From: a virus
Taxonomy: Duplodnaviria > Caudoviricetes
Length of the DNA stretch: 34,992 bases
Strand: one strand, 5' to 3'
IMG/VR virus record: IMGVR_UViG_3300032212_000097
Span: 1 to 34,992 of that record
Shown here: positions 1 to 34,992 of the stretch, one piece after another
How the letters are laid out: each line of letters opens with the position of its first letter
Numbering within the stretch: position 1 is the first letter of the stretch
Notes under the pieces: generated by a model
The model's input: the letters and a program-made list of their open reading frames with translations, nothing else
What the model was told of the DNA's origin: nothing
Databases searched by the model: none
Translations under genes and position numbers: made by a program

Positions 1-127
1 TTTCAAGGCGTATTCAGCCATTTTGACTTGCGCGTTGATATGGGCAGTCTCTTTCGCTGATTGCGCCTTTAAAAGTTCGGTTTGTGATTTGCTTTGCTCA
101 ACAAGCGTGTTGTTCTTGAGCTCTTCC
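1..127. repeat. Terminal direct repeat (circular assembly overlap), left copy
   Basis: 1-127 is identical to 34866-34992. The portal reading frame continues across the junction. Confidence 0.95.
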
Positions 128-1947
128 TCAAGTGCTTGGGCATGTTGCGTAATCTGTTGAATTTGTTGCTGTGCCTGTTGGAGAGCCTGCATCATTTGCA
201 TTTTTTCAGGGTCTTCTTCGCCCTGTTTGCGCTCGTCTTCTTCCAAAAGGTTGGGGTCGATGATCTTTTTCATGCGCTCGGCCATTGCGTCGGAGCCTGA
301 AACATCGCTGTATTTGAAATACAAATCACCCATGATTTTCATCATGTCGCCATTACCTGTAATCATTTTCTCATAGAGAGCGGCGGCCTCTTGACGGCGT
401 GTCGTGAATGCGGCACCTGTGACAACCTTGACGTCATAGCGGCCTTTTGTGAGGTCGTAATCTTCCTCTTGTTTTTCTTGGCGTTTCGCACCGTTGATAG
501 AAACCTGTTTTGGCTCGTCTTCCTCACCAATGATGCGAATGACGCGCTTTGTGTCGTAGATGTGAGGGATGGCGTCGGCAAGAACGCGGCCAACATGCGT
601 GATGGATTTAACGAGGTTATCGCCAAAGTGATATGTGGCAATATCGCCTTCCATTTTGCGTTGGTTGATTGCAACGCCGGAGGTCTCGTTTGACTTGGCA
701 CCGATTGACGCGTTGTACATACCCATAGTGGCTTTAATATCGTCCACTGTTGAGCGTGATGCATTGACCACACCTGTTGGCAATGTTGGTGGGTTCAAGC
801 GTTGCGGTGGTGGTACCGGCTTACCGTCAACATCGGTTGTTTTGTAGCGTAGGACATACGCCTTGCTTGGATTTGTCCAATCTTCTTCATACTCTTCCGT
901 CTGACCTTCGGCGGCCATAACCGGAGCTTGAGGCTGTTTCATTAGGAGCTCAGTTTCAAGAGACTTCCAATAGTTAAACATGCGCTGTGCGTCTTTTGAC
1001 TTGCGGATAAGGCTGTTTACGTGGCGCTTGCCGTCAATCCATGCCTCTTCACCATAGACAGGGATTAATGGGATGTGTTTGCCCGGAAACGTGGTCTCTT
1101 CAAGAACTTCTTTACCGTTAAGCATGTAGCGCATGACTTTACGCTTTTTGATCTTGCGTGTTTTCTTGTACTCCGTGCCCTCAACGTATTCTTGCACCTT
1201 GTCATCGTTGTCGATGCCGATAGTTTTGCATTCTTCAATAACTTCGAAGTATTCAACAACGGTCACGTCATCGGTATCTTTCAGGTCTATGTCTTCACCT
1301 TTGCCATCTTCGAAACTGGCAACATCTTTATTAGGCCAACGCTCTTTGTGCTCCTTAACGGTCATGGTCTCTTTGATAAGACCGCGCATAGCGTCGCTTC
1401 CATCCGGTTCAACAGATTTACGATCTAAAGTCACTGAAAATGGGTTGGTGACGCGCTTAATTACAAGCTTTTGGTCGAATGATTTTGAGCAATCATCGTC
1501 GTACTCATGGTCAATACGGATGAAACCAATTGAACATTTCACTGCGAAGGTTGCGGCCGTGTCATAGGCGTTGTCAGCGTTTGAACTGTATTCAATGTTC
1601 TTGATTAAACCCTTGAAGATTTCAGCGTTTTTCGCGTCGGCTTCCATACCACCTGGTATCACATTGATGGTCGGTGTGTTGATGCGAATATCGTTTACGA
1701 CTTGGTGCACGAACTGCCCCAGCTGGTCGGCCGAGATGGCCGGGCGGCCTTCGCTTGCACGAGAGGCGAGAACCTTTGCGTCCCATTGGGCATCTTCAGC
1801 GTCTGACAGGAAATGAAGATCATCCTTAGCTTTTTCGTAAACATGACGCCATGCCTGCTTATCCTCTTGATAGCCAGCAAGTGCGCGCGCCACGACTTCG
1901 TTTTGTCCGCCTTCAGTGTTCTCTGTATTTTCGGTCTGATTATCCAT
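1..1947 (-). CDS. P22-like portal protein, 5' part (continues at 34865-34746; about 688 aa in total)
   Basis: Not in the ORF track because it runs off the edge. ATG at 1947 overlaps the terL stop (TAATG). Translates MDNQTENT...DLHFL...QW...EGRPAISADQLGQFVHQVVNDIRINTPTINV..., typical of P22-type portals; lies between terL and scaffold. Confidence 0.88.
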   Translation of the reverse strand, partial: MDNQTENTENTEGGQNEVVARALAGYQEDKQAWRHVYEKAKDDLHFLSDAEDAQWDAKVLASRASEGRPAISADQLGQFVHQVVNDIRINTPTINVIPGGMEADAKNAEIFKGLIKNIEYSSNADNAYDTAATFAVKCSIGFIRIDHEYDDDCSKSFDQKLVIKRVTNPFSVTLDRKSVEPDGSDAMRGLIKETMTVKEHKERWPNKDVASFEDGKGEDIDLKDTDDVTVVEYFEVIEECKTIGIDNDDKVQEYVEGTEYKKTRKIKKRKVMRYMLNGKEVLEETTFPGKHIPLIPVYGEEAWIDGKRHVNSLIRKSKDAQRMFNYWKSLETELLMKQPQAPVMAAEGQTEEYEEDWTNPSKAYVLRYKTTDVDGKPVPPPQRLNPPTLPTGVVNASRSTVDDIKATMGMYNASIGAKSNETSGVAINQRKMEGDIATYHFGDNLVKSITHVGRVLADAIPHIYDTKRVIRIIGEEDEPKQVSINGAKRQEKQEEDYDLTKGRYDVKVVTGAAFTTRRQEAAALYEKMITGNGDMMKIMGDLYFKYSDVSGSDAMAERMKKIIDPNLLEEDERKQGEEDPEKMQMMQALQQAQQQIQQITQHAQALEEELKNNTLVEQSKSQTELLKAQSAKETAHINAQVKMAEYALK

Positions 1948-3293
1948 TAATTACTCATCCAGTTACCTTTTTGACCACTGCCCATCATTGGCTTTTTCGT
2001 GACGGTGGTCGGTTTCATCAATCCTTCTTTGTGTGCAATAGCTCCGGTGCGGAAGCCGTCGGCTCCGTTACTTGCCCAATCGTGCTTGGGGTGTTGCTTA
2101 AAGCACTTGTTTTTGTTGTCCCATTCTCTGTGGTAGCTCCGCAGACATTCGAGGCCTTGCTTTGCCTTTTCTTTGTCGAACCAGACCATAGGGATGAACT
2201 GGCGCGTAAGTTTGATCTCAATATCAAGCGATGCGGCACGTGACAGAGTGGCCACGGTAAAGCCAAGGTCTCTGAACTGCTTTGCGTAGCTCATGCCTGT
2301 GGATAAACGGCCGTGCTCGCCGTCATGCGGCAAGATCAATTTCCCGTACAAATACGGCTTTTGGTTCAAGAACTGTGCATAAGCTGGGATACTGCCACCG
2401 CTAGATTCGTGATAATCGATCACGCGAGGCTCGCGGCCAATGATCTGCCAGAACCACATAGAGGTGCTATCACCCCAGCCCAAGTCAAAGGTCACATAGA
2501 CAGGTTCGCCCTGAACGTATGGAACAGAACAAATCCGGCCTTGCGCTTCAGCGTTGACCATTTCCGTGCCGTAATAGGCTCCGGGCAATGCCGCATCGAA
2601 ACTGCAATAATATTCCTGCTGAAACTTGGCCTTTCCCTCATCAATGCCGTAACCAGCAATGAGTTCTTGCTCAATCCGTTTCAACTGTTCGGCCGTGAAC
2701 ACGTTTGTGTCGGCCACCGTTTGTTTTTCGCAATACCATTCGTCTGAAGCCTCGGCCATTTCATAGAATGATTTGGCGTGGTTTCTTCCCCGCGGGGTCG
2801 TGATAAAGAACGCCCAACCACCGTTTTCTTCCAAGATCGGTTGGATGTATGGCCACGCCGCAGGGTTTGCAAGTGCCCACTCAGAGAAGACGACACCGAC
2901 CGGAGGGGAGCCGACCAGAGAGTCATAGTTATCGCTTCCCAAGACCTGCCAGATTGAGCCGTTTACAAACTCAATAAGCATTTCGTTGTTGTTTGTGCGC
3001 TTTCGTATTGAGAGAGGGAATGCCTCATCAATTCTGCGCTTTCCAGTATGCGAGTTAATCGCGTTCCAAACCGCTTTCTTGGCTTGGTTCGCCTGCGGTA
3101 GCATGTGCCAATAGTTCCCGACACGTTGCATGGCCGCAGTTGCTGTATAGTGCAAGCACACATCGTCTTTACCCCAACGTCTGTGCGCCACCTCATAGGC
3201 TCTACGGCCTCCGTTCTCAAGGTGCTGCCACAATGGGGTTTGGTAAACACGAGGCTCCCAATTATTCGGCAAGATGATTTCAGACATTGTCAC
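1947..3293 (-). CDS. terL: Terminase large subunit
   Basis: Walker A-like HRRWGKD, Walker B VVFSE, ITTPRG motif, RNase H-like nuclease FDLGWGD...ADGFR. Confidence 0.95.
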   Translation of the reverse strand: MTMSEIILPNNWEPRVYQTPLWQHLENGGRRAYEVAHRRWGKDDVCLHYTATAAMQRVGNYWHMLPQANQAKKAVWNAINSHTGKRRIDEAFPLSIRKRTNNNEMLIEFVNGSIWQVLGSDNYDSLVGSPPVGVVFSEWALANPAAWPYIQPILEENGGWAFFITTPRGRNHAKSFYEMAEASDEWYCEKQTVADTNVFTAEQLKRIEQELIAGYGIDEGKAKFQQEYYCSFDAALPGAYYGTEMVNAEAQGRICSVPYVQGEPVYVTFDLGWGDSTSMWFWQIIGREPRVIDYHESSGGSIPAYAQFLNQKPYLYGKLILPHDGEHGRLSTGMSYAKQFRDLGFTVATLSRAASLDIEIKLTRQFIPMVWFDKEKAKQGLECLRSYHREWDNKNKCFKQHPKHDWASNGADGFRTGAIAHKEGLMKPTTVTKKPMMGSGQKGNWMSN

Positions 3294-3807
3294 CCGTGAA
3301 TTTCCGGACGACGACCGTCAAAGGCTTATCATCAATGTTGCCGTGTTCGATCTGTTCAGAGAACAGTTTTAGGTGCTTCCCAAGCAGTTCAAGTGATGCT
3401 TTCTTGTCTGCCAATTTGATGTTATGCGTGTATTCGACCTTGCCCTTACCGAGCTTTCTTGAGGTCACGTTTACCGACTGAACAGCGGCCGCCGCTTTGT
3501 CTTTTAGGTCTTCAACACCTAGCGGTTTGCCGTCTTCGTCGAACATTTCCCGAATGTCGGAAAATCCAATCTTTGCCAATTCCTGTAAAACCTTATCGGC
3601 TGTGATATCGAGGCGGTCACAACGCTTTTTCGTCTGTGCCTCAAGATATTCAGCGATTTCAGGTTTTTTCAATAGCTCAAAACCGATGCTTCCGGCCGTT
3701 TTTTTCGAATATCCGGCACGAGTTGCGGCTTGTGTTGCGTTAAAGTCAATGAGGTATTCTTTACAAAACATCTTGTGTTTTGCATTCAGTTTTTTCTTCT
3801 TTGTCAT
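3280..3807 (-). CDS. terS: Terminase small subunit
   Basis: LNAKHKMFCKEYLIDFNATQAATRAGYSKKTA...LLKKPEI, Terminase_2-type; directly upstream of terL. Confidence 0.93.
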   Translation of the reverse strand: MTKKKKLNAKHKMFCKEYLIDFNATQAATRAGYSKKTAGSIGFELLKKPEIAEYLEAQTKKRCDRLDITADKVLQELAKIGFSDIREMFDEDGKPLGVEDLKDKAAAAVQSVNVTSRKLGKGKVEYTHNIKLADKKASLELLGKHLKLFSEQIEHGNIDDKPLTVVVRKFTGDNV

Positions 3808-3906
3808 GTGGCTTCTTTCTAAAAAATGACAGGCTCGGCGGCGCCGCAGAATTTTTTGCAGGAGGACGCCGCCGAACGATCGTGTGTTTCAGGAGAACAC
3901 AGAATC

Positions 3907-3938
3907 AAAAAAGCCCCGCAACCTAGGGAATACGGGGC
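3907..3938 (-). terminator. Intrinsic terminator in late leader
   Basis: Minus strand GCCCCGUA-loop-UGCGGGGC followed by U6. Confidence 0.75.
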
Positions 3939-3959
3939 AATTATCTAAATTTTAGTTAT

Positions 3960-3984
3960 AAAAAAAGCCGCTCAAATGGCGGCT
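3960..3984 (-). terminator. Intrinsic terminator (tR'-like)
   Basis: Minus strand AGCCGC-CAUUUGA-GCGGCU followed by a U-tract. Confidence 0.8.
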
Positions 3985-4012
3985 GGGTGTAGTTCGTTTA
4001 ACAATACATAAA

Positions 4013-4041
4013 ATGTTAGGGGAATTTGGGGAATTTGTCCA
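4013..4041 (-). promoter_or_regulatory. Putative late promoter (pR'-like)
   Basis: TGGACA-17 bp-TAACAT on the minus strand; tandem AAATTCCCC repeat across the spacer. Confidence 0.55.
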
Positions 4042-4044
4042 ATT

Positions 4045-4272
4045 TTAAAATTCCCCACTTTTCCCATCTTCGTCAAATGGTTCGATAAAAGCGACCTCTC
4101 CGGGCTCATTTTTTATATCGTTTGTAATCACGAATAACTTTTCTTCCGGTACATAGAAACCGAAAAACATTTTAATGCGCTCCCATCGTGTGTAATTTCT
4201 GGGCAGGCTGATAATGTCGCCTTTTTCAAAGTGTGTGCCGTAGCTGAAAAATTTACTCTGTTGTTCTTTCAT
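4045..4272 (-). CDS. Hypothetical protein
   Basis: 75 aa ORF, TAATG-coupled to the upstream gene. Confidence 0.7.
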   Translation of the reverse strand: MKEQQSKFFSYGTHFEKGDIISLPRNYTRWERIKMFFGFYVPEEKLFVITNDIKNEPGEVAFIEPFDEDGKSGEF

Positions 4273-4754
4273 TAGGTGAACCTCTTGGCCATATCAGCAA
4301 ATTCTTTCTTGGTTTCAATCTCTCTATTTAGGAGGTCGGTTAACATTTGTATTCCGCTGTCATACCAGCTTTTCGCGGTCTTATGATCTCGCTTGATCAT
4401 CTTTCCGATCTTCCGCCAGCTGTACAGGCGCTTTCCTGTGATTGGATCCCCGAGACTTCCAAGAACGACCATACGGGCAAAGTGCAAACACTTTTTACGT
4501 CGGCAATGCTTTGAAAGGCGGAAACGCCACTCCATGACTTCCTCCCAATCGGTAATGTCGCTTGCGGTTGGCTGTGGCGGTTTCATTGTTGTCTCGTTAT
4601 ATCCGTAGCTTTCAGACGGCTCCTGTGGATAGTCCGGCCATGCGGCTTTGTATTTAGCTGGATAGCATCCGGTGACACGTAATGCGATTTCAGTTTCTCC
4701 GGCGTCTTCAATTCTTCTTTTGATATATCCAAATGTGTATTTTTCTAAATTCAA
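4272..4754 (-). CDS. DUF6362-like putative late activator/antiterminator with C-terminal HTH
   Basis: WPDY...YGY...P.PTASDIT..EEVMEW and SWRKIGKMIKRDHKTAKSW HTH; occupies the Q-like position; TTG start with GGGAG RBS. Confidence 0.6.
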   Translation of the reverse strand: MNLEKYTFGYIKRRIEDAGETEIALRVTGCYPAKYKAAWPDYPQEPSESYGYNETTMKPPQPTASDITDWEEVMEWRFRLSKHCRRKKCLHFARMVVLGSLGDPITGKRLYSWRKIGKMIKRDHKTAKSWYDSGIQMLTDLLNREIETKKEFADMAKRFT

Positions 4755-4779
4755 TGCTGTTCTCCCAAACTTATTGCTT

Positions 4780-5181
4780 TTAACTGTTGAATAGGTCGTT
4801 TTCTTTATTCAAGTCGCTCCACGGTACGCCGTTCACCGTTACGAGAATTTTTCTCCCGTCATCCCCTGGTGAACCCAAATAGATACCCTTATTTGGCTTT
4901 GGGCTTTGAAGGATGATCACGTCATTTCCAAAAACTTTCTTGAGGGTGTGCAGGTGGTGCGTGATGGTAAATTCTCGATGAAAGCTGTTGCACATTGTCC
5001 ACTCGTTTTTGTCCGCGTTGTATCGGCCGTGTTTTACAAGACCTAAGACTTGGTGCGTTTCCATGCCTGCCTTAGCAAGTTTGTTCCAATGATCGCCTTT
5101 GAGCTTAACCATGAAATAACTACCGTTTTGCAGAATTTCTCTGTCTTTGGCGTCTACAATTTTTTTTACTTCTCCGGTCAC
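4780..5181 (-). CDS. Hypothetical protein
   Basis: Probable GTG start at 5181 with AGGAGG RBS, overlapping the initiator stop (GTGA). Confidence 0.65.
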   Translation of the reverse strand: MTGEVKKIVDAKDREILQNGSYFMVKLKGDHWNKLAKAGMETHQVLGLVKHGRYNADKNEWTMCNSFHREFTITHHLHTLKKVFGNDVIILQSPKPNKGIYLGSPGDDGRKILVTVNGVPWSDLNKENDLFNS

Positions 5182-5918
5182 TTTTTTTCCTCCTTTTCTT
5201 CGAATAAATGCACTGGGAAATCCTCTACGTCTGCAATTTCTGAATTGCTGTATTGATCGTTCCAATGTTGGCCATGTAACCATGTTGATGGCATTTTCCA
5301 TGGCCTCCAATCTTCTTTGTGGGTTTTGTATCGGACTAATCCCGCAAGAATAATTTCTTGCGATACCTCCTCACGTGCGTTCTGATATTTTTCTTTAGCT
5401 GTTTTTTTTCCTTCTTTTCGGGGGTATGCTTTCCAAAAGGCTTCAAAGTCTTCTGAATAATCTTTTTTAGATTTAGAACCTTTATCTTTCTTTTTATTCT
5501 TTAAGTTCTTTTCTTTCTTTATCTTTGTCCGAAGCGGTGTCTGGGTGCTGTCTGCCTGCTGTCCTAAGTCCTGTCTGTTTGCTGTCTGGGTGCTGTCTGG
5601 ATTGTCCTGATATTCCGAGTAATTACAGATAGTTATAAGATTTTGACCTGTCCTAACCTCTGTCTGGATCATGTCCCATTTTTTGAAGTGTTTTAGAATT
5701 GTTTCCATTTTACCTGTCTTGATTCCTATCGCCTTCGCCATAAAACGAATGGAATGGGAGAATTGGCCACGCTCGATGCGCACCGGATTTCCGTTGATCG
5801 CAATGGTTTTTGCTTCAATTTCGGCATTCTCGATCATCCATAGCCATGCAATGCGTTCATCATTGTTTCTGAACACGGGGCTTTTCTGCCATCCTCTGTG
5901 TGTTTTAAACCAGCTCAC
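5178..5918 (-). CDS. Replication initiator (lambda O-like)
   Basis: N-terminal wHTH-like region, repetitive linker, C-terminal FEAFWKAYPRKEGKKTA...PSTWL..QHW. Confidence 0.85.
   Translation of the reverse strand: MSWFKTHRGWQKSPVFRNNDERIAWLWMIENAEIEAKTIAINGNPVRIERGQFSHSIRFMAKAIGIKTGKMETILKHFKKWDMIQTEVRTGQNLITICNYSEYQDNPDSTQTANRQDLGQQADSTQTPLRTKIKKEKNLKNKKKDKGSKSKKDYSEDFEAFWKAYPRKEGKKTAKEKYQNAREEVSQEIILAGLVRYKTHKEDWRPWKMPSTWLHGQHWNDQYSNSEIADVEDFPVHLFEEKEEKK
5526..5608. repeat. Replication origin iterons inside the initiator gene
   Basis: TGTCTG/TGTCC units about 11 bp apart; TGTCTGGGTGCTGTCTG at 5538 and 5583; AT-rich tract at about 5460-5525. Confidence 0.7.
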
Positions 5919-7021
5919 TTCAAACTCTCCTGTAATTCCGTTATGCGCTTTTGCGCTTTTGCTTCGCTCTCATATGCCCCGCCTTTGTAAGCTCTGTTAA
6001 AAATCCTGTGTGTCAGCACAGGAGATACAGTGTTTCCCATTTGTTTATATGCTTGAGTATCAGATAAGTGGTTTACCCAGTTGTCTGGAAAACCATGTAA
6101 ACGGCAACATTCAATTGGCGTTAAACGCCTTATATACTGACCGTCATAAACGCCGTGTCTATCCTGTGTAGTTAGTGTGAAACTTATATCTTTTTTGAAA
6201 CGTGGTCCGTTCTGGCGTTTTTCTTTTCTATCTGGTGTAAGCACCCCCATAACACACGGTTGACCACTACCGTCTTCTCTAGCTCTTGCAGGTATTGTTG
6301 GGCAATCGCCATTTGACGTTGCTCTAAATCCCTTTCCGTCGTTGTGAGTGCGTAGCGTGCCCGCAATAAGGGTCATGCTTGAGTGTAATCCCCCGCTGTT
6401 TCCTCCGGCTGTGAGGCAATTAACTGCGGTTTGCTTTGTCCTTTTAAAAGACCTTTCAGTTTCTCTTCCGATAGGAAATACTTTTGGTCTGGTTCTGCCT
6501 CTAAGATGTCCCACAAAGTAAATTCGCTCTCTATTTTGGGGGAGAAACCATCTAGTATTAAGCAATTGCCATTGGCAGTCATAAAGCCCAAGGTCGGCGA
6601 TTGTTCGCAATACTGTCGTAAAGTCTCGTCCGGGTTCTTCCTTTGGACTACTGAAAAGACCTTTGACGTTTTCAAAGATAAAAGTTTCGGGTTTGAGCTC
6701 CCGCACAAGTCTAATTGCTTCAAAGAAGAGAGATGATCTACTGCCTCCCAATCCTTTCCCGTCACCAGCAACTGAAACATCTTGGCAAGGGAATCCAAAA
6801 GTGATGAGGTTGATTTTTTCACCATTGAGTTTTCCTCGAACAGGTTGAATTGATCTAATGTCATTTAAAGCCTCACTGTTTTTAAAATGTCGTTCATATG
6901 TTTTGTTTGCATTCTTGTCTATATCGCTGTGCGCCTCATATCCAATCGATACACCTGCAAGGTCTAGCCCGTATCGAAAGCCACCACATCCAGAGAATAA
7001 ATCAAGATAATTAATGGTCAT
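5915..7021 (-). CDS. DNA (cytosine-5) methyltransferase
   Basis: LFSGCGG (I), GFPCQD (IV), ENVKG (VI), QNRERIY (VIII), RRLTPIECCRLHGFP (IX), YKQMGNTV (X). ATG at 7021 overlaps the upstream stop (ATGA). Confidence 0.95.
   Translation of the reverse strand: MTINYLDLFSGCGGFRYGLDLAGVSIGYEAHSDIDKNANKTYERHFKNSEALNDIRSIQPVRGKLNGEKINLITFGFPCQDVSVAGDGKGLGGSRSSLFFEAIRLVRELKPETFIFENVKGLFSSPKEEPGRDFTTVLRTIADLGLYDCQWQLLNTRWFLPQNRERIYFVGHLRGRTRPKVFPIGRETERSFKRTKQTAVNCLTAGGNSGGLHSSMTLIAGTLRTHNDGKGFRATSNGDCPTIPARAREDGSGQPCVMGVLTPDRKEKRQNGPRFKKDISFTLTTQDRHGVYDGQYIRRLTPIECCRLHGFPDNWVNHLSDTQAYKQMGNTVSPVLTHRIFNRAYKGGAYESEAKAQKRITELQESLK
6373..6864 (-). CDS. Nested +1-frame ORF resembling the M.EcoHK31I beta-type MTase subunit
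   Basis: 163 aa; GTGAGG RBS 6 nt before ATG; contains TLWDILEAEPDQKYFLSEEKLKGLL, a C5-MTase-type segment missing from the main frame. Confidence 0.7.
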   Translation of the reverse strand: MTLDQFNLFEENSMVKKSTSSLLDSLAKMFQLLVTGKDWEAVDHLSSLKQLDLCGSSNPKLLSLKTSKVFSVVQRKNPDETLRQYCEQSPTLGFMTANGNCLILDGFSPKIESEFTLWDILEAEPDQKYFLSEEKLKGLLKGQSKPQLIASQPEETAGDYTQA

Positions 7022-7575
7022 TTGTAGATCCTGTCTAAAACTGTTCCGTTGTGTTGCCCTTTTTCCCATACAAACCAAGCGTGCGCGGTAGGGGTTCCAG
7101 CTTTGTCTTTGTTCTCTTCATGTAGGTCATATCGCCAGCATGTGGCGCGTTGACCGCACAGATAAATGCGTTGTGGCGGATGCTTGTCCCAGAAGTCTTG
7201 ACGCCCTTTGCTTTCAAACCATGCGAAGCGCTGAAAACAGACAATCTTTTTCGCTCCGAGCTCTATAGATTTCTCGACAAATTCAACAGCCTTGGAAAAT
7301 GGCGGGTTCATAAAGACGCTTGTGTTTCTGAATGGAAATGCGTCCATATCTAAAAAATCTTTCAGGCGTGTACCAAAGAACCCCCAATCATGAATGTCGT
7401 ATGGAATAGGGCTGTACCCTGCTTTTCTAGCGGCGGCAGTCATTACACCTGTTCCGCAACAGGGATCCACAATGTGTTGTGTAAGGGTTTCTTTTTCGAG
7501 AATGCGATCAATGGCCCATTGTGGCGTCACATAGTGTTCAAATTCGATCGCTTTATCTTTCAATTCTGCGCTCAT
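7018..7575 (-). CDS. DNA amino (N6-adenine/N4-cytosine) methyltransferase
   Basis: YVTP.W, VDPCCGTG SAM-binding motif, catalytic NPPF, C-terminal AWFVW. Confidence 0.88.
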   Translation of the reverse strand: MSAELKDKAIEFEHYVTPQWAIDRILEKETLTQHIVDPCCGTGVMTAAARKAGYSPIPYDIHDWGFFGTRLKDFLDMDAFPFRNTSVFMNPPFSKAVEFVEKSIELGAKKIVCFQRFAWFESKGRQDFWDKHPPQRIYLCGQRATCWRYDLHEENKDKAGTPTAHAWFVWEKGQHNGTVLDRIYK

Positions 7576-8078
7576 TTATCCCCCCGTTTCGTAATCATCA
7601 AATCAAGCATTGCGATTGCGTCGGCTTCGTTGTCGTCGTATGGAGAGTGCCCCCATGATTCAACAGCCGCGATAACGGCGGGTTTGCCTGCGTTTGCATT
7701 GCCCGTGGCATGCTTTTTGATAGATTTAATCTGTACAGGAACACAACGCAGTTTCTTTAAGACGCAAAATGCTTGGATTTCCCCCATGAAGCCTGCATAT
7801 GAGTACGCGGGGTTTACCTTCCTTGATCGCTGGAATTGGACGTCCTCATAATAGATCGTTTCAAGGGTGGGGCTTTCGTTGTAAATCTCATATAAAAATT
7901 GTCGCATTTTAAGAGTGCGCGCTCCTATGTTTCGGTGCTTTAATGGACGTGAGCCGCTTTTAATTTCCCCATTCTGAGTGCGAACGGCATAGCCCATTTG
8001 TTGCCCTATATCGATCGCCAAAAGAGGCGGCCATCCAAGACCGCTCTTATTGTTTGGTTTTTGGATGGCCTTGCTCAT
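7572..8078 (-). CDS. RuvC-like Holliday junction resolvase
   Basis: LLAIDIG...YYE...IKKHATGNANAGK...DDNEADAIA. Confidence 0.85.
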   Translation of the reverse strand: MSKAIQKPNNKSGLGWPPLLAIDIGQQMGYAVRTQNGEIKSGSRPLKHRNIGARTLKMRQFLYEIYNESPTLETIYYEDVQFQRSRKVNPAYSYAGFMGEIQAFCVLKKLRCVPVQIKSIKKHATGNANAGKPAVIAAVESWGHSPYDDNEADAIAMLDLMITKRGDK

Positions 8079-8079
8079 A

Positions 8080-8577
8080 TTATGCTGCCTCCGCGTCCGC
8101 TTCGTTGACACTGTCTGCCAATTCTTCTTCGTCTTCGTCAAAGAGGTCTTGCTGTGCTCGTGCACCATTTACAAATGCCTCAGCCTCTTCTCGGATTGCT
8201 TGCAGTAATTCCAATGTGTTTTGGTCAAATACTGCATCGTTCTGGCCTTCTGAGCCTTCCCACATTAACGGGGTGCTCATATTGAAGGGGCTAGAACAGT
8301 GAGAGAGTTTTTTCTGCGCTGAAATAACGGCTCCCATGCCTTTTGTTTCATGGTCACGGAAAGACACGCCGGATACGATAACCGTATCAAGATATTTTGC
8401 AGGTAAACTCACAACAGATTGCAAGTGCCTGGTCAAAGCGGCCATAGAATCTGTGAATTTCTGGCTTCGGGTGTCTTCCGATTTTAGAAACGTATTTTGT
8501 GTTGTTTTGACGTTGGGATTATCGTTATAAACGATTTCCGTTTCGTCTCCTTTGATTTTTACTTTGATAATATCCAT
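8080..8577 (-). CDS. Conserved-type phage hypothetical protein
   Basis: 165 aa ORF with AGGAG RBS and an acidic tail (...AFVNGARAQQDLF). Confidence 0.8.
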   Translation of the reverse strand: MDIIKVKIKGDETEIVYNDNPNVKTTQNTFLKSEDTRSQKFTDSMAALTRHLQSVVSLPAKYLDTVIVSGVSFRDHETKGMGAVISAQKKLSHCSSPFNMSTPLMWEGSEGQNDAVFDQNTLELLQAIREEAEAFVNGARAQQDLFDEDEEELADSVNEADAEAA

Positions 8578-8756
8578 GTGTTTTGTCTCCTTTAGGGTTG
8601 TTATGGATGTGGTAAAGTACGGCCGCGCGCTATTTTTTGCGGTCGTTTAAAGCCTTCTCAGCTTTATTCGTGAAATATTTGGATGCTGTGTTGAAGCGTT
8701 CGCCAAACCAAAAGGATGTTTGGGCGAGGTTCACTGTAATTCTGGCTAGAAAAAAA

Positions 8757-9146
8757 TTAGTGCGGACGCGAGCCCCCACTTTCAAGGCGTCGTAATTCAT
8801 TTAGTATGTTCTCCTGTTGCTCCTGTAAATCGCGCAACCTCCTGTCAAAAGTTCGCGCGTCAAAGTCGATTTGTTCCTGCATTCGTTCGACTTTGCGTAG
8901 TTCGGCTACAATCCGCATGCCTTCTTCAAAGCTCACGGTGCAGTCCGGGTTATAAAAAAGGCTTTTCAAGCGAGAAGCCGTTATTTGTACTTTGCGACCA
9001 GCTCGGATAAACCAAGCAGGGCGGCTCTCCCCGTGTTCCTTCGGGGCGATTTTATGCAAGGTCTGTCTGAAAGTTACGTCACCAGCTTTCATGCAAACCT
9101 CCGTTTTTTCCAAATCTGGAAATTCTGGGGTAAATTTTTTTGACAT
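8757..9146 (-). CDS. Putative CII-like transcriptional regulator
   Basis: AGGAGG RBS; lies downstream of cro; HTH-like AWFIRAGRKVQITASRLKSLFY plus a coiled-coil tail. Confidence 0.55.
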   Translation of the reverse strand: MSKKFTPEFPDLEKTEVCMKAGDVTFRQTLHKIAPKEHGESRPAWFIRAGRKVQITASRLKSLFYNPDCTVSFEEGMRIVAELRKVERMQEQIDFDARTFDRRLRDLQEQQENILNELRRLESGGSRPH

Positions 9147-9198
9147 TTGGAAATCCTCCTAATCTATGTTTATCAACACAGAAGGAGAAAAACTGACC

Positions 9199-9384
9199 AT
9201 GTATAAAAACAACGTCATTCAATTTCCGGCCGGCAGAGTTCGCCAAAACAAGACGGCCTGTGAAATTAAGAACGATCTTCAATCCATTTCTGAATACCTT
9301 TGCGAGATAGCCCCACGGACGGGGCTTGACGCTTGGGTGCAAGCGATCGCTTTGGAAATTCAGGAAGTTGTCAGGGAAATGTAA
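9199..9384 (+). CDS. Small hypothetical protein antisense to the cro operon
   Basis: AAGGAG RBS; 61 aa (MYKNNVIQFP...); fills the gap between cro and the CII-like gene. Confidence 0.6.
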   Translation: MYKNNVIQFPAGRVRQNKTACEIKNDLQSISEYLCEIAPRTGLDAWVQAIALEIQEVVREM

Positions 9385-9391
9385 AATCAAT

Positions 9392-9583
9392 TTAGGCCGC
9401 CTCGTCTTTGTAGGTGGCTATAAAGTCCAAGACCTTTTTTTCAGTTTCCGGCCAGACACGCCCCCCTTTGCGGATGCGAGCAACGAATTTTCCATCGTTC
9501 ACGGCCTTATGCCCAAATGTTGAAGGTTTCATTTGGTTTTCTTTTAAAAAACGGTCGATTTGTTCAATAAGTTTATTCATCAT
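9392..9583 (-). CDS. cro: Cro-like repressor
   Basis: MKPSTFGHKAVNDGKFVARIRKG, alphaproteobacterial-phage Cro style; divergent from cI. Confidence 0.8.
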   Translation of the reverse strand: MMNKLIEQIDRFLKENQMKPSTFGHKAVNDGKFVARIRKGGRVWPETEKKVLDFIATYKDEAA

Positions 9584-9590
9584 GAAAACT

Positions 9591-9655
9591 AATATATGGG
9601 GACATTTCCCCAAAGTAAAGTAAAAAATGGGGAAAAATAACGAATGATTTCCCCA
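9591..9655. promoter_or_regulatory. OR operators and PR promoter
   Basis: TGGGGACATTTCCCCA (9597-9612) fills the spacer of minus-strand TTTACT-17-TATATT; half sites at 9628 and 9650. Confidence 0.8.
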
Positions 9656-9678
9656 GCGAATTGTAAGACATTGGGAAC

Positions 9679-10446
9679 ATGGAAAAAGATGAAAAGATTC
9701 TAAGGCGAAATATTGAAGCTGGCATGAAGGAAATGCAGTTGAATAAACTGCAGCTTTCTAAAAAGGCTGGCCTAAATGAGAGCGCTATACGCGATATACT
9801 GTCGGGCCGATCAAAATCCCCGCGTTTCTCGACTTTGCAGGCAATTGCTAAGGTGTTCAAATGTGGTGTTGATGATCTCTTTTATGAGAACCAAATCTCC
9901 GATTTACGTGATTTACACACGACCGGAGATGATATTATCAAAGAGGCAAACCATAAGATGCTAACGGTTAAAGAGAAGATACAATGCATGCAGAAAGCTA
10001 TGGAAGATTCCCCAGAGGTAAATAAAAATTTCTTTATTGATGAGCTTTCCGTTTCCCCATCTGCGGGTGCGGCTGCTTTTGAAGAGTCTGACGGCACAGA
10101 TATTGTGAACCGTTGGCAAATCCCGCGTGACTTTATCCGGCAATATACAAATGCACCAGCCGAAATGATTAAAATCATTCGTGCTCAGGGGGATTCCATG
10201 GCGCCACTTATCAATTCAGGTGATCCGGTTTTTGTCGATACAACAAATCAAACACCGTCACCGCCTGGTATCTTTGTTCTTTGGGATGGCATGGGGCTTG
10301 TAATGAAGCAATGTGAAATTATTCCTAATACTGATCCGGTGCGTGTTAAGATCAAATCAGCAAATACAAGTTATGCAGAGTATGAGCGTGACATGTCAGA
10401 GGTTTATATTAATGGCCGTGTTATCGGTCGTTGGCAATGGATGTAA
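9679..10446 (+). CDS. cI: CI-like repressor (HTH plus S24 peptidase)
   Basis: N-terminal HTH; SAG cleavage site; GDSM catalytic serine; VMK lysine. Confidence 0.93.
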   Translation: MEKDEKILRRNIEAGMKEMQLNKLQLSKKAGLNESAIRDILSGRSKSPRFSTLQAIAKVFKCGVDDLFYENQISDLRDLHTTGDDIIKEANHKMLTVKEKIQCMQKAMEDSPEVNKNFFIDELSVSPSAGAAAFEESDGTDIVNRWQIPRDFIRQYTNAPAEMIKIIRAQGDSMAPLINSGDPVFVDTTNQTPSPPGIFVLWDGMGLVMKQCEIIPNTDPVRVKIKSANTSYAEYERDMSEVYINGRVIGRWQWM

Positions 10447-10459
10447 AAGGATATTACAA

Positions 10460-10837
10460 ATGAAAAAAATTCTAAGTATTGCATGTGTGGCTCTTTTATT
10501 AGCTGGCTGTACAACTCTTGGCGATGCGCGCCTTGCAAAAGGTACGGGCATTAAACGCACATACGATGCGTCATTCAATACAGCATGGAAAGCGGCTGTA
10601 TGTAGCGTGAACGGCTTGGGCTTGAGCATTGCTACTGAGAATAAAACAGACGGTTATATTCTGGCACAACGCGGCATGACAGCATTCAGCTATGGTGAGA
10701 ACGTGGCGGTGTTTGTTTACCGCAAGGGCGCGAACAAGACAGAGATTGAGGTTGTTTCAAAGCGCGCAGTGTCTCCAAACATTACAGCACGGAACTGGAC
10801 AGAGAAAGTCCTTAATGGTGTAAACGGCTGTTTGTAA
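10460..10837 (+). CDS. Lipoprotein, possible superinfection exclusion
   Basis: MKKILSIACVALLLAGC lipobox; AAGGA RBS; directly downstream of cI. Confidence 0.75.
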   Translation: MKKILSIACVALLLAGCTTLGDARLAKGTGIKRTYDASFNTAWKAAVCSVNGLGLSIATENKTDGYILAQRGMTAFSYGENVAVFVYRKGANKTEIEVVSKRAVSPNITARNWTEKVLNGVNGCL

Positions 10838-10847
10838 GGGGTAATGA

Positions 10848-11459
10848 ATGGAAACTATGAAAGAAACGATTTTTGCACGCAGCAGAAAAAACCTTATTTT
10901 ATCCAGTACCACAATAATTTTCTTTATTACAACTGGTGTCCAGATTGATGACATGAGTGTTTTCGGTATGGATATTGATAAAGCCAATCCATTTCTAATT
11001 TGTGTATGGGCGTTTTGTCTACTGTTTTATTTTTTGTGGAGGTATAAGCTGGCGTATATTCCCATGGCCGGACCGATGGAAACGAATAAAGAGCTAAACA
11101 ACCGTAAGCGACAATTGCTTCATGATTATGCTGTGGAGAAATATTCTCCACTCTCTATTACGTATGGTCACGGTACTAATTGGAATGAGATTAACGGAAA
11201 ATGGTTGTTTCGATATGCTGAAACAACGAACAGTAACACAAAAGAAATCCGCATTGAATGCCTAGGCAATAACGGCGTAGGGGTATCAAATCTTGAGCAA
11301 GTTAAAAAAGAAATGCCACCGTTCTTTCAATTAAAGACTTATTGGGAATACATGAAGACCGCAGTATTTATTGAATATACAGCACCATTCTTGTTGTGTT
11401 ATATCGCCTTGGTCTCTTTTGTTATCTATATGGTTTGTCTGTCTCTCGCAACACTCTAA
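10848..11459 (+). CDS. Integral membrane protein (about 3 TM), immunity-region accessory gene
   Basis: Hydrophobic segments at both ends; AT-rich coding sequence. Confidence 0.75.
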   Translation: METMKETIFARSRKNLILSSTTIIFFITTGVQIDDMSVFGMDIDKANPFLICVWAFCLLFYFLWRYKLAYIPMAGPMETNKELNNRKRQLLHDYAVEKYSPLSITYGHGTNWNEINGKWLFRYAETTNSNTKEIRIECLGNNGVGVSNLEQVKKEMPPFFQLKTYWEYMKTAVFIEYTAPFLLCYIALVSFVIYMVCLSLATL

Positions 11460-11513
11460 TCCCCAATAAAATCATAAAATGTATTTTTTTTTGCAACCGC
11501 AAGTGTTGAATTT

Positions 11514-11602
11514 CTGCGGTTTATCCCCATTTTTCGCCTAATGTTGGGGATTTATCCCAAAAAAGTTGTTGACGCTTTCCCCAATATGGGGAATAATCCC
11601 CA
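11514..11602 (+). promoter_or_regulatory. OL operators and PL promoter
   Basis: TGGGGATTTATCCCAA (11545), TGGGGAATAATCCCCA (11587) and half sites; TTGACG(11569)-17-AATAAT. Confidence 0.8.
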
Positions 11603-11638
11603 TTAAGAGTTAATTACAACAAACAGTTGAGCGAAACA

Positions 11639-11881
11639 ATGACAAACCAAATTGAAAAAATTGAAGCCTTTAAAGAAAAGATTGCTGCCCTTGTTAAAGA
11701 GGCGGATAGCATTTCTGAATACGCAAATGAGGCGGACGATATCAAAGCAGCCCTAGAAGACTATGTGTTGCCAGAGGTGGAAGCGTTTTTGGAAGTCAAG
11801 CAAGAAGAAGCCGCTGAGAACAATATTCAAGAGCATGAATACGACGCCGCAAGCCGTAAATATTACGCAGGCAAGCTGTAA
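11639..11881 (+). CDS. Acidic early hypothetical protein
   Basis: First ORF after PL; rich in E/D. Confidence 0.75.
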   Translation: MTNQIEKIEAFKEKIAALVKEADSISEYANEADDIKAALEDYVLPEVEAFLEVKQEEAAENNIQEHEYDAASRKYYAGKL

Positions 11882-11917
11882 ACAATATCCCAAATTACAA
11901 CCACGGAGCACATTAAA

Positions 11918-12172
11918 ATGACAATACCGAAACTCGACCAAATCGCAACAGATGGATTGAATCTCTCAATCAGAAAATGCGCAGAAATGCAGGCGGAACA
12001 CTCACAACACATTTCGGAAGAAGTGTTTTTGCAGGGGGCATTGGCGCGACTTACAACAGTGAAAGAACGCATGCAACGCGGAGAATTGTCACCAACGGCA
12101 ATTATCAATGTCCTCGGCCAGATTGAGCACATTTGTGACCAGATGGAACAACGTATCGAGGAGGGGGAATAA
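11918..12172 (+). CDS. Hypothetical protein
   Basis: GGAG RBS; coupled to the next ORF. Confidence 0.75.
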   Translation: MTIPKLDQIATDGLNLSIRKCAEMQAEHSQHISEEVFLQGALARLTTVKERMQRGELSPTAIINVLGQIEHICDQMEQRIEEGE

Positions 12173-12582
12173 TGGGTGATCAAAGCAAACACACCCCAGG
12201 GCCTTGGAAAGTAAAGGCAGAGTTTCCAAAACGTGGAAATAAACGGGGGGTTATATGGGTCACAGATAAAGACGACTTTTTGCCCATAGCAAGAATTGTG
12301 GTGAGTGACGGAACAACACATAGGCACAGTGATATTTACATGGCAAACGCTCGTCTGATCGAAGCCACCCCTGAACTTTTAGACGCGTGTAAATCTGCCT
12401 TGGAATTACAAGAGTGGATTTGCGAGAAAATCTCAAAAATTCGTCAAGCTGTTGATAACGGTCAGGCGGTTGAAAGCATCCAATCATATGAAGAATTAAC
12501 CCTTGCAATGAATGACGGCTTTTTAGCGTCTCATAGGGATCAATATGAACAAGCAATCGCAAAATCACGAGGTGAATCATGA
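12172..12582 (+). CDS. Phage hypothetical protein (HTPGPW...NARLI...PELL family)
   Basis: Recognisable motif of a common phage early-protein family. Confidence 0.8.
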   Translation: MGDQSKHTPGPWKVKAEFPKRGNKRGVIWVTDKDDFLPIARIVVSDGTTHRHSDIYMANARLIEATPELLDACKSALELQEWICEKISKIRQAVDNGQAVESIQSYEELTLAMNDGFLASHRDQYEQAIAKSRGES

Positions 12583-13436
12583 AAGCCGAACTATTCGAAG
12601 ACATGACCATTGAAGACTACCACGACCGCTTAGACGTGCAGTCAAAGACAATGCTCAAGGAGTTTATCGACTGCCCAGCACGGTACAAATACAAGTACTT
12701 TGACGGCGGCGTCGAAAAGGAAAAGCAAAAAGACCATATGAATTTGGGTCATGCTGTTCACACATTGGCGCTTGAGCCGCACTTGTTTGACAAAACATAC
12801 TACATTTTGCCGGAAGGTATTGTGCGCAATAAAAAGCATAAAGCCTTTCAAGAACAGTTAAAGGAAGCCAACGGCCGCAAAATCATTCGCACCGAAGATT
12901 TGGTGAATATCGAGGGCATGGCCAATTCATTGAAAGCAAACAAGCAGGCTTTGGCCTTGTTGGATGCACCGGGCAAGATCGAGGCGTCTATCTTCTGGAC
13001 TGATCCAGAGACGGGCCTTAAATGCCGCGCACGCCCTGATTTCATGCGCGACGATAGCTTAATTGTAGATTTAAAAATGTCTTACACGGCTGAACCAAAG
13101 CTATTCCAAAACACCGCTTTCAACATGTGTTACGACGTTTCGGCCGCACTGACGACGCGTGGTTATGAGGCGCTGTATGGCAAGAAACCAGACAATTACG
13201 TGTTTCTGGTTATTGAGCCCGAGCCGCCTTACATCGTCGAAGGATACGACGCATTCAGACCATTTGAAGACGGTGTTTCTTATTTAAACGTAGGAAATAC
13301 CAGACTTAACGCCGCGCTTAATCGTTTGGTTGAGTGCAAGAAAACAGGACATTGGCCCGGTTACAACAACGGGATTAAGCCTTTGGGTATCCCATATTAC
13401 GCAAAAAAACTGCTAGATGAAGGAGCTGCAGCATGA
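12579..13436 (+). CDS. RecE/ExoVIII-like PD-(D/E)XK exonuclease
   Basis: GHAVHTLALEP...EASIFW.D..TG.KCRARPD...IVDLK. Confidence 0.9.
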   Translation: MKAELFEDMTIEDYHDRLDVQSKTMLKEFIDCPARYKYKYFDGGVEKEKQKDHMNLGHAVHTLALEPHLFDKTYYILPEGIVRNKKHKAFQEQLKEANGRKIIRTEDLVNIEGMANSLKANKQALALLDAPGKIEASIFWTDPETGLKCRARPDFMRDDSLIVDLKMSYTAEPKLFQNTAFNMCYDVSAALTTRGYEALYGKKPDNYVFLVIEPEPPYIVEGYDAFRPFEDGVSYLNVGNTRLNAALNRLVECKKTGHWPGYNNGIKPLGIPYYAKKLLDEGAAA

Positions 13437-14242
13437 CAAAAGAATTAATCACAAAAGACGAAAATTACGCATACGCGAACCCACAACAATTCGAAGGGGC
13501 GCAACGTATTGCAAAATCATTATCAGCAAGCACGATGATTCCTAAAGAGTATCAGGGCAATGTAGCAAATTGTCTAATTGCTTTAGAAATCGCACAACGC
13601 ACGAAATCAAGCCCGTTCATGGTGATGCAGAATATTGACATTATCCATGGCCGACCGTCTTGGCGTTCAACATACATCATTGCGGCCGTAAATGCCTGCG
13701 GACGTTTTGAGCCCCTGCGCTTTGAAATGTTTGGCGAGGGCGAGACACGCGCTTGTGTGGCTTGGACGGTCGCCAAGGGCTTTGAACTTCCAAAGGGTGT
13801 TGGCGGTCTTGCCGATGCTAAAGAACAAAAATTGCCGATTATTGAAGGCCCAGAAGTTTCAATGGCTATGGCCAAGGCAGAGGGATGGTCAACCAAAAAG
13901 GGGTCAAAATGGATAACCATGCCTGAATTGATGCTGCGCTATCGTTCGGCCGCGTTCTTTGGTCGCCTGTATGCACCTGAAATTCTCATGGGCATGCAAA
14001 CAGATTCCGAAATCTATGACGTTTCACCAGTTGAGTATAAGGAGGCTTCCCCCTCGATCGTTGACACAATCAATGAAGATCTTGCCGAGCCGATTATCGA
14101 CGTCGAAGAGGTTGAAGAAGTTGAGGTTGAGACCGAAACAGAAGAGACAGCCGAGGGAAACGAAGAACCCGAAAAGGAGTACAAACCTTTTCCCGGCGAC
14201 GCGCCAGCAGGCGAAAACGGCGATTTGTTAGAACAGGAATAA
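13433..14242 (+). CDS. RecT-like single-strand annealing protein
   Basis: IPKEYQGN.ANC..A...PFMVMQN...GRP...W.TMPELMLRYR; acidic tail; coupled to the exonuclease. Confidence 0.85.
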   Translation: MTKELITKDENYAYANPQQFEGAQRIAKSLSASTMIPKEYQGNVANCLIALEIAQRTKSSPFMVMQNIDIIHGRPSWRSTYIIAAVNACGRFEPLRFEMFGEGETRACVAWTVAKGFELPKGVGGLADAKEQKLPIIEGPEVSMAMAKAEGWSTKKGSKWITMPELMLRYRSAAFFGRLYAPEILMGMQTDSEIYDVSPVEYKEASPSIVDTINEDLAEPIIDVEEVEEVEVETETEETAEGNEEPEKEYKPFPGDAPAGENGDLLEQE

Positions 14243-14254
14243 AGGGAGGTCACA

Positions 14255-14605
14255 ATGAGCGAACGCAAAACAACAGACGCCGACGTACGTATCGGAAAGC
14301 AAATCAGAACCATTCGAAACCTTATGGGCATGTCGCAGTCAGAGTTAGGAAAGCGTGTCGGTTTAACCTTTCAGCAAATTCAGAAGTACGAAAACGCAAA
14401 AAACCGCGTATCTGCCTCAAAGCTGGAAGAAATCGCACTTGCCTTAAACGTGCCTGTATTCGGTTTCTACGAAGGGACGACCGTTCCTGAAATGGACATG
14501 AAAGGCTTTTACCGACTGGCGAAAAGCTGGGGCAATTTGAAAACTGAAAAATCCCGCAACATGGTTATGGACTTTATGCGGGGATTAGCGGGGGCAGGGG
14601 TATGA
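14255..14605 (+). CDS. XRE-family HTH regulator (PraR-like subfamily)
   Basis: DVRIGKQIR...SQSELG..VGLTFQQIQKYE.AKNRVSASKL. Confidence 0.88.
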   Translation: MSERKTTDADVRIGKQIRTIRNLMGMSQSELGKRVGLTFQQIQKYENAKNRVSASKLEEIALALNVPVFGFYEGTTVPEMDMKGFYRLAKSWGNLKTEKSRNMVMDFMRGLAGAGV

Positions 14606-14871
14606 CAAACAACGTCGTTGATATCAGAGCCTTACTCGAAGAGGCAGAACGCCCAAAGGTCATTGTCAAAAGAATTGTCTTGGTTGAGGTCGAGCACTTG
14701 AACGCCATGGTGCGTGAAATGCAACACAACGAGAGACTTTACGCCGACGCGTCGAATGTTGCGACGACACTATACGCGGCATTAAACGCCATTGCGGAAG
14801 GACATGAAGAGCCCCAAAAGCTGGCACGAGCAACACTAACTTTACATGAAATAAAAGGAACAAAATTATGA
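14602..14871 (+). CDS. Hypothetical protein
   Basis: ATGA-coupled on both sides. Confidence 0.75.
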   Translation: MTNNVVDIRALLEEAERPKVIVKRIVLVEVEHLNAMVREMQHNERLYADASNVATTLYAALNAIAEGHEEPQKLARATLTLHEIKGTKL

Positions 14872-15881
14872 GTGAAAATCAATTAACAGTAATTCAGGAT
14901 TTAACGCCTGCAGAGGTGTACGGAAACGACAATATCAAGAGCATTGTTGCGGCCATTACCAAGGAAGCAAAAGACTTTACACCGGACTTGGAGACAACAG
15001 CAGGGCGTAAAGAAATCGCATCTATGGCGTACAAGGTGGCGCAGTCAAAAACGCTTTTAGACAAATTTGGCAAGTCATTGACAGAAGAGCAACGCAAAAC
15101 AATTGATGCAGTTAATGCAGAACGAAAATATATGCGTGATGAACTTGAAGCCTTGAAAGAGGAAGTTAGACGACCCCTAACAGAGTGGGAAAACATCGAG
15201 AAAGAACGTGTTGAGAAACACATGTCCGTTCTTAAAACGATCGAAGGTTTGAAAGAATTGTTTGGCTCCTACACTTCCCAAGACATTAAAGAGCGTATTG
15301 ACCGCCTCAACAACGAATATAAACGCGAATGGGAAGAGTTCGACGTAAGTGCCGAACAAGCCTATGAGGACACATTAACATTCTTATCCGCCGAATATGG
15401 TGAGAAAAAGCGCCAAGAGGAAGAGGCGGCAGAGCTTGCGAAATTACGCGCAGAAAAAGAAGATCGAGAACAGAAAGAGCGCGAAGAAAAAATTGCAAAA
15501 GATGCCGCTGAAAAAGCGCGTGTTGAGGCAGAAGAAAAAGCCAAAGCTGAGAAAGCGAAGGTTGAGCGTGAAAAGGCACAGGCTGAGGCGCAGGCTGAAA
15601 AAGAGAAAAACGCCCGTCTTCAGGCGGAGCGTGACGCCGAAGTTGCCAAAGAACAAGCGGCCACACAAGAGCGTGAACGCATTGCGGCAGAACAGAAAGC
15701 CGAAGAAGAGGCCGCGGCGAAGCGTGAAGCCGACAAACAACACAAGGCCAAAATTCATAATGAGATTCTTGAAGCTATCCAGAATGCTGTTGATTTCGGA
15801 AACCTTGGTGAAGACCCGATTAAAGACATTGTCGTTGCAATAGCCAAAGGCGAAGTTCCACACGTTCAAATCAACTATTAA
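14868..15881 (+). CDS. Long coiled-coil phage protein (often misannotated as TolA)
   Basis: PDLETTAGRKEIASMAYKVAQSKT; E/K/A-rich helix; C-terminal IAKGEVPHVQINY. Confidence 0.85.
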   Translation: MSENQLTVIQDLTPAEVYGNDNIKSIVAAITKEAKDFTPDLETTAGRKEIASMAYKVAQSKTLLDKFGKSLTEEQRKTIDAVNAERKYMRDELEALKEEVRRPLTEWENIEKERVEKHMSVLKTIEGLKELFGSYTSQDIKERIDRLNNEYKREWEEFDVSAEQAYEDTLTFLSAEYGEKKRQEEEAAELAKLRAEKEDREQKEREEKIAKDAAEKARVEAEEKAKAEKAKVEREKAQAEAQAEKEKNARLQAERDAEVAKEQAATQERERIAAEQKAEEEAAAKREADKQHKAKIHNEILEAIQNAVDFGNLGEDPIKDIVVAIAKGEVPHVQINY

Positions 15882-15977
15882 ACCAAGCTTAATACGAACA
15901 GGCCTCCCTCAATTTTATTAACTTAAAATTCAAGGATTGATTCTCCCGAGGGAGGCCATTTTTACAGGAGAGACAGA

Positions 15978-16232
15978 ATGCCAAAATATTACCCCGGAAT
16001 GTATGAAGCGCTTGAGAAAGTGGACCAGTGCACAGAAGACGAATGCCTAAACCACCTTGACGCACTCTACGGTCGCGACAATTTGAGATACGGCGCATCG
16101 TTGGAAGAAGTTCGGGAAGAGACACGCCGACAAATCAGAGAAGATTTTCGGGATACATCACCCGAAGCCCAGGCACAAGATGAATGGGTGCAGGCGATGG
16201 TTAGTGCAAGCAAGAAAGGATACTTGGGATAA
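15978..16232 (+). CDS. Hypothetical protein
   Basis: AGGAG RBS; 84 aa. Confidence 0.72.
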   Translation: MPKYYPGMYEALEKVDQCTEDECLNHLDALYGRDNLRYGASLEEVREETRRQIREDFRDTSPEAQAQDEWVQAMVSASKKGYLG

Positions 16233-16234
16233 AA

Positions 16235-16429
16235 ATGACCAACATTTTAGAAGGAAATTTCGAAACAGAAATAGAAATAAGCTGCCCAAGATGCCGAACA
16301 ACGATCGTGATTGATCGAAGGGAATCAAAGGACGGCGTGACGGTCAAATGCAAGTCATGTAATCGGCCGTTAAAACTGAAAACATTTAGCAAGAAACAAA
16401 TATCGGAGGTGCGGAAAATTGACGAATAA
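16235..16429 (+). CDS. Small zinc-ribbon protein
   Basis: CPRC...CKSC. Confidence 0.7.
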   Translation: MTNILEGNFETEIEISCPRCRTTIVIDRRESKDGVTVKCKSCNRPLKLKTFSKKQISEVRKIDE

Positions 16430-16790
16430 GAAACTAGAGCTACAGCCATTCCGTGATTTGGTAGCGCAGAGAGCGAATAGCGATATTTTGCAGGCAATGG
16501 GGCTTGGTGAAAATCACGCGTTCTCTAGCACCACCACGGCGCAGGAAAAGGGCGAAGAGCTCACAGAGGAAAAGATCAAAGCCGCGATCGAGGTTTTACA
16601 GTCTCACAAAATTGAAGACCAAAAGACTTTGATCAAGCTTCTTTCAACAATCGGCTTCTTTGTAATGGTGAACCAGTTCACGGAAAAACCCGTTGTGATG
16701 ATGCCCGCAGAATATAAAGAGGCTCTTGTTGAGCTGCAGATTGAACAACAGAACAAAGAGAAGGAGTTAGAAGAATGTCGGGAGGAGTAA
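16419..16790 (+). CDS. Hypothetical protein
   Basis: GGAGG RBS; TTG start. Confidence 0.7.
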   Translation: MTNKKLELQPFRDLVAQRANSDILQAMGLGENHAFSSTTTAQEKGEELTEEKIKAAIEVLQSHKIEDQKTLIKLLSTIGFFVMVNQFTEKPVVMMPAEYKEALVELQIEQQNKEKELEECREE

Positions 16791-17053
16791 CAAAGTCAGC
16801 AGGGTTGACACAACCGAAATCCCAAACAGAGGCCGCAGGTGGCGGAAGTCGAGCGGCGCCGTTACCGCAAATGAAAAGAGTGACACAGCCTGAAAAGTTG
16901 CGTGATTGGTTCGCGGGTATGGCTTTAAGCGGAGAGCTTGCAAGCCAATCAAGTGAACATTGCATTACTGGTAACAAAAAGACGATGCAGGAGTGTGCGA
17001 ACAAGATGTATGAAATGGCAGACGCAATGTTGGAGGCGCGCAAGGATGGGTGA
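16775..17053 (+). CDS. Phage hypothetical protein (RDWFAG.AL...Y.MADAML.AR family)
   Basis: Common phage motif; AAGGAG RBS. Confidence 0.75.
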   Translation: MSGGVTKSAGLTQPKSQTEAAGGGSRAAPLPQMKRVTQPEKLRDWFAGMALSGELASQSSEHCITGNKKTMQECANKMYEMADAMLEARKDG

Positions 17054-17225
17054 ATGGGCAGAAAGAATGCTTACAGGTAGGGACTGTCAGTGTTGCGGTC
17101 AGCCGTTGTTAAAAGATCATGGTTACGCCGTTTCATGCACAGAGTGTGACGGGGAAGCAAAGCTCTTTATTGATGCAACAAACAAAGAGAGAAAGAAGGA
17201 AGGTTGGGTAAAACATGGTGAATGA
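17046..17225 (+). CDS. Small Cys-rich (zinc-binding) protein
   Basis: GGAGG RBS; MGEWAERML.G..CQCCG...CTEC. Confidence 0.68.
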   Translation: MGEWAERMLTGRDCQCCGQPLLKDHGYAVSCTECDGEAKLFIDATNKERKKEGWVKHGE

Positions 17226-17382
17226 AATAAACGAAACATTCGAAAAAACGAGATTCATAAAAGGCAAAAACGGCCGCAAAGGCGAAGTCGTCATTGTCCC
17301 ATGGTATGACTTTTGGACAGGCAATCCGATGTGTAGCGGCGGCGTTCGCAAGTCGGATATTGATAGACCTTTGAGAGCGTAG
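17215..17382 (+). CDS. Small hypothetical protein (55 aa, below ORF-track cutoff)
   Basis: MVNEINETFEK...; fills a gap in a tightly packed operon. Confidence 0.5.
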   Translation: MVNEINETFEKTRFIKGKNGRKGEVVIVPWYDFWTGNPMCSGGVRKSDIDRPLRA

Positions 17383-17387
17383 GGGAA

Positions 17388-17579
17388 GTGATGAATAAGA
17401 GTTTAGACATGTTGGCCTACGGTGCCGCCATTGGTTTTTTACTGTTTATGCAGGCGTTTGTATTTCCTTGCGGAAGCATTTGCAAAGAGGCGTATATCCG
17501 CACGGCCATAAAAGACCCCGCATGGTCAAAACAAGTGTGGGAAGAAATATCGGAAAGATTGGAGAAGAAAAATGACTAA
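17388..17579 (+). CDS. Small membrane protein
   Basis: One hydrophobic segment. Confidence 0.6.
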   Translation: MMNKSLDMLAYGAAIGFLLFMQAFVFPCGSICKEAYIRTAIKDPAWSKQVWEEISERLEKKND

Positions 17580-17754
17580 ACAAAGAATAGAAAAATTAGA
17601 AACAGAATTAAAAAATACAAAAACAGCCTTAGGCACATTAATTACTTGGTTAGGTCAGACTAGCGGTGGGTTAGGTGTCGGTGATTGCCAAGATTTATTA
17701 GACATGCTGAATAACGAATATGATTGGCAAGATAATGGCGGAGAAAACAAATGA
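17572..17754 (+). CDS. Hypothetical protein
   Basis: GGAG RBS; coupled. Confidence 0.65.
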   Translation: MTKQRIEKLETELKNTKTALGTLITWLGQTSGGLGVGDCQDLLDMLNNEYDWQDNGGENK

Positions 17755-18176
17755 CTGAACAAAAAGAAATGCCGGAATGGATTGATATAGATAATGCATG
17801 GTATCGAGGCACAAATCGTGTCGGAGTAACAACAAAATACATCCGCGCCGACCTCACCCAAGCCCCGACAAGTGAAGAGGTGCAGAGGTCTTTAAGGGCT
17901 TTTGACAACATAAAAAGAACATTTGAGGGCATGGTCAATAGTGGGATGATGTCGCACGAACTCATAGATTGGGAGTGGCTTGAAATAGTCCAAAAAGCCC
18001 TCACCGCGAACCAGTTACCAACACCGCAAAACGATACAGAGTTAAGAAGAATACAGGACTATGCAAGGGTTAATCATTGCCAGGCTGATCTTGTACAAAT
18101 TGATGTTGTTATTGGCGGATATCAGGCATGGGTGCGTGGAGAATTACCACAACCACCAAAGAAAGAGGGGGAATGA
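17751..18176 (+). CDS. Hypothetical protein
   Basis: GGAG RBS; MPEWI...YIRADL motif. Confidence 0.7.
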   Translation: MTEQKEMPEWIDIDNAWYRGTNRVGVTTKYIRADLTQAPTSEEVQRSLRAFDNIKRTFEGMVNSGMMSHELIDWEWLEIVQKALTANQLPTPQNDTELRRIQDYARVNHCQADLVQIDVVIGGYQAWVRGELPQPPKKEGE

Positions 18177-18565
18177 TGGACACAGCCGAAAGAATAAAAC
18201 GCATTGAAAAGAACAGGGAAAAGCTACGGGCGCTTCCACAGTTTCACGAAGATGTTACTTGGTTGATTGAGCGTGTGCAGGAATTGGAAAAAAGCTTTGA
18301 TCTGCGATGGGAAGCCGATATGCGAGCCATTAAAAAATGGCAGGAAGCAGGCGGAGACGAATTAACATGGCCTGATCATGCGGATTTGTGTGTTTGCTTG
18401 ATGGAACAGAATGACAAGAAAGGGACAGTGATAAACACCCTTTACAACGCTTTAGATCGTGCCTGTAACTGCATGTGTGCGAGAGAGCAAGACCTTGAGA
18501 CTATGAGAATAACCAACGAAGCCACTAAAGAGGTTTTGGACACCATAAAGGAGATTTTGAAGTGA
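18173..18565 (+). CDS. Hypothetical protein
   Basis: GAGGGG RBS; coupled. Confidence 0.7.
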   Translation: MMDTAERIKRIEKNREKLRALPQFHEDVTWLIERVQELEKSFDLRWEADMRAIKKWQEAGGDELTWPDHADLCVCLMEQNDKKGTVINTLYNALDRACNCMCAREQDLETMRITNEATKEVLDTIKEILK

Positions 18566-18738
18566 TGGGAGAAAATAGATACGGATGCAATATATCTTTC
18601 AAAGAACGTGGCTTTGAAATTGCAAAATTCCACGACGTGAAAAATGCAAAAATGTTTCTAAATGCATACTTAAAGAGACATGACGATAAGCACATAGATA
18701 TTTCACTTACAGGCAGGAACGGAGACATACCAAAATGA
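18565..18738 (+). CDS. Small hypothetical protein (57 aa)
   Basis: TGATG and ATGA overlaps with both neighbours. Confidence 0.6.
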   Translation: MGENRYGCNISFKERGFEIAKFHDVKNAKMFLNAYLKRHDDKHIDISLTGRNGDIPK

Positions 18739-18953
18739 GATACAAAGACCCAACAGACCCATACAAAACAGTAATCGCATTTATGTGTCTGTCCTTAGTC
18801 GGCTTTAGCGGCATGATGCTTGCAGGGGGCTTGCTGATCAATGACAGGCTGATCCGGATCGAGAAAACCATCAAGGCAGAGCGGCCGATTATTGCGCACC
18901 ACAAAGCGCGGAGTGAGCGGATTGTAGAGCTTACAGGGAAGAATGGGGGTTGA
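18735..18953 (+). CDS. Small membrane protein
   Basis: Single TM segment. Confidence 0.62.
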   Translation: MRYKDPTDPYKTVIAFMCLSLVGFSGMMLAGGLLINDRLIRIEKTIKAERPIIAHHKARSERIVELTGKNGG

Positions 18954-18954
18954 A

Positions 18955-19254
18955 ATGGCGAAAAAAGCACATTGGCAGACAGAAGAGCATGCACGTTGGT
19001 ATGATGAACAAATAAGACAAAAACAGCCGCGAGAAGTGAATATTTTTAATGTCGACAAGGCGCGAAGAGCTCTTGAACATTTTGGCAATATTCATGATTT
19101 CTACGGGACTGAAAAAGGGGATTCTGAATACATCCTAGACCTTGTTCGTAGCCTTTATATTTTAAAAGCGGGGCTTGATGCAGTAGAGGGAAACTTGCAA
19201 TTAGCAAAGACAAACAAGACACAAACAAAAACGGATGGAGAAACATATGAGTGA
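18955..19254 (+). CDS. Hypothetical protein
   Basis: ORF in operon with GGGGG RBS. Confidence 0.68.
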   Translation: MAKKAHWQTEEHARWYDEQIRQKQPREVNIFNVDKARRALEHFGNIHDFYGTEKGDSEYILDLVRSLYILKAGLDAVEGNLQLAKTNKTQTKTDGETYE

Positions 19255-19465
19255 TATGTTTTTGAGCGAAGATGAAATTGAATATATGACGAAATTTGTG
19301 CAACCACAAAAACAGGCCGAGCAGTTGAATAGACTGGGTATCATGCACAAAAGGCGAGCGGATGGAAGCATCCTTGTTTTGCGCTCTCACGTCATAAATG
19401 TTATGGGTGGGGGAGAAACTGTCACGCAAGAATCTACTTATGAACCAAATTGGAATGCTCTGTAA
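19247..19465 (+). CDS. xis: Excisionase-like protein (DUF4224-type)
   Basis: FLSEDEIEYMT...QPQKQAEQLNRLGI...RADG...VLRSH...EPNW; directly upstream of int. Confidence 0.75.
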   Translation: MSDMFLSEDEIEYMTKFVQPQKQAEQLNRLGIMHKRRADGSILVLRSHVINVMGGGETVTQESTYEPNWNAL

Positions 19466-20535
19466 TGGCACGAAAACGCAACCCAGAAAATAAAGGACTT
19501 CCTGCAAGGTGGCGCTATTCATATGGCGCATATCGGTATCAGGTGCCACCAGGTATGGAAAAATTCTGGGATGGAAAAAAGACATTTAAATTGGGGGAAA
19601 CGCTCGCAGAAGCTTACAAGGTTTGGGCTGATCGGGTAGGGTCGGCCACGCGAGATAGCAAAACAATTGGTGACTTGTTAGACCGTTATTGTTTGGAGGT
19701 TGTGCCTGAATTGGCTGCGAGCAATAGAGCGAACCTGAACAGAGGGGCAAATAATTTGCGTCGTGTTTTCGGGGAAATGCCTATAGATGCCATAACGCCC
19801 CAATACGTTTATCAATACGTAGATAAGAGAAAGAAAAAGAATGAAGATGGGACGGGAGGCTTGCGCGTTGCGAAGTTTGAAGCAAACCTTTTGCGGGACG
19901 TCTATTCAAAAGCTGTCGAATGGGGCTTGATAAAAAACCACCCGTTTAAAGGTGATGTACGAATAAAAGGAAATAAGCCGCGGACAAGATATGTGGAGGA
20001 TTGGGAATTTTTGGAGTGTATGTCACTGCAACCACCGAAACGGGCAAGGTCAGCGATTCCAGTAATACAGGCATATATGAGATTGAAGCTTTTAACAGGC
20101 TTGAGACTGGGGGATATGTTGCGTTTGAAAACGGCAGACATTACAGAGGAGGGGATAAAAGCGCGGCATAACAAGACAGGAAAAGACGCCCCTTTTAAAT
20201 GGACACCTGCATTGCGCGAGGCTGTAGATATAGCAATGTCTGTCAGGCCTGTTGATATTTCGCCGTTCCTGTTTTGTACCAGCCGGGGCAAGTCTTATAT
20301 CAACATCGAAACAGGCGATACGAGCGCATGGAAATCTATATGGCAGCGCTTCATGAAAAAGGCAATTGAAGAAACGGATTTGCAGGAAAAATTCACTGAC
20401 CACGACTTAAGGGCAAAGTGTGCGAGTGATGCAAAAACATTAGAACATGCACAAAAACTTTTGGGGCATGTTGATAGCCGAATTACTGACCGTGTTTACC
20501 GACGGAAAGTCGAATGGATTGATCCTTTAAAGTAG
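19465..20535 (+). CDS. int: Tyrosine integrase
   Basis: TGLRLGD (R), KT, HDLRAK, LLGH, VY catalytic residues. Confidence 0.93.
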   Translation: MARKRNPENKGLPARWRYSYGAYRYQVPPGMEKFWDGKKTFKLGETLAEAYKVWADRVGSATRDSKTIGDLLDRYCLEVVPELAASNRANLNRGANNLRRVFGEMPIDAITPQYVYQYVDKRKKKNEDGTGGLRVAKFEANLLRDVYSKAVEWGLIKNHPFKGDVRIKGNKPRTRYVEDWEFLECMSLQPPKRARSAIPVIQAYMRLKLLTGLRLGDMLRLKTADITEEGIKARHNKTGKDAPFKWTPALREAVDIAMSVRPVDISPFLFCTSRGKSYINIETGDTSAWKSIWQRFMKKAIEETDLQEKFTDHDLRAKCASDAKTLEHAQKLLGHVDSRITDRVYRRKVEWIDPLK

Positions 20536-20545
20536 TGGGGAAAAG

Positions 20546-20808
20546 CCTACTATTTAAAAAGTACGAACCCAGACAAAACCAAGGGTTTAAAAGGGTTAAA
20601 TAAAAATCCAATAGTAGGTTTTTAAAATTCATCACAATGATTTATAAGGAAAAAACGGGGTAAGCATCCTTGTCTACGGATCAGGAGGTTTGGGGTTCGA
20701 ATCCCTACAGGCGCGCCATTTTTCAAAGTAAAATCAAATATTTATAATGCGAAAAAGATGCTACGATAATTAGCATCCTACTATTGAAACACAATCCTAC
20801 TATTGAAA
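20546..20808. promoter_or_regulatory. Putative integrase arm-type sites flanking attP
   Basis: CCTACTATT at 20546, inverted copy at 20610, and ATCCTACTATTGAAA direct repeats at 20775 and 20794. Confidence 0.7.
20674..20718 (+). other. attP core: 3' half of tRNA-Arg(ACG)
   Basis: CTACGGA anticodon loop, TCAGG, GGGGTTCGAATCCC T-arm, TACAGGCGCGCCA end; no 5' half present. Confidence 0.88.
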
Positions 20809-20844
20809 TGGCAAAAATGGTGTTTTTTGGGGAGGGGAATTTGT

Positions 20845-21105
20845 CTACTTTTCAACTGCACATTGCGGCTTTTTTCCGCCTAAAATTCGGGCTTCATCTC
20901 TCAAAACACATTGGTCTTTCAGAAGCTCAGTTGATGCAGGTGCAACACCGCTTTCGACCTCTGCGGCCACTTGGTCAAGAAACTCTTGTGAATATTGTTT
21001 CACGATCGGTGCGGTTAGTTTGACGGTCTTCTTATTAGAAACGGCCGGAGCGCAGGCGCTCAATAAGAACACGGTTAGTGTCAGGGCGATTGGCAATAGC
21101 TTCAT
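20845..21105 (-). CDS. o-spanin (Rz1-like lipoprotein)
   Basis: MKLLPIALTLTVFLLSAC lipobox; overlaps the i-spanin 3' end. Confidence 0.75.
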   Translation of the reverse strand: MKLLPIALTLTVFLLSACAPAVSNKKTVKLTAPIVKQYSQEFLDQVAAEVESGVAPASTELLKDQCVLRDEARILGGKKPQCAVEK

Positions 21106-21277
21106 TTTGTTTCTCTCTAATTTTAAGTGCTAGATTCATGGATTTGTTTTGCACGGCTTGTTTACCTTGCGTGTATCCGTAAAGATACGTTCCGGCCAAA
21201 GCAACGCTTGCAATAAACGATACAATGGCGATCATCCGCCAGTTTCCGACGAACGTTGCAATTACTCTTCCTATCAT
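21035..21277 (-). CDS. i-spanin (Rz-like)
   Basis: N-terminal TM, YGY.QG, helical tail; follows the endolysin. Confidence 0.75.
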   Translation of the reverse strand: MIGRVIATFVGNWRMIAIVSFIASVALAGTYLYGYTQGKQAVQNKSMNLALKIREKQNEAIANRPDTNRVLIERLRSGRF

Positions 21278-21795
21278 ATGTTGTTATCCTTCAGCCATTT
21301 TGGAACGTTGAACGATGGGCAGTCCTTAGGTGAAAACTCATTGTGCCCGTGAATTGTTGCGTCTTTGTAATCCGCTTTTAATGTCCGCAAGAGGCGGCGC
21401 AATGTGGCAAATTGAAGCTTGGTAAAGTTGTTACGAGACTTGCCGTTCTTATCAATGCCACCGATCATGCAAATGCCGATACTTCCGCGGTTGTACCCTT
21501 TTGTGTGAGCTCCGGCGATACCCATAGGGCGGCCGTATTCAATTGAACCGTCACGACGTATTACGATGTGATAGCCAATATCAGTCCAGCCGTTACCGTT
21601 AACATGCCACCCTCGAATTACAGCAACGCCTATATCCATGCTTGGTTTTGTGGCCGAGCAATGAATAATGATTTTATCAATCTTCCGCGTCGTTACCTTC
21701 CGGGCTTTCTGCGGTGTCTTGTTTGGCGGCGGCTTGGTAGTAACCGAAGATGCCGAGCCCCGAAATCGTCGAAATATATCCCAAAAACGTGCCAC
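21274..21795 (-). CDS. Endolysin, N-acetylmuramoyl-L-alanine amidase (T7 lysozyme-like)
   Basis: IIIHCSAT...GW.DIGYH...GR...GAH...SIGIC..GG...GHNE..KDCPSF. Start codon uncertain. Confidence 0.92.
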   Translation of the reverse strand: MARFWDIFRRFRGSASSVTTKPPPNKTPQKARKVTTRKIDKIIIHCSATKPSMDIGVAVIRGWHVNGNGWTDIGYHIVIRRDGSIEYGRPMGIAGAHTKGYNRGSIGICMIGGIDKNGKSRNNFTKLQFATLRRLLRTLKADYKDATIHGHNEFSPKDCPSFNVPKWLKDNNI

Positions 21796-21934
21796 TTTTT
21801 GCCGCTCCCCATTCGTATGCTATTGAACAATATAAAATGATAAATCCCCATGCGATCGCGTAGACCAGAGCGAAGACCATGAGCCGACGTCTGTTGTGCA
21901 GGGGATCTTGTTTGTTTCGTTTAAAGCCAAACAT
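21677..21934 (-). CDS. Putative holin (2 TM)
   Basis: Basic N-terminus, two TM segments, acidic tail; upstream of and overlapping the endolysin. Confidence 0.65.
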   Translation of the reverse strand: MFGFKRNKQDPLHNRRRLMVFALVYAIAWGFIILYCSIAYEWGAAKSGTFLGYISTISGLGIFGYYQAAAKQDTAESPEGNDAED

Positions 21935-22287
21935 TACTTTTCTTCCTTGGCGATTAAATCAACCTCTATTTTCCGCAAGCGATCATCAATCTTGTTGAAT
22001 AGGTTATTGCGTCGCTCTAGCTCTCTCTCCATGAGCGTTAAACGGCTTTCATAGAGGCGCATTTCCGCATCAAAGTTGTTTCGTGTGAAGCGTGGTTGAT
22101 CTGTGAATCTTTCAACGCGCTTTTCAAGAGAAGTGAATTTTTCCGTTAAAATGGCGATGTTTGTGCTTTGTGATAAAACCGTGAAGCCCACCCAGCTGAT
22201 AAGACCCGCAATGATAACGGCGATAATGGTCTGGGCATGGCGTTCAAATACGTCAATGCTGTCTTTTGTTTCTTCCGTTTTTGACAT
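21934..22287 (-). CDS. Single-TM coiled-coil protein (lysis region)
   Basis: TM IIAVIIAGLISWVGF followed by a coiled coil. Confidence 0.7.
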   Translation of the reverse strand: MSKTEETKDSIDVFERHAQTIIAVIIAGLISWVGFTVLSQSTNIAILTEKFTSLEKRVERFTDQPRFTRNNFDAEMRLYESRLTLMERELERRNNLFNKIDDRLRKIEVDLIAKEEK

Positions 22288-22396
22288 TGAGCTTTTCCTC
22301 TTCCAATTCTTGTTGTTTTATTTTTGCAAGGGCAAGGTTGTTGTGATGCAGACAATTAACAATCCGCATTACCCTATCGTTTGGTTTGTGTTGCAT
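22253..22396 (-). CDS. Small hypothetical protein (47 aa)
   Basis: AGGAG RBS before ATG at 22396; MQHKPNDRV... Confidence 0.45.
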   Translation of the reverse strand: MQHKPNDRVMRIVNCLHHNNLALAKIKQQELEEEKLNVKNGRNKRQH

Positions 22397-22404
22397 GGTT
22401 TCTC

Positions 22405-23100
22405 CTAGATTAAGCCGGCGACTAAAAACATTACGAAATTTGCTACAGCTACTGAGATTGCACCGCCCACTCCGGCGAAGTATTCTCTTGCGGCCTCAGA
22501 CATAAGTGACCCCTTTTTATTGCCGTAAACCTGTTTGAATTTTGGTTTTAATCGGTGTCCGAGTTCATAGCCAAGCGGCATTAGAGCTGTAAAGACAAGG
22601 CCGCCAGCTGGTAATGAGATAAAGAAACCGCGAACCCCCATGTAAAGGCGGCAATATTGAACACTGCCAACTTTGATATTTGCTTTTTCTGCAAGAAAGA
22701 ACACCAAGGGGCGTAATTTGTTTTTTCTCTCAAAGCTTCGTTTTGGATTTTCTCCCCAATGCAGTGCGCCCCCAGGTCCCGACTGCAAAAAGATGTAGGA
22801 AATGCCAACAGACACGATCGAGGCGAGAGCGGAGAATAAAGTCACATGTAATTCGCTATGACCAAGGCCATTTAAAATATATTCCGTGACTTTATAGGGA
22901 AGGTATCCAAAAGGGAGACAGAAAAGCAATTCAGGAACCCACGTAAGGCCGATCGGCATAATGCCTTTCAAATCCTTCCCTTTATCGTCAGTCGCACCTT
23001 TTTTGTTTAATAAGTACGCTTTTAGACCGCCTCCGGCCATGCGAAGTGTTACGGCTCCATAGATGAGTAAGCCGAAAAGGATTAAAGTAAATTTTGTCAA
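22405..23100 (-). CDS. Multi-pass membrane protein
   Basis: Several hydrophobic segments; AAGGAG RBS; TTG start. Confidence 0.72.
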   Translation of the reverse strand: MTKFTLILFGLLIYGAVTLRMAGGGLKAYLLNKKGATDDKGKDLKGIMPIGLTWVPELLFCLPFGYLPYKVTEYILNGLGHSELHVTLFSALASIVSVGISYIFLQSGPGGALHWGENPKRSFERKNKLRPLVFFLAEKANIKVGSVQYCRLYMGVRGFFISLPAGGLVFTALMPLGYELGHRLKPKFKQVYGNKKGSLMSEAAREYFAGVGGAISVAVANFVMFLVAGLI

Positions 23101-23103
23101 TTT

Positions 23104-23421
23104 TTACTCCTTTGTTTTTGGGTATTTCGATTTAACTGACATACATTTAGCCGCAATGGATTTGAGTTCCTCAGGGACTTCGAATTCCGTCTCTGTGAAA
23201 ACCCATTTCATAATGGCGTCGAGTTGATCACCAAGGTTAGGATATTCAAGTGCGCGCTTTTCTTTATATGTGCGCGTATCCTCTATAGGAGGCGCTACGA
23301 ACGAACCATCCTTTTGACGAACCATACCGCAAACGACATCATCCGGCACCTTGCGGAAACCGCGGCCTTTATTGGGTTGCGTTTGTACAACCACGTTGTT
23401 TTTTGTTTTTGCGTATTTCAT
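23104..23421 (-). CDS. Putative tail-fibre assembly chaperone
   Basis: RALEYPNLGDQLDAI...VKSKYPK; TAATG-coupled to the fibre gene. Confidence 0.65.
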   Translation of the reverse strand: MKYAKTKNNVVVQTQPNKGRGFRKVPDDVVCGMVRQKDGSFVAPPIEDTRTYKEKRALEYPNLGDQLDAIMKWVFTETEFEVPEELKSIAAKCMSVKSKYPKTKE

Positions 23422-25565
23422 TATCCTACCTTCCAAATTCTGATTTCTGCATACACTTCCGTTACACCATTCGATGAAGCGTTACCAAAGTCCCAAGCGC
23501 CGCCGACATTGCTAAGATATTGTCTCAGTTCAATGTCCTTTTCAGCCCCTAGTGTGAATTTACCGCACACTTTAGATACGTGCGTGGTGCTGACACCTAC
23601 GTTGGTGTATATGTAGCCGCTTTGACCTCTTTCAATTTCAGTGCTGTCACTGACATTGTATAAGTACGCTGAATTGCTACCGCCTCTGTCGGTTGTAGAC
23701 GAAGCGTAATGGGGGCAAGAAGCTTCAAATTCATATGTTCCCGCAGGCAACGTAATTTGGTTTGAGGCCAAGCTTGCGCCTGTAATTTCGTTCGTAACGA
23801 CCGTGTTTAGTGTACGAGTGTTGGCACCAACAGAGCCTGTACCGCCAGCTGTTCCGCTTGTTTTCTGGTCTTGAATGTGCAGAAGTTCAGGGGCGCTTGA
23901 CGAACCAGCAAGAGGCGTACCGTCTGCTTTGGTGTATGACGTACAAATGAAATCACCAGAGGCGTATTCAGTGAAGCTTGCAACATCTCCGGCCGCTGTG
24001 GTGATATTTGCGCCAGTTGGCAAAATCAAATTAGTCGCGTGGTGCGTCAACGTTAATGCGCCGTCGAACTGCAACGTGATGCTTGTTCCGACCTGTCCAG
24101 TGGTGTTGATCGACGTAATCGTTGTTGTTCCAGTCACATCAAAAAAGTTACCGTCTGTGATGATTGGCAAGGCGGCCGCGCTTGCAACGTCTGCACCTTT
24201 GGAGTGTTGCATTTGGTGACCGTTCATGTAGAAGTCACCACCTGCCTCTGGGCTTGTGTCTTCAACGACATTGCTTAATGTTCCCACACCTGGGGCTCCA
24301 CGCGTACCGGACAAAGTTATTGTCCAATCTGCGAGCGTTCCGGATCCCCCAACGTTTGTAATATTCACAGTTAAAGACGTTCCAGAATAAGCGGTAACTT
24401 GACCATGCATATAATTTGTTGGGTCTGCATCACTTGTGATTAATAGCCATTTTCCAACCTCAAAAGATTTACTTGCTTGTGTCGTAAAGCCCTTTGATCC
24501 TGTTCCAATGGCCACACTCGTTGTTGATGTTCCAGTTAGAGCGGCGGCTGTTGCGGCCGCACTAGCCGCGGCGTTTGTTTCAGATGTTGACGCCGCACTT
24601 GCTGAAGATGATGCCGCACTTGCAGAGCTGGCGGCATTGGATTCAGATGTTGACGCCGCACTTGCAGAGGAAGAGGCCGCACTTGCACTGGATGAAGCAT
24701 TGCTTTCAGAGGTGCCCGCATTTGTTTCAGATGTGGCCGCGGCTGTTGCGCTTGCCGCCGCCGCATTTGCTGAAACATCGGCCGCGGCCGCAGAAGCAGA
24801 AGCCGCGTTAACTAAGGTCGAAGGTGCTGTAACAATAATATTGTTCGTGCCCGAACTTGGAGCCGTTGAAAAAGTCAAAGCCGTGCCGTTCACGGTGTAA
24901 TCGTTTGGTGATAAGAAACCAAAAACTCCTGTGCTTGTACGATCAATACTTTTTACCAAGATGTTATCGGTACCGGATGCAGGAGCGCTTGTGATTGTCA
25001 ATGTGGTGCCGCTTACCGTGTAATCAGTTGAGGGCAGGGGCTCAAAGCCTTCCGCTCCACCACTATCAACCAAAATCGACAAGTTTTTGCTATCCGTTCC
25101 CATGTCAGCAGATAGTGTAAAGGCTGTTGTTGAACCGTCGCCTGAAAACTCTTGCTCAAATGCCGCGACGCTATCTGCAATGAAGACCATCAAGGCTTTT
25201 TCATCCGTTCCCAAATCTTCAGAAAGAGTGAAGCCGGTAGTTGAGCCGTCACCGGAAAACGACTGTAGGAATGCAGAGCTTGCGGCCGCTGTTGCTGTAA
25301 ATGCGGTCACGTCGTCTGTTTCACGGATAAAAACGTCAGCTGAATCATACAGGCGAAATTTGTAAGAACCATTAATCCAGATTGTCGCACGGCCGGAGGC
25401 ATCCAAAATGATTGGGTTCGGGTGTTCGGTTGCTCCGCTCTCGTCGGTGTAGGTTGCTTTTTCGTTCAGCGTTGAAGCGGCATAGGTGTAAACCTTACCT
25501 CCGGCAAGAGGGTCGCCGTTAGCATCCAAGAACTGCAAAAAAGGAGGCGTCATTAATACAGGCAT
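23421..25565 (-). CDS. Tail fibre/spike (receptor-binding protein)
   Basis: N-terminal head-binding-like QFLDANGDPLAGGKVYTY...NPIILDASGR; SASAA stalk; beta-rich C-terminal domains. Confidence 0.85.
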   Translation of the reverse strand: MPVLMTPPFLQFLDANGDPLAGGKVYTYAASTLNEKATYTDESGATEHPNPIILDASGRATIWINGSYKFRLYDSADVFIRETDDVTAFTATAAASSAFLQSFSGDGSTTGFTLSEDLGTDEKALMVFIADSVAAFEQEFSGDGSTTAFTLSADMGTDSKNLSILVDSGGAEGFEPLPSTDYTVSGTTLTITSAPASGTDNILVKSIDRTSTGVFGFLSPNDYTVNGTALTFSTAPSSGTNNIIVTAPSTLVNAASASAAAADVSANAAAASATAAATSETNAGTSESNASSSASAASSSASAASTSESNAASSASAASSSASAASTSETNAAASAAATAAALTGTSTTSVAIGTGSKGFTTQASKSFEVGKWLLITSDADPTNYMHGQVTAYSGTSLTVNITNVGGSGTLADWTITLSGTRGAPGVGTLSNVVEDTSPEAGGDFYMNGHQMQHSKGADVASAAALPIITDGNFFDVTGTTTITSINTTGQVGTSITLQFDGALTLTHHATNLILPTGANITTAAGDVASFTEYASGDFICTSYTKADGTPLAGSSSAPELLHIQDQKTSGTAGGTGSVGANTRTLNTVVTNEITGASLASNQITLPAGTYEFEASCPHYASSTTDRGGSNSAYLYNVSDSTEIERGQSGYIYTNVGVSTTHVSKVCGKFTLGAEKDIELRQYLSNVGGAWDFGNASSNGVTEVYAEIRIWKVG
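24540..24810 (-). repeat. Ala/Ser coiled-coil repeats in the tail fibre
   Basis: SASAASSSASAASTSE units; TTCAGATGTTGACGCCGCACTTGC repeated 63 nt apart. Confidence 0.8.
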
Positions 25566-25578
25566 ATCTTTACTCCAT

Positions 25579-25602
25579 AAAAAAAGCCCCAATTAAGGGG
25601 CT
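25579..25602 (-). terminator. Terminator-like hairpin before the tail fibre RBS
   Basis: AGCCCC-UUAAUU-GGGGCU plus U-tract. Confidence 0.7.
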
Positions 25603-25625
25603 CGTGTGTTTGTTTGTGTTTGGTG

Positions 25626-27269
25626 TTATTTACGCGTTAAAGCGTTTAGGGCTTTCCGTGCTTCAGCAGGCGACATTGCCATGATTTTTTTCATCACATC
25701 CGGTGGAACGTCTTTGAGCTTGGAGATCGGAATATCTTTGTTTCCGGCCATAAGAGCCCCTAATTCACTTTGACCATATTTATTGGATAATTCACGGGTC
25801 TTTAGAACGTCAGGCAATGACTTTGGCGCATTGTCGCCGACGCCCTCGATCGTCTTTAAGAGCTTTTCAGCCTTACCGCGGGCAAGTAATTTCTGGCCAT
25901 ATCGTGCGCCAGTTCCAATGGCCGGAACCGCCGCACCACCAACGATGCCACCGCCAGCTGTTGTGGCGGCCGCGCCACCAAGAACAGGAAGGGCAGTGTT
26001 TCCGATACGTGAATTGCCAAGATCGATACCGAACTTGCCAAGCATCTTCATAATACCTTCACCAAAGGATGTTGTGGCCGCCTCGTTCAAGGTCTCCATT
26101 TCCTCTTTCGTGAAACCACGTGTTTTCTTCGGGTTGTTTACAAACTTTTTCAGCTCGCGCTTCAAGTAATTTGCGTCACCGTCAGACTTGCGGACAATGT
26201 CAGTGATTTGATTGAATTTGCTTTGACGTGCCCACTCACTGCGGCCAAGGTTCAAGGCGTCAATTGCTTCCTGTGTACCTTCCATGAGGTCTTTATGGTT
26301 GATGTTCCCCATAGCGTCATCAATTGAGCGCATCAACAAAGAAGCTTTGCGAGCGTTGACTTTATCCGTGTAGTTTCCGGCAACTTCTCCGAACAGCTGG
26401 CGCCATTGGTCAAGACCTTCAAGCGTCAAATCCGTCTTTTTCATTTCCTTTTTCATGTCAGACATGAGGCCAACAACTTTGTCATGCAAACGAGGGTTTA
26501 GCTTGCCGTCACTGACAAGGTCGCTTTCCAATTGTTTGATAATTTTTTGGGAAACTTGAGGCTTAAACTTCGCACCTGATTCACGGAAGTATGAATATGC
26601 CTGTTTTGAACGGTCTTTGATTGTGTTTGCGGCTTGTTCTAAGGCTTCGACGTCTCTTGCACGGAAACCTTTGTAGAGGTTTTTTGTTCCTCCGGCAACG
26701 TGTTTTACCGCTGCGCCGCCGCCAATAACAGTGGGAGCAAGAACAGCGCTAGTAAGAGCCATTTCCCCTCCTGCTTTGAGACGTTCGTCGAGGTCTCCCT
26801 CGGCTGAACCAGCCCCGTAAGTAAAGCCGGAAGGCGCAGAGACAGCCGCCCCTTTCGCCATACGCGTTGGGAGCTTTCCACTAGAAAGCCAACGTGCAAT
26901 CTTACTTCCGGTTTTTGTTGCGGCTCCTGTAACACCTGTGCTTAAAGCTCCTGTCATTTCTGCGACGGTTGATGCGACTGGGTGTTGTTCCCGTTGCGCT
27001 TCCATTTCGCGGTGGGAGAAATCTTGCTCCTCGGCGAAAGCGTCTTTGAAGTTGTCACCTCTTATAGCACGAGCACCGGAGCGGTACAAGTCACCTAGAT
27101 CGTCGCCAAAGCCCATGGTAAGGCCTTGGTCGAACATATTGTACAGGGTTTTGTGTAAACCTTGCTCGGGTGCCGGAGCCTCAACAACAGCTTCTTCCTG
27201 CGGTGCAGGCGCATACTGTTCCCAAGGCTTAGGCGCTTTTTCTGATCCGTATTGTTCCCAAGGTTTCAT
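25626..27269 (-). CDS. Internal virion/DNA ejection protein
   Basis: G/A-rich helical protein with KPWEQY repeats; position matches P22 ejection genes. Confidence 0.7.
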   Translation of the reverse strand: MKPWEQYGSEKAPKPWEQYAPAPQEEAVVEAPAPEQGLHKTLYNMFDQGLTMGFGDDLGDLYRSGARAIRGDNFKDAFAEEQDFSHREMEAQREQHPVASTVAEMTGALSTGVTGAATKTGSKIARWLSSGKLPTRMAKGAAVSAPSGFTYGAGSAEGDLDERLKAGGEMALTSAVLAPTVIGGGAAVKHVAGGTKNLYKGFRARDVEALEQAANTIKDRSKQAYSYFRESGAKFKPQVSQKIIKQLESDLVSDGKLNPRLHDKVVGLMSDMKKEMKKTDLTLEGLDQWRQLFGEVAGNYTDKVNARKASLLMRSIDDAMGNINHKDLMEGTQEAIDALNLGRSEWARQSKFNQITDIVRKSDGDANYLKRELKKFVNNPKKTRGFTKEEMETLNEAATTSFGEGIMKMLGKFGIDLGNSRIGNTALPVLGGAAATTAGGGIVGGAAVPAIGTGARYGQKLLARGKAEKLLKTIEGVGDNAPKSLPDVLKTRELSNKYGQSELGALMAGNKDIPISKLKDVPPDVMKKIMAMSPAEARKALNALTRK

Positions 27270-28267
27270 TATTGCACCTTCTTCCAATTCTCTTGTTTTG
27301 ATGGGTCCCCACCTGTGTACATGTAATCGCCTTGACGTGTTCCGGGCTTAGGCGCTTGGGTGTTTGGTGTTTCATTCGGCGTTACTGTATATGGGTTTTC
27401 TGCTCGTGTTCTAGCTCTCACGAGGCCGTCACGGACATATCTTTCAAACTCTTGCGCGGCTTCAATAAACTCTTCCTCGGAAGTTGATCTATTCATGCGT
27501 GACAAGGCTTGTGTTGCTTTTTGTCCTTCGATCTCGGTAATAACACCACCACCTTTTAACCCTTCATATGCTTCCATGAATTGCTTGCCGTGGGCTTGTT
27601 CGTACAGAGCCATAAATCCTGCGGCATCCGTACCCGGAATAATTGGCAAGACAGAGCTTCCGCCTGTTGCATATTCACGACCTGGGTGATTTTGCATCTT
27701 ATCCAAGGTATCAAGCATGTAACCAGCCTGAGCCTCATAGCCCGGAAGGTTGGCGCGCGCTTCATCCATTGCCTTTTGACGGGCATTGGCGGCATCTAAT
27801 GCAGGTTGGTTTTCGATCTTCGAGCTAAAGACAGCGTCGCTTTCTGCGCCTTTAATTTGGGGGTTCATAGCCAAATCGACGTTTTTCTCAGCTTGAGCTT
27901 TCGCGCCCGCTCGCCATGGCTCGTGTTGATCTTTAGCAGTCTCTGTACCGCTTTGTTCGCCGTACTTCTTCCCGTAGCCAATTTGACCCAAAGCATCGCC
28001 ATAACCTCCCATAGCAATTACACGGCCGCTCTCGTCACGGATAAGGCCTTTATCCATGGACTTTGAAGCAACCATGAGATCATTCACGCGCTGAGTGTCG
28101 CCAGAGGCGCGCGCTTTTTGAATCTCATTGGCCAATTTAACGGCCGCGGGATCTTGTCCGGTCGCTTTTACTTGTGCCGCCCGTTTCCGCTCTTGGAACA
28201 ATTCCTCTTCACGGTCAAAGTCAGCCTTGGTTTTAATCTTGTGGAATACGCTTAAATCTACTCCCAT
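27269..28267 (-). CDS. Internal virion/DNA ejection protein
   Basis: LKGGGVITEIEGQKA; C-terminal YTGGDPS..ENW; AGGAGG RBS. Confidence 0.7.
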   Translation of the reverse strand: MGVDLSVFHKIKTKADFDREEELFQERKRAAQVKATGQDPAAVKLANEIQKARASGDTQRVNDLMVASKSMDKGLIRDESGRVIAMGGYGDALGQIGYGKKYGEQSGTETAKDQHEPWRAGAKAQAEKNVDLAMNPQIKGAESDAVFSSKIENQPALDAANARQKAMDEARANLPGYEAQAGYMLDTLDKMQNHPGREYATGGSSVLPIIPGTDAAGFMALYEQAHGKQFMEAYEGLKGGGVITEIEGQKATQALSRMNRSTSEEEFIEAAQEFERYVRDGLVRARTRAENPYTVTPNETPNTQAPKPGTRQGDYMYTGGDPSKQENWKKVQ

Positions 28268-28279
28268 AATGAGCCTCCT

Positions 28280-29176
28280 TTATTGGTAAATTGGGGTTCC
28301 GTCGTCTTTGTAGCCAACGATTGTTTTATTACCTGTCAGGGCGTTTGAAAGCGCACCTGTTAGGATGTTGTTTTTCGCCAATTTCGAATTCGCTTGAATG
28401 TTGCCGATATTGTCGTAAACGCCTGCTTGCGCACCTGTTGCCAATCTGCCTTGTTCAGCAAGTTGGAAGTTGCGGCCGAATGCGTCGTTGTATGTTTGAT
28501 CGGCTACACCTTGGCCATACTCTTGCGCGGCTTTCAATGCTTGCCCTGAGTACAAGTTCCCAGAGGCAGACTGAGCGCGATTTAACGCTTGCTCGCCTTG
28601 GCTCAATCGGAATTTATAACCCGGGTCATTCTCAAGGGCTGTTTGATCAAAGTTGTTCAGCGTGTTCAGGGCATTATGGCCGGATGTTGTATACGGCTTA
28701 AATAATTCCTCTGATCGTTGCTGTTGGGCAATCAAACTTTTCTTGATATCGTCTTGCGTGTCATTTGCGGCAAATGCGCTGAGCAAATCCGGAGCACTAC
28801 GAGCCAGAGAACCGATAGCCTGTGATGCACCACCGGAAAGGCCACGTGTCAGAGAGCCTAAGAGACCAGAACCTTGGGTCGGACCGACACCACCTGCAAG
28901 CGGTGTGCCTGCAACAGTTCCAAGAATACTGCGGCCACCACTTAGGGCACTTCTCAGACCACTTGAAAGACTTGAGCCTGTGCTACTTAGGGCGCCAGTT
29001 GCTCCGCTAACTGCAGAACCCAAACCACCTGTAAGACCACCAATAAGGGCGCTTTTTAAACCGCCTCCGCCTGCAAGTCCACCCGCGGCACCACCAAGAA
29101 CAGCACCGACCGGACCGAATGCGGCTCCTACGACTGGTGCGGCTACTCTTACAATTCTTCTGACTGTATCACCCAT
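28280..29176 (-). CDS. DNA transfer (pilot) protein, gp7-like
   Basis: Gly-rich N-terminus; PY...G..ALN, DPGYKFRL.QG..AL...SASG.L.SG.ALK. Confidence 0.78.
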   Translation of the reverse strand: MGDTVRRIVRVAAPVVGAAFGPVGAVLGGAAGGLAGGGGLKSALIGGLTGGLGSAVSGATGALSSTGSSLSSGLRSALSGGRSILGTVAGTPLAGGVGPTQGSGLLGSLTRGLSGGASQAIGSLARSAPDLLSAFAANDTQDDIKKSLIAQQQRSEELFKPYTTSGHNALNTLNNFDQTALENDPGYKFRLSQGEQALNRAQSASGNLYSGQALKAAQEYGQGVADQTYNDAFGRNFQLAEQGRLATGAQAGVYDNIGNIQANSKLAKNNILTGALSNALTGNKTIVGYKDDGTPIYQ

Positions 29177-29615
29177 TATAAATACTCCATTTGACTGATG
29201 TTTGTTCGTAACCGCACATCGATAAAAGACGACCAATTCGTCTGTCCTTTACGGACATGCTGATTTTGTTGACACCTATGTTTTTCAGGGCGTCAGTTGC
29301 TTTTTGTAGAAGCTCGACTATTAGCTTGCCGCGGTGTTTTTTTGACACATAAGTCGCAACAGCTTGGGCTTCGTTATATTTTTTGTAATTCGGGTTGCTA
29401 TCGATCGTGTAAAACGAGTAAGCAATGATTTTTCTGTCTTTGCGGGCTATCTGCCCCCAACATTTTCCGAGTTGGCTTGCGTATAGGTAGTAATCCCAAT
29501 CAATGCCAATCTCTTCATGGTCTTTTGGCTCTTCCAGTTCATCCATATGATCGCCGGAAAGCGCCACGATTTCGTTTGAAACCGTGTGAAAAGGTACAAA
29601 TTCAAATTCGATCAT
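29169..29615 (-). CDS. GNAT-fold acetyltransferase-like morphogenesis protein
   Basis: IDWDYY...ARKD.KIIAY...YVSKKHRG...GY; position matches P22 gp14/T7 gp13. Confidence 0.68.
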   Translation of the reverse strand: MIEFEFVPFHTVSNEIVALSGDHMDELEEPKDHEEIGIDWDYYLYASQLGKCWGQIARKDRKIIAYSFYTIDSNPNYKKYNEAQAVATYVSKKHRGKLIVELLQKATDALKNIGVNKISMSVKDRRIGRLLSMCGYEQTSVKWSIYNG

Positions 29616-30043
29616 TTTGCCTCTGCAATACCGACAATGGTTAGAGGGTTGGTAACTGTTGTCCATCCGGGCACATAGATTTTGTTTGTGCCTTCTTGAA
29701 CAATTCCGCTATTTGATCCAAGGTTTCCGGTAACAGCAAAACACACACCATTTCTGGTTACGTTGAGTGGAAAGTTGTCTACAAATGTTGTGCCTGCTGT
29801 GGCCGAAGTGTTAGTGGCCGGCACAATGTGAATGTGAAAATAAACAATTTCCTGTGACAATTTGAAAAAGCGGCCTGTGATAGTTGCATCACCTCCGACC
29901 TCTGTTAAACCGTCAAAGGTTGGTTCCCACACTTCGCCTGTGTCACCGATAGGGAACTGATTAAAGAATAGGAGCCATGCCAAAGATGGGCGGCCGTCCT
30001 GATCAATCATGACTTCCGTTGTAGGCGGTTCTTGTAAACTCAT
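29612..30043 (-). CDS. Putative tail needle/plug-like structural protein
   Basis: Follows the gp10-like gene; N-terminal PP...D.DGRPSLAW..FF and a beta-rich knob. Confidence 0.55.
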   Translation of the reverse strand: MSLQEPPTTEVMIDQDGRPSLAWLLFFNQFPIGDTGEVWEPTFDGLTEVGGDATITGRFFKLSQEIVYFHIHIVPATNTSATAGTTFVDNFPLNVTRNGVCFAVTGNLGSNSGIVQEGTNKIYVPGWTTVTNPLTIVGIAEAK

Positions 30044-31443
30044 CGTAGATATGCCCCCAAGAATGAAACGGGTACCGGATCGGAAATACTGATCTTAAAT
30101 GTGACGGTCTCAGCAATTCCCAAACGTCTGTAACGTACTTTTGTATCGTATTCCCCTGCTTTACCAATGCTGGCAAGGCTTTGAGCTCCAAAGGTACGCG
30201 CCATGTCTTTGCTGATAGATAGCCCAAGCATAGGGTCTGAACCTTGGCCGGATTGCAGGCCGACACCTGTTTTCATTGAAATTGTTAACTCGTTCAAACG
30301 GATGCGTTGATCCTCATTGCTTAAATGCGTGAAAATCCGCTCTCTCAGGATCGGCGAAGAATTATCGCTATACACATCAAGAGAAAGCTCATAAACTTTG
30401 CCGCTTTGACGATCACCAACAAGATGTTTGCCAAAAGCGAACATATGGCAGTTTCCAAGATGCTGTTCAAAATCTCCGTCCTCGTTCAAGAATGCGCGTT
30501 CATGCCATAGGCCTGTTGTCAGGTCATACACAAGAGATGTTTCAAGCCCTCCGCCTGTCAGAACGTAGAATACATGGCCTTCTTGCTGATAACACCAAGC
30601 TCGCATGTTTTCCAAATCTGTTGCTTTTTGTATGGCGTACTCGATCGCGTCTGTTGAAATGCGATGTGGTGTGAAACCTCTTGCACGGTACACGATGCCA
30701 CTACCGAATTTGTCACGACCAACCCAGAATAGGGCGGTATCAACTTCAATCGCTGTATGAGGTGCAAGAATACCCGTGGTCATAACAGCGCCTGCAATGC
30801 GTTGGAATGGGAATGTGCTTGCGCCTGTGTTCGTCCAGACTTCACCTGTGACACCACCCAAAAGCCACAATTGGCCAAGGGCATTGATTACCCGTAAAAG
30901 CTTATCTGGTTTTGCTTCTGCGGTTGCAAATTCAAGGGCTTGCCATGATGAGCCATTCCCTACGTCTGAGATAAAGAAAATGCCTGTGCCGTTTTGGTTT
31001 ACTACAAAATAACTATCAATTGCGGTCACAGTCCCAACAGAGCTTGGAAAGTCTGTATCAGTTACCTTGGCAAAGGTGTTTGTGGCATAGGTGAAGATGT
31101 AAAGAGATTTTCCGTCACAAACCGCAAGCTGTGTTGCGTTTTCATCCATTGTGACGTTACCAGAGCTTTGCTCAATGGTGCCGCGCTCGGTTGCTGTTCC
31201 TGCACTGTCGAGCTCATATAGCTTGGTGCCAGAAACGATAAAGGCGCGTTCATTGCTTGCAACAAAACCTTGTCTTACTGCGCCAATTCCTGCCTCAGCG
31301 AAAAGGCGAAGACCTGGTGTTCCTTCTAAAGAAGAAATTTCTTTCCCTTTTGGGTCAGAGATAGGGTACAGGTTAACTGTTCTTTGGGCGTCAAATGGCA
31401 AGCTACGCATTTGATATGAAGCACCGACCAAGCCTATTTTCAT
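30040..31443 (-). CDS. Tail hub/DNA stabilization protein (P22 gp10-like)
   Basis: 467 aa beta-rich; VNLYP, TPGL, FATAEAKPD, YQQEGH.FY, YDLTT..WHER, R.RRLG. Confidence 0.85.
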   Translation of the reverse strand: MKIGLVGASYQMRSLPFDAQRTVNLYPISDPKGKEISSLEGTPGLRLFAEAGIGAVRQGFVASNERAFIVSGTKLYELDSAGTATERGTIEQSSGNVTMDENATQLAVCDGKSLYIFTYATNTFAKVTDTDFPSSVGTVTAIDSYFVVNQNGTGIFFISDVGNGSSWQALEFATAEAKPDKLLRVINALGQLWLLGGVTGEVWTNTGASTFPFQRIAGAVMTTGILAPHTAIEVDTALFWVGRDKFGSGIVYRARGFTPHRISTDAIEYAIQKATDLENMRAWCYQQEGHVFYVLTGGGLETSLVYDLTTGLWHERAFLNEDGDFEQHLGNCHMFAFGKHLVGDRQSGKVYELSLDVYSDNSSPILRERIFTHLSNEDQRIRLNELTISMKTGVGLQSGQGSDPMLGLSISKDMARTFGAQSLASIGKAGEYDTKVRYRRLGIAETVTFKISISDPVPVSFLGAYLR

Positions 31444-32126
31444 TGATTGTTATATCCCGTGTAGATGTTTTGAGTGCGGCCGCCTTTGTTGCCATCCATG
31501 CTTTTGTTTTTGATTACAGCACGGGCAATAGCGCCTTTTGACTGTCTTGCCACCTTTTCAACACTCGGTTTGACTGGCTGGTCAAACTCTGGCGCCATCT
31601 CAATAGCCAAGTTATAAATCAAGGCGCGTCTCCATCCGGGCGGAAGGTTGACGGTGTCGTTTAATGAGAATGAGGTGAGGGGTTTTTCGCTTACAAGATA
31701 AAGTGTGTATCCGGCAACAGGGGCAGGATGGAACTTGATCGTGGCGGTAGGAAATCCGTTATTGTAGTTCAAACAATCAGGAATGCCCGCGGTATCTTTC
31801 TGTGTGATTTGCGCGTATGCGGCGTCTGTGATGATATCCAAAGGATAATCTGTTGAACCACTGCGTACATAGGCTGAAACAATATGCACGGGTGGTGTCG
31901 TGTCGAATGTTGCGCCCACACCAATGGTGTAAGCCAAGGCACTGGTCAGAGGGAAACTCTCCTCAGTGCGCACGTTAACAATGATGGATTCTGTTGACCA
32001 TGACGCCAAGAGGTCATTCAACATTTCCAGACCGTCCGCCGCTTCGTCGGAGTCTGGGCTCTCATTTTTCGTGAGAGCCCCGACTTTCCGCATAGCGGAG
32101 GTGATTAAACCAAGTGCTGTACCCAC
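31440..32126 (-). CDS. Head-to-tail adaptor (P22 gp4-like)
   Basis: LITSAMRKVG...DGLEMLNDLLASW...LP.GWRRALIYNLAIEMAPEF. Confidence 0.8.
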   Translation of the reverse strand: MGTALGLITSAMRKVGALTKNESPDSDEAADGLEMLNDLLASWSTESIIVNVRTEESFPLTSALAYTIGVGATFDTTPPVHIVSAYVRSGSTDYPLDIITDAAYAQITQKDTAGIPDCLNYNNGFPTATIKFHPAPVAGYTLYLVSEKPLTSFSLNDTVNLPPGWRRALIYNLAIEMAPEFDQPVKPSVEKVARQSKGAIARAVIKNKSMDGNKGGRTQNIYTGYNNQ

Positions 32127-32129
32127 TGT

Positions 32130-32459
32130 TTACTCACTTCCTTGCTTTTGCAATTCATCTTCAATCAAAGCCGCAAGTTTCTTTGCGCCCAATTGAGGGT
32201 GATGTTTCAATTTCATTTGTTTGGCTTTTGCAACGAGTGCGTCACGGTCAAGTTCTGGCTCTTTATCGCCATCGCCATCGCCATTACCATTTTCGCCGTC
32301 ATTACCAGCATTGTCGCCGCCGTCATCTTTATTTTCATCAGGCTTATCGCCTTCCAGTTTGAAACCTTCTGCTTCACACGCTTCAATGCGTTCAGGTTGA
32401 TCCGCGTCGATTAGTTTTGTTTCATCGCCACGGACGAGTGTTACTTGATCTTTAGACAT
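32130..32459 (-). CDS. Small acidic protein with C-terminal HeH-like domain
   Basis: D/G/N linker then RDALVAKAKQMKLKHHPQLGAKKL; GAAGGA RBS. Confidence 0.7.
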   Translation of the reverse strand: MSKDQVTLVRGDETKLIDADQPERIEACEAEGFKLEGDKPDENKDDGGDNAGNDGENGNGDGDGDKEPELDRDALVAKAKQMKLKHHPQLGAKKLAALIEDELQKQGSE

Positions 32460-32522
32460 TTCTGTTCCTTCCAAAAACATGGCAGATATTTACGTTTTGT
32501 TGGGTTACCTGCCTAAACCCAG

Positions 32523-32550
32523 AAAAAATGGGAGAGCCGAAGCCCTCCCA
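32523..32550 (-). terminator. Intrinsic terminator after the coat gene
   Basis: UGGGAGGGC-UUCG-GCUCUCCCA plus U6. Confidence 0.85.
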
Positions 32551-32575
32551 AGTCAGTAAAAATAACTAAGCGAAG

Positions 32576-33811
32576 TTAGCTATAAATGCGGTTTGCAAAT
32601 TCAGGGCGATCCGCTACCAGACCACCAAGAACATCAAGGCGAGTAATCATCTTGCGCGTTTTGATATCAAAATCACGAATGATCGCAACTGTAATACCTT
32701 TGTATGTTTCCTGAGCCGCGAACTCAGCCTTTTCAGGCATCACTAGCGGAACAGTACACACGCGGAATGCGCTTTTGTGATACTGCAAGTTCTGCACGTA
32801 TGCACCATCGGCGGCACCCATGATTGTGATTGCGGCGTTATCAGCTGGCAAAGCATCAACGTTTTGCAAGCCGTCAGAACCCGCGTAAATAGCTGGGCTA
32901 ATAGCAACGTCTGCATCGCCTGAACCGTCCGCTGTCACGTCTGCTGTTACCACAAACTGTTGTAAGTGTGTGTAAGCGACTTTTGTGATTGGGTGAACGG
33001 CGTAAACGCCTGCGATTGTGAACACAGTACCTTTTGTCAAAGTACCTGTTGAAGTGGTCAGGCCATCAACATGGATTGTGCTTGCGCCTTCTGCTGTTGA
33101 ACCATCCATAGCAACGCCTGTTACGTCGTTACCATTTGTGTGAACGTTCATCAATTCGCTTTCCATCCAGTTGAACCCGTCAGCACGGCCAATAAAGCCT
33201 TCTTTGTACTGCTTTGCAATTTCGGAAGCGTCTTGAAAACTACCTTTACGATCATCAACAGCGGATGCGCCAGCTTCACTTTCAAACAAGTTAAAGCGTC
33301 CCATTCCTTTAGGAGCCATTCCCTTGTTCAAACGTGTACGACCAGCCAAAACAACTTGCGTTGTAAACGCTGTCGAGCCTGGTGTTCCATTCGCGTTATA
33401 GACAGCGTCTGTAGCTTTTTCGACACACCGTCTTTCAAAGTCGTGCGCAATGGATTCCATGGCAGGGCGGACAACACGTTTAATTGTGTCTTTCAACTGA
33501 ATTTCAGTAGCGAACTCCATAGAGGTGATGTTCACACCAAGTGTTGAAATGATGTCAAGCGTCAAAGGTACTTTCTCTTCCACGATGTCCTGTTGGGTAC
33601 TCGTGATATCGAAAGAATCTTGAGGGACAAAACGGGCGGGTTTAGAGACGTATACTGTATCTCCGGCTCCGAAACCGTTGTTACCTTCAAATTCCTTTGC
33701 AGGAACCTTGTCAACAGACTTACAAAAAGCAATGTGGTCGTGAAGTGTTTTCGCCGCGGCCTTACAGATGGCACCCGGCGCGTCTTTCATATTATTAAGA
33801 TTATTAGGCAT
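32576..33811 (-). CDS. Major capsid protein (P22 gp5-like)
   Basis: 411 aa; GDTV.V.KPARF; insertion domain GTVFTIAGVYAVHPITK...LQQFVV; RLDVLGG...RPE. Confidence 0.9.
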   Translation of the reverse strand: MPNNLNNMKDAPGAICKAAAKTLHDHIAFCKSVDKVPAKEFEGNNGFGAGDTVYVSKPARFVPQDSFDITSTQQDIVEEKVPLTLDIISTLGVNITSMEFATEIQLKDTIKRVVRPAMESIAHDFERRCVEKATDAVYNANGTPGSTAFTTQVVLAGRTRLNKGMAPKGMGRFNLFESEAGASAVDDRKGSFQDASEIAKQYKEGFIGRADGFNWMESELMNVHTNGNDVTGVAMDGSTAEGASTIHVDGLTTSTGTLTKGTVFTIAGVYAVHPITKVAYTHLQQFVVTADVTADGSGDADVAISPAIYAGSDGLQNVDALPADNAAITIMGAADGAYVQNLQYHKSAFRVCTVPLVMPEKAEFAAQETYKGITVAIIRDFDIKTRKMITRLDVLGGLVADRPEFANRIYS

Positions 33812-33824
33812 TTAATTTCTCCAT

Positions 33825-33849
33825 AAAAAAAAGCCCCATAATTGGAGCT
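33825..33849 (-). terminator. Terminator-like hairpin before the coat RBS
   Basis: AGCUCCA-AUUA-UGGGGCU plus U-tract. Confidence 0.7.
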
Positions 33850-33877
33850 TGGTTAATGTTTTGGCTTCATTTTGCCT

Positions 33878-34753
33878 TTAAGAGTCAGCGTCAACCCACG
33901 CGTCAATCTCATCGGCAGTCTTTTCGGCTAGGCTTTTGCTTCCACTGCTTGCGGCTTGTGCGCCTGCAATTGGCTGTGGAGCTTCAGAGACCGTCGGTTT
34001 TTGCATTGCGGCAATCATGTCACGACCACGACCCTCAGCGAATGCGATTTCTCGCGCCGCCTGTACTGGTGTCATGTTCGCGATATCCTCAAGCTTTCCT
34101 TCCTTTGCAAGAGCGTAGAACGCCAGAGGCGCGTCTTCTGCTTCAAGCATTGTCATGATGAGCTCGGGACTAAAATTCTCCACAATGTCGATGTTCTCTT
34201 GTGTCACCTGTTCAAAATCACTTACCTCGGCAATGTATTGTTCAGCCTGTGCAGTAATGGCCTTTTCACGTTTTTCGACATGTATCTGCTGTCGTACATC
34301 CGCTTCAATTTCTTCCTGAGTTTTTGGCTGTTCCTGATTTTGATCTTGTTGTTGTTGATTACCGTTTTGGCCTGCATGAATAGCTAGAGCCTGCAAGTAT
34401 TCTCCATATGTTTCAAAATCAGTTTCTTTAGGGGCTTCCTGAGGTGGTGATTTAAGAGCATCAAGTTCAGCACGCATGGCTTGAAATTCTCGATCTCTTT
34501 CAGTTTGCGCGGCTCGCATCTTGGCAATTGTTTTGTCACGTCTTGCCATTGCGTTTTGCGCTTTTTTAGGCCACGGATCGTCAACTTTAGGGGCTTCCGG
34601 TTCCGCACCTTCTTCGGGTGCCTGTTCTTGCCCTTGTTCAGGATTTTGGTCTTGCTCAAGTGCTGGTTCAGGCGCTTGCTCGATTCCGGTTTCAGGTGTC
34701 TCCGTGACGTTCGCAACGTCCGTGACTTCTACCGCTTCGGCTGTTTCATTCAT
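33878..34753 (-). CDS. Scaffolding protein
   Basis: Acidic, helical; P.ETDFETYGEY..AL; lies between portal and coat; AAGGAG RBS. Confidence 0.85.
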   Translation of the reverse strand: MNETAEAVEVTDVANVTETPETGIEQAPEPALEQDQNPEQGQEQAPEEGAEPEAPKVDDPWPKKAQNAMARRDKTIAKMRAAQTERDREFQAMRAELDALKSPPQEAPKETDFETYGEYLQALAIHAGQNGNQQQQDQNQEQPKTQEEIEADVRQQIHVEKREKAITAQAEQYIAEVSDFEQVTQENIDIVENFSPELIMTMLEAEDAPLAFYALAKEGKLEDIANMTPVQAAREIAFAEGRGRDMIAAMQKPTVSEAPQPIAGAQAASSGSKSLAEKTADEIDAWVDADS

Positions 34754-34992
34754 AGTCGTGTTCTCCTTCTAGGTGGTTTTGTGGAATGACGATTTCGCCA
34801 ATTCCTGTTGAGTATTGAGGTTGGGTTTGCTCAAGTTCCAGTTTCTTTACCTCGAGCTCTTTCTCTTTCAAGGCGTATTCAGCCATTTTGACTTGCGCGT
34901 TGATATGGGCAGTCTCTTTCGCTGATTGCGCCTTTAAAAGTTCGGTTTGTGATTTGCTTTGCTCAACAAGCGTGTTGTTCTTGAGCTCTTCC
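34746..34992 (-). CDS. Portal protein, 3' part
   Basis: Frame continues ...AEYALKEKELEVKKLELEQ...GEHDYE* to TGA at 34748-34746, overlapping the scaffold start. Confidence 0.82.
   Translation of the reverse strand, partial: EELKNNTLVEQSKSQTELLKAQSAKETAHINAQVKMAEYALKEKELEVKKLELEQTQPQYSTGIGEIVIPQNHLEGEHDYE
34866..34992. repeat. Terminal direct repeat (circular assembly overlap), right copy
   Basis: Identical to 1-127. Confidence 0.95.

Follow-up and report, generated by a model that had tools for sequence, protein, structure and literature searches.

The cytosine-C5 methyltransferase gene of this uncultured temperate phage almost certainly contains a second, real gene of 163 codons, which is read on the same strand in the +1 frame and is maintained by selection. 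The product of this nested frame, here called beta, likely binds the product of the main frame, alpha, as a second subunit and would thereby supply in trans the segment that single-chain enzymes carry past motif VIII. A sequence-only reading of the same DNA had already taken the locus for an orphan two-chain methyltransferase, and the two-chain view gains support from nested homologues, from the similarity of beta to the beta chain of phage MM1 and from a modelled complex. Since nested alpha/beta layouts were published decades ago, the overprinting itself is not a novelty.

The window, i.e. the whole stretch of 34,992 nt that was analysed, represents a temperate P22-like phage with integrase, CI, RecET and Hc3 head closure. 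The features of the locus are listed in Table 1. Alpha belongs to the C5 cytosine DNA methyltransferases by its motifs I, IV (PC), VI (ENV), VIII (QxRxR), IX and X and by a HhaI-like fold, M.HhaI being nearest when the predicted alpha structure was compared with solved structures. The start of alpha is taken as the ATG at 7021; the program-made list of open reading frames begins alpha at a TTG at 7078. Stop and start codons overlap by 4 nt at both ends of the gene (7018-7021 and 5915-5918), which suggests translational coupling with the two neighbors. No restriction-enzyme family was found among the longer ORFs scanned, several of which had no family match.

Table 1. Features of the methyltransferase locus (positions are those of the window)
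Feature	Position	Strand	Evidence or remark
Amino-type (N6/N4-like) DNA methyltransferase, upstream; stop overlaps the alpha ATG	7018..7575	minus	phrog_799, E 3.7e-42
Alpha chain, C5 cytosine methyltransferase, 368 aa, motifs I-X	5915..7021	minus	PF00145, E 1.5e-64; TIGR00675
Shine-Dalgarno-like GTGAGG, 6 nt before the beta ATG	6871..6876	minus	sequence
Beta chain, nested +1-frame gene, 163 aa, ATG start	6373..6864	minus	phrog_16143, E 1.4e-13; MM1 orf14, 39%
Beta residues 5-9, QFNLF, clamp-binding-motif-like	6838..6852	minus	outside the predicted alpha interface
Beta residues 91-97, TLGFMTA, predicted contact with alpha 147-153, lowest expected error	6574..6594	minus	complex model
Beta residues 109-132, PKIESEFTLWDILEAEPDQKYFLS, post-motif-VIII segment	6469..6540	minus	segment profile; M.SPR has the segment in-frame
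Variable-region module A of alpha, CLTAGGNSGGLHSSM	6365..6445	minus	in L068 nearly all of the 51-aa variable region
Variable-region module B of alpha, GTLRTHNDGKGFR...PTIPARARED	6248..6370	minus	comparison of the variable regions of relatives
Variable-region module C of alpha, KRQNGPRF...FTLTTQDRHG	6140..6253	minus	M.SPR and kin
Motif IX of alpha, RRLTPIECCRLHGF, alpha 298-311, retained in the main frame	6089..6130	minus	sequence
Phage replication initiator, downstream; start overlaps the alpha stop	5178..5918	minus	phrog_270, E 4.8e-24

The sequence-only reading had described a 163-codon +1-frame ORF wholly within the methyltransferase gene and on its strand, overlapping motifs IV-VIII and preceded at 6 nt by GTGAGG. 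All of this is present; the strand, which that reading had not given, is the minus strand, GTGAGG lies at 6876-6871, and the ORF extends over alpha codons 53-216, from motif III through motif VIII and into the first putative recognition module. Counted from the ATG at 7021, the beta ATG lies 157 nt inside alpha (+1), with an in-frame TAA immediately 5' of it, and in the nearest relative, L066, GCGAGG stands at a comparable place. A Shine-Dalgarno-like site precedes the nested ATG in just 12 of 65 nested representatives. A +1 methionine occurs in the same window of 45 of the 58 single-chain controls as well; the start codon alone therefore proves nothing, and it was rejected as evidence. The nested product contains TLWDILEAEPDQKYFLSEEKLKGLL and, on inspection of its sequence, no motif IX. 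Searched against Pfam and NCBIfam beta gave no match, and its profile gave a single chance match (E 1.4) among solved structures.

When alpha was recoded 5000 times with synonymous codons at the codon usage of the phage itself, the longest open +1 run had a median of 63 and a maximum of 157 codons, and none of the 5000 recodings reached 163. Conservation of the open frame and suppressed synonymous variation had been proposed as checks in homologues, stops in close homologues being what would speak against the nested gene. A search with alpha only delivered 64 viral loci, of which 52 were parsable; 45 of these are nested, 43 being free of stops over motifs IV-VIII and two having a single one, so the frame is kept open in most of them, and the other seven have 8-13 stops in the +1 frame. 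All 186 loci together, 167 of them parsed, were fetched with main-frame queries, 11 of them by the alpha search of genome contigs; over motifs IV-VIII there is no +1 stop in 61, one in two and two or more in 104, a split that gives no estimate of prevalence because one of the queries was deliberately a single-chain enzyme, serving as control. Synonymous variation is suppressed as had been anticipated: fourfold-site entropy in 28 alpha-selected nested sequences is 0.85 bits in the overlap versus 1.75 bits before motif III (p 3e-5), whereas it is flat in 43 single-chain control sequences over the same regions (1.54 vs 1.54). Over all 56 nested sequences the values are 0.73 and 1.72 bits, and entropy rises again over motifs IX and X. 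Wobble positions are constrained inside the overlap only.

At E up to 0.001 a profile of the nested chain finds 3003 clusters (50% identity), and at E up to 1e-10 it finds 1310; most phage and plasmid records among the matches listed name just the main gene under the match. On a tree of 47 rows made by a quick method, the nested label needs 4 changes versus 15.6 when shuffled, but P1 dmt forms a long branch there, so the tree does not settle the number of nesting origins.

The segment at stake is an L.D(I/V)L stretch, which in single-chain enzymes stands in-frame shortly past motif VIII in 52 of 58 representatives and was not seen in six. The sequence-only reading had recognized it as 'L.DILE...KY.LS' in the nested product and had found it lacking in the main frame. 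A profile built solely from the in-frame segments of the single-chain enzymes (52 of the 58 representatives) agrees, with 13.4 bits for the nested product of this phage and -5.2 bits for its main frame. Scores of at least 10 bits are reached by 52 of 65 nested chains, the other 13 lying below, and by none of the 65 corresponding main frames. Profile scores thus show a complementary distribution, the segment belonging to the main frame where the enzyme is a single chain and to beta where a nested gene exists. It is among the most conserved stretches of beta in the nested-chain alignment, and the codons of its LWDILE overlap alpha codons 169-174, which encode the motif VIII strand.

A modelled complex, likewise proposed as a check, was computed from alpha 1-344 and beta 1-146 and scored 0.81, the best of 3 controls scoring 0.00. 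This mark is attained by 116 of 157 solved complexes and by 2 of 215 mismatched pairs, a calibration that holds just roughly because our own alignments served as input. The runs share at least 71% of contacts, with a partner pLDDT of at least 61. Beta 91-97 is near-invariant in alignment A3; in the predicted complex, beta residues from about 109 to 132 pack against motif IX and residues 178-186 of alpha. The pass may stem from resemblance to solved single-chain enzymes. In the predicted structure the catalytic core of alpha folds confidently without beta; the model is therefore no proof that beta is required.

In the Streptococcus pneumoniae phage MM1 (DQ113772.1) orf13 and orf14 are annotated 'C5 methyltransferase alpha/beta subunit'. 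There, too, beta occupies the +1 frame of alpha, reaching from motif III beyond motif VIII, alpha retains motifs IX and X, and beta reads LSDILE..RYFLS and is without motif IX. Identity is 33% between the alpha chains (E 2e-49) and 39% between the beta chains (E 1e-17), so the product described in the sequence-only reading does resemble an annotated beta subunit. The recognition modules of MM1 are unlike those found here, and the sources differ as well, a pneumococcal phage versus an uncultured P22-like one. A second ORF inside alpha over motifs III-VIII, homology of both chains to MM1 and a motif IX in alpha alone place the locus with the MM1/Tn5252 type. Total overlap of the two genes in S. 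thermophilus 5093-group phages, with MM1 and Tn5252 cited, is described in the available part of PMC5601072; this phage layout was already in print there and went unmentioned in the sequence-only reading. The available part of PMC8637289 counts more than 30 orphan methyltransferases of the MM1 or VO1 class, and its table S10 may hold more MM1-class enzymes.

The precedent named originally was M.EcoHK31I (YGGCCR), whose beta is described as lying wholly in another frame inside alpha (PMC2836561, PMC3404938, available parts). According to the available part of PMC2836561, silent removal of the beta starts abolished activity in vivo and beta in trans restored it. The accessible text of both papers places motif IX in beta, with alpha devoid of it, and states that the N-terminus of beta tolerates shortening (PMC2836561, PMC3404938). 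By this published description, the precedent stands for a beta nested in a different frame of alpha and fails for the exact type, motif IX being in beta there and in alpha here, which is the MM1/Tn5252 arrangement instead. By analogy, the enzyme here would work like M.EcoHK31I, yet it belongs to the MM1 type. Neither M.EcoHK31I nor M.EaeI came up among phage and plasmid sequences.

P1 dmt (L267:8714-9202) has an open +1 frame over dmt codons 100-262, which ends LSQVLE..RYFLS and is unannotated in the record.

The N-terminus of beta carries a clamp-like motif that the sequence-only reading had missed. For bacterial beta-clamp binding the consensus QL(S/D)LF is given in the available part of PMC9690074, which also offers DNMT1 on PCNA for comparison as a clamp client. 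As in clamp clients, a Q-x-x-L-F peptide stands near a chain end; here, however, QFNLF is N-terminal, sits on an overprinted chain and differs from QL(S/D)LF in its second and third residues. The pattern Q[LMFIPVG]x[LMI][FLMIW], set after the data had been seen, covers QFNLF here, QLNLF in L066, QMTLF at the start of MM1 beta and, elsewhere, QLSIF and QLQMF. At 90% dereplication it is present in 15 of 29 alpha-selected nested representatives (40 of all 65, hence missing from 25) and in none of the 58 single-chain +1 frames; at 70% the counts are 5/12, 10/21 and 0/22. Synonymous recoding with the frame kept open leads to an expectation of 0.7 for the 15 of 29 and 2.4 for the 40 of 65. A further count of 48/132 was set aside, as the search profile itself contained the motif. 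Alpha has Gly/Lys-Ser-Val/Ile at motif III in 35 nested and 17 single-chain sequences; the serine codon there is TCA, read as Gln in the +1 frame, in 34 of the former and 4 of the latter. The Leu and Phe of the motif come partly free from alpha Ile and Val codons. Relative to motif III the register is 2 in 31 of 38 cases, 3 in one, 5 in five including the phage here, and 7 in MM1; eight of the 31 register-2 cases had been mis-anchored by the pattern and were reassigned by distance, and most register-2 cases are kin. The motif is missing from six long chromosomal fusions (L224, L226, L228, L230, L232, L233), and none was found at motif III of P1 dmt.

By these comparisons the clamp-like motif is selected, and QFNLF, a partial match to QL(S/D)LF near a chain end, would make beta a candidate clamp client. 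We tentatively suggest that QFNLF, free at the N-terminus, tethers the enzyme to the sliding clamp of the host, so that DNA would be methylated as it is copied. The literature searched contained no paper on clamp-bound phage methylases, nor one on an N-terminal clamp motif in beta. Among 18 ORFs of the window checked, the sole other clamp-like motif is a QQDLF near the acidic C-terminus of the protein encoded at 8080-8577 (minus strand, phrog_9403).

Beta could be real and merely accessory, tuning or localizing an alpha that is active alone, for instance as a clamp adaptor or an inhibitor. Such a role would suit an alpha that has all ten motifs and a confidently folded core, as well as a clamp-like motif under selection and two loci, L042 (2802) and L044 (2862), in each of which a single internal stop interrupts the nested frame while alpha is intact. 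It fits poorly, however, with a segment that most single-chain enzymes keep in-frame and that no nested main frame retains, that is highly conserved in beta and part of the predicted interface, and that persists in L226, L228 and L230, where the clamp motif is lacking. On balance we consider an accessory beta unlikely.

Still less is to be said for two readings that dispense with a separate beta. A programmed +1 frameshift joining both frames in one chain is very improbable: alpha-N/beta-C fusions do occur in protein databases (e.g., P0001) and a clear Shine-Dalgarno sequence is missing in most relatives, but since LWDILE is encoded over the motif VIII codons themselves, a forward shift cannot unite motif VIII with the segment, an earlier shift forfeits motifs VI and VIII and terminates at the beta stop ahead of motifs IX and X, and contigs containing indel errors would be expected to yield such fusions. 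That the open frame is an untranslated by-product of codon bias or of an RNA or DNA element is hardly credible. Some beta residues are indeed imposed by alpha, whose Ile or Val codons yield Phe or Leu in +1; against this stand the outcome of the recodings, the many stops in the same frame of single-chain relatives and the fact that the constraint tracks amino-acid motifs homologous to the in-frame segment of single-chain enzymes. The preferred reading is that of a translated beta subunit completing alpha.

Motifs IX and X stand in the main frame together with the TL-like segments CLTAG, GTLRT, PTIPAR and FTLTT, all as the sequence-only reading had listed them. Its guess that the enzyme is multispecific gained support from the modular variable region. 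Relatives combine three modules, A, B and C, in various ways: 109 variable regions show eight presence patterns, with A almost alone in L068 and C almost alone in L100 and L134. Frequencies of module B and of the module C tail are biased, as both had been used as search patterns. Between module C and a stretch beside motif IX in M.SPR, M.phi3T, MtbP, M.rho11s and M.H2 identity is 59-64%; modules A and B gave no match among characterized enzymes. Tandem recognition domains are described for the Bacillus phage C5 methyltransferases M.SPR, M.phi3T, M.rho11s and M.H2 and for MtbP of SPbeta (PMC8936443, available part). These enzymes resemble alpha in their mosaic variable region, whereas M.SPR, a single chain, carries LKDLLEEYVDEKYYL in-frame and its +1 frame is interrupted by 7 stops; of the traits of the SPR/phi3T group the locus thus has the tandem exchangeable modules and not the single chain. 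We infer that modules A, B and C act as recognition domains, and three shuffled modules, one of them common to M.SPR, suggest multispecificity. Two nested-type alphas, L100 and L134, have a variable region of 68 aa, and motif X of L100 reads GRAV for GNAV.

GGCC is the site common to SPR, phi3T, rho11s and H2, and by analogy module C may read GGCC. In the window GGCC occurs at 0.88 of expectation, which is uninformative. Depleted sites are GGNCC (13 observed vs 67 expected), GANTC (35 vs 88), GCWGC (15 vs 54) and CCWGG (13 vs 44); depletion was rejected as a means of identifying the target, as restriction avoidance fits equally well. GANTC is the alphaproteobacterial CcrM site, and its depletion may be a weak hint at the host.

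In the proposed mechanism beta would be translated from its own ATG and would bind alpha, giving in trans what single-chain enzymes have in-frame, and the resulting heterodimer would be the active orphan methylase. Modules A, B and C would define up to three target sites, and methylation there would guard the phage genome against restriction by the host; the free QFNLF would hook the enzyme to the host sliding clamp, with DNA being methylated during copying. It is conceivable, and put forward here with reserve, that the overprinted gene in this way makes a replisome-riding multispecific methylase, in which the nested chain both completes the fold and carries the host-clamp hook, marking DNA at the fork.

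The clamp hook is the part that would be new. If the motif binds the clamp, anti-restriction methylation of phages would be coupled to replication via an overprinted adaptor, a counterpart in bacterial viruses of DNMT1 on PCNA that would lie, mostly unannotated, in about 3000 protein clusters. That the part moved to the second chain is the linker past motif VIII and not motif IX offers a structural reading of MM1-type beta chains. Codon optimization or silent recoding of such a gene would destroy the second chain, and the resulting construct might be judged inactive.

Some relatives depart from the common layout. In L224, L226, L228, L230, L232 and L233 alpha is fused to long C-terminal extensions reaching 407-1214 aa past motif VIII; all but L233 are labelled as Bacteroidota taxa, and an HNHPS motif in some of the extensions is one we take to be RadC-like. 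The nested frame of the long-fusion loci is open, with the segment retained in those inspected. L227 and L231, which have alphas of ordinary length, possess a clamp-like motif. At L069:1577-2800, L084:1748-2900 and L245:995-2260 alpha ends 36-89 residues past motif VIII and motifs IX and X follow in a separate downstream ORF or in a different frame; the three loci may represent additional split arrangements, decayed genes or errors of assembly. Several nested-chain proteins from the database continue into motif IX.
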